64,000 nt of DNA from Lytechinus pictus (lineage: Eukaryota), in NCBI RefSeq assembly GCF_037042905.1, contig NC_087250.1:21578001-21642000 (forward strand), written 5' to 3'. The position numbers and the translations under genes are program-made. The notes beneath the pieces are model-generated. The model was not told the DNA's origin, made no database searches, and was given only the letters and a program-made list of their open reading frames with translations. Below are positions 1 through 64,000 of the stretch, one piece after another. Each line of letters begins with the position of its first letter. Positions within the stretch are counted from its first letter, which is position 1.

Positions 1-1845
1 CCAGTTGCTGCAGCGAAGTCATTGTTGAGGCGGCGTGCACTGTGAAAGCGGTTGCGGAGGCTGAGATTCGTCAAGTAGCGATCATCTCTAGGGGTTGTCG
101 AAACTGGTCGGCCACTGCGGGGTCTCTCGGAGTATAGCCCTGTCTCTCGGTGTCTTTGATTTGCTCTGCTAATGACACTGTGTGACACGCCCATCATTCT
201 GGCTACTCTTCGCTGACTGAGGCCAGCTTCCAGCATCCCTAGGGCTCTGGCTACTGGCTACGTTTTAAAAAGTGGTCCTTAACTTTTTTTGAGTAGTGTA
301 TATGAAGTGTTACTTGTAGAACGTTATAATTTATATCAAGCAATTCCCCTTTTGGGGAATGCACAGGCATCTTTGGCGACTTGTTTTGCAATGTTAATAG
401 TCTACATTGTCTTGTTTTTTCAAGGTACTTTATTAACAAACACAATTATTATAGGAGTGTCATGTTATAAGAGGTCATGTTTTATCTGCCTTATTTCAAA
501 TCCTAATGATATACGACAAGTGCTTATCACTTTTTTTCAATGACAATACTTCACAGATTGGGAGTAGGCCTCTGAAAGGTATTCATGCACAAAGAATAGA
601 TTTTTAGAGTTCAGTAATTTGTATACCCATATTGGAAGTCAGTAGGCCTATAGTTTCTTTTCATATGCAGCCTCTGGTTTTAATGCAAATACAGCATGTT
701 CTTCTCAGTATGTACGTCAGTTTAGTCGGTATTCATGTTATTCGAACGGTTGTTGTGTCTATACATTTACATTCTCATGATAACGCATATTACGGAAAAG
801 ATACGATAATTCGACCGGGTGATTTTATAGTGTTTTCTAGTAGAACGATTCTTTTTCTTATGCTAATTTTTAGCAACCGAAAGGAAATTTGCAGGAATCT
901 AATTATGTATAGACACTTGATAAAAAGTGTTAGCTTGAATCCACCTCTTCTGGAATTTGATACATTCTTTACCGGTTTCGATTATCACGATGATAAGGTA
1001 TATTATCTTTCACGAATTTTTTGGCTTTCAGTAAACTGTAAAGTCTGTAAACAATTCTTGCACACAAAATTCTTTGGACATGATATAAATACAGTTTGTT
1101 TTTTGTTTACATGTTTGAATGAATGGGATTTTTTACATTGGCTTCAAAGCTCTAATACGCAAAAGATACTCGAGGTCTTTAAATAGCATTCTTACACAGT
1201 CATTCGACTGTCGAGTTTTTCAATTATTCAAATACCGCATTGTGATAATGGTATGCATTGTATGATATGTCAATTAAAGATGTTTCTCAATATCGAAGCC
1301 ATGGTTCTTTCACAAGCGTTACATAATCAAATAGGAGTTGATTATGCAGTTAGGGTTTGGATAATTCGGCGAATAGGCTTGTTATGCATGCTATCTCAAG
1401 TTTTTTTACCGCCATCTCTTAAGATATTTTAATACACCTTTGATTTATATTCAAATACTCCTTTTTCCAGTAGAAAGAATTTTTGAATTCCTTGTTACAC
1501 AAATCACACAAAAAATTGCAAATGTTTTAATTGGGACTATAAGTCGGTCATTCATTGCGCATGCTTCCGGGTTTATGTTTTTTACAAGGTCCATTTTCAT
1601 GTTAAATCCTTCTTTAATTGCGATACTCTTGCCTTGACCATGATGACCTTGTTGAAACGTATTCTCTTTGAATTATTCATGTTCACGAGATATTCTTTGC
1701 CATGGCTTTCCATTCGGGTAAACTTTCCTATTTTCATTACCCCGTATTTGTTATTCCTACGTACAAAACTTCGCTTTTGTAAATCCGGCTTTATGAGGTT
1801 GACAAATCAGGATGTCATATTTTAATGATTATTAAATAAACAAAG

Positions 1846-4800
1846 TTGAAATTTCTGTCGCTAAATGTAAGAGGTATTAGATCCAATTTTAAAAGGAATA
1901 AAGTTTTTCATTGGCTGGAAGATATTAATGCAGATGTGATATTCATGCAGGAGACATATAGCTCTGATGATATAACTAATATTTGGTCGTCTCAATGTAA
2001 AGGGGACATTGTATTTTCCCACGGGTCCCGTCATAGTTGTGGAGTAACTATACTTTTTAAATATGACTTGAACTATACAATTTTATACAAGCAAATTTCG
2101 AGTGAAGGAAGGTTTATCCTTTTATGGGTTAATATAGATGATAATGAATGTATTTTATTGAACATATATGTACCCACGGCAGATAAACACGCATATCAAA
2201 AACAATTCTTCAAGAAAATAAATGATAATTTGCTATTAATAAACAACATAAAAACTATACCGCTGGTGATTAGGGGAGATGTTAATACCATGTTAGATGT
2301 AGATTTGGATAGAATGGGTGGAAACCCTCACCTCCATAATGATATTAGTGATACTATTAATGAGATACAAAATAATTTTGATTTAGTTGATATTTGGAGA
2401 TTAAGGAATCCGTTATTGAGGAGATACACTTAGCGGCAATGCCATCCGTTAATACAAAGTAGACTTGATCTTTGGTTTATTTCTGATAATCTACAAGATT
2501 TCATACAAAAAACTGATATTATACCCGGTATGAGTTCAGATCATTCTGCAATTATACTTATTATCAAATTATCACAAAAGAAACGACCTTTGTCAATCAA
2601 CTGGAAATTTAATAATAGTCTATTAGATGATGGACAGTTTCATGTAGAAATGTCTGCAAATATAGACAATTGGATAATCGAATCAGTTCAATTTGAAGAC
2701 ATACGTATGAGATGGGAATTTCCAAAATATAACATCCGTTTATTCTCTAGGAAATATAGTATAAATAGAGCTAAAATTTTAAGAGAGCAAAAAAAGGAGT
2801 TAGATGGGAAATTAAAACATCTTCAGAATTTGGTAGATAAAGATGGTGAAAAATATGTTGACGAATATGAAAGGGCTAAGCTATAGATTATGAAGCGCAC
2901 ATGGACCGTATAACTCATGGCATAATAATCCGGTCCCGCGCCATCTGGGTAGAATATGGAGAGAAAAACTGCAAATTCTTTTTAAACTTGGAAAAGGCCA
3001 ACAAGGCAAGATCAACAATAAACAGACTAAAAGTAGGGGATGAAATTTTAACCGATACTTTGAAAGTGAATACTCGTATTAAGAATTTTTATGCAAACTT
3101 ATATAAAACAGAACACCCCAAATCGTTTAGTAACTGTAAGTTTTTGGAGTCAAATTGTATACCCAAGTTATCGCCGAACCAGCGTGACTTATGCGAGAAA
3201 GAATTAACTCTTTCGGAATGCACTTCTTCTCTATTTGCCATGGCCAAGAACAAATCACCCGGTAACGACGGAATAACCGTCGAATTTTATTGTCATTTTC
3301 GAAGCAAACTTGGACCGTTGGTCGTAGATACTCTTAATTATAGTTTTGAACGAGGAATGATGTCTACGCCACAGAGGAAGGTATAATTACACTAATAGCA
3401 AAAAAAAAAGGATAAAATGTTTATAGAAAATTATAGGCCTATAACTCTCTTAAATGTTGATATCAAGATCGGCTCCAAAGCCTTAGCACAGAGACTGAAA
3501 AATATTTTACCATCTATCATTCACCCTGATCAAGTAGCTTTTGTTAAAGATAGATACATAGGTGAAGCCGTGAGAACAGTACTTGAGACAATGTTCTATT
3601 ATAATACTAGCCTTAAGCGTTTGGGCGGTATTTTATTAAGCCTCGATTTTAAAAAAGCATTCGACCCATTGAACCACCAATTTTTGTCAGAAGTTTTGAA
3701 ATGTTTTAACTTTGGGAATAATTTTTGCAATTTTGTCAATGTTCTTTACAAAAGTATTGAAAGCTGTGTGATGAACAATAACGTTTCCACTGTATATTTT
3801 GCGGTAGGAAAAGGAATACGACAGGGGGATCTTCTATCTCAATATCTTTTTGTGTTAGCTATAGAAACGCTAGCCATAAACATAAGAAAAAATGAAAACA
3901 TTCAAGGCATAAGATTAAAAATTACTCATGAAATTAGGTTGTCTATGTACGCCGATATATGACATAACGGTGTATTTATCAAACTTTGAGTCGTATCATC
4001 ACCTCACGGAAGCTCTAAATGATTTTCAATTATGTTCCTCACTCTCACTGAATTATGATAAGACAAAAGCAATGTTTATAGGACAATTCAGTTTGCAAAC
4101 CCATCTGTACCAATAGATATAAAAAACAATTTACGTTTTGACAATTCTTGGAATCAACATTTCTTATTCTTTTGAGGATAGAAGGGCGCAATTACAAAGA
4201 ATTTTATCCAACATTAAATCTCAACTAAATTTATGGAAGGCCAGGAATTTATCATTATACGGGAAAATCCAAATTGTGAAAACTTTTGCTACATATCAGC
4301 TGTTATATGCAGCCAGCATATTATCTATACCTTATCCATTTATTCATAAGGTGAACACATTACTGTATGAATTTATTTGGGGTGGTCCTGATAGAGTAAA
4401 ACGTGAAGTGTTGGTTAAAGAATACGATGACGTGGGGTTAACGATGACTTGCATCAAATCGATTATTCAAGCTCAGAAAATTAAATGGGTTTCGAGATTT
4501 TTCTCCTCAACTTTGAAGGGCTGGAAAGATATATATATAGAATTGTTGTCACCTGTCGGTGGAGAATACATCTTTATTGTAATTTTGATATGAAATATTT
4601 GAATATTGAAATGTCAAATTGGTTGATGGACATTTTACAAACATGGTGTTTATTGGAAAGGAAAATAGATATTACAAATGAGTTTATATGGAACAATCAA
4701 TATATCACATTTAAAGGAAAATCTATTTATAAACCAAACATAAAGAAAAGGGATTCACTAAAATTACTGATATGTTAAATGAATTTGGACGCCCACTACG

Positions 4801-5600
4801 CTGGAGGGAAGTGAAAGAAAATGGGTTAAAGTTTACTGAGTATTTTGAATTGTTAGATTGCTATAAAATAATGCCAGTGAAATGGAAAGTTTTCTTTTTA
4901 CAACAAAACTACCATCATCTTGTAAAAGAAACTGGGGATTTCCCTTCTCCGCTTTTCTGTGAATCTACATTTAGACAAATTCAGAATATATCGACAAAGC
5001 AATTTTATCGCACTTTTTTAATATCAATAACTCCGAAACCTCCAAGTTGTTTACTCGCTTTAATCAACTTTACAACATCGACAAGCTGCAGACTTCCAAA
5101 TCGTTCACTCTTCCATTACGAATCACTATTGACACCTGACTTCGAATCACACACTATAACAATTTAAATAACTTAATACCGACAAATGAATGGCTCACAA
5201 AAATAGGATAGAAAACCAATGCATTATGCTCTTTCTGCAATGCGACACCCGAGATATTGGATCATTTGTTTTTTGCATGCCATGAAATAGCATCCAATTG
5301 GAATGCGTTGCGTATGAGAGTGACTGATTTTAATCCTAATTATTTCCTTTCACGAGATACTATTTTATTTGGATTACTACAACCATTAAGTCAATCCACC
5401 TTAGCATTTAATTTTCTAATTTTACTTGGTAAACAATTCATTTCGCGATGTAAATATCAAGAGACTCTCCCTAGTTTGAAACAATTTAATTATCATCTTA
5501 TAAAGTTACTGAGGAAATTATTGCAAAAAAGAAAAACAAACTCAATAAACACAATGTAAAATGGCAAAACATAAACAAGTATTTTTCCATTGCAGAAATT
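1846..5600 (+). pseudogene. Decayed ORF2 of a Tx1/L1-clade LINE (AP endonuclease, reverse transcriptase, C-terminal zf-RVT-like Cys/His region)
   Basis: Consecutive ORF fragments carry EN motifs (SLNVRGI, FMQETYS, DLVDIWR, SSDHSAI), RT motifs (KSPGNDG, NYRPITLLNVDIK, LDFKKAFD, GIRQGD, YAD) and C-terminal HLFFAC. They are broken by many stops and frameshifts. Confidence 0.95.
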
Positions 5601-5754
5601 GTAACCACTGTAGATTAGTATTTGTGTTAATCATCTTTTTGTGAGTTTGTTTTATCTTCTGTTCATCTTGTAGTGGTGTTTTTTATGTCATACTTTAAGT
5701 CATGTTAATCATGTTAATACATGAAAATGTCATTTTTTTTTATTGGGTTGCGCT

Positions 5755-5856
5755 ATACCCCGGCGATGCCGCCGGGACGACAGTTGACCGAAGGGTATTA
5801 CTGTACCCCTTTTCTTCTTCGGTTAATGGATCGTCCTGTCGGCAGGACTAGGGTAC
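5755..5856 (+). other. GC-rich imperfect rod-like hairpin in the LINE 3' UTR
   Basis: Nested pairings: TACCC/GGGTA (outer), TGCCGCCGGGACGA/TCGTCCTGTCGGCA, TTGACCGAAG/CTTCGGTTAA, GGGTA/TACCC (inner). It sits in an otherwise very AT-rich UTR. Confidence 0.7.
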
Positions 5857-6827
5857 AAGTTGCTTGTAAATTTTTCTGATTACACAATTTATTTAGGATA
5901 TGTTATATGTACTTATACAATGTTCTGTTTGATTGAAGTGCAACGATATGTTTTGTATACTTTGATTGTTTTTGTGACGAATAAAAACTGCAAAGATAAA
6001 AAAACAATATATATAATGACTGTGAGTTTAAAAAAATAGACTGTTGCTTTCATGGTTTCCATTTCTTTCATTTTTGCTCGAATCAATATAATAATTCATT
6101 GGATTTATTGGAGAAGGTAGTACATCCAATATTTAAAGAGATGCAAAATAATTGTGAAATCGTTGAAGAGGCTTCAGGTACACCATGTTGTGATAGGTGG
6201 TCTCAGACAAATGGACGGAGGAAGAGGTGAAATTTAGTCCGGTTATATCGTTTTTATTTTCTTATAATGTACATGTATTGGGGGATATATTTGTTGGATA
6301 ATCAGACCTGTTTATCTTATTGTCACTATATAATTTCAAAATAAAAATGAAACATCCCTGAACATCTAAAACGAAGGTCTGGAACTAAAACAAATTTAAG
6401 CCTTCCTACCTGTTTCACGGTGTGATGGTATAGCCACAAGGATGTTCAGTTCTTCTTGATATGGAGGGCGTTCACCTATTGACATTTTAGGAAAACCAAG
6501 GGTATAGTAATTAGAAATATTATAATAAGAATATTAAATCTGTAATATATATCTCACACAGTGGATGCATTATCATGCATTTTTATTGCGCTTTCATGCT
6601 TCCGTGTTTTCAATTTCATGAATCGGCAAAATAGTAAGTAATTATATATCTGTGTGTGAAATAAAATAAACGGATTTAAAACGTTTGAAATGGGAACCAT
6701 TGCTTACAACAAAATAAAAAAAAGGAAGGAATAAATGAACGAACGAAAAATAAAAACTAAGAATGAACATTTGGCAAGACGGGTTAACTTGACCAGCTGT
6801 AATTGTGATAGTGGCTCCATTGTCATT

Positions 6828-7460
6828 TAACATAAAATTGGGTATAAAAGAAATCTACCTGTCATCATTTTTTTTCTATATATTAAAAAAAAGTATTATT
6901 GTGGACCTAACCCCTGTTGCAAGCAAACTGAAATTAATCCAATCTCTTTGGACTAAAAAAGTGATTTTTCTTTGCCACTTTTATTCGAATTTTCATTTGA
7001 ATTTCAATTTTTTGTTTGGTATCATCAGGCCGACTGAACATGTAGATGTTTTGAGACAGAAAACAATAAAATTTATGAAAAATGGACCTAACCCCTTCTG
7101 ACAAATGAGCTCTTCAGAAGAGTTTGGTTGCAAACGGGGTTATGTCCACTCCAAGAAATTAGTTTTAATTCTCCCATATTGCAATATTCTTATGCGAAAC
7201 TAAATTTCAAGATACCTTACCATGAGAACATAAAATTGGGTGTCAAAGAAATCTACCTGTCTTCATATTTTAAAAATATTATTTTCAAAAAAAAATTATG
7301 TGTGGACCTAATCCCTTTTGCAACAAAACTTAAATGGGCAACCCCTTTAAACATTTAGTTCACTTTTTAATTGGAATTTCAACTTTTCTTTGGTATCATC
7401 TTGTAGAGCTAGTAAAAATATTTACTCTGAGACAAAAAAAAAATTCAAGTGAGCTCTTCA
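6828..7460. repeat. Diverged direct repeat with a period of ~400 bp
   Basis: CATAAAATTGGGT..AAAGAAATCTACCTGTC occurs at ~6831 and ~7230. GTGGACCTAA and GAGCTCTTCA are each present twice. Confidence 0.6.
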
Positions 7461-10400
7461 ATTATTGACTATTGCAATATCAACGAATTCCGTTTCTAAA
7501 AATAATTGTGATAACGATAATATCACGAGGAGAAAAAATAAGCCTGGTATTATAATAAAGAGAGTGGTTTCACATTGCTTTCTCTTGAAAAAGATATCTA
7601 GGATGAACTTGGCCAGTTAATATAATGTCATTAAGAAAATCATTCAAATGAAGCTATTGATCGAAAGGCGATTGACTACATACCAGTTTCCAGCCTCACC
7701 TGAGCGGTGTATAATGTTCTTACGCTTTGTATGTTCTATTCGCCATGTTACGAAGCTAAAATATTTGTGGCCGTCTTGGTTGAACTAAGTATATCGGCGC
7801 TAAAAACAGTTTACCGTCGTAAAGTTTTAGATTTCTACAAATTAAGAATTTCGATTTCGATAAAGTTTTTTCTTTATTTATTTTGAAATCAGGGTTAACA
7901 GGGTTAGCACTTTTGTCGTTTTTTCTATAGTCAAATTGAATGATTTTGAACACACATTCACTATTTTTTGGGGGGAAAATATTCAATGAAAAAAGTTCCC
8001 CAAATCTCTGCGTACATACCTGCCCCAATGCACCCTCTCAAAGTTAGAAAATAACGATAAAAAAGCTATTTTTTCAACAACAAAAATATCTTCCGTATAA
8101 ACTGACAACGTTGGGAGGGAAGGTCGGAGTAGCTCCCGTCTTGACATAGTTACTCCGACCTTCCTCCGACCAAGATAATCATGAAAACTAGTTGGTCGGA
8201 GGAAACTCGGGGTAATTCTGTCTTGGTCGGAGGGGGGTCGGATGAACATACCAACTACGATCTCGGGTCAGACGGGTGTTATTCCGACATTTCCTCGAAC
8301 CTTACTCTGACCAAAACAGCCTGTGTCTAAACGAGGCTGATGTCAGAAGACAAAACAATGATACACTATGCGTAGACAAATTCGCAAGCTATCAAGTATA
8401 TCAAATGGACAACCAAACTGGTTAAATCAAAATGTTATTAGAAAATCAAAACAATAGATCGACTGACTGTAAACCGATTTGATATAAACCATTACTTGCA
8501 TTAACACAATTATTTTCGAAGGAATTTTCTTACTTGTTTTGGTTGCAACTTTGCAGTCAAACTCCAGGAACCTTTAGCATGTTAAGTTGAGACTGGCCTC
8601 CGCTGTCACTACCGTAGATAACATAGCATTACGATGATTTACGTCAACCTGACCATGCTGACGGGTAACTTGGATATGTTGTTTTAAAATAATATCTTGG
8701 GTAGTATTCACCAGAAATGTAGAAAGACAATGTTGATCTCAATGTATTATTACATTATCCTTCTCCCGTAAGTGCCATTCAAGTCTAAATTGTTGGTAGC
8801 ATTTCTTGTCAATGTAGGCAACGTTAATACCATCGATGTGTTAGAATCACCAGCTAGGGCTTTAACTAATTGAAATGACTGTAACAATTTTTACTTTATT
8901 CACGGCGGTTCTTCCAGTTTCCTCAATTATACTAATCAACCAATCAAAATGAAAGAACCATTTATTCTACCAAATATAGACATGTTTATACCACGGCAGT
9001 GGCTTGACGCCCCCTAATTTGAATTTCAATCAATTATTATTATCATGTTACGGATTAATGCACATAAAGTAGGTGGTTTCAAACTGCCTCAATGTTTAAC
9101 GGTTGAAGTCGAGTTCTGTTTGCTCCACATAAAGATAAGGAGGTCTTACTCGTATACTACGATGAGAATCGCCCCCCTCCCCACACCGTATCTTGGTCCA
9201 GACCAAGATACGTGATTTCATATCTGTCGTAGGGAACATTTTGACAATTTTATAGTCTGAAAGTGTCAGTGATAATATTAAGGTGGGTAGTGATATTTAA
9301 AATCTTATAACCAATAAAAGAATCTTTGAGTACGGGTGAATTAAAAGTGGAAATGTTGTGTGCCGTAAAAGAATTAGAAATGTCCCGTATGAAACCCAAC
9401 ATTTTCACCCCTAATTCATCAGTGGCAAAAAGTATTTTTGTTGGTTGTCATTTTTTTTACATGATTACCAAGTAATACTTCAATAATGAAACAAATCCAA
9501 GTTCCTCGTTTGTTTTGGTAGTGTCAAAACGCGTTGTGGAAACGGCTTATTTTTCTAGTATGGAATCTCCCAGATATTATGTGTTATCCATCACCTAATC
9601 ATTATCAATAACATGCATGCAATAATGAAATTAGCATCATCATCATCATTATCGTAATTTCCACCATTATCCTTAGAGTAATCATTATTGTCATCATCCT
9701 AATCATCATGATCATTATTGTCGTCTTAATCTTCGTCTTCGTCGTCGAATCGACCAATACAACCGTCATCTTTCATCACTAGGAGATTTCCTCAATCAAT
9801 ACGCAAACGCTTTCTACAACGCACCAATTCGTTTTGAAAATGCAAATCAAATCACTCCGACAGATGAGAGGTTTTTGTCGAAAGTTGGTGGACCGCGACC
9901 GGGACAGAATATCGTCCATAGATTCGGACCGGACGAGAAATTGCAAATAGTTCGTTTACCCAGAGTCAAGTACAACACTGCTGTTTTGATTCACCGATTT
10001 TCAACAAAAGCTGGGTTTTTTTCATTAAAGGGCATTTGGCAAAATAATATAAGCGTTTTAGAAAACGTCTGCGAAGTAATTGCTAAATTTCCCCCATTGT
10101 CATCTATTCACAGTGTTGTTACACTCTCTGTGAAAGTGTGAAAACTTGTTCAAATTAATCACATTGGACTGACTATATGTAAACGCAGTGTGTACACAAA
10201 GTGAAAAAGAGTGTTTTCATATAATGTTTACTTTCTTCAGGTTCTTGCACGAGTTCGTGCGAATTAGAGACCTGTATATATCAGCCCATATTGTCTATTG
10301 TTTATTGCGATGATTATAGTAAGATACGGATGTAATTATGTACTTTCTAATTTCATTAGCTGTTCCCTGATTCGATTATCTATGAAAAAGAATCACTCCT

Positions 10401-11264
10401 TTTAAGGTCTTCTAAAAGAATCAACTATATCCAAATGCACGATCAATCAAACTATGTTAATTTCGAAACGGGTCTTTATTACGCCCGGTTATTACGGTCA
10501 TACAAGAAATATAACATAAGCAAAGCATTACCAATCTGCTAACCATTTTCAGTCCCTGTTCTCCTTTTTATCTGCATGATTTTCTTTTGATTTCAGTATT
10601 GGTTGGTGATGAATCGTTATTTTATCATTCGATATGACGATGATCATAAAGATTCATGGAATATTTTCACACAGTTAATACTACTATTACTCATTCCACG
10701 GTTAACTTCGCTTGGATGATTCAATTCATAGTTCGCACGCAATCCCTGTTTGTTCAACGTGCTACAAAGTTTGGTTATTTTCCTTCTTTTCTCTCCAACA
10801 GAGTTCTATCACACTGAATTTCTTTAGTACCTGTTTAAGAAGATATATAGGAAGAATAGAATCAATCTGCATTTTTGCAACTACATGCTCGATGCAGCCG
10901 TTACGGGCTAATTTGCATAGTTTTTCTTTGAACGATTCTGGGACACGAATTATTAGATGGGCATTGTGCTACATTTAATAAACATGTTTGATGTCCTATT
11001 AACATCATTCCTGAGCTTTATGGTTTATTTTGCAATTTGACTTTTTCGATATATAAATGCGTAATTGATATTGTGCACACAAAAAAATCGCATCAGCGGA
11101 AAAACGGTATGCAGCATGGAACTTCAAAGTCAAGTGTCAAACCACATTGCTACGCTAAAAGACCTACCCCATTCATGCCATTACCACGTTTAGAGACATT
11201 AATATTTTGATGCGTTTTTGCATAAATTTCAGATCATTCTTAATAACTCTCTGGTTCAGACCAA

Positions 11265-11672
11265 TGTGACCTGCCACCCAAAACCAACAGCAGGTCGCCC
11301 ATTCTGATTTTTGGGGGGTTTATTGTGCTTAAAAATCCCCTTTCTATTATTAGCTTTCAAAATGTGGTCAACTAAACCTTCTTAAGTGCTTGATTAAATG
11401 AAGAAACATTTCAGTGAGAGGTTCCTTCAAAATGAGAAAACAAGGTTTGAAGTTTTGGTTCACTAAGGCATGAGATGTGCACACTGTGCAATCTCAACGA
11501 AATTTCCAAGTAGTCCATAAAACTGCCTAAAAATAATTCCTTTATCTTTCTTTATTCACTTTTACATCTTCTTTTTTTTTTTTTACTTTTAGGAGACCAA
11601 ATTATTTTTTCAGCTATTGCAGAGAACTTTCCCTGGCGACACATTGCTTGTATGGGAGGGTGGCAGGTCCCC
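11265..11672. mobile_element. MITE-like element with short TIRs
   Basis: GACCTGCCACCC at the left end and GGGTGGCAGGTC at the right end. No TSD was resolved. Confidence 0.5.
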
Positions 11673-12002
11673 TAAACGTATAATTTCGAGCTTCAGAAGA
11701 AGATACGAAATTTATACAAAATACATACAAAATGCAATTCACTATTTTAAAATTTGGTTAGTTCAATTGGCAGTTTGTTTGTCTGGCTTATATTACAGAC
11801 TATTATATGTTTGTGTGGTTTCGCCGGGACTGATATATGTGAAGAATGCTTTCATTGTGAAGGCTTCTGGTGAATAGTCTGGGACAGATATTTTCATCTT
11901 CCTAAAGAACATTTGAAAATTAAATTGCGCCCTTTACCATTCCTTGTTGTGCTATTTTCTCAAAGCATACCATTCTGGTAGATTCAAGTAGAAAAAAATA
12001 AT

Positions 12003-12041
12003 ACTACGTAGTACTACTTCTATTACTACTACTACTTCTAT

Positions 12042-12086
<45 letters not shown>

Positions 12087-12200
12087 TACTACTACTACTT
12101 CTTCTTCTTCCTCCTCTTCTTCTTTTTTCATCATCTTCTTCTTCTTTTTCTTCTACTACTCCTACTACTACTACTATTATTATTATTATTATTACTATAT
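12003..12200. repeat. Compound microsatellite (CTA)n/(CTT)n/(ATT)n
   Basis: Read directly. A paralogous tract lies at 28610-28790. Confidence 0.95.
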
Positions 12201-15200
12201 CATTATCATTTTTATTATTAATTATTATATCTAAAATGGTCATAATGATGGTGTTAATGATAATGATAATAAGAAGAACAATAATACTAATGTTACAAAA
12301 TTGCAATGGCTGCGCCAGGATTAAAATAACCAGTGGTGGAGCTGGTACGCCGTTCTTATGTGTAAGATGCATAAAAATAGCAATTGCCTGATGCTGTATG
12401 TATAAAAGAATAGCGAACAAATACTTTTGCTAGTAAGCTTAAGCGATTGCTAATCTCGCAAATTTCCATTTGCTTGACGCGTATGCTTATGCGTATGTTT
12501 ACGCATTTGCTTGGGCTTATTATAATCACTCGGACGGGCTGCGGGCTGACTGGCACTGAAACGTGGGATCTAACTCGGCTCGACTCACGTTAGCTTGCTC
12601 CATGCTACCGATGCACGTCGTGTCCGACCGCGGCCGGGTCCCACCTTGGGGCCATTGCATGCAGGCATGTCCGCATATGGGAATGACGATGTAATATCGA
12701 TGTGGCAGATATGGCAAGTTCCGACTCGGAGTCCTCGTATAAGACACAGTAGAAGTTCGGATCTATTCTAAGTTAGTTGAGCCACATGGCTGATTTGCTT
12801 GTTTGTTATGTTAAAACAGTAGTCGAGTACATTTTATTTAAGGCACTTGCCGGCCTAAAACGAACCTCCCTCGAATCTTAATTTCATTTTATTTTCCCAG
12901 CGTGTTTGTCCCATTGAAGACACCGTTAGAAAAAAAAAATCGCATCGAAATCCAAAATATCGCCAAAAATCCAAAACCCGAGTGATTTCGAACGCGACCC
13001 GAGTGGTTATCATAAGCCTTTGCTTGTGTGGTCAGTGCTCTGTCAGAGCAGCTTGAACGTTTGCTTGATCTGGGCTTTCGCGTTGTATAATCATGTTTAT
13101 ACATCTGAAATAGAACCCAAATGTGTACAGTAGCTTAGATTAACATGTTTTCTTCCAAGTAAGTGCAAAACGAATGCAAAGTTTATAAATTTATTAATAA
13201 GAAACAAGTTAAAGGAATAGTTTTTTATGTGTTTTATTGAATCAACGTAATAAAAAACATAAACAAAAAATAGCGATGACTTTAATAAACAATAATAATA
13301 ATAATAATAATCAACAACAAAAATAAAACATGACATTAACATAATGCATGCAAAAAACAACAACTTATATCCATGTAAAGATATACGAATACACATTACA
13401 ACCTAATATGATTACATCTTGAAATCTTGTCAACTTCTCTACGCTAAAAACCTAGCATGACATTGTTCTACAGACCATGACAAACGCAAAGTTTAATGAA
13501 CATAATTAAAATTCCCATTTTCTTAGGGCTTCCTTTCTTAACAATACTGTACTCCAGGTTATTATTATAGGCAGTGTAAGTTTATTGTAGCTTTCAAAAG
13601 ACGGTGATTTATTTTTGAATTCGCATGTATAAATATAATCAATGAAAGTCAGTGAGTGTAAATTGAGGAGGGCTGAACCATTCTTGGGGTCATTTGCAAA
13701 CAGTGGTCCAAATTTCCTGCACAAACAGACAGACCATATTGTGATATGGTAATTGCAGTTGGATGAACCCAGTTTTGGTGACCTTCGTCGGGAAAGAAAA
13801 ATATACTAGCAACATCTTAAAGTCACATGAAACTTCAAAAGCAATATGAGCATATTATTATTTTGCAGATTAAAAATATAATTGAGTGATCATAATATAC
13901 ATTTTCATTTCTGAAAATGAAAAACTAACTTGTTGGTCTTTTAGGCAATACTGTAATCCAGGTCCTTATTATTGACAATGTATGCTTTGTAATCTTCAAA
14001 GGATGTCACTTTACTTTGAAATTTGCATAGTAAATAAAATATTTAAGCAAAAGAAACAAATATGTAAGAAATTTATCGTTGTCAAAACCAAACTTTTTTT
14101 CAAAGACAGTAGGATCGAAAAAATGTTTTGTCATCTCTTTAAGAAGTTTAATAATCTCCTCCCAGACAGACTGAACCACAGGACACTAAAAACAAAAAAT
14201 AATTAAAGGATTAGTTTGACACGGCGTCTAAGGAAAAGATGTGACATGTGATTGAGAGAAGCAATATTTTACACTGCAACACTTCTACATTCGAGACCTA
14301 TAGCAGCCTTTGTTTTGTGAGTCTTGTTCACACAGACATGATGTTGTTCGAACCGTTTGCTCTCCAGCAATTGCTTCAAGCACAAGCAATAGCTAGCCAA
14401 GCAAAATATCATGCTTCAGCATGTGCTTTATTTCATATGCATAACCGTTTGTTTTTGATTGAAGCCTTTTCTTGCCTTCAGATAGCAATTGATTGCGGTT
14501 TGAACAATAGCGACGTCACACTCGTGCGAACACGACTCACACAAATAGTATCCCTAAATTAGACCCCAAAATAGCCAATCTGGAATAAAATTATTGGAAA
14601 TGGTTTTTCAACTGATTTGAGTAGGTATGGGTGTCAACATTTACCAAAAATTAAGTACCTAGAATGCACATTCACCTATAAAATTCAAGGTCAAAGCCTT
14701 TTAAAGGTGAATGACCCTTATTTACATTATATACCATACTGTATAATGGTATCTCTGAGATGATAAGGTAGAGGCTGGTGATCATGGTGTCAAAATGTAC
14801 AGATTCAGACAAGAAGATAAAATATAATAAATTCAGGTACCTAGAATGGACATTCACCAATAAAATTCAAGGTCAAAGCTTTCCAAAGGTCAATAAACTT
14901 TTTACATTATAGGTACCATACAGTATAATGGTATCTCTGAGATGAAAAGGCACAGGTTGGTGATCATGGTGTCAAAATGCACAGATTCTGACCAGAAGAT
15001 CAAATTAAATAAAATTAAGTACTTAGAATGCATATTCACCCATAAAATTTAAGGTCAAAGGTCAATGACCTTTTATACATTTATATACCATATTGTATAA
15101 TAGTATCTCGAAGATAAAACGGCGCAGGTTGGTGTTCTTGGTGTCAAAATACACAGATTCTTACAGGAAGATTAAATGAAATAAAATTAAGCATAGAGAA

Positions 15201-17441
15201 TGCACATTCTTCCTTAAATTTCAAGGACAAAGGTCAGTGTCCTTTTTAACGTAAGATAATGATCAGGGTATCTCTGGGATAAAACACCACAGGTTGGTGA
15301 TCTTGTTGCCAAAATGCGAAGATTTGTACAAAAAGATCAACCAACAATTTGTGATCAAAACTTGGAGGTTTCATAATTTCAGACTGAAATAATGAAGGTC
15401 ATTGAGAATGTATCTAGGGTCAGAGGTCAATGAACTCTTTCCAAAATATCAGTGGAAATTAAGTTTTAAAAAAAGTTGATAACCAAATAACACTTCTTCA
15501 TATATTGCGATGCATTGCCAAAAGTAATGAAAAAAAAAATGAAATCAAGTATGTAATTTGAAATGATTTTTATAGTAGCAGCATTTAATGCATCATGATA
15601 TCTAAATCAAGGTTGTCGTGTCTTTTTCTCTCCAGCGATAGGGCAGTCACCTCAATACTATAATAAATACTATAAACTATTAGCTTAATCTTCTGAAAAT
15701 TAATAGGATAGGTCTAACTCTCATGTCACAGCTAGCATCATCTGAGAGCATTTCTACACAGCAGAGGGAAGATGATGATGAAAATGAAATGAAGGCCATC
15801 ATTAGAGCTGCAGCTTCTGTCATAGTAAATGGCAGGTATCTCAACTTCAAGAAAGATGAATTCCCAATGATTCCCGTAATATTATTAATTACCTCTCATT
15901 GCAAGCTGCCAGAATCTCTCGAGATGCTAACGCTGCAGGACAAAACTTCATATCTGCTCTCTGCCGTTCGTCACCCATGATGCTATTTGGTCCAACACAA
16001 ATTAGGCATATGATAATGAAATTCAAAATGAGATAATAGCTTACAAGTACACATCCATCGACCTAAAAAAAACTCCTGCAGCTCCACTACCAGTTCTTGA
16101 GAATCAAGCTGTGCAACATATCAGTTATAGTATATAGATCTATCCTAGTTAATAATATAGATCCTGGTCTGATATCCCTTTTACAGAACGTTAAGCCTTC
16201 ATTAAATGTGCCAGATCAAAGTCCTGAAAATGTCAGAAGTTTTTCAAAGTTTGAATACTATTTGCTGAAGTTGAGACACTTAATTTCATTTACTATGATA
16301 AAAGCTGCAGCTCTAATGATGGCCTTATTTTAATTCTTCATCATTGTCCATGGCTATATGAAAATGATGCTTGCCATAATAGTGAGGCCTATCCTTTCCA
16401 TTTACAGATTAAGTTATGGTTTATAATATTGATTGTAGAATTTGAGGTTAGTGACCTATTGCTACAGAGAAATTAGTACCTTGATTTAGATTTATAAAAT
16501 GCATAGCTAAATGCTGCTACTTTAGACAACTTCACCATTTCAAATTAAATCAAACATGATTTTTTTTAACACTTTTGGCAATGCATTACTAAAATCTATA
16601 TCGAAAAGTGCTATTTGATCTCGATTTTACCTCGAACTTGTATTTTGACATCATCATTCGTCAAGGAATCAACTATTAAATTTGTGTTCATTTTATAATA
16701 ATAATAATCAGCTTTTATGTAGCGCTTAATACATCGAAACGACGTGTCTAAGCGCTTTACAGATATATTATTATTCCGGTCATCGGATTCAATCAGTTAT
16801 TCCCGCACACAATGTGTGCACATCCTCCACTCCCTGGGGAGTATTCCAGCCAGTCGCCGATGAGGCGCACACAGTACTGGACAAGCTTCAATGACTTTCA
16901 CATCATATTGGGTACCCATTTAGCGGTTCCATTACAATTGCTCCGCCGACAATTGCTACGCAAAATACGACAACTGCTCCGCCGACAATTGCTCCGGACA
17001 GTTGCTCCGCCGACAGTTGCTCCGTCGACACTTGCTCCGCCGATATTTGCTCTATCGACACTTGCTCCGCCGATATTTGCTCCGCCGATATTTGCTCCGC
17101 CGATATTTGCTCCGTCGACATCTGCTCCGCCGAAAATTGCTTCGCCGACAATTGCTCCGCCGATAGTTGCTCCGCCGACATCTGCTCCGATTATACGACA
17201 TTTGCTCCGCCGATAGTTGCTCCGCCGACATCTGCTCCGATTATACGACATTTGCTCCGCCGATAATTGCTCCGCCGACATCTGCTCCGCCGAAAATTGC
17301 TCCGCGACAATTTCTCCGCCGATATCTGCTCCGTCGACATCTGCTCCGTCAATATTTGCTCCGCCGACATCTGCTCCGCCGAAAATGGCTCCGCCGTAAA
17401 CTGCTCCGATAATGCTTGCATGATATATTACATGGCATACA

Positions 17442-17599
17442 CAGGGGCCGCGGAACGGTTTTCAAAGTGGGGGGCTGCATGAGTCTAAAGTGGGGGGCTG
17501 ACCATGCTAAAAATCGCAATCATATGGTCATTTTTACGTTTTTGTACACGGTTTTGGAAAAAAGTGGGGGACTGAAGCCCCACGGTTCCGCGGCTCCTG
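17442..17599. mobile_element. Short hAT-like MITE
   Basis: TIRs CAGGGGCCGCGGAACGG / CGGTTCCGCGGCTCCTG. No clean TSD. Confidence 0.6.
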
Positions 17600-18094
17600 A
17601 ATTCTGATACATGCATATAGAAAGAAATAGAAAAAAGGGGTAAGCACAAAGGAGGGATAGATATTTATTAATTCTTATTCATGGTGGGGGAGCATTTGTG
17701 TAAGTTTTATTACGTGCCTGGTGATTAGAATGAAAAAAAATACGCGTTTTCATGTAATTATTATAACAGTACAAAGAACTTAGATATACCCCATTCTTAG
17801 CGTCAAAATCGCTCTGGCGAAATATGCTCCGAAGTGGAGATATTTGCTCCAGGTGAAATTCAACGGTACCCCACCTTTTTTTGTCGAAAACCTGTACTGT
17901 AGTCACGCAAAATGTTTACTGTCGGTAAATTTTGTCCCACACAAACATGACCAAGACATTCAGTAATTAAAAATTAATATTCACGAAAATACCAACTTGT
18001 GAAACGCTACATGTCGTGTCACCTTCTCGCCACACCCCTCCAATTCCATATCCTCTCGTATACACAGTGCTCTGGTCTCCACATCCACATTTAA

Positions 18095-19160
18095 TTTCAT
18101 TTATTTAATTTTCAACAAAATATAAATCAAATAAATACAATCATAACAAGGCAACATCATAAAAAAATATACCAAGGTCATAAAATCAACTTGAAAAAGA
18201 CATGTTATAAGAAAGTTACATACAAAGTAATCATGTGTAAAGGATTTGTAATTTATAATTTGTGAAAATGGAGGATCCCACTTAAAAGCAAAGCTTGTAT
18301 ATTGTGGGGTCCTCAAAATATGACAAGCGAGAAATGAATTTATATATATAAATCAAAATATAAACCATGATTACCAACAGGAGACATCATTAAAAAAAAA
18401 TATAAAAAAATAACCAAAATATACGAAAATTACGCAAAAAACTCAGGAATGAGAAACAGTATAGAAAGAAAGCGGATGAATGAGAGAGAGAGAGAGAAAG
18501 AGAGAGGAAAGGGGGGGGGGTGAGGAATGAATGTGAGAACTGCATAATGAACTACAGGGAGAGGAGTGTAGACAAACAGAAGCAACGTAGCGCATGAGTG
18601 AAAAGGAACGGTGATTAAAGATAAAAATATGTGATGATGTATTTTTTAGACGTGATTTTAGGATTTCAGTAAGAAAGATTTCTTTTAAAAGTGTACAGAG
18701 AGGGGGAATTCTTTAAGTCGTTATGAAGGGAATTCCAAAATTTTGGGCCTTCATAAATGAAAGTATTTTTGGCTTTGAACGTCCTGAAAAGCGGTAAATG
18801 GAATTCATCTGATTGCCTAGTTGGGTATTTATGAATGCTCTCATTTTTATGAAATATGTCATAAAAACAATAGGTAAATCATTGATATTATATTGATACA
18901 TAAACTGACCTAGTTGAAATTAATATAAGTCCTTAATTTTAAAAAATCTTGTTTTCGAAAGAAAAATAATGAGAGCGTATTAGAGCATTGCAAATAATCC
19001 GGATAACCTTCTTTTGCAGTATAAAAATCTTTTCTATCAACGTTTGATGGGTATTACCCCAAATCAAGAGACCGCAATTCAGGTATGGCAAAATCAATGA
19101 CGAATAAAGCATAAATAATGAGGATTGTGGTAAAAGAAATTTCATTCTATTGATAACATC
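18095..19160 (-). mobile_element. 5'-truncated CR1/L2-group LINE (end of ORF2 plus 3' UTR)
   Basis: Minus-strand fragments LYSSLILPYLNCGLLIWGN...LQKKVIRII and MYQYNINDLP are typical of the C-terminus of CR1/L2 ORF2. Confidence 0.85.
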
Positions 19161-19917
19161 ATATTATATACACCATGTACACCGTAGGTTTTTAGATTAT
19201 GATAATATATAATAGTGAGTTGCTTTTTTGTTTTATGTGGATCATGATTGTTTTCTTCACTGATAGAAAAAGGATACTTAATTTTTTTTTTAATTAAAAA
19301 ATAAAATCCATATGGTCCGCCAATAGTCGAATTATATTCATTCTGATGTTATAATTTAAGTAACAATTTGTTGTTGATGGGGGATATATATAATTTTACA
19401 CGTAGTTTCAAAATAAAACAAATCAATCAAACAAGATTTTCTTCTATAAATGATATACCTTCATCTGTATGTGGCCGCCTAAGAAGAAAATGAACAAGAA
19501 AGAAAATGAAACGGAAAGGGTGAAATGGTATATTATTTTCTGAATATTAAGTCAAACTCTTTAAAAAAAAATCGATTTCTGTATTAAAAATGTCAAAAAA
19601 TTTGCTCGCTCGCTTCGCTCGCTCGCATCTTTTTGGAACTATTGTTCCATCAGCCATTTTTGGCTCATTATGCCACTGTGAGCGTCAGACCAGTAGGCCT
19701 ATAAATAATCCCAGCTTGCATATCGCGCTATTTAGTAAGATACGGAACATGATCGTGTTTTTTTTTTTAATATTCCGTTTTCATAACCTATGAAAAAAAA
19801 GTTTCAGCTTAGCTCCTCCATAATTTAATTGGCGAGATTCGTATCCTTTTGATTAATTTCTGGAACGGATATCAAAATATTTTGAAATATTAAAAAAATG
19901 AAAGGAAGGAGAATGAA

Positions 19918-20047
19918 ATATAATACAAATAATACAACTACTACTAATAACAATGATAATAATAATAATAATGAAAATAGTAATGGTAATAATAATAATA
20001 ATAATGATTATAATAATAATAATAACAATAATAATAATAATAATAGC
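19918..20047. repeat. (TAA)n microsatellite, probably the expanded tail of the adjacent SINE
   Basis: Read directly. Confidence 0.95.
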
Positions 20048-20356
20048 AATCATTTGGTTATCTATAATGCGCTTAAGACATGGTATGTATCTAAGCGCTT
20101 ACATATTTATCACCCCGGTCATCATTTTAATCAGCTATTCCCGCACACAACGTATGCACATCCTCCACTCCCTGGGGAGTAATCCAGCCTGTCATCGATT
20201 AGGCGCACATAATGCAGGATAGCACCTGGGTTGAGACTGGCAAAGTGTGGATTAACGACTTGCCAAAGGGTGCGACACCAAGGTGGGATTCGAAAACACG
20301 ACCGTTTAAGTACAAGCCAAGAGTTAGAACCGCTACACCACATCACGACGGTTCCA
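20048..20356 (-). mobile_element. tRNA-derived SINE, same family as 16695-22090, with an internal deletion
   Basis: It shares TCCCGCACACAA, CATCCTCCACTCCCTGGGGAGTA and TAGCACCTGGG..GGCAAAGTGTGGATTAACG with that copy and has a decayed B box. Confidence 0.85.
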
Positions 20357-22277
20357 CTTTAAACTTTAGTCTTTAGTTAGGACTAACCCTTTAAAAAAAA
20401 AAATCCGCTTTTAGCGGCTGATCGGCGAAAATGTGGATGAAAATGTTTTTTCCACCCGGCCCCCCAACCCTAGTGGCGAAAGCTTGGTCCACTCTTTAAA
20501 TATGTCTCAAGTTCACGATCACAAAATGTCCCTTTTCTGAAATATATCAAAAATATTCAATTAGCGCATTGCGCTCTCACTATGAAATATCTCCCCCCCC
20601 CCCCCGAGATATGCTTCAATGTTTACAATTTTCCAGGTCAATAACAGCTCGCGCTTTGTGCTCGCATTATAAATTCAGTTAAATGCGTATCGGGTTTCAT
20701 GAATTTGTAACTATATTATTACTGGTATATATATTATTGTCTTTTAAAAATAACATTATTTGTTTAGACGTAGTGAGAGAGATACATATATTCATTTATT
20801 AAAACATATTTATATTGTCGCTATTGCACAGAATAGAACAAAAATACAATCGAAGTCTAGTTTTATAGTAACTCACCAGTAGCGTAATGAGCCAACAACA
20901 ACAATTGGAGGGGGCCAGACAAGGATTACATTTATTTTCCTTTCCTTTATTTATTTTTTTCATTGGTAGGGAGAATGGGGGGGGGGGGATCAGAGACCCC
21001 TAGCACGCCCCTCCCCCATCTGTACGCCAGTGATGATCATACTTTCGTTTGGAACAAATTGAAAGAAAAAAGATGCAAGGATATAGATAAGGCCCAAGAT
21101 GTAAATAAAAATTATTGATAAAAATATCAATAATTATAATGCTGCTAAATATACAATAAATCAAGCGGTCATCAATGAAAATAAACAGCGTGAAAGAACA
21201 AAACGAGAAAGAGAGAGAGCCCGTGCGAATGTATGGTGTATAAGTTGCTGGAAAGCAGAAGAGATATTGTGTCCAGCATCCCCCCCCCCCCCCCAATTTC
21301 TCTCCCCGCTCAAGACCGGAGTGAAACCAATGATAATAATATATGAACAAAAATCCAGATTCACAATTTCAATGGGGAGTGTGTCATTCCCCTTCTCCGT
21401 AACAATTTGTCAAGTGGCAGCGGCAGGGAGAACGATTTGTTTTTTTAAAGCAGAAAGCTGTGATGATAGGGGGAGAATAAAATAAATAAAATATTAACGA
21501 ATAACAAGAAAAAAAAACCAACATAACAATTTGTATCAGGATGAATATCTTATCATTTCAAACATAGACCAACTTGGAGAAATAAGATGTTCATGCAATT
21601 GTCGTATAATCGAAGCAGATGTCGGCGGAGCAAATATCGGCGGAGCAATTGTCGGCGGAGCAGATGTCGACGGAGCAATTATCGGCGGAGCAATTGTCGT
21701 ATAATCGGAGCATTTGTCGGCGGAGTAATTTTCGGCGGAGCAGATGTCGACGGAGCAAATGTCGGCGGAGCAAATATCGATGGAGCAAATATCGGCGTAG
21801 CAGATATCGGCGGAGCAGATATCAGCGGAGCAAGTGTCGACGGAGCAACTGTCGGCGGAGCAACTGTCCGGAGCAATTGTCGGCGGAGCAGTTGTCGTAT
21901 TTTGCGTAGCAATTGTCGGCGGAGCAGATGTCGGCGGAGCAATTGTCGGGTCACCCATTTAGCACCTGGGTCGAGGGTGGCAAAGTGTGGATTAACGCCT
22001 TGCCAAAGGACGCCAGACCGCGATGGGATTCGAACACACGACCCTCTCTTTACAAGGCGAGAGTCTGAACCACTACACCACGGCTCCTCCATTTTCCATG
22101 CAGGTCAGTCTGTTTCCCATCAGAATCACTATATACATGCCACAATTAAGTTATCGACCTTTTTACTTAAATTCCCTGACGTTATTGACATGGTTGATTG
22201 ACCTCTAGCCTCTACATATATTTTTCATGGCCATTATTTATCCTTATTTCAGAGTGAAATTATTAAACATCCTTTAT

Positions 22278-22498
22278 CATGTTATGTTATGTTATACCGA
22301 GGTTTTTACCTGACTGCTAAGAAAGCACGAATGCCTGTGAGCAAGCAACCAGGGGACCGACGGCTTAAAGTCATCTCCGAGGGACCTGGTAATGAGGATA
22401 AATGCCTTACCAAAGGGCACTAGCGCACCACTTGGGAATCGAACCCGGGTCACCGGAATACGAAACCCCCGCTCTACCGACTGAGCTATCGCGCCTCC
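22278..22498 (-). mobile_element. tRNA-derived SINE (family shared with 62076-62271)
   Basis: The minus strand reads GGAGGCGCGATAGCTCAGTCGGTAGAGC...GGTTCGATTCCC (A and B boxes), followed by an unrelated body and a (CATAA)n tail. Confidence 0.9.
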
Positions 22499-23986
22499 AA
22501 GTTTTCATTACACATATTTACCTTTCTTTATATTATTTACATATAAAATGGATTAATTTCTTTTTGGGGGAATCATGCATGGATATATAAATATTTACTA
22601 TCTTTTGACCTTTGACTTTGGATATCAAAGGTGAAGGATTATTCTTTATGATTATTTTGTGCCTTTTTATCTTCTTGCAAAAATTGTTTTTTGACACCAA
22701 AATCACCAACATGCAGTGCTTTATCTTGGAGATACCATTAAACGATATATATAGCCTATGTAAAAAAGTCAATGACCTTTGACCTTGAACTTTATTGATT
22801 ATTATGCATTCTGGGTACTTAATCTAATTTCATTTGATCTTCCTGTATACCTCTGCATTTTGACACCAAGATCACCAAACTGCGTCTTTTCATCTCAGAG
22901 ATACCGTATATGGTATATAATGCGAAAAAGGTAATTGACCTTTGAAAGGCTTTAACCTTGAATTTCATTGGTGAATGATCATTGTACGTACTTGATTTTA
23001 TTTTATTTGATCTTCTTGTAAAAATATGTACATTTTGACAACAAGATCACCAATCTGTGCCTTTTCATCTCAGATATACCATTATACGTATATGTTATAT
23101 AATGTGAAAAGGGTCATTGACCTTTGAAAGGTTTTGACCTTGAATTTCATGGGTGAATGAGCATTGTAGGTACTTGCTTTTATTTTATTTGATCTTCTTG
23201 TAAGAATCTGTGCATTTTGACACCATGATCACCAACCTGTAATATTTTATCTGGGAGATACCATGATACAGAATATTTAAAAAGGTCATTGACCTTTAAC
23301 CTTGAAAAAAACTTTCCCCAACCCGTATTCCTCCTAACTTTGTTGGTAAATGTTGACACCAATATATTCTCAAATCAGTCAAAAAACCATTTCCAATAAT
23401 TTTATTCCAGATGGTTACTAATTACGGGATACTCAAAATGCAGGGCTCAAACACAACGGTTTGACAGAGCAAATTACCGCTTCTTTCCTATAACATCTCT
23501 TCCTCAGACGTGGTGTCAAACTAACTTGTTTCTTTTTGATAAATTTATATATTTGGCATTTGATTTGCACTTTTTAGATTTATTAGGAAGAAAAATTGTA
23601 CATGTAGGCTACTGTACACCTTGGGGTTCTCACTTGCATAAAAATGACAAAAAAATCGCAAACGCCCTGATCAAGTAAACGCTCAAGCTGCTCTGACGGA
23701 GCTTGAAAAAAAACGCACGAGCGAAATGTTCCCTTTATGCATAAAATTTTTAGCAATGACTTAATCGTGAAGCAAATGCTAGCAGGCAGTTAGTCATTGC
23801 TTGAGCTTACTAGCAAAATCATTTGCTTGCTCATTTTTATACATACAGAATCAAGCAAAAGCCTAGCAAAAGCAATTGCTACTTTATATGCATCTGACCC
23901 ATTGTCCCCTTGTGTAAATGTTTTATGAACAAAACAATAGTATTGATTGATTGCAGTTACATTGTTGCATTCTCTGTTTCTCGCAG

Positions 23987-24015
23987 TGGGTTCACGTGGT
24001 AACCACCTAAACTGG
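23987..24015 (+). pseudogene. Candidate 29-nt micro-exon of a decayed gene
   Basis: Pyrimidine-rich acceptor TTCTCTGTTTCTCGCAG and donor GTATGA. The paralogous copy at 28953-28981 has lost both splice dinucleotides. Confidence 0.35.
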
Positions 24016-24054
24016 GTATGATTTGTTTTTAGACAAGCTAAACGGAATTATTAA

Positions 24055-24691
24055 AGGGAACTCAATTTAAGAACGGGGGGGGGGGGACTAAAGATAGGCT
24101 CATATAAACGATCAAAATTACAATTTCATTTTGTTTTCATTGTCAGACGAAAGCTTACAAATCATATTCTTTTTTTCTTATCTCACTTATGCTGTATATA
24201 TATATAAAGTGTAGGTAATGTTTTATATAAATGACTTCAGCACTTTGATCTGATCAATCAAGTGGATATATATTTTTTTTATTTAACCTCAGCTGACTAC
24301 ATACTTATGTGAACCAAATCGATAGTTTAGTAAAACAATATTTCGAAATGTAATAAACTTTATATTGTCTATACGATCCTATTTGAGGAAAGGCTGAATA
24401 TTCTAATGAAATTAATTTCAGACATAATTATGATAGAATATTTAAACAGAATGGGGGCATGACTTATATGATAGCAACTACAATTTTGCACACGAAGTGC
24501 AAATCTGACGACCCAGCCGTGGTGGCGAAAACTTTCCACTAACACGATGTACAGCACAATTAGAATGAGTGATCTCGATATTTAAATGCGCATTACTTTC
24601 CCATTACTTGTCAAGCTTATTAAAGCTTTCGTTGATCTTATTTTGTTTCTGTTTTTTAAGAGCTAACTTGCTATAAGGGTTTCATTCACCT
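24055..24691. mobile_element. Old Kolobok-like MITE (paralogue of 29021-29814)
   Basis: TTAA|AGGG... and ...TTCATTCACCT termini. The internal sequence aligns with 29021-29814. Confidence 0.55.
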
Positions 24692-25764
24692 TAAAAACCC
24701 ACGTTTCCACTAAGGCCACGACAGCGCCAGGACAATGCGCGGAATGCAGCATTTGCAACCCACGTCCCTACCGCAACCTGTCCGGCTGTCCGGACATTCC
24801 AAGGGGTGTCTGCGCGCTGTCCTTAACCCTTCATAAGGTTCGGGACATCAACATTTGTCCGCATCCGAATTTAGTCGAGAGTAAAATTCGGACACGGAAA
24901 GTGAATTCCTGACACATTCGGGACCTTGTCCTGACGATGTCCCGATGATGTCCCACCCTTTCTAAACCCTTCCTCGTCTTCCGCAAACCCTCCGAAACCC
25001 ATCCCCAATCAGGACAGCTTCAGGAAGCAGAGAAGCCAAGGGTTCAGGAACTTTCAGGAACGTGCAGACTGGAATAAGAAGGCAAGCGGAGTGATTCGTG
25101 AACACGCAGACAGGAATGAGAAGTCAAGCGGAACGTATCAGGAATGTGTGGATCCAATGCTAATATGTATGGAACGGGTACACAAGCAACAAAAGCCATT
25201 TGTGGTCAGTGCGCGAGAGTGGGGCAACGGGACATAATACAAGACAACAGCATCGCAAAACGTAGCGAAGAACAGGGTCAAGGTGCCTCATTAATATATC
25301 ACTAAACAAACCAGAAACTGAATATTTCAAGCAGTGTTTTAAACAAATATCTCGCGTGCGCGAAGCGCGAGCTGATTTTTTCCTCTTGGGGGATAAGGGG
25401 GCTACAGACTTTAATGATGAACATTTCAAGGACCATCTAACTGGACAGAACATGCCAACGCGAAGCGCGTACTGGAATTTTATACTGATCCGAAAAGTGG
25501 ACATTTCAAATATTAATGCGCGCAGATTTTTTTGTTTACCGAAAAAAGATGTTTCAAGCAACGTTTTAATTATGAAGTAGATTATTTCAATTCAGGAGAT
25601 CGCACCTCAAGTAGGTTGCGTGAAACTCCGAGTTGCAATTAAATTTGATGAACCTCCAGTCAACCTTGTGAACTTATATTTATTTATTATTCAAAGCTCT
25701 TCCTGTGAAGGACATCAAGCACTCTATACAAGGATAGCATTTTCGAAGAATATATGTATATATA

Positions 25765-26743
25765 CAGTGTGTATCAAAAAAAAATTACACTTTGAAAAAG
25801 CCCTGGGAATTAAGAAATACACATAATGTGGGTAATTTTTTCACATATAATCTTGGGTTTGGGTCTCATCTATGCAATGAAAGTAAAAGTTTTGACAGAA
25901 TGTTACACTTGAGTGAGCACTGTCCTTTTTTTGTAAAGCTCGCAGAAATCTGTTTGCGCAGAAATGCTCGTTTTCACGCTGTGTCAAGGGGAAAGAGCGA
26001 AATCAAACTTACCGTACTAAACGTTTCTCATACACTTCCCTTGCACTTTTAGTCGATTGAAATAAAACGGATACATTCAAGCATTTTGTAACAATTTTGC
26101 CACCAAAATTGAAATTTCAACACTTAGTAAGCACAACCTATTACCCTTTTTGGGCCAGCTGGATCTGAGGACATAACTGAATCCGAACAAAACGTTATAT
26201 CAGACATCTCTAGCACTTTTTCAATAAGTTGTTATCATTTAAAGTGGGTTTACATTTCATTTTTCATTTAATACTTGTTTCTCCACACTTTTTCCAAGCT
26301 TGACAATGATTAACAAAATGAAAATCAAGCCTAAGCTTGTAAATCAAATTTCAGTGTAAAGCATATATCGTCACGATGGCTTCGGTGTGTGGAGGAGTGG
26401 GTTGGGGCGCAATGCACTCTTCGAAGTGTTTTGGGCAAGGAAACAAGTTAAAAAGGTAAAATATATCTTCAAATCAATTTTATTAGCTAAATTCCATGTG
26501 TTCTTCATGATTAAGGTCTACTTTTATTCGCATAACTATTTCAAAGTTCTACGCAAATAATTTTTCACTTACTTTTCAAAAGTAAGTGGTGCTCACTCAA
26601 GCGGAAATATTTTTCGACAGTTATATCGTCATTTACTTAAATGGATCTGTACCAATGTTAAAATGTAGACAAATCCTCAGGATAATTGAAATGTATGATT
26701 TTACAGGATTTTTCTAAGTGTAATTTTTTTTTTATACGCACTG
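25765..26743. mobile_element. Tc1/mariner-type non-autonomous transposon
   Basis: ~40-bp TIRs CAGTG(T/C)GTAT(C/A)AAAAAAAAATTACACTT(T/A)GAAAAA, flanked by TA on both sides within a TA-rich tract. Confidence 0.9.
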
Positions 26744-27592
26744 TATATATATATATTCGCCATTGTCATCTTGCAGTCATGGCAACGCGTCTTTAGATGC
26801 GTCTTTTACAGTGCGCTTCCTCCATCTTCAGCGCATTGATTTCTTTGAAAGGTGAGGTTCACAATCCGTATGCCCATGAACAGACGTGTTTTTCACGACT
26901 GTTTCAGAAACGGATTTAGAATCTTCTTTTTTTTTGTCACATCATGGGCACTGACGAAGAGTGTGACTTTACCTTTCATTTTTGAGAGCAGTGTTCTGTT
27001 TAAAATCTACGAATTCATTTAAACGGCATTTATTAAACCATTTATTTATATATTGTATATAAATATATATATCTATATATATATATTATGATGCGCAGAT
27101 TAGGCCCTAATGTTAGTATACATCGTTTCGGCTTCGTAATCATTAATGGGGGAGGAACAAACCTGGACGATTTTTTTTCATTTGTCTCCAGTGCATGTCA
27201 AGGCTAGGCGTTTCATCATAATAATTTCGTTATTTGCCTAACAATACTATTTACGAATTTGGTTGCATTGTACCTTGAAGGCTTTTTAAATGAAATCAAA
27301 GGATGGATATTTTTCCTTCAATATTTCAGAAGCAAAATGAAACTGCACCTATCTGACTTCTCTTTTTTTATAAAATTCCTTTCTGTCTGGCTGGTTCTTT
27401 TGATCCAAAGCTTTACAGGTTTATCGATGAAAAGGAGAAAGAGTAAACATGAGAGAAGTGGAGAGACAAGATTTGGGGGCTGGAAAAACACCTGGAGTAC
27501 CGAGGGGAAAGCTTAGACGTTAATGTTGACACGAACGATTATGGTTACATATTTTGTCCTTATTTGTATGTCTTCTGTAGTATCATATTTAA

Positions 27593-27854
27593 GTATTTAA
27601 ATGACAATAAGTATGCAAACCCAGGTTCGGCACTGATTTTGTAACTAATGGAAATCAATAAAAATCGTGTTTTGCCAGTAAACCTATTTGAGTTCAATCG
27701 AGGGTGTGGTTCGGATTCTATAAAAGTAGAGACCCTAGAACTTTACTGCTGCATCCAATATGATATTAAATATAAACACCTGAATTATAATAACCTGGGA
27801 AGCGGGAGTGTTGTTGGGTATTTTGTACACCACAAGCAGCACCCCTGAAAATAG
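27593..27854 (+). pseudogene. Candidate decayed exon (paralogue of 32252-32515)
   Basis: A non-repetitive segment of higher GC, well conserved with 32252-32515, ending at GTTGGTATG. The product is not recognised. Confidence 0.3.
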
Positions 27855-28609
27855 GTTGGTATGCTAAAATGTAGAGATTTGACACGAATCTTCTTCATTC
27901 CTGGACAGAAAAAACTTTATTATCTAATTACATTATTTTTATTTTTCAAATCGCCCAGATATTTAACTATATTTTATTCATCACCTAATCATTATCAAAA
28001 ACATGCATACAATAGTTAAAATAGCATCATCATCATTATCGTAATTTCCACCATTATCCTAAGAGTAATCATTATTATCATCATCCTAATCATCATGATC
28101 ATTATTGTCGTCTTAATCTTCGTCTTCGTCGTCGAATCGACCAATACCACCGTCATCTTTTCATCGCTACGATATTTTCTCAATCAATACGCAGATGCTT
28201 TCTACAACGCACCAATTCGTTTGAAAATGCAAATCGAATCACTCCGACAGTATAGAGAAAAAAATACGCTCTATATAAGCTTATTTTCAAATGTTTACTT
28301 TCTAGAGACCAAATTATTGTTTTAGCTAAAACAGAAAACTTTCCCTTTCGACACATTGCTGGTTTTATCTTTTCAGAAGAAGCCATGTAATGCAGTTCAC
28401 TGTTGAAGAGTTTGGGTTGATTCCATTGGCAGTTTGTCTGGTTAGAAAGAATGCTTTCATTGTGAAGGCTAGATCTATTCAGGGTAGACATTTTCATCTT
28501 TCTAAAGATCATTTGAAAATTACATTGCGCCCTTTTCAATCCTGCTTGTATTATTTTCTCAAAGCATACCGTTCCGGTTAACATGATTAAAGTATATAGA
28601 AACACATGA

Positions 28610-28790
28610 TACTACTACTACTACTATTACTACTGCTGCTGCTGCTCCTGCTAGTATTTCTACTACTACTGCTGCTGCTACTACTACTACTACTACTACT
28701 ACTACTATAACTACTATTACTATAACTACTAATATTGCTACTACTAATAATGATAATTATTAATAACAATAATAATACTAATAATATTAA
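28610..28790. repeat. Compound microsatellite (CTA)n/(CTG)n/(TAA)n
   Basis: Read directly. Confidence 0.95.
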
Positions 28791-29020
28791 CTTTAAAATC
28801 AACATTATAAGCAAACAAAATTATAACAACATCAACGATTTTCATAATAATGATGTCGATGATGATAATGATGATGATAACAAGAACAATAATACTAATA
28901 AAAATACCATGGAATGGGGAGTTGATTTGTTTATATTATATTTTTATCGTAATGGGCTCACATGGTAACCACCTGAACTCGATAAGGTTTGTTTTCAGAC
29001 AAGCTAAACGGGATTATTAA

Positions 29021-29814
29021 AGGGGAATGAATATAAGGGAGAAAAAAAAACTGTAGATAGATTCATATAAACGATGAAAATTACAATTTCAATTTTTTAC
29101 ATTGCCAGACGAAAGCTTACAAATCATTATATTCTATTTATTTGCACGTTTATGCTGTTATATATCTAAGTTTATAATGTTTTATATAAATGACTATATA
29201 TGATCTTCAGCACATTGATTTTTTCCGTTATAATAGTCATGGTTTGTCTTCAATCAAATGTATAATTTTTATTTAGCCCAGCTAAATGCATACTTATATG
29301 AAAACCAAATGAGACAGTTAAGTAAATAATATTTCGATATTTGATTATCTTTGCACTTTCTTCACAATCCATCTTGACGAAAGTCTGAATATTCTAATGA
29401 AATTGATTAAAGTCATAATTATTATAGTATATTTAAACATAAAGGGGGTATAAGTTTTATGACTTCTGACGGCATCGCCGTACGCGGTTAATTGGTAGAT
29501 TTTTCCCAATAAAGTCCACTCAGACCAGCGTTTATTAAGTCTGAAGTTGTCAAACCGGTCATTAAGCACGAGTCACATCGCTCTTACCATAGTAGCAACT
29601 ACAATTTTGCACACGAAGTGCACGTCTAACGTTCCCGTCGTGGTGGCGAAAACTCCCTACTCAGACGATGTACAATTATAATTAGTGATCTCGATATTCA
29701 AATGTGCATAACCTTCTCATTGTCAAGCTTACTAAAACTTTTTTTTTTAATTTATTTTTTCCTCTATTTTTAAAGAGCTAACATGCTCTAACAGTCTAAT
29801 GGTTTCATTCACCT
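29021..29814. mobile_element. Kolobok-like MITE
   Basis: TTAA|AGGGGAATGAA ... TTCATTCACCT|TTAG termini. Confidence 0.6.
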
Positions 29815-29951
29815 TTAGCGCACTAGGGTTTTTTTTACTCATGTGGATTGCGGATGAATTGTTATTATTCTATTATCTTATTTAGATTATAAGCAACACG
29901 ATTCACAACATACCACTCAATTAAGAATTATAGTAGTTATTATTCCATCGC

Positions 29952-30008
29952 TATATATATATATTTGTGTGTGTGAGGGTGTGTGCGTGTGTGTGTATGT
30001 ATATATAT

Positions 30009-30080
<72 letters not shown>
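29952..30080. repeat. (TA)n/(TG)n/(CA)n compound microsatellite
   Basis: Read directly. Confidence 0.95.
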
Positions 30081-30083
<3 letters not shown>

Positions 30084-30227
30084 GTTATACATGTACAACA
30101 GCTTTGGCAACTCTTTTTATTTTAAATATTGTAAAGAAATGAATGAAGAGAACAATGGTAGGTGTAGTATAAATCAAGGTTACCCAGAGCTATCTACCCT
30201 TTGGAAAAATTGGTGATGCCGAAAAAA

Positions 30228-30297
30228 TGTCTCTGCCGGGAATCGAATCCGGGCCCCCAGCTTTGAACGCCGGTGCCTTAACCGCTAGACCACAGAG
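30228..30297 (-). tRNA. tRNA-like copy (UCA anticodon), lacking the first 2 nt and with G53 changed to A
   Basis: Reverse complement of the 30478-30549 cloverleaf with the T-run retained. The inversion breakpoint lies in the 5' acceptor strand. Confidence 0.55.
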
Positions 30298-30477
30298 GTA
30301 TGGTGTATGGTATACGTGTACTGTATAAAAGCAATAGCTTTGATCCAGCTGAGGCATGGCGGCTTGTCATTGTTCAAAACCCACCTTCACCCGACAAAGG
30401 AAATTATAATTGGTATAGTGTCGAAAATCTGTCTATCTGACGGTCAATCGGATCGGGGTCGCCCTAGCCACTAACCT

Positions 30478-30549
30478 GTCTCTGTGGTCTAGTGGTTAAG
30501 GCACCGGCGTTCAAAGCTGGGGGCCCGGGTTCGATTCCCGGCAGAGACA
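30478..30549 (+). tRNA. tRNA-like gene with a complete cloverleaf and anticodon TCA (opal-suppressor-like, not tRNA-Sec architecture)
   Basis: Acceptor GTCTCTG/CAGAGAC plus discriminator A; D arm GTCT/AGGC with loop AGTGGTTA; anticodon stem CCGGC/GCTGG with loop GT-TCA-AA (anticodon at 30511-30513); 4-nt variable loop; T arm CCGGG/CCCGG with loop TTCGATT; TTTTTT terminator at 30550-30555. Confidence 0.75.
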
Positions 30550-30555
30550 TTTTTT
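30550..30555 (+). terminator. RNA polymerase III T-run terminator
   Basis: T6 immediately follows the discriminator base and is retained in all three copies. Confidence 0.7.
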
Positions 30556-30884
30556 CGGCATCACCAATTTTTCCAAAGGGTAAATAGCTCTGGGGAACCT
30601 TGATTTAAGCTACGCCTACCATTGTTCTCTTCATTCATTTCTTTACAATATTTAGAATAAAAAGAGTTGCCAAAGCTGTTGTACATGTATAACTTCACAC
30701 ATTTGTATACTTTCTCCCATACGTGTACTGTATCAAAGCAATAGCTTTGATCCAGCTGAGGCATGGCGGCTTGTCATTGTTCAAAACCCACCTTCACCCG
30801 ACAAAGGAAATTATAATTGGTATTGTGTCGAAAATCTGTCTATCTGACGGTCAATCGGATCGGGGTCGCCCTAGCCACTAACAC

Positions 30885-30956
30885 GTCTCTGTGGTCTAGT
30901 GGTTAAGGCACCGGCGTTCAAAGCTGGGGGCTCGGGTTCGATTCCAGGCAGAGATA
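30885..30956 (+). tRNA. Third tRNA-like copy (UCA anticodon) with three substitutions in the T and acceptor stems
   Basis: Identical to 30478-30549 except C49T, C63A and C72T. Followed by T6. Confidence 0.6.
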
Positions 30957-31162
30957 TTTTTTCGGCATCACCAATTTTTCCAAAGGGTAGATAGCTCTGG
31001 GGAACCTTGATTTAAGCTACGCCTACCATTGTTCTCTTCATTCATTTCTTTACAATATATATATATATATTGCGCAGAGTAGGCCTAGATGTTTTACACA
31101 TCGTTTCGGCCTCGTAATCATTAAAGGGGGAACAAACATGCACGATACGAGGCTGTGATAAT

Positions 31163-31809
31163 GGGCAGATGCATAAAAGTAGCAATTGCTGGCAAGCAAT
31201 TGCTTCAAGCGCAAGTAAACGATCATGTTTCAGCAAATTACCGCTTGGTGTCAAACTACCTTGTTTCTTTTTGATAATTCTATATATTTAACATTTGATT
31301 TGCACTTATTATTTAAATGTATGAATTATTATGTAAGATTTATTATGTTTATTGTCATGTTCCAAATGTAGACTGCATTATTCATGTTAAATTTTTACAA
31401 TGTGTTGTCTATCATTTTGCACGGCATGTAAACAAGAAGAATTTCCAATTATGGACAATAAATAAATACTTATACTTATTAAACATGTATTTGTAGGCTA
31501 CGGTATACCTTGGTGTTCTCTCTTAGGTGCATAAACATGATTAAAAAACACCCTGATCAAGCAAAAGCTGAAGTTATTCTGACCGTGCTTGAAAAAAAAC
31601 CAAGGAAGCACTTTAACACGCAAGCGAAATGTTCGCTTTATGCATACGATTTTTAGCAATAGATCAATCGTCAAGGAAATGCTAGCAGTCAGCGATTTCT
31701 TGAACTTACTGGCAAAAGCATATGCTCGCTCAGTTTATGCATACGAAATCAATCAAAAGCAAGGCAAAAGCCTCGAAAAAGCAATTGCTACTTTTTATGC
31801 ATCTGACCC
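31163..31809. mobile_element. PIF/Harbinger-like MITE (compact relative of 12360-23900)
   Basis: TIRs GGG(T)CAGATGCATAAAA(A)GTAGCAATTGCT and a 3-bp TSD AAT/AAT. It is absent from the paralogous site near 27170. Confidence 0.85.
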
Positions 31810-32251
31810 AATGCATCGTAATGTTCTTTTTCATCTTTTTCTTTTGCCTTCAGTGCATGTCACGGTTAGGCGTTTCATCATATCGTAATTTCGTTATTGG
31901 CCTAACAATGTTTTTTACGAATTTGGTTGCGTTGTAGCGTGACGGCTTTTTGAATGAAATCAAAGGAAAGCTATTTTTCCTTCAATTTATCAGAAGCAAA
32001 ATGAAACTGCACCCTTCTTACTTCTCGTTTTTAATAGCATTCCTTTCTGTCTGGCTGGTTCTTTTGATCAAAAGCTTTACCAGGTTTACCGATGAAAAGG
32101 GGAAAGAGTACAGAATGAGAGAAGTAGAGAGATAGATACAGATTAGGGGGCGGGGAAAACACATGGAATACTGAGGGGAAAGCTTAGACACGAACGATTA
32201 GGGTTACATATTTTGTCCTTATTTGTATGTCGTCTGTATTATTATATTTAG

Positions 32252-32515
32252 ATATTTAAATGACAGTAAGCATGCATTCCCAGGTTCGGCAGTAACTTTG
32301 TAGCTTATGGAAGTCAATAAAATCGTGTTTTTGCCTGGTAAACCTATTTGGGTTCAACCGAGGGTCTGGTTCGGATTCTATAAAAGTAGAGACCCTGGAA
32401 CTTTACTGCTGCATCCAATATGGTATTACATATAAACACCTGGATGATCATAGCCTGGGAAGCGGGATTGCTTTTGGATATTTTGTACACCGTAAGCAGC
32501 ACCCCTGGACATTTG
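32252..32515 (+). pseudogene. Candidate decayed exon of an unrecognised gene
   Basis: Acceptor ATTTAG and donor GTTGGT. One frame reads YLNDSKHAFPGSAVTL*LMEVNKIVFLPGKPIWVQPRVWFGFYKSRDPGTLLLHPIWYYI*TPG*S*PGKRDCFWIFCTP*AAPLDI without a frameshift. Confidence 0.35.
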
Positions 32516-35084
32516 GTTGGTATGTTAAATGTAGAGGTTTGACAAAAATCTTCTTCATTTTTAGAGAGAAAAATGTTTATCTACTTATCATTATTGTTGT
32601 TGTAATTTTTAAAGACTAAATTTAGTTCTGTGTTGGAATAAATCTTTCTTTTTTCTTGTCATCTTTTTTCTTCTGAACAAAATCCTCTGTCATCATGGTC
32701 ATTTTGAAGTGAAACTCTTTTTTCTTGGTCTCTTTAACAAACCAGCACCCCCTATTTCTAAATCGTTATCAGGGCAGTGTGGTCAATCATTCAGTAATCG
32801 AAATATAATTTAAATATTGCGAAATAGCACAATCACATTTAGCTGGTAGACCAAGCGGCGATTCGATCCAGGAGCGTTTTGCTGAGCCGTACGTATGAAC
32901 GATTCAATACAAATGCAATAAAAAGGGACGACCCTCGATGACTTTGATGCTGTGCTCATTTATTTTATATATCTTTATTTTTCCACGGCATTTGCCGGCA
33001 TGCATGCAACCACTAATTTCGGGGAAGGTAAATAGTTAATAATTATAACTACAATAATTCCTTTATTTTGCTCGTATCTGTATAAAAAACAGCCACAATA
33101 ATTTGGTTACTCAGGAAAGATTTAAAAAAATGAATAAAAGTCAGTAATACTCCCTCAGAAAGTATCTCAAAGGTGTGTATAAATTGATAGGAAGACAAAG
33201 CTTAAATTATAGCCAGCTTTATCAAGCTTTCTGTTCCAAATTAACTTATTATCCATGATATTTGTTAAAGTCTTCTGGGATCACGGGGGTCCTTCGCCAT
33301 ATTTTAAAGGAAAAAATTTTCATATATCTATGATATTTTTTCTTCCAGTACCCTATGAAATGTTTCCTTCCACTCATAAAAAAAATTTGTCAAAGTAAAC
33401 AATTTTTAGGTAAATATTTGTCCGATGAATAAAAACGGTCTATACCAGTCAAAAATGTTATATATTTAAAACAAGAACAAAGTCGCAATTTTTGATTTTT
33501 TTTTTTGGGGGTCGGATAAATTCTCGATAAAACATAATTAATCTCGGCCAATTCTTTTAAAATTGTGATCAATAATTTAATTCTTGAAAGTCCATGGTAA
33601 TCAAAAGTTGAATAAAACATTAAAAACGAAAAATTATCATCCTCCAGATTTTCCCGGTGTAAAATTATACTGGGCCGGTCGTTGGTGTCATATACTCTCT
33701 TTTTAACATCAAATTTGCATTTGATTTCAAAGAGCGTATATAAAGTCCTAGTAAGGTACAATAAAGGCAATCTCAGACTGTTTAAAATTATAGTTAAATA
33801 ATATTTTTTCTTAATAACCTTCCACAGGTCTGGGTTCCTTTATTGAAAATCCGTGGGGTACATGTATGCAGTAACACAATATGTCATAAAACATGTCATA
33901 AAATGTCATTAAAAAAATACAATACTCCAATACATTTTCAAAGTGAAACAAACACTCCTTAGCAAGTAATTTATACACACAGACTTAAGGCACCAAAATG
34001 AAACGAAAATAGTAAGATTGCGACGTATTTGCTAAGTTTCATACCGCCCGATTTTTGCTTGTATTTTTCTTCTATTTAAAACATGATGATACTCTGTAAT
34101 TTCAAACTTATCTCTTCATGTTTATTATTGCTTTTGTTTTTCTTTCGCCAAATATATTTGGTCAAAATCTTGATGATATTTCTTTTGTGGTATATTCTTT
34201 TATTTGGATCGAAATCACAAAGAGAGTTGTTGATAGTTTTAAATGGAATTGCGACCCAAAAAGAGAGTTTTGTAACTTTGAGAGAAAAATCAGACATGTC
34301 GATACATGATAGTGATGAATTATAATATATTTGGATTTATGTTTTTTTTTTAATCATTCATAATGTTCTATTTTTTGGCATGCAGGAAGTTGGTCTACAT
34401 GTCAGAAAGCGTATTATAATATATTCTAAACTCATTTGATAGGATATGAAATCGGTCTAGTTTGGTCTACAATACACTTCGTCTATTATTGTATTTATTA
34501 GATTGAGTGGGTATTTTCTAACATAATAATTAGAAAATAAACCCGCTGTAAAAAGGTTATAACAATGAAATATAATTGGACCAAGTTATCGCTATCAAGC
34601 GACAAGATGAGACAACCCAGATGGTAGAAAAGGGCATCCTAGATCCATAAAAGGTAGGGTCCATTTAACCCAATGTTTAGTGAAAATTATAACAAAGTTT
34701 TCGAACTCTCGGGTAAAATGGACCCCTTAAATTTCGTGAATTTAGGATGCTTTTTGCTCAAACGGATTTGGGTATTTGCGACTGCCCGACCCAAAGCGAT
34801 AATCTGTTGTGATGGCACAAACCGTGTGGACAAGGGACTTGTACAAACAATAGTGATTGATCCGGTCAATCTCATCTCTATCGATTTTTTATTCTTGTGA
34901 TATTTTAAAATAGGAAATTTGTTCTTAGTAAATACAAATGAGCTCAACGATTTTTCAAGGCAAGAAATCACGTAACACCTGTGTCTGGGGCCACCTGTCT
35001 ATACTTAAAACTTTCCTACAGTGGCCACTAAAACCAGGCATTTTTTCGTCGGTATGTCTATACAAGAACCTGTCTATAAGGGCA

Positions 35085-37250
35085 AAGAATCTTCACGTGA
35101 AAATACTGATTATATTGTACTAAATGTCGTGAAGGAGAAGTTGGGAGTCAATATCGGTATCGGCGACATCGACCGAAGTCACAGAGTTGGGCCTATCCGT
35201 AACATCCAACATAGGAATGAGAGTGTCCAGGGTTCGTCGTCTGTTGCTAGTGCTGTTGCTGACACCTCAACGACAGCGGCGTAACAGGGGTCGGTGGCCA
35301 GGGGGGGGCAAGAGCCAAAAATTTCCCGGTCGTATAGCATACTAACCTCGTACTAGTGAGAGTGGGTCATATCATGGTATGAACAGGCGTAATGGTGTAA
35401 TGAGGCGACGATTTTGAGAGGGCCAGATATTGCGTATCGGGCAGAATTTATCTTTAAAAAAAAATGTTGCCAGCGAAGCGAGCCAGCAAAAATTTTGACA
35501 TTTTTAATACAAAAATTCAATTTTGTGATATATAGATTTTGACATGATATCCAGATAATATATTTCAATCTTTTCTCTTTCCATTCCTTTTTTTTGTGTT
35601 CTGTACGCCACTGTGAACAGGATTTTTGCGGCAGTAGCGTGAAGAGTAAAAAAAAAAAAACGAGGGGCACAGTATGGCGCATGTGCTAAAAAGCTGCTTA
35701 ATATAAATCCCGAGCGAGCGAAGCGAGCGAGAAAAAGAAAATCACCTTTTCATGAGAAACTGACTTTGAGATATTTTTGATATTATATTCAGTAAATAAA
35801 ATCATAGTCCTACACTTTTCCTTTGCTTTTCTTTCCTTCCATACTCATATACGGCAGTGCTATGCGGTTGGGGTCCTGGGCGGAGCCCCCGGAACCTTTT
35901 GATATCAAAGCCGTTTAAACCTCGCAGATTGCCGCTTTTTTAAATCAAATCGCGGGTATATACAGGATATAGCTTTTACACAACACATTTATTCAACCCA
36001 GTTGCGTAATGAAGGCAAAACATAGCAATGTGGGAAAATTTGTAAAAAGTCGCCAGAGAGCAAAGCGAGCTGAAAAAAAATTGTATTGCCTATTGAAATT
36101 ATATTCTAATTATGTGATAGATTTTTCATTATATTCAGCAAATAACAAATTTAATTGTTTCCATTCGTTTCATTACTTTGTCTCCTATAATTTCTTTTAT
36201 TTCCCCTTAGGTCTGGAACCAGGCCCCCACACCTGTACGCCAGTGATTGAATGAAAAGCTTAATGTAGGAAAGGTCCCTACAGGGGGCGTTGGCGTTATA
36301 GAGCCATTTGAATGTTAGGCCTATAGATGAAGAGCCCCTACTGCGTGGGGTCTGGGGCAAAGCCCTGGTAGCTTTTTTGCATAAAATTTAGCAAGCTTAT
36401 AATTATATAGCACAATGTTGGATGCATGCAGTCCATCTTTCTTCCCGCTCTTTATTTTCAATCCTCGGCAGCCCGGTCGTGTTATTAAAAAAAATTATTG
36501 TTCTTCTTTGTTTTCCAAGTTAGCTTAAATTGACTAATTCCATTTTACCTTCATTTCCCGCTATTGTTTGCCATTTTGTCATCTTTAAATTTATTTCCCA
36601 TCATGCTATTGCTTTCCATAGGCCTATTTCGGAATGATTTGTTTTTTCTCAGATGTTGTTCTTTCTGTCCTTTTCCCGCTTTCCTTTCTTTTCCATTAAA
36701 AAAATGAAAATTTCTTCGTTTTATTTTGATTTTCCCTTTCCCTTTCCTCCTTTCCCTTTCCCCTTTCCTTCCCCCTTCCCTTTCTTCCCCCTCCCTTTTC
36801 TTTTTTCCCCGTTTTTTATTTTCCCGGTGAAATCCGCCAGGGGGGGCAGCTTGCCCCCCCTGCCACTGCTCAACGACATCTTTGAGTTCTTCAACTTCTT
36901 CGTCGACGTCATATGCCAGCAAGTTAACACTGTCACCATCTACCTCGAACAGGGATCGTCTTCATCATAGAGCAAGAATAGTCAAGCTCACCTCTTATCG
37001 TGCTCGCCAAACCATTCTCCTTTCTCGACGGAAGCTGAAAGGTACTGGGGTTTCCATCTCAGAAGATCTAACGGCTGAAAATTATGGGATACTCAAAACA
37101 GCACGACAGTCGACAAAGGTCACAGCTTCATGGTCGAGTGATGGTCGAATCTTTGTGGCGTTACCGGCTTCAAATGGCAAAACTGTCAAGAAACTCGTTA
37201 GATCACTAAAGGAAGCGAAGCAACTCTCATCATCTACTAGATCAAAATAG
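35085..37250 (+). pseudogene. ORF1 (RNA-binding, L1-type RRM/CTD-like) of a CR1/L2-group LINE, split by a hAT insertion
   Basis: ENTDYIVLNVVKEKLGV...DIDRSHRVG lies left of the insert and IVKLTSYRAR...RRKLKGTGVSISEDLT...WSSDGRIFV right of it. Removing 35274-36876 restores one frame (...ADTSTTSLSSSTSS...). Confidence 0.85.
35274..36868. mobile_element. Non-autonomous hAT transposon
   Basis: Perfect 8-bp TSD CTCAACGA (35266-35273, 36869-36876), termini CAGCGGC/GCCACTG and G/C-rich subtermini. Confidence 0.9.
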
Positions 37251-37360
37251 AGATTTGATATGACAGATGAAATGCAATTAACTCTGGAAGTTGTTGAATT
37301 GAACAGAATATTCCGTATACTTTGATTTTTTTATTTGTTATATATATATATTTTTTTTTT

Positions 37361-39193
37361 GTCTCGCCTGCATAGCAGAGCGAGACTATAGGCGCCGCTT
37401 TTCCGACGGCGGCGGCGTCAACATCAAATCTTAACCTAAGGTTAAGTTTTTGAAATGACATCATAACTTAGAAAGTATATGGACCTAGTTCATGAAACTT
37501 TGACATGAGGTTGATCAAGTACTACTAAACATCCTGCCTGAGTTTCAGGTCACATGACCAAGGTCAAAGGTCATTTAGGGTCAATGAACTGAGACCATGT
37601 TGGGAAAATTATTTTCAAAATCTTAACCGAAGGTTAAGTTTTTGAAATGACATCATAACTTAGAAAGTATATAGACCTAGTTCATGAAACTTGGGCATAA
37701 GGTTAATCAAGTATTAGTGAACATCCTGGTCGAGTTTCAGGTCACGTGATCAAGGTCAAATGTCATTTAGGGTCAATGAACTTTGGTCAAGTTGGGGGTA
37801 TTTGTTGAATTACTATCATAACTTTGAAAATTTATGGATCTAGTCCATGAAACTTAGACATAAGGTTAATCAAGTATTAGTGAACATCCTGCCTGAGTTT
37901 CAGGTCACATGACCAAGGTAAAAGGTCATTTAGGGTCAATGAACTTTGGCCAAGTTGGGGGTATTTGTTGAATTACCATCATAACTTTGAAAATTTATGG
38001 ATTTAGTTCATGAAACTTGGACATTAGGTTCATCAAGTACCACTGAATATCCTGTGCGAGTTTCAGGTCACATGACCATGGTCAATGGTCATTTAAGGTC
38101 AATGAACTTTGGCCGTGTTGGGGGTATATGTTAAATTACCATCCTAGCTCTGAAAGTTTATGGATCTAGTTCATAAAACTTGGACATAAGAGTAATCAAG
38201 TATCACTGAACATCCTGTACGAGTTTCAGGTCACATGACCATGGTCAAAGGTCATTAAAGGTCAATGAACTTTGGCCGTGTTGGGGGTATTTGTTGAATT
38301 ACCATCCTAACTGTGAAAGTTTATGGATCTAGTTCATAAAACTTGGGATACAAGAGTAATCAAGCATCACTGAACATCCCCTGTGAGTTTCAGGTCACAA
38401 AACCAAGTCAAAGGTCAGTTAAGGTCAATAAACTTAGGCCATGTTGGGGTAATTGTTGAAGTGCCATCATAACTTTGAAAATTTATGGATTTAGTTCATG
38501 AAACTTGGACATTAGGTTGATCAAGTACCACTGAATATCCTGTGCGAGTTTCAGGTCACATGACCATGGTCAATGGTCATTTAAGGTCAATGAACTTTGG
38601 CCGTGTTGGGGGTATATGTTAAATTACCATCCTAGCTCTGAAAGTTTATGGATCTAGTTCATAAAACTTAAACATAAGAGTAATCAAGTATCACTGAACA
38701 TCCTGTACGAGTTTCAGGTCACATGACCATGGTCAAAGGTCATTAAAGGTCAATGAACTTTGGCCGTGTTGGGGGTATTTGTTGAATTACCATCCTAACT
38801 GTGAAAGTTTATGGATCTAGTTCATAAAACTTGGGATACAAGAGTAATCAAGCATCACTGAACATCCCCTGTGAGTTTCAGGTCACAAAACCAAGTCAAA
38901 GGTCAGTTAAGGTCAATAAACTTAGGCCATGTTGGGGTAATTGTTGAAGTGCCATCATAACTTTGAAAGTTTATGGATAGAGTGAATGAAATGTGGACAT
39001 GGGTGTAGTTGACAGTCTTAAGTCTCCGTTCAAATGTCATTTATGGTCAATGAACGTGGTATTATGTCATTATATGAATGATGTTTTTGTGAATGATTAT
39101 TTATATAGTAGTTTATAGTAGTTTTCAAAGTTAGCACTGCTGCTATATTAAATTGCGTAATGCAGGCGAGACTGCCAAAGGCGTTCCACTTGT
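37361..39193 (+). mobile_element. Helentron-associated non-autonomous element (HINE/DINE-1-like) carrying a ~163-bp satellite array
   Basis: SubTIR GTCTCGCCTGCAT (37361-37373) has its exact inverse at 39160-39172. There is a short 5' IR GCGAGAC (37380-37386), a 3' mini-hairpin TGCC-AAA-GGCG, T-rich flanks and no TSD. Confidence 0.85.
37420..39055. repeat. Tandem array of ~10 units (first ~192 bp, the rest ~163 bp) with a duplicated 488-bp trimer
   Basis: CATCATAACTT-type anchors occur at ~37459, 37651, 37814, 37977, 38139, 38302, 38465, 38628, 38791 and 38954. Confidence 0.95.
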
Positions 39194-39259
39194 TTTTGTA
39201 TATTTTTCCTTCAGTAATGCCAAATGTCTTCTAACTGTAGCTGTGTATTATGTAGCAGG

Positions 39260-40786
39260 CAGTGGCGTACCGTGGGTCACGGCATTGGGGGGGGCACCAG
39301 CAAAAAATTCGAGTCACTTAGGGAGCGCGCGAAGCGCGTTCAGTTGTCAGGTATACTGACCTAATAGAGATATTTTAAGGACATGCAGTGCCATTAAACG
39401 GATATGTATCTCACTGATAAAATAGTGCGAGCGCGAAGCGCGAGCTGAAAATTTTTGATATTCAGAGCTAAAAAGGGACATTATAAGCAATTTATTTTTG
39501 TAATCATGATACATAACTGTCTCGCTAAACAAACAATGCGAGCACGAAGCGCGAGCTAAAATTTTTGTATATATTGACCCTAAACAGGAAAATTTTAAGG
39601 ACTATATTTTAGAATCCATTAAGAGTATGAATATCTCACCATAGTCATCTAATGCTAGTGCCATCCGTTGCTGATTTTGTTAGAATTACATCTAAACACA
39701 GACCATGAAGCACCTTTTGTAGTCATTGTAATCATGATTATCTTACGCATCTTACTAATCAAATACTGCAAGTGCGAAGCGCTAGCTGAAAATTTAGGAA
39801 ATTCAGACCTGAAGAGATGCATTCTAAGGCTTGTTTGTAGGAATTCCCTAAGACCGTACGTATTTCACTAACCAAATAATGCGAGCGCGAAGCGCAAGCT
39901 GAAAATTTTGTATATATCGACCCCAAACATGGATATTTTAAGGACTATGTTTTTTAGGAATCCATTAAGAGTATACATATCTCACCATAGTCATCTAATG
40001 CGAGTGCCAAGCGCTTGCTGATTTTGTTAGAAATTAGAATTACATCTAAACACATGAAGCACTTTTTGAAATCATTGTAATCATGATTATCATACGCATC
40101 TCACTAATCAAATACTACGAGCGCGAAGCGCGAGCTGAAAATTTAGGAAATTCAGACCTGAAGAGGGGCATTCTAAGGCTTGTTTGTAGGAATTCACTAA
40201 GACCCTACGTATTTCACTAACCAAATGATGCGAGCGCGAAGCGCGAGCTGAAAATTTTTTATGTTCAGATCAGAAAAATTGTCATTTTAAGGACTGATTT
40301 TAGGAGTTCATGAAGAGCAGAAATCTCACCAATCCACTAATGCGAACGTTAGCACGGACAGGAAATGTTTTATATTAAGACCTTAAAATAGGGCAATCAC
40401 TTTAAGTAGTCATGAAAAAGAAGAATATGTCACTACATAAAACAATAATAACTCGAATTGCGAGGAAAAATATATTTGTTGTATATTGATTTAAAAACGG
40501 GAGGTTTTAGTACAACAGGATTATATATCTCGTTAAACAGTCTATGCGAGCACCAGGAACAATGAAGACACAATGAAGCAAATAATGTTTCATAAAGTCA
40601 TGAAAAAATGCTTCTTATGTAATATAACACAGTATAATATAACATTATAATGAACAATAATATATTCTTTCCCCACTACGTTTCTCTTCCTTTTCCCTTC
40701 CTTTTCCCCGTTTTTTTTTTTTGGCCAGCCGATTGGGGGGGGGGCACGTGCCCCCCCACGCCCCCCCCCCCGTAGTTACGCCACTG
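39260..40786. mobile_element. Non-autonomous hAT transposon with internal repeats of GCGAGCGCGAAGCGCGAGCTGAAA
   Basis: Perfect 8-bp TSD GTAGCAGG (39252-39259, 40787-40794) and TIRs CAGTGGCGTA/TACGCCACTG. Confidence 0.92.
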
Positions 40787-40937
40787 GTAGCAGGCAATGT
40801 AACTTAACTTGTAATGATTGTTTCTTATGTAGGCCTTTAAGAAATGAACAAGAATCTGAAACTAGTTTTGATGAAAATTATGGGTACTTTGAAAATTTGA
40901 TAAATAATATTATACCCCTACGGAATTTGGAAATGCC

Positions 40938-41259
40938 TTGAAATTACATGGTGAGAAAAATCTGATTTTGGCAAATTTCAATTGCCGTAGTTTAAAGTGT
41001 AATTTTGAGACATTCACTAATTGTCTTGATGAAATTGGTCAGAAATTGTCATTTATTGGTATTTGTGAAACATGGCTCAATAATGAGGAAGAACATGAAT
41101 GTATGATTCCAGGTTATACATTTGTAGGCAAACACAGAAATAATAAAAGAGGAGGAGGCGTAGGTATGTATATAAATGATTATATAAAATATATTAAACG
41201 CCCAGACTTGGTCACATTTACTGAAAATATCGAAATCCTGTTCATTGACATTCCAAATT
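40938..41259 (+). pseudogene. N-terminal AP-endonuclease fragment of CR1/L2-group ORF2
   Basis: NFNCRSL, IGICETWL, IPGYTF and RNNKRGGGVGMYI motifs. It is in the same orientation as, and downstream of, the ORF1 at 35085-37250. Confidence 0.9.
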
Positions 41260-41555
41260 TCTTGGTGGAAGCTGAATGGTGAGGTGAAGCTCTGTCCTGC
41301 AGGAAAATCTGCCCTTGAAAGAGGGAATGTAGCTGGAGGTCAGAATCTCTTGATACTGAATGCTGTCCACGTACTCTGCAGATCTTTGTTGCACCACCAG
41401 ATCTGATGTAGCCCCAAGATCTGCAGAGAAGATGGGACCATTTACAGCATTAGGTTTTTAACAGATTCTGACCTCCAGCTACATTCTTACCTACCTACAA
41501 GGGCAGATTTTCCAGCAGGATGGAGCTCTTTGTCACACGTCAGCTTCCACCAAGA
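41260..41555. mobile_element. Palindromic MITE-like element or fragment truncating the LINE ORF2
   Basis: TCTTGGTGGAAGCTGA...GAATGTAGCTGGAGGTCAGAATCT is inverted at AGATTCTGACCTCCAGCTACATTC...TCAGCTTCCACCAAGA. Confidence 0.7.
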
Positions 41556-41934
41556 CATTTATTCAGCACAAGAAGATCAAATGTCTTGAAAATAGGACAG
41601 CACAGTCTCCAGACATGACTTTATTGAGCATGTATGAAGCAGAATGAATGAGAGCACATGGAAACGAAGCCAAATAATGTGGGGGGAGTTGTGGAACACT
41701 CGTGAGGCCATCTTTTATGCCATTCTGATGCCTACATCAACAAACTGGTACGACCCCCTCCCAAGACAAGGCCAAAATAAGGCACAGCAGATACTAAAGT
41801 GTTGATTCCTGGTGTTGCAGTTAGTATGATGTTGATGTGATGTCAGAAGCAATGTTTGTTGATTCAGTCTGAATGATTTGTAAATTGCGACATGACTTTT
41901 GTCCAGCTGAAAAAAAAGGCCTACTTGACATTAT

Positions 41935-42420
41935 TCAATTCAATTCAAATAAAACATTTATTTTCTTCTATTTCATCACATAGTTTTCTTGTAACATACA
42001 TACATAAATACATAAATCAATTTGTTATGAAAAATATAAATATATACATGTTGGGTTTAAGGAAGAAGGCGTATACCCTAAAAGCTGAGGCTTGTGGCGG
42101 GATACGCCTATAGACATAAATACAATACAATCAACAATACAAAGGAAAGGGCAGAGAAAAGAAGAAAAGGAAAGGGAACAAGAGAGGGAGACGTGAGCGG
42201 GGAGGCGGGCATGAAAATAGAATGCTCAACAAAATATCAGTGGGGGGCAAAATATAAATGCCGCAACCACAATTGTCCATGGTTCATGTTATCATGTTTA
42301 AAGTCAAAAGGAAACGTAAGATGAGAAATATTTATATATACAACGACAGAAGCAATTTTTTTCATTTTATACTTAAAGCTGGTTGTCGATAGAGATTTTT
42401 TTATGTAATCCGGAATTTCA
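41935..42420 (-). mobile_element. 3' end of an L2/CR1-group LINE
   Basis: The minus strand gives an IPDYIKK.LSTTSFKYKMKK-like ORF2 end, then AATAAA and a (TTGAA)n tail at ~41935-41947. Confidence 0.6.
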
Positions 42421-43536
42421 ATTTATGTCACTGTTCTCATTAGCGTAGATTAAATTTAATTTCTCTGCTGCAAAATAACATTTTTAAACATTAGAATTAA
42501 TCTGAAAGATATCAAAGATCACATGATTTTTGGTATAGTTAGAAAGTGATTACTTCATCAGAAGTACCTGCGACAAGACTTATGTACATTACAGTAATAC
42601 GCTAATGGTTTTCTGTGGTTGTAATAGTTCAACTACTTGAGGTATTAATACCTTATTATGAAATACCTTACTTCGTTTTGTATATCTTTGCATTTGTTGG
42701 TCATTTGCCATTATCAGGGGAAGCGGAATTTCAATAAACTTGAACTAAATCTTTTAAAATACACGAACTACCCTTTCTGCATGGTCATTCATTAGGGATA
42801 TAACTGTTTGGGGATACAATTGCATAAGGCCTATGTGTGTTACCATATATCCATATATCTCTCTAACTATGCCATCAAAATTAGAAATAACTGCTATCGA
42901 ATATTTATTTCGGCACCTTCGGAGTTGACGCTGATTAAAGGTAAAACCTGGGTCTGTTAAAAAAGCACGAACTTTGAGAGATTGTGTAGATGAATCATCT
43001 TTAGCCTGCAACCATCATAGCACTGTCATCGAAATGTTGTTGTTGTTGTTGAATATGATGGCGCTCTTCAATCTCTCCAGATTATACGCGCCAGTCACTT
43101 TCGTAAGTAGGACGTCGTCGGCAAAGGAGATCCATACGACGTTAAACCATTGGTGACGATTATATGACATATTAATATAGATTAGTCACCCATCCACCTA
43201 TTATATTAGTAGGTCCTACAAGATTAAACATCTTCGAGGAATAATACTTCAATACAAATAGAGAAATTAAATATCGCGCGTGCTAAATGATTGTTCGTGA
43301 AAAAGGGCACACCAGCTAACCAATCGGCTACTAGTTATATATTTATAGAATTTCTTAAAATATTCGTCAAATAACAATTCAAATGTGATATCACATACAA
43401 TTACACGCCCTTCTTATTCTTTTGTCTCGTCTTTTCCTAGTTTCTTATTAATACAATTTTTAAATCCTTCTTGTGTTTGAAAGAAGAAAAAAAAAAAAAG
43501 GAAAAAAAAAAAGAAGAAAAAAAAAAGGACACACAC

Positions 43537-45005
43537 CTAACTGTAAAAACGGTTAGTGGCATATATAAAACATAGTAGTTCCCGTGTATAATCGGGATTA
43601 ATTAACAATTGTTTAAGATTCGGGTCATTCATCTTAAGTTTATTAAACATAATGCGTCTCTCCTTTACATATTTTAAACAAAATAAAGCATAATGTTCAA
43701 TAGTCTCAAATTCTTTGCACGCCTCACAGAGGCCGGAAGAGTGCTGTTTAATTTGAAACATATAATAGTTTAATTTGCACTTACCTACTGTGATTTGATG
43801 AAGGAGGCATTCCTCTTTCCGAGAAAAACCTTTTCTATATGCCTGCTTAAAAACATTATCATGAATAGCATATAAAAATCTACCATTTCTAGACGCATTC
43901 CAATCTGCTTGCCAGATACTTTTATAAAATGTCATGCGTGAGCATGTGAGTTCATTTATAGTGTTTGGTAAAACGATGTCTACAAAATTTTTCGCGGCTC
44001 CTTTCTTGGCAGCTTTATCGACGATCTCATTGCCGTTAACATCACAATGTGAGGGAATCCATTCAAAATTAATACAGATATCATTCATACTGAGTTTATG
44101 AATTTTAAATAAAATTTCATTAACAATGGTGCATTTTATGAAATATGAATCAATCACATTCAGCGCTGACAAAGAGTCGCAAAAAATTACAACTGAACAT
44201 GGTTTATCAAAGGATTCTAACCACTCAAGTGCCATTAAAATGGCCAGGAGTTCCGCTCTCATGATACTTACATTGGATAACCTGAAATACTTTTTTATTT
44301 TATATTGAGGAACATAAAATGCTGCCCCCGTTCTAAAATTTTCCTGTTTGGATCCATCAGTATATATATGTAAATAACCATTCCACACAATTCCAATTCT
44401 TTCTAGAACGATAGCTTTCATCTCGGCCGTTAGCATATCCTTTTTTCTAATTATACGATGAGCACAAAACGACACAGGAGGGCGGGACAAACGCCATTCC
44501 GGGATTCTTGTTAATAAGTTGTCTTGCTTCTCTACAAGTACCTCATCACTACAGGCTCGAAGTTTGAAAGGTCTTTCCCCTTCCTTCCATTCGTGTCTGT
44601 TCGTATGTTCAATGAAAATTTCTGTACTTGGATGGCATAAAGTGCTAAACAACAAATAATATCTAAATTTATCATTAAACAGTTTTCTCCGAAGATACAA
44701 CGGTAATTCACCAGTCAAAACTTGTAGAGACTCTAATGATACATTGTATATCGTTCCTGTGATGATTTTCAAAGCTCTATATTGTATAGAGTCAAGCTTT
44801 TTCTTATGAGATGTACAGGCAGAATCATACATTTCACTTCCATAGTCTAAAACAGATAAAATAAGACCTTTGTATATCATCATCAAAATTTCATACCTAT
44901 TCCCCCAGGACGTACCCGAAACGCAACGTAATAAATTTAATCTTTTCTTACATTTATCAATAATCGCATTAATGTGGCTAGACCAAGTTAGTTTTGAGTC
45001 TAACC
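43537..45005 (-). pseudogene. ORF2 C-terminal half (RT thumb, RNase H, zinc motif), still open
   Basis: The 449-aa ORF extends in frame to the insertion site. The join reads FLGMWLDSKLTWSSHINAIIDKC once the insert is removed. Confidence 0.9.
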
Positions 45006-47916
45006 CATAGAGATGTATACTAGTAACGCTAGAGGGCGTACTTCGTCAAATCGCTGTGATTACGTGGAGACCGTCCGCCATTGCTCGATAGGTATTCGCA
45101 GCCTGCCATGAGCGTACAGTACCTATGGGGCATGTACACGGATGAGCACAGAACATGACAAATTGATGACATATGAGCACGAAAGCATATGGAAAAGCAA
45201 AATTGTAAATATTGCACTGGATTAAAGTTCAAATACAACAAAAATCTAGCAAAACTGAGGTCAAAAGGCCTATATAGGCCTATCTATAGCGCATAATATA
45301 GGCCGATACAGCTATAATACAGGCAAACGATTTAAAGTCCCAATTGTTTTTGCTTAGGTAAAATTTCGATACATTAATATGACTTCTATTTTCTAATGAT
45401 TTGGAAGAGATGAATATCAAAAATAACATTTAGGCCTAGGTCCTGATAAATAAATTTAATGTGTTTTAATATGATTTGATGTACATTAACCTAAGAAAAT
45501 TCATAGGCCATATCACAGTGTCTGATGCATCTGAGACGCTGTATCGAAAAAAAAACCACGATTGTATTTTTATAGTTCATAGTTTCCTAATTACTATTAT
45601 GCTGATTGCTGATAATTTATTTCTTCACTTTAGATAATTGTTATAATTCATTTTCCATATATATCTACACAATAGGGCCTATAATAACTCGATCCCTTTT
45701 CCCCATGTCTTACACGCTGATGTAAACCAACATCACAAAAACTCGCGAATCATAAAATGACTTTTTTGATATTTGGAAATGATTTACGCATTGATTCAGT
45801 TAAAAATTGATGATTTAGATTTCCTTTGCTGGCAACCATCCCATCATATTTATAAATATGTATATAAAAGTATACTTTCTTACTTGCGATCAATGTATAG
45901 AAAAGTTTGTTGACAGCAAAATTTGCATATCAAATGCGCGCATGCAGTCGTACAATTTTGGAATGTACAGGAGGCCTAATGGGGGGTTGGATGTTTATGT
46001 ACAGTGTTATTGCCTTGCAAACATTTTAAAACTTCGGAGAGTAAACAAATCACAATGCGCAAAACAATTTTACTTTGATTTTCTGGAAAGTATAGACTTG
46101 ATTCTCCCCGGCTGAAAATATGCTGATCGGCAAACTGGCTGAAATATTTTGTTTATCGCCGTTGTTTCTGATCCTATAATGATTGGACCAATATCATGTG
46201 AACAAATCAAGGATAGAATAATAAGGAGAGGAAGAAGGGGGAGAAGGAGAGAAGAAAAGGGGCGGGATTATGATATATAATTTGTATTATACTATAAAGA
46301 ATATTATTACTACTGCAAGAGTGTATAAAACTAATATCATGAAAGACATCAATGCAAACTTATCATAATTATGAAAACGGTTGCAAAATTGTGAGTACTA
46401 AAACCAAACATAATTATGAAACAATAATATTGCAAAAGTGACAATACTTGGAATAAGATATTAAAAATCCTAATTTAATCTCAAATTTGATACCTGCCTT
46501 GAAATTGTGTTAATTAACTGTGTCTGTGTCGCTTGAATAAATGAACTTTATGGCAAATATTTGTAAGCACTGGCACCGGCCTAACATATAAACAGATAAA
46601 CACGCGTTTTGAATATCCAGTTTTGTTTTTCATTTTAAAAGTATAACTGAATTTGATTTTCTAGTTTTCTTCCTTTAATATCATTTGCTGGCCTATGGAC
46701 CTGAGTTTGGTTATTTGATCAGTTTTTTTTAAATAAGATTTCCATGGATGAACAAAATTATTATATTATGTTAATTACGGCGTCGCGGAATGATTTTGAA
46801 AGTGATGGGGTGCATAAAATCACAATCATTTATTATGTGTAATGTTCATTTTCATTTCAGGGAGGGGTCCGGTCGCGCCCCCTGTATTTTATTTTGATCA
46901 GTATGTTAAAGCGAATTTGCTTAGGTGTGTTTGTTATTTTAATTGCACACACGGCCCCTAAAAAGCGAATTAAAACAAATCTAACTTAAAGTGAAGGGAA
47001 TTAAAACTGTCATTTTTGAAAAGTTTGAACAAATTAGGCTATATTCTCGACATTTTAAATCAATATTTTATTTTCGGGCCATATAGGCCTGCAGATTTTG
47101 GGGAATTTATTATGTTCCTATAAGAACAAAATCAGCACGTTCACCAAATAACACAAATTTCAACATTGATGGTGTAACGGGAGGCTCACCAAGAACAATA
47201 ATGAGATGCCCTTTAATAGCGCATGTAGATCAAAACACTAACTTATACAGAATTATTGTACAACTTAATATATAAAAATGATAGGCCTATATTTCATACA
47301 AATTAAAGCAAGTTACATATCATGTAGGCCTATATAGAAATTACAAAATTATATCCAACATAAACATAGAATCAAAGGACGTAAATGTGGGAAGGATGGA
47401 AGGAGGACGATGCAGTTAAAGGTAGGGAAATCCAGAGAAGGGCTAATTCACTGCAGTCTTTTGAATTAATTGTCAATCTTTCTATTAATGTCCGCTGTAT
47501 GTTTTTATTTTTATATGATTGTTTATATGATAGTATATCAACATTGTTATCTATTACAGGCCTATAAACGGACAGGTAAATGCAAATTATTTAGAATTTC
47601 ATCCCGAGAAATCAGGTTTTTAAAATGCCAAATTAATAGCATAATCCCCATGTAATCACTCTAATAGTGTATTGAGATGCAATTTGTCATTCATATTTTC
47701 GATTTTTATGAGGTTGTGTTCTTTTCTTCAAGAAAAAGGCCGGAGACGGCACCCCTTTTCACAGCGTTACAACGCACGAGCTATGGGTACATCCGGGTAC
47801 TTTTGCGAATCTATACCTATCGAGCAATGGCCGCCACGCTCCACACAATCACAGACGTTAAGTACGCGCGCCTATGGCGACTCCGCACTCTAGCGTAGTT
47901 AGTATACATCTCTATG
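45006..47916. mobile_element. P-element-like non-autonomous transposon (2.9 kb)
   Basis: Perfect 8-bp TSD GTCTAACC (44998-45005, 47917-47924). TIRs CATAGAGATGTATACTA..ACGCTAGAG.GCG have imperfect inversion continuing ~100 bp. CATAG termini with an 8-bp TSD fit the P superfamily. Confidence 0.85.
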
Positions 47917-48340
47917 GTCTAACCACATACCAAGAAATTTGAACTGCTCACAATGAGGCAAAACATGCCCATTTATTTTCAAAGTAATATCTTTCTTTTG
48001 TTTATTGGTAAAAACTAAAACTACAGACTTTGTGTGAGAAATATTTAATTTCCATCTCCAGCACCAGATTTCGATTTCATGGAGGGCTTCTTGCAGCTTT
48101 TGGCGAACCAGATCTAAGTTTGAGCTAGTAAACCAAATCGCGATATCATCTGCATAACATGATAGCTTTACTCCACTTTCTTTAATCTTTAAGTCATTTA
48201 ACATCAATGTAAAAATGACAGGACTTAATGAGCTCCCTTGCGGGATTCCGTGCTCTAATACATAATTGTCTGACATACTATTGTTAACTTTCACGTTACA
48301 ATATCTATTTCTTAAGAAAGCTCTAATAAAGAAAAATAAT
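47917..48340 (-). pseudogene. RT core fragment of the I-group LINE
   Basis: GIPQGSSLSPVIF, CYADDIAIW and FKFLGMWLD motifs. Confidence 0.92.
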
Positions 48341-49165
48341 TTTCCACTAATATGTATCTATACCATATTTCATGTCGTAGATGGCGCCCTTAGGTTTTGT
48401 GACGGAGATAACACAGAATTACGGGACATAAAATATCCGACAAAATTGTTGTTTTCTTGCAAAATTTTCAACATGTACTCATATTTACATATATTCATTC
48501 AAGAAAAGAACTATCATCGGTATTTCTCAGGCACAGAGCCTAATATAATATTCATCCATTCGGAATTTATGAAATTATGATTCAATTTTGATGATATCGT
48601 CGGGACATGCGGTTGTATTAGGGGGTTCGGCACATTCAGACAAAACAACAACAAAAAATCACCGAACAGATTAATTTCTCCAAACTCCGTTAATATACAT
48701 TGTTAAAGACATTCATGTCAGCATAAATAGAGAAAAGTTAAAGTTAAAATCACATAAATATTTCTTTGATTATCATGATTATTATGATTATCGGGACACA
48801 AAAGGAGACACTTAAGTTTGCGAAGAATCACCATCATAATGAGTGACCTGTGCTTTTGTGCTCCTGGAAAATCTTGGTAAAAACCTACCTTAGCCTTGAA
48901 ATAACCCTCTTACTACGGTTATTGAGTCTTCAATTGAGAAGATTAACAAAAACTGACATTTGAACAAAATCAACAGGAGCAGTACTCAACCGCGTAGCCA
49001 GGATTTCATTTAGGAGGGGGCGGTAAATGCACGCGAAGCGTGCCAACAATAGGGGGTGGGTGCAGGGAGGGGGAGTTTCCCTATCCCTTGCGAAGCGCGA
49101 AGTTTTCGGTGTTTCATAAATTAAAATGAAAATGAGCCGTCTCTCTTGTCTCTAGTATTATATAT

Positions 49166-50575
49166 TTGTTAGAAGAATGGATAGACATGATAGAGACGAA
49201 GGATTTTCGATTTAAATCTGAAAAATTTAAAGGAAATGTTTTTAACAATAAATTTGTACGAATTCAAGGGAAATGCATATTTAACCCAAAGGTATGTGAA
49301 AATAATATTTACAGACTGAAAAAAATTATGGATTATGATAGAAACTCAAGGTCTTTTTCGTACTTCCAAAGACAGGGTTTAAACATAAATGATTTTCATT
49401 TGATAGAGTCAATTTATAAAACTATTCCAGTCAGCTGGAAACAAAATATGAAAATAGATAGCAAAGAGGCTTCTCTTAGGGAAGAAATATCATTTATATC
49501 TGAAAAAGAATTTTGTCAATAGATCTAGAGGAGTTAGTATCCAAAAAGGTTTATGTAAATTTTATGAAATGTAACTTCGCAATACCTGATGTTTTCGAAA
49601 GGTTAAAAAACAAATATAGTTTTTCTTATGAACAGATTGAACACATTTTTATGAGACCAAGACAATGTACTCTGAACAGTAGATTAAGAGAGTTTCAGTC
49701 TAAAATGTTGCCCGGTATTGCTTATACAAATCATTACTTGTTCCGTTTTAAAATCTCACAAAATAATCTGTGTTGTTATTGTAAAAAAGAGGAGGAAACA
49801 TATCGCCATCTATTTTTGGAATGTGAATATGCTTGTTTGGTTTGGGATAATTGTAAGGAGATGTTTGGTTTTATTTCTACGGGTAATTTAAGCTGGGAGA
49901 AAATTCTTGTAGGTGTAGAATTAAAGGACGAAGGAAAGGAACGCTTAGTCAATCATTTTGTGATCTTTGTTAATTTTTAATCTTCAAAGGGAGGGAAAAG
50001 GGTGCACTTATAACCATGGATGAAATTAAAAGGAAATTTAAAGGAGAAGAATGGGAAGAAAGAAGGCTGGCGTTAGGTAGAGGCAAAAATGTATCTACAT
50101 TTAAGGAAATGGGAAAATCTTAATTAAAGGAATATAAATAGGAAGAGTGGTGCAAAGGTATATATACAGCGAGAGACAAAACCACAAAACAAAACAAAAA
50201 TAAACAAAATCACAGAAAAAACAAAAACAATACGGAGAATTGAAGTCCCTTCCATGTAGAATATAGGCATAAAGGGGAGGGTGCTCCTAACCTGGGGACG
50301 GGGGGGGGGGGAGGTAGAACATCACTTTTTATCTTTTTTTCTCTCTCTTATCATTTCATACATCTTGTTAATATTTCATTTTGTAATTGCTGAAACGCAT
50401 TAGTATTAATTTCAAGTATCTTTGAAGTTTGATGTATAATTTGTATGATTATACTTGTTATGGTTTTATTGTATAATTTATAATCATGTTTCAAATAATA
50501 TGTACAACTTGCTTATGGAATGTGAATGTGTAATTTGATTTGAGAGAATTCAATAAAACATCCTTTAAAAAATAC
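49166..50575 (+). mobile_element. 5'-truncated Tx1/L1-like LINE (ORF2 C-terminus plus 3' UTR)
   Basis: VFNNKFVRI, IPVSWK, LREFQ and CCYCKKEEETYRHLFLEC (zf-RVT-like) motifs; AATAAA at ~50552 plus an A-rich end. Confidence 0.85.
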
Positions 50576-50674
50576 ATTAAAAAATCGAAAAGAAGTTTTG
50601 TATTTTTGCAGATTTCAGTCGTTTTATTTTTCATTAGTTTGAAACCTTTTTTAATCGATTATACAATATTGATT

Positions 50675-51190
50675 AGGCATTTAATCTATAATGCTCTTTT
50701 ATCCTGCTTTCAAATAAATGGAAATGCTATATGCTTTATTGGTAACTAGGTGTGCACTTGTTTGTTAAAAAAAAAAAAAAAAAAAATTAGAGGTGCCGTG
50801 GCCGAGTGGCGCCTGGCTATACATAGAAGTCCGGGGTTCGATCCCCGGCTGCGGCACCTATGCCCGTGAGCAAGGCATTTAATGTTCTGCTCTTTTATCC
50901 CGCTTTCAAATAAATGGAAATGCTATATGCATTATTGGTTACTAGGTGTGCACTTGTAAGAAAATCAATAAAATTAAAAGGAAAAATAAAATAATTACTT
51001 AATACAAAACTAAAAGGAGCCGCGTCAGAGTGGTCTAAAGGGCATGACAATGCATGGGAAGTCCGGGGTTCGATCCTCGGCCGCGGCACCTATGCCCGTG
51101 AGCAAAGTATTTAATCGATAATGCCCTTTTATCATTTCATTCGAATAAATGAAAGTGTTGGTATACGCATTCTTGGTAACTAGGTGTGTA
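50675..51190 (+). mobile_element. Three head-to-tail copies of one tRNA-derived SINE (5'-truncated 50675-50786; 50790-50958; 51017-51190)
   Basis: GTGGCCGAGTGG A box, GGTTCGATCCC B box and a shared 3' end GGTAACTAGGTGTG followed by A-rich tails. Confidence 0.85.
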
Positions 51191-51914
51191 AAAAAATAAT
51201 AAAAAATAATCAGTAGTGCTCAAATTCGTGTCTCTATTGCAAATTGCTACTTCGAACAAACTTGTTACCGTGGTGGTTTTACACTTGACTTTTTACTTTT
51301 GTTGATGTTTTCAGTTGAAGTTTTCTCTTATGTATAAGCGTTTGGAGTGTAGTATTTTACTGTATGCATGGTATTTGTATTACATGTACTGAGTGTATGT
51401 AAATATTGTATATATGTTGATATTTTGATGAATTAAATTATTGAAAAAAAAAGTTTTGAAGGATCATCACCGACATAGGTCTAATATACTCCAAATTAAA
51501 GAAAGTATATGTTCATTGCATAATTTTCCTCATAAACGTGCTCAAATGTTGACGGACACAAATTGATAATCTAAGATGGATTTTCTTAAAACCTGCAAAA
51601 AATTTTGCTTTTTCTTCCATTTTTATAATAAACGTTTTTTTTTAGGGTAAGCTTCCCCTTAATGTTGTAAAATGTTTTTATTTCTGAAATGTCTTATTTA
51701 ATCAAATGAAATAAAATGGTTTACTTTTGCGTTTGCATATGAAGGCTTTAAAGCAACTGTGATTGGGCGGAGTGAACGAGCAAAATATTTGATCTCTTCG
51801 ATACAAAATATGTTAATTTGTGATACATTGAAATATACCAGTAATAAGCTAGAATGAAACTTGTGACAAATAAGAGTCTGCGGATGACACTGTTGTCATA
51901 CTAACGGATTTTTT

Positions 51915-52099
51915 TTTTAAACAAGTGCATACCCAGTTACCCATAATGCATACAGCAATTCCATTTATTTGAAAGCAGGATAAAAGAGCATTTTCGATTA
52001 AATGCCTTGCTCACGGGCATAGGTCCCGCGGCCGGGGATCGAACTCCGGACTTTCCATGTTTAGCCAGGCGCCTTAGACCACTCGGCCACGGCACCTCC
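51915..52099 (-). mobile_element. tRNA-derived SINE, same family as 50790-50958
   Basis: The minus strand reads GGAGGTGCCGTGGCCGAGTGGTCTAAGGCGCC...GTTCGATCCCCGG with an A tail. Confidence 0.9.
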
Positions 52100-53140
52100 A
52101 TTTGAGATTGTATCACGATCACTAATCGTACATAAAAAGAGACATGTTTGTTTTTCATCATAATCGATTATAAAAGGTATAACTAAAGAAAAAAATACAA
52201 TTATGTAAGTAATATTTATTAAATGATATAAACAATGATCATTAAGTAACAGATTTTTGTCATTTTCAATTTTATATGATAAAAAAGAAACTTACCATGT
52301 AAATACTTTGAAGTTATTTTTCATTTAAATACAAACCTATATCATTAACTAGGATATACCATGAATATATATTGTATAAGAGGGCGAAGCTCCTTTCATT
52401 GTCGACGGACGACATTTGGTCGTAACAGAATTGTATCCTTTTTGTAAGACCACTACTGACGGATGTGGTCTATATGACTCAAAAGAAAGAACACATTATT
52501 GCACCCTGCATTAATTCATACTAAGGATAAATGTTCGATGTAGTTATAACTGTGTATATTCCAGTGTTGTATTGCCTTGATGCTCGGCCTTCACGTACGT
52601 GAACCGCCTATAGAGTATGTTTCAACTCAGCGGAGCCCGCCATTATAAAAGCCCTCTCACGGTAGGTCGCCTAGCAATCTTGTTAGCAATGCTAACGAGC
52701 ATGTCTGCGATATTAAAATCCTAAAAACTGATGGAATCGTTAAAATTTAGTAAGGCTATGAATGTTTATTATTTACATTGACTATCGGTGTATCAACCCA
52801 TATCGAATTTACAAGCAAGTGTGGGTAAAAGGCGAATTACCAGTCATTTTGATGAAATCCTTATTTTCAATATCTTCATAATTTTGTATTTCTTTGAAAA
52901 ACATCTTATTACATTAACTAGAATTTTCCCGAACTGATTACGTTGGTAGACTATTTTCTCCATCATTAATACGAAAATGTCAGTCCTTCAAAATCAGGGC
53001 ATTTTTTGTTCTATTTATGAAAGAAAATCGTGAGATTCGAACTACTATACCATTGTTCTCCCGAAAAAGGGTTATCATCTCATAATGTTGTGTAAATGAT
53101 ACATAACATTAAATCTTACGAGTGTAGCAATCAATGTTGG

Positions 53141-54301
53141 ATAACATTTTTCACGATGAGTTTCGTAATGAAGAGAAAAATCAAGTTCATTCTTAGAATT
53201 ACTATTAGAAATAAGGAAGATAAAGAGATGGTATATACAGAAGAAGAGGAAGGAGGAGGAGAAAAGGAGCCGGGCTCAGGTGTCTCAAGCGGATCGGGAG
53301 AAGGGGGTGTTCCTTTTCCCCACTCTCTTTCAAAATAACCTCGACCTCAGGGGCCTGTTGGAGGGAAGGCCACTCATTAATTGGCGTATTCCCGGAAGTG
53401 CATGCATGGTGATAGATACCCCTCACTTGTGGAAAGAGCCGAAATGCCTCTCTAATCTTCCCTCCGTTTTCAACACAGAAACTACATTTTTTATTCTTAA
53501 AATTAATAAACTACTGTTTTTTTTTGTTTTTTTTAGTGCTTAAATTGCATGGCCGAAAGTCTAAAAACTAAAAATTTCTCGCAAAGTGGCCATCAGCCCG
53601 GGTCCATTACGAAATCCGATGTTTTGCTTTCTTGCAATGGTTATAGGGCCTATCCGCCAAATCACGAGTGCCTGGTAATATCGCAGTTGTATGATTCAAA
53701 ATTGTTGTAAATATTGCCATTATTTTTATTTTAACAAATCAGCTAGAGCCGCCAGGTCGTCTTCATGTCCATTAAGTTCGTGGAGGCGGCCGTGGAATTT
53801 ACAAAATATACAGTTGTTTTATGATCTGTTTAACATACAGTGAGATACTCATGACATTGGGCAAACTTAACACGATATTTCCCAAATCTTGACAGTTCTA
53901 TCATTTTTAACTATATGCAGTCAATATTACACATTCTTAACCTATAAGATTGACTTTTTGTAATTCATGCAGGAAAGAAATAATAATTCTCGAAAATGAA
54001 ATCATTTATGTGTCAGGTATATTCCGAGCATTTTTAGATATCGGTAAACTATTAATTTCACAGATTGAGTATCAACATTAAACTATAAAACTGCACAGTG
54101 GTCATCGCAAGGGGAAAAGGTTGGTGGAATATACCACCCGACACCAGCATGACCAGTATGGGACTATATAGATAATCCCGTCCGACACACTAGGGATCAG
54201 CCCCGTCTGCGCACGCTAAAATTTATCATTCTGCGGCTCGCGTGCTAAGAATGAACTTGATTTTTTCTCTTCATTACGAAACTCATCGTGAAAAATGTTA
54301 T
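53141..54301. mobile_element. Non-autonomous DNA transposon with ~56-bp near-perfect TIRs, superfamily unassigned
   Basis: ATAACATTTTTCACGATGAGTTTCGTAATGAAGAGAAAAATCAAGTTCATTCTTAG and its inverse at 54245-54301. TGG flanks both sides. Confidence 0.8.
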
Positions 54302-55894
54302 TGGTTTTTATATAAGTAGTTACAAATGTTGTTCTGTATATCTAATGACACTAATGGTCAATACTACCAGTCAGCAGTAGCAGTAGCAGCAGCAGTAGTA
54401 AGTGTACTTAGCAGTGCCATCAATTTTAATTATCAAGAATTATCATCACATACTTAAGTAACAAAGAAAACAGAAGTGATGAAAAATAACATTATTTATT
54501 GGTAATATGTTGTTTAAAAATGATGATAATGGCAAAATCAATAATAATGATAATGATGAAGATTATAGTGATTTTATGACAGGAATAATTCTGACAGATC
54601 TGACTGCAATTTTGACAACAATTTCATACTTTCAGAATAGCTACATGTAACTCCAAAGAATGACAACAAGGTTGATTTCTATTCCATTAGGATTTTCCTT
54701 GACCAACAAGAATGTTTTAAGTCTTAATGATATTCTGAAAAGATTTGGTAAACTTGAACACAACAGGCAAGACAGAGGAATGGGAAGAGAGATAGAGAGA
54801 AGTGGGAGGCCGGTTTGGCAGAATATACTGCTAAATCAATTACTATGTTAATAGGCAGTACATCTAAAAAAAAAATTTGGGGGGGTATAGTGTCTCAGAT
54901 TGACAAAACAGAGTTAAAAAAAACATTACTTGTTTTTAATCATATGGTTCGACAGTGAATTTCATTTCACTACAGTTTCAAGGAAACAAAATATTTGTTT
55001 TTGTTTCAGTGTGATTTCATAGAAAACTCTATTTTATTGTTATAAGACATAATTAAGATTTAACCTCCCCCAATTAATGGTGTGTGGTGTGCCCCGTTTA
55101 TTTTATATCCTTTTGAATATAACTTTATTTTTTAGTATTCTTTATTCCAGTTTTTGAGGTAAATTAATAGAAGATACAAGAACAGAGAATTGAAATTTAA
55201 TATTGGTTGTAAGCAGAAAAAAACATGAAAACTGGCATGAGTCCTAAAAATGACTCATTTTCAGGTCAGCATTTGAAAATTTCAACTTGTGCTTTGTGCT
55301 CTCTTGCCCCCCTGACAAATTCGCTGTAGGAAAAAATTCCCGTTTTCCAAAATCGAAAATGCCCTTTTTTCCAAATCAAATGTGCCCCTTTTAAAAAAGA
55401 AATACCTTTTTTTATAGTAAAACATAATACATTTTAGAATAAAAAATCACCAAATTTTGGATAGCGCTCGCATAAATTATTGTTAAGTAAGGTACTTATT
55501 CTGTTCCCTTTTACAAAAAAAATGCGTAGAATGTCCAGTTATCAGCTTAGAATATCACAAATTTTTGAGCTCGCGCTTTGCGCTCGCATTATTTGATTGG
55601 TGAGTTTAATGTATCCTATTTATGAGTCACTAAATGCAGTCCAGAACAGCTTCCTTTTCTAGTCAGTAAAATTTTAGCTCGCGCTTCGCGTTCGCGTTAA
55701 TTCTTTAGTAAGATGCACATCTTTTTCATGATTACAAAAACAGCTTGGAATATTTAATTTTCATTTCTCATTACACGAAATGTCCAGAAGTTTGAGCTCG
55801 TGGTTCGTGCTGGCAACATCTCGCAAGGATGCCCTTTTAATAGTGATTAGCGCCATAATTGACCGAAAATCGAGTTTTACAACTTCAGAATTGA

Positions 55895-57139
55895 TTTTTT
55901 TTCAAAACCGACCGCTCGCTCGCTACGCTTTCTGGCAGAAAGGTAAAGCCTAAATCAAAATATCTGTCTTATCAATTAGAAATCACTTTAAAAAGGCTTT
56001 CATTTTGACTTATAAATGTATTTTTAGGCTTTGACACCCCCCCCCCAAAAAAAAAAAACCATTCTGCCTCCTCTGTCCCAAGGAGTGGAGAAAAACATAC
56101 GTTGATAATGGGCATGCCAGGATCAGATGACCCTGGTAATGATAATTATTGCAATGTAAATCGCCAAAAAAATAATGTATTAAATGTACAAAGGTAACTA
56201 CATTATTATTTTAATCATGTCTAACTTTATCATGAAATTATTTTTGTTTTACATGTACAAGGGTCAAAATTTTCGCTCGCTCACACCTTTAATACATTTT
56301 GCCCTGTGTGTCATGTCCGCCGCCTAAGCATTGTTGTCTCATTGTTCTATATACATGTATTGAAAGTTTGAAATGCCTTGGCCTTGGCCTTGAGGTTTTC
56401 AGGCCTTGGCCTTGGCCTTGGCCTTGGCCTTGGGTTTGCATGCCTTGGCCTCGGCCTTGGGTATTGAAGCCTTGGCCTTGGCCTTGGAGGATTGAGCCTT
56501 GACTACAACACTGGTATATTCTCATACTCCGAAAGGTGTCGACAGAATAAAGTTTCAGTTTCACATTTTTGTCATTATCGTTCCCTTATATGGATGGTCT
56601 CAGTTTACCATCGTTTCGGACTTATTTTAAATCGTTGAAATTCATAGGAGTGAAAAACTGGCCAGACTTGGCGTATGAAGGAGCCTTTATAAACAGCTCG
56701 CAGCTTGGGAGCAAAATATTTTCACTTCAAAAAATACAAATAAAAAATACAAAGATGTTATTTTTATATAGGTTTTAAAATACTGATATAATACTCAAAT
56801 ATAATTTAGAATTTCCCGGCGAATTCGCTCAATTTTCATTTTAATATTGTTGGCATTTAAATTAGCGTAGATCGGTTTTAACGTGCGAATTGTCATTAAA
56901 TGTTTTCATTTTTGCATACGATTCAGGATGTTTGTCAAAGGTTTGTGGGTTATTTTCATTTAAATAAGAAACGAACCAGTTAACATTAAAAATAGTAATT
57001 ATCGAAGCGTCATTTCTAGCTTCAGCTTTAAAGTTAGCGATTGGAATTCTTGTTTTTAAGAGATCAAGTTAAGAATGCAGGGAAATGTTTACAAATCTAA
57101 GAATGTGCCGAAAGTGCCTGTTTGACGTTGTGATCTACT
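55895..57139 (+). repeat. Recent segmental or tandem duplication, copy 1
   Basis: Near-identical to 62769-64000. Visible differences are a 12-bp (GGCCTT)2 indel and a 1-bp offset shift. Confidence 0.97.
56374..56513 (-). mobile_element. hAT-like transposon end with a (CAAGGC)n subterminal array
   Basis: The minus strand begins CAGTGTTGTAGTCAAGGC, followed by hexamer repeats. It is duplicated at 63247-63374. Confidence 0.6.
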
Positions 57140-57823
57140 ATGTAATTTCCTATATTAGTTTTCAAGAACGAAGTATCTGGGTCTATTCAGACATTTAGCT
57201 AAGAAGGGGAGTAATAAATATACATTCTTTAGAGACATGTCTATAGCATATTGAGTAAGAAAAGATATATATAAATATTTATATATTTTTGCTTTTAGGG
57301 GAGTTTTTGAAATAATTTGTTTATTGATAATCTTAGATGGATTTTCCTCAAACCTGCAAAAAAATGTGTTTTTTCTGCCATTTTTGTAATAAATGTTTTG
57401 TCAGGATAAGCTTTCCATTAATGTTTATTTGAGGTTTCTTTTTTTAATTATGTAAAATGGTTAGCATCATTATAATCGATTCAATTTGAAAAACCCACAC
57501 CTAAATTCTGTTATTAATGCCTTTGTTATTGAAATATTATCGAGTTTGTGATTTTTTTTTAAATCACAAAATATTAATAAAAACATTATTTTATTCATTT
57601 TTGTCACTTAAAATAAAAGGATGAATCGAGAACGATTTTAATAAGCATCAATAATTTTCTTTATTTAGAAAATTATTTTAAAAATATAAAATTTTATTTT
57701 AGACCGTCATCTCAGTAGCGTTTTTAACAATACTGTTACGTGATTGGTTATGTTTTTTTGATAGGCTAAAGAACAATCGTCGGCTTCCTTGGCCAAATAT
57801 TACACAATTATAACGTAATTTAA

Positions 57824-59019
57824 AGGTATGCTCCGGGCTGAATATTTTAGTGTCTCAATAAAAGGGATGGTCCGGGCTGAAAGTATTTATAGCTTAATAA
57901 ATAGAGTAGAATTCACTGAGCAAAATGCCGAAAATTCATCAAAATCAGATAACAAATAACAAAGTTATTGAATTTTAAAGTTTAGCAATATTTTGTGAAA
58001 ACAGCCATGAATATTCATTAGGTGGGCTGATGATGTCACATCCCCACTTTGTATTTTATCATATGAAATTAGGTTTATTCAAATTTTTACCTCCAAGAAC
58101 TAGAAAAATTGGATTGACAACTGATTTAGTGCATTAGATATTTATCGCTGCAACTTATTTCATTATAAGAGAGATACATTATTCACACAAGTGAATAATA
58201 AAAAAATATGATTTTATGTAATAACATAAGAAAACGGAAAGGGGAGATGTGACATCATCAGCCCACCTAATGAATATTCATGACGACTGTTTTCACAAAA
58301 TATTACTAAATTTTAAACTTCAATAACTTTATTATTTGTTATCCGATTTTGATGAAGTTTTCTGCATTTTGCTCAGTGAATTCTACTTTATGTATTAAGA
58401 TATAAATATTTTCAGCCCGGACCATCCCTTTAATACAGTGAAATTCACAGAGCAAAATGTTGAAATTTGATCAAAATCGGATAACAAATAAGGGAGTAAT
58501 TTCATTTTAAAGATTTGCATTATTCCGGTTAAACAGGTCTAGGCAAGACTTCATGAATATTCATTAGGTTGGCTGATGATGTCATATCCCCACTTGGTCT
58601 TTTGTATCTTACTATATGAAATTAGGTTCATTCAAGTTTTTCTACTAGGAATTAAAACAATTGGATTGACAACTAATTATTTTTTAAATTGATTTTATCA
58701 TTTTATTATTTAATTTATAACATCAGTCATTTCTTGCTGCAACTTATTACATCATAATGGAGACACACCATTTACATATATATAAAACAATTATGATTTC
58801 ATGCAATGACACAAGAAAAGGGAAAGTGGGGATATGACATCATCAGCCCAACTAATGCATACTCATGAGACCTGTCTAGAACTGTTTCACCGGAATAATG
58901 CAAATCTTTAAAATTAAATTTGTCATTTATTAACCGATTTTGATGAAATTTCCGCACTTTGCTCAGTGAACTTTAATCTATTTATTGAGATATAAATATC
59001 TTCAGCCCGGAGCATTTGT
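57824..59019. mobile_element. Kolobok-like palindromic MITE (outer, older copy)
   Basis: TTAA|AGGTATGCTCCGGGCTGAA ... TTCAGCCCGGAGCATTTGT|TTAA with long inverted arms. Confidence 0.85.
57863..58429. mobile_element. Kolobok-like palindromic MITE nested in the left arm of a related copy
   Basis: TAAA|AGGGATGGTCCGGGCTGAAA ... TTTCAGCCCGGACCATCCCT|TTAA with ~190-bp inverted arms. Confidence 0.9.
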
Positions 59020-59395
59020 TTAAAATCATATGAGCCTTTAACAATTAAAAGAACAATGCCACATTTATTATGAATTTAATATTAAAAATTAAACTCTTTT
59101 GTATAAGATTTAAACACTAGTTCAAAACGTCTCAGTAACTCCTTGACGGTTCATAATAGTATTAATCAATGTTGTTTAAAACAGTTCTGTTCTAACTCAT
59201 TTTTAAATCGTTACCACAACTGGTATTTATCTTAAAGGCCTGGTTCACTGCACTTACAGATGCAGATAGGATGTAAAACGAAAAAGATCTTGCCATCCGT
59301 TGGAAATCATTTAATATTGTATCAGTTGCGTACTCTTTGCATAGTGTTTTATACGCTCTACATCCATCGAGCATGCGTCCACTGTGATTTCATTG

Positions 59396-59921
59396 CGCAT
59401 ACATTCGTAATTCCGAAGCTTCGTTATTCCGAAGGTTCGGATATTTCGAAAGTTCGTTAGTCCGAAAACGAAATGAGGTTCGTAATTCCGAAGGTTCGTT
59501 AGTCCGAAAATGAAGTGAGGTTCGTAATTCCGAAGGTTCGTTAATCCGAAAACGAAATGAGGTTCGTAATTCCGAAGGTTCGTTAGTCCGAAAACGAAAT
59601 GATTAACAAACCTTATTTCGTTTTCGGACTAACGAACCTTCGGATCAACGAATCTTATTTCGTTTTCGGATTAACGAACCTTCGGAACAACGAACCTTAT
59701 TTCGTTTTCGGATTAACGAACCTTCGGAACATCGAACCTTATTTCGTTTTCGGATTATCGAACCTTCGGAATAACGCCACAAATGTTCGGATTAACAATC
59801 CCTTTTACGTTTTCGGATTAACGAACATCGAGGTATAGGCAATTTACGTGTTTCGGAATTACGAACCTTCGGAATAAAGAACCTTCGGAATTACGAACCT
59901 TCAGAATTACGAAGTGTAACC
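59396..59921. mobile_element. Mutator/foldback-like MITE with 42-bp tandem units in inverted arms
   Basis: TCCGAAAA anchors at 59461, 59503, 59545 and 59587 have inverse units from 59611. The 9-bp flanking repeat is ATTTCATTG/ATTTCATTA. Confidence 0.85.
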
Positions 59922-60396
59922 ATTTCATTATTTACCCATTTTGTCCATTATCTGGAGTGGATGAAAACGGATAAGGCCGCCCCGAAATGTTGCTTGTCTG
60001 TTGTATCCGTTAATGTGAATACGTCTTGTGTCCGTCGGCAAGTACAGTGAGACTACACACGTAGCCCAATCAAAATACAATGAAGCTTGTCAGAATTGAT
60101 TTCTTTTTTAAAGATAACTTTCCGTTGTCCATTTGAAAGAAAATCTTATATAAGAATATAATCTAGAAAGTTAAAGATTATATCTATTATCCGTTTATTT
60201 TTTAAAGCATCATGGCATAATTTTCCTTACAAAAAATATGTATATACTTTTAATAATGAGGGGAAAATACATAATTATATAATTATAAAACCAGTATTCT
60301 ACCAACTGTAATACCTAAATGTCTTATTAACTGTTCTAATGAAATCGGTTATTATATTTACTTTTTAAGGGAAGTTCACCCTGAGACATGCAAAAG

Positions 60397-60507
60397 TAAT
60401 TATCGACGCATGGTTCGCTATCATGCATCCGGTAAATTTGCCATGCATAAGTAATTAGACGCATGGAAAATTTACCGGATGCATGGCTGCCCATGCGTCA
60501 ATAATCA
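60397..60507. repeat. Short imperfect palindrome (MITE remnant)
   Basis: CATGCATCCGGTAAATTT.CCATGC pairs with GCATGG.AAATTTACCGGATGCATG, with outer GACGCATGG/CCATGCGTC. Confidence 0.7.
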
Positions 60508-61129
60508 CTTATGCGTGATACGCACTCTACATTCTTTAACCATTGATTGCATCGACTATATTAAATGTACAATCAATCGTGACAATCAAGCATGCGATTA
60601 ATCGCTAACCTTTGTGTTACGGGCCCTTTGTAATTGTAGGTTAATCCTTGTGTAGATTAAGAAAACAGATACAAGGACATAAAGGTACGTTTTGTTCTCA
60701 CATATTATAGAAATACGAGACAAATAATATATTTATATCATTATTAATATTAAAGAAGTTTCTACATTGATGAAAAATCCGAACATAAACATTTTGATTT
60801 GGGAAATTTCAGAAGTACTGCTGTCCGATGAATTATTCGAAAAAATTGATAGAGTGCATACTTGACCCCACATCAAACACATTGGGGCTTGTCAAAATAG
60901 TTATATTTTGTTTGAAGAAAAATCGGGCCTAAAATATTGTGACAGAAAATTTTTATATACATAAAAAAATATTTAACTTACAAAGTTAACGAATATAAAT
61001 AATCCGTTTTCAAGACTTTTTTAAGCAACAATATATGCTTGTATAAAATTTTATTATATTTCACTTAGAGGATCTACCCGACAAACAAAAAAAACCCTAC
61101 TATTGTACATGAACCTGAATACTTTTTCT

Positions 61130-61765
61130 ATTTTATTGAAATACATTTAATCAGGAAACACACAAGATCAGTATAAAACACTGTAACAGTTTTACATCAA
61201 GGTCCTGAAAAGGTTAAAAAGTTACATCAAAATTAAAAAATCAAAACTGATATAACAATACGACCAGCTCAAAACGATAAGTTGTAAAAATAGAAAAACG
61301 ACAATGGCTTTTCATACTTATGCAATTTATTAAAAATTAGTAGGTACAGGTTGAAATGAGAAAGAGAAGAGGGACCCATTTGAAGAGTACACACTACGCA
61401 TCCATCCATCAAACCTATCACCCAACACACATTCACCCACAACCAATCAACCCCACCCAGATTCATTCATTAACTATCAATGAACAATCACGGTATACAG
61501 ATCATCATGCAATAACACATGAATAAAAACAGTCCACACACGACTCATTCTTATTGGGTCAACAATTAGAAAAGGGGGTAATGAAACGTATGGGAATTAT
61601 TTGAACAGATAGGTTTTTTATTTAAGTTTGAACGTTTCTACTGATAGGATCTTATTACGCACGGCAAACCATTCCATAATTTTGGGGCTGCACAGGCAAA
61701 ACCACGATCTCCCAAAGTTATCTTTGTATTATGAGTGGGGATATGAAGGCGCAAATTATCATGAG
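61130..61765 (-). mobile_element. 3' end of an L2-group LINE
   Basis: The minus strand reads TLGDRGFACAAPKLWNGLP at ~61660-61720; AATAAA at ~61132-61137. Confidence 0.75.
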
Positions 61766-62075
61766 AAGTAAATTATTAAGAGAATTAGCATATTACATAT
61801 TGTTACGTATGCTAATTAGATCATTGTGCTAATTAGGCATAAAACGCTCAAGGCCGCCAAGGTGGCATATTATGCAACCAAGCTAGATTAACCTCAGTAC
61901 CGATTTAGAACATTAATCAACTAAATTGGTGTCACGCGTGTAAAACATTCCCCATAGACTTGTGTGTTAAAATGGCACTTTTGAAAAATTCATAAAAAAA
62001 TAAATGTGAAATTAGATGGTCGAATGTTTATTACCTTGTGTAAGGATATATATCTGACATTCCATATCTGACCAG

Positions 62076-62271
62076 GGAGGCGCGATAGCTCAGTCGGTAG
62101 AGCGGGGAATTGTATTCCGGTGACCCGGGGTCGATTCCCACGTGGTGCGCTAGTGCCCTTTGGTAAGGCATTAATCCTCAGTACCAGGTCCTTCGGAGAG
62201 GACCATTAGCCGTCGCTCCTCTGGTTGCTTGCTTACAAGCATTCATGCTTTCTTAGCAATCAGGTAAAAAA
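62076..62271 (+). mobile_element. tRNA-derived SINE (family shared with 22278-22498)
   Basis: GGAGGCGCGATAGCTCAGTCGGTAGAGC head and GTCGATTCCC B-box remnant. The body matches the 22.3-kb copy. Confidence 0.9.
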
Positions 62272-62768
62272 TCATCACCACCACTAAATATATGACCGCA
62301 GAAGGGTATAGTAGCCAGCTCATTTTAAAAATAAATCGCCATTTATGAAGATAACTATGATAGGATCAAATTCATCAACTGAAACATTAAAATAGCCCCA
62401 ATTCTTCCGGCAGTCATAAATAGTTCCAAATCATTGAAATATCTTCCCAATTCGGGCAAAGGAAGTTCAGTAGTTACCATTTCTAGATCAGTGTTAGATT
62501 TTGAATCATATCCATACACTTTGTCAATCAACAATATCAAATTGAAAAAAAAATCGAATGGGTTGGGTCGAACGAGTTGTTTTAGCCCTCCTGATGTAAT
62601 TAGGCTCATGGAACTCTTCGTACTTCATATTAAACTTTTCCACGTATGAACAGCTTCTACTTGACTTGAAACGATGTATAGCCTAAACTTACGATTGTTC
62701 AGGCTGGCCAAATATTGATATTTTTAAAAAGAAACTGAGAAATCAAGAAATGATCCAATATCATAAAC

Positions 62769-64000
62769 TTTTTTTTCAAAACCGACCGCTCGCTCGCTAC
62801 GCTTTCTGGCAGAAAGGTAAAGCCTAAATCAAAATATCTGTCTTATCAATTAGAAATCACTTTAAAAAGGCTTTCATTTTGACTTATAAATGTATTTTTA
62901 GGCTTTGACACCCCCCCCCAAAAAAAAAAAACCATTCTGCCTCCTCTGTCCCAAGGAGTGGAGAAAAACATACGTTGATAATGGGCATGCCAGGATCAGA
63001 TGACCCTGGTAATGATAATTATTGCAATGTAAATCGCCAAAAAAATAATGTATTAAATGTACAAAGGTAACTACATTATTATTTTAATCATGTCTAACTT
63101 TATCATGAAATTATTTTTGTTTTACATGTACAAGGGTCAAAATTTTCGCTCGCTCACACCTTTAATACATTTTGCCCTGTGTGTCATGTCCGCCGCCTAA
63201 GCATTGTTGTCTCATTGTTCTATATACATGTATTGAAAGTTTGAAATGCCTTGGCCTTGGCCTTGAGGTTTTCAGGCCTTGGCCTTGGCCTTGGGTTTGC
63301 ATGCCTTGGCCTCGGCCTTGGGTATTGAAGCCTTGGCCTTGGCCTTGGAGGATTGAGCCTTGACTACAACACTGGTATATTCTCATACTCCGAAAGGTGT
63401 CGACAGAATAAAGTTTCAGTTTCACATTTTTGTCATTATCGTTCCCTTATATGGATGGTCTCAGTTTACCATCGTTTCGGACTTATTTTAAATCGTTGAA
63501 ATTCATAGGAGTGAAAAACTGGCCAGACTTGGCGTATGAAGGAGCCTTTATAAACAGCTCGCAGCTTGGGAGCAAAATATTTTCACTTCAAAAAATACAA
63601 ATAAAAAATACAAAGATGTTATTTTTATATAGGTTTTAAAATACTGATATAATACTCAAATATAATTTAGAATTTCCCGGCGAATTCGCTCAATTTTCAT
63701 TTTAATATTGTTGGCATTTAAATTAGCGTAGATCGGTTTTAACGTGCGAATTGTCATTAAATGTTTTCATTTTTGCATACGATTCAGGATGTTTGTCAAA
63801 GGTTTGTGGGTTATTTTCATTTAAATAAGAAACGAACCAGTTAACATTAAAAATAGTAATTATCGAAGCGTCATTTCTAGCTTCAGCTTTAAAGTTAGCG
63901 ATTGGAATTCTTGTTTTTAAGAGATCAAGTTAAGAATGCAGGGAAATGTTTACAAATCTAAGAATGTGCCGAAAGTGCCTGTTTGACGTTGTGATCTACT
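62769..64000 (+). repeat. Recent segmental or tandem duplication, copy 2 (runs off the window)
   Basis: Near-identical to 55895-57139, offset 6874-6861 bp. Confidence 0.97.

Follow-up and report, generated by a model that had tools for sequence, protein, structure and literature searches.

Penelope-like elements (PLEs) are recognised by partial tandems, inverted pieces, a 30-40-bp tail and insertion into (TA)n targets, and non-autonomous multimeric forms of them exist (PMC8557442, available text). The tail has been explained by two internal start sites of the reverse transcriptase, RT (PMC11167929, available text). Animal non-LTR retrozymes are non-coding tandem units of a few hundred bases that form multimers; their mobilisation by PLEs has been proposed, and their circles are closed by RtcB (PMC7229834; bioRxiv 10.64898/2026.07.22.740005; available text of both), which circularises them in vitro (PMC7229834). 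In tricRNAs, TSEN cuts a pre-tRNA at 37/38 and RtcB closes the intron (PMC6614914, available text).

Here we compare with these systems a repeat of Lytechinus pictus, found in a 64,000-nucleotide stretch of NC_087250.1 (positions 21,578,001 to 21,642,000, forward strand; hereafter the window). A sequence-only reading had picked out a tRNA-like cloverleaf with a TCA (UGA-reading) triplet and proposed that it might serve a mobile element as an opal suppressor, or as a tRNA mimic used in transcription or processing of the element RNA. With little doubt the repeat is a non-autonomous PLE-type element, and the triplet is very probably not maintained for UGA decoding.

A non-coding repeat with a tRNA-like cloverleaf

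The three tRNA copies in the window all sit in a single insertion of a repeat that is 407 bp long and non-coding (Table 1). There is no ORF within the unit, and long ORFs close to copies belong to other elements. An 18-nt word from the D-arm has 2,177 exact matches in the 812-Mb genome (control word: 0), and the copy number is roughly 2,000. One array holds at least 16 units. The six units compared inside array L033 are identical (6/6); differences within arrays amounted to 0-3 bases in two arrays, 2 in L018, 5 in L003 and 8-22 in L161, against mostly 8-46 between arrays (1-3 in one pair). Such within-array identity fits multimers made from a single template, later amplification of the DNA being the alternative. 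An insertion 290 kb away (G000:C6:21318018-21318647; loci L002, L003) duplicates the one in the window almost exactly but has three units where the window has two. Other elements have entered some copies: one unit of a tandem array contains a palindromic MITE-like insert of about 430 bp (L008:1735-2160), and several units in L072, L073 and L270 are split in the anticodon arm by an element with CACAGTG-type ends.

Table 1. Features of the insertion and its flanks, in positions of the window.
Feature	Position	Strand	Basis or remark
(TA)n/(TG)n microsatellite target, left side	29952..30081	.	sequence
Inverted 5'-truncated piece, unit ~190-407, holding tRNA copy 3	30076..30299	-	96% complementary to 30480-30701
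Junction sequence	30298-30311		directly before unit 1
Unit 1 of the 407-bp element	30312..30704	+	self-comparison of window
Antisense arm	30418..30477	+	predicted pairing with D-arm, T-arm, 3' acceptor strand and part of T-run
Intact tRNA-like cloverleaf	30478..30549	+	A and B boxes; triplet TCA 30511-30513; ARAGORN, Rfam
T6, Pol III terminator-like	30550..30555	+	sequence; family B has T6 too
PLE-type 'tail' between two preferred 3' insertion ends	30650..30704	+	3'-end counts
Unit 2, stopping at first preferred 3' end	30698..31056	+	self-comparison
tRNA copy 2	30885..30956	+	T-stem damaged, then T6
(TA)n target, right side	31056..31070	.	sequence

The intact copy is a 7/4/5/5 cloverleaf with a 4-nt variable loop and A73, and its anticodon loop (30509-30515) reads G32-T33-T34-C35-A36-A37-A38 (GTTCAAA). 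It matches Rfam RF00005 with 60.9 bits (E 9.8e-11, cut-off 29) and is called 'SeC (tca)' by ARAGORN, in agreement with the earlier description of a complete TCA cloverleaf followed by T6. The three copies noticed then all exist, but only one of them is intact: copy 2 has one broken T-stem pair (47.6 bits), and in copy 3 (30228-30299, minus strand; 42.0 bits) positions 1-2 are missing and pairs are broken in the acceptor and the T-loop. GT-TCA-AA is indeed kept in all three, yet this is uninformative: they derive from a single insertion, and the family is young, its best copies being 96-100% identical. Rightly, the cloverleaf had been kept apart from tRNA-Sec, which has a long variable arm and a 9/4 acceptor/T fold: here the variable loop has 4 nt, the fold is 7/5 and the best Rfam match is RF00005. 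The Rfam tRNA family search returned host Lys genes alone. The cloverleaf may give rise to a Pol III transcript of its own, about 78 nt long. Elsewhere in the window, 22423-22494 (minus strand) is an ordinary tRNA-derived SINE head (ARAGORN Arg-TCG) with no terminator; the remark that SINE heads of this window lack a T-run after their end holds for it.

The T-arm of the cloverleaf is identical to those of host tRNA-Gly(TCC) and tRNA-Glu(CTC). Over the whole module, Gly(TCC) shares 49-53 of 72 positions without gaps, G1-C72 and A73 among them, and Glu(CTC) shares 55-57 with gaps, its D-arm included. Compared with either, the acceptor and anticodon stems are rebuilt, and by sequence the parent is ambiguous between the two. 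G32 is atypical in tRNA. A +1 shift from Glu-CTC would place G, C and T at positions 32, 35 and 36, which supports the caveat, raised at the outset, of a one-base register shift from tRNA-Glu, with host Glu-CTC fitting better than Glu-TTC; G32 and C35 may be an accident of that shift. Host tRNA-Lys, tRNA-Gly and tRNA-Glu genes form large tandem clusters in the fetched sequences (L098-L125, L201-L228, L311-L318).

Penelope-type insertion marks

We counted insertion ends in fetched loci, a non-random set that had been selected for similarity or for a motif. Among these, 150 of 186 3' ends (67 + 83) fall at unit positions 350-370 or 395-407, that is, at two alternative ends about 40 bp apart, as in a PLE tail. 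The 95 free 5' ends are scattered, and 55 junctions are head-to-head inversions. Partial tandems are accompanied by inverted 5'-truncated pieces, and flanking sequences show copies inserted in (TA)n microsatellites. The tandem and inverted pieces, the (TA)n targets and the end distribution thus match published descriptions of PLEs (PMC8557442 and PMC11167929, available text), and the repeat is likely to be copied by a Penelope-like reverse transcriptase. Only 4 of the 95 5' ends lie at 183-193, the tRNA +1, where the insertions of a SINE with its tRNA head at the 5' end would begin. A linear monomer template starting at +1 or at base 38 was rejected, with 4/95 and 2/95 5' ends at these points and no pile-up. 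We also discarded the idea that inversion junctions are template switches across the predicted rod (see below), since 7 of 55 fell within 15 nt against a shuffled mean of 4.6 (p = 0.18).

Rfam found no type I hammerhead in the unit at E up to 5, and a hammerhead core pattern that was positive in 2/2 neighbouring PLE controls had 0 matches in families A and B of the repeat. A vestigial hammerhead at about 30580-30625 was considered and dropped: it has a partial core only, without the canonical pattern, and the stretch pairs inside the rod. The search for a partner was negative too: no PLE ORF runs on upstream of a unit in the fetched loci, nor did these loci contain an autonomous PLE sharing the 3' end. 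The PLE pieces in L031, L033, L043 and L157 have inserted nearby, in (TA)n targets shared with the units. One, which we take to be Neptune-like, is a 5'-truncated PLE with a C-terminal GIY-YIG domain (Pfam E 6e-4) plus an inverted copy (L031:5381-7700); its hammerhead core opens with A-U-G-A instead of C-U-G-A, and its 3' end is common to L156. Two partial ORFs, presumably Hydra-like, are 42% identical (L033:6055-7250 and L043:120-1150), and the L033 element has a canonical hammerhead core downstream of its ORF. Six metagenome stretches examined as possible relatives were all read as unrelated SINEs, repeats or chance matches; an unrelated metagenome contig (L167:2400-2668, minus strand) carries an 82-bp tandem repeat from a tRNA-like head. 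The Naiad pattern DKA-x-NN-x4-CK, one strict motif given in the supplement of PMC8557442, had 0 matches in the genome, a result that, coming from a single pattern, does not show absence of Naiad.

Two families and two folds

Family B is a rarer, older sister of the dominant family A, with 275 identities over 390 aligned columns (~70%). Their cloverleaves differ at 8 stem positions, and 21/21 pairs are kept, three of them through changes on both sides (2-71, 6-67 and 28-42). The A and B boxes and T6 are conserved in both families. Simulating the A/B stem changes with transitions only gave P = 0.0002; with CpG rates raised tenfold, P was 0.003 for the double changes, two of which lie at CpG sites, and 0.017 for the retention of all pairs. 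In 16 hand-picked copies, essentially a two-clade comparison, 94.3% of cells were paired, against 38-48% for slid structures. The two families differ at 10/72 positions in the tRNA and 32/133 in its flanks, which is not significant (p = 0.10). As judged from the pairing comparisons, the cloverleaf fold is under selection. The 21/21 pairs, the double-sided changes and the slid controls bear out the earlier view that the structure is maintained, and the compensatory stem changes proposed as a check on it were found.

A second structure is predicted to compete with the cloverleaf in longer RNA. The predicted fold of the unit has an MFE of -143.3 kcal/mol (z -6.38), and 0/100 shuffles were as good. 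Unit-length RNA is predicted to form a rod in which the antisense arm sequesters the D-arm and T-arm, along with the 3' acceptor strand and the T-run, and only the anticodon arm protrudes. Inside the unit, the anticodon stem has a probability of 0.9998 and the other three stems have less than 1e-6, whereas in the tRNA alone the acceptor closes with P(1-72) = 0.997. Given this pairing, the cloverleaf should be able to form only if the upstream arm is missing or has found another partner. Family B has a similar predicted fold and a conserved antisense arm; when 54 rod pairs were mapped from A to B, 34 were unchanged, 10 were kept by one change and 2 by two, and 8 were broken. The 5' acceptor strand sits in or at the apex loop of the rod, yet covaries with the 3' strand. 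In these models both folds, rod and cloverleaf, appear maintained.

Variation of the triplet

Tabulating the anticodon across copies, a check suggested along with the sequence-only reading, gave a split outcome: position 36 varies and positions 32-35 are constant. In the consensuses of five subfamilies, bases 32-35 (G32-U33-U34-C35) and 38 do not change, base 36 is A, C or T, and base 37 is A or G. TCA is the commonest state, with 98 of the 109 copies not chosen by loop, 15/17 copies of family B and 132/187 sampled copies of family A, the last from a sample enriched for TCC and TCT. It may be ancestral, as family B has it.

Genome-wide matches to the arm gave 61 copies with a base other than A at 36 (38 TCC, 16 TCT and 7 TCG). 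Decay by itself should favour the transition TCG. Both variants are tied to diagnostic bases in the flanks: TCT to a downstream base (11/15 vs 2/162 in others), and TCC to an upstream (13/14 vs 11/101) and a downstream one (20/21 vs 27/128), all with p <= 6e-10. Mean divergence from the consensus is 10.8% for TCT (n=11), 9.4% for family B (n=17), 6.3% for TCC (n=24) and 5.1% for older TCA copies (n=26), and 2.1% for young TCA copies (n=98, enriched by selection). Going by the flank links and divergences, base 36 changed at least twice in lineages that went on amplifying, which makes selection for UGA decoding unlikely.

A possible route through tRNA splicing

We favour, tentatively, the reading that the conserved cloverleaf is a module of a PLE-type non-coding repeat and acts as a tRNA-splicing signal for the element's own RNA, not as a UGA reader. 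How this could work is somewhat less secure: host TSEN and RtcB might treat tandem copies as a split pre-tRNA and release a unit-length circle. The transcript in question would begin at +1 of copy n and reach T6 of copy n+1. Its tRNA body would combine the 5' half of the first copy with the 3' half of the second, and an insert of unit length would sit at 37/38. The anticodon-intron pair would consist of G32 and the C35 that lies one copy further on, leaving 36-38 bulged. After two TSEN cuts at 37/38, the excised unit-length 'intron' would be made circular by RtcB, and rolling reverse transcription of this circle would produce tandem arrays. Doubtful in its fullest form is a ribozyme-free retrozyme, with the whole element spliced by TSEN and RtcB as its circular RNA genome, the loop serving as a splice signal that is complementary to itself (G32 of one copy to C35 of the following one) and the mature-sized UCA tRNA arising as a by-product.

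Under the splicing model, the constancy of G32 and C35, the freedom of base 36, the covarying acceptor stem and the multimers would all find an explanation. The geometry of the dimer fits TSEN: base 32 lies 6 nt from the cut and the bulge measures 3 nt, as in fly pre-tRNAs, in which a G-C swap of the proximal pair had little effect on splicing (PMC6614914, available text). In the native dimer the T-arm of copy n is sequestered (P 0.01) and that of copy n+1 forms (0.80). Several results stand against the model. The exchanged anticodon stems reach only P 0.02-0.04, and the bulge-helix-bulge form lies above the MFE by about 8 kcal/mol in 3/4 dimers and by 14 in the window's own dimer; the split pre-tRNA is thus a possible geometry, while the predicted ground state is a different one. 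The central helix contains two U-U mismatches, and in a fly reporter unpairing positions 2-3 inhibited splicing (PMC6614914, available text). That three loop changes should all lie in 36-38 has a probability of about 0.08 by chance. In host tRNA genes a run as short as T4 marks the end; with T6 after base 73 in both families, a Pol III dimer would therefore need rare read-through, and in a Pol II transcript the upstream arm would trap the D-arm. The outer acceptor stem is not specific evidence, because in this model every tandem tRNA forms it (0.61-1.0), shuffled spacers and host Glu tandems included. We therefore rejected the notion that the antisense arm forces a split tRNA body, the shuffled-spacer and host-tRNA controls behaving alike.

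Contigs containing the unit are present in 20/24 listed sequencing runs. In four runs that we guessed to be RNA, contigs, which show no ends, strand or level, cover the whole unit, and two unique flank bins are empty in 4/4. Run X10 has two dips in contig coverage, one immediately 5' of +1 and another within the tail, and runs X14 and X17 have no dip at +1. Whole-unit coverage in the runs guessed to be RNA says nothing on mature tRNA, because these are contigs only.

Alternative readings

The conserved A and B boxes and T6, the folding of the isolated tRNA, the covarying acceptor stem and the antisense arm retained in family B also speak for another role of the tRNA module in the same PLE-type element. 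It might supply Pol III with promoter and terminator, or be cut by RNase P/Z so that the RNA acquires an end, and the arm would shield the longer RNA from cleavage. This is conceivable, if doubtful: 5' ends do not pile up at +1, most insertions reach upstream of it, Pol III would halt at T6 with the remainder of the unit untranscribed, and the constant G32-C35 is left unexplained. The general option of a tRNA mimic for transcription or processing, put forward from the start, is supported. A tRNA gene captured in a rod-shaped, retrozyme-like RNA, whose rod the RT needs and whose cloverleaf is a slowly decaying relic, would agree with a tRNA not significantly more conserved than its flanks and with the CpG sites of two of the three double changes. 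We consider it unlikely, since the 5' acceptor strand covaries with the 3' strand despite its place in or at the apex loop, and the tenfold CpG rates still gave low P values for both measures. The complete gene with its terminator, and a cloverleaf that forms only without the upstream arm, could instead point to a discrete tRNA-sized RNA acting in trans, as a decoy or loop-loop partner with no decoding; a trans product would presumably be of little benefit to the copy that carries it, and this reading seems to us quite unlikely.

An opal suppressor tRNA encoded by the element and kept to read UGA, for example in the ORF of a partner PLE, is very improbable. U33, a purine at 37 and T6 are present, and TCA prevails in old family B and dominant family A. 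Against this, UCA is not conserved across lineages, the flank-linked TCC and TCT subfamilies having amplified against 7 TCG copies; G32 is atypical; the three partial PLE ORFs seen are all open without TGA; and neither the fetched loci nor the Naiad motif search, with its one strict pattern, yielded a UGA-containing partner ORF. The varying position 36, the lack of such a partner in these searches and the predicted masking of the cloverleaf in the unit RNA all tell against the suppressor function proposed at first. Naiad PLEs with in-frame UGA do exist, but these use SECIS elements (PMC8557442, available text).

Comparison with known systems

The roughly 2,000 high-scoring 'SeC/Sup(TCA)' calls in this genome are modules of the repeat and should not be annotated as tRNA genes. 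In the open-access literature searched we found no PLE derivative with a tRNA module, and no mobile element using tRNA splicing in place of a hammerhead for its replicative circle; the family may have an entry in Repbase or Dfam. If the splicing model is true, the host tRNA-splicing pathway replaces the hammerhead in making that circle.

Non-autonomous Chlamys (MRC1) and Naiad elements resemble the repeat in their head-to-tail multimers, inverted 5' pieces, 30-40-bp tail, (TA)n targets and want of a canonical hammerhead; the main text of PMC8557442 mentions tRNA once, with regard to Sec recoding. The likeness to tricRNAs holds under the splicing model only, and there the part of the 'intron' would be played by an entire mobile unit, formed between two tandem copies that themselves have no intron. 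With tRNA-derived SINEs the repeat shares a tRNA-derived module, A and B boxes and the nature of a non-autonomous retroelement; unlike theirs, its module is internal, is followed by T6, has covarying stems and sits in a tandem and inverted PLE architecture. It shares with animal non-LTR retrozymes the short non-coding tandem units and multimers, but no type I hammerhead was found in it, it carries a whole tRNA-like gene with an antisense arm, and its circle is only proposed. The repeat works like a retrozyme but does not qualify as a retrozyme, a SINE, a tRNA-Sec or a suppressor: it is a non-autonomous element of PLE type that lacks a hammerhead and carries a tRNA mimic whose structure is under selection.
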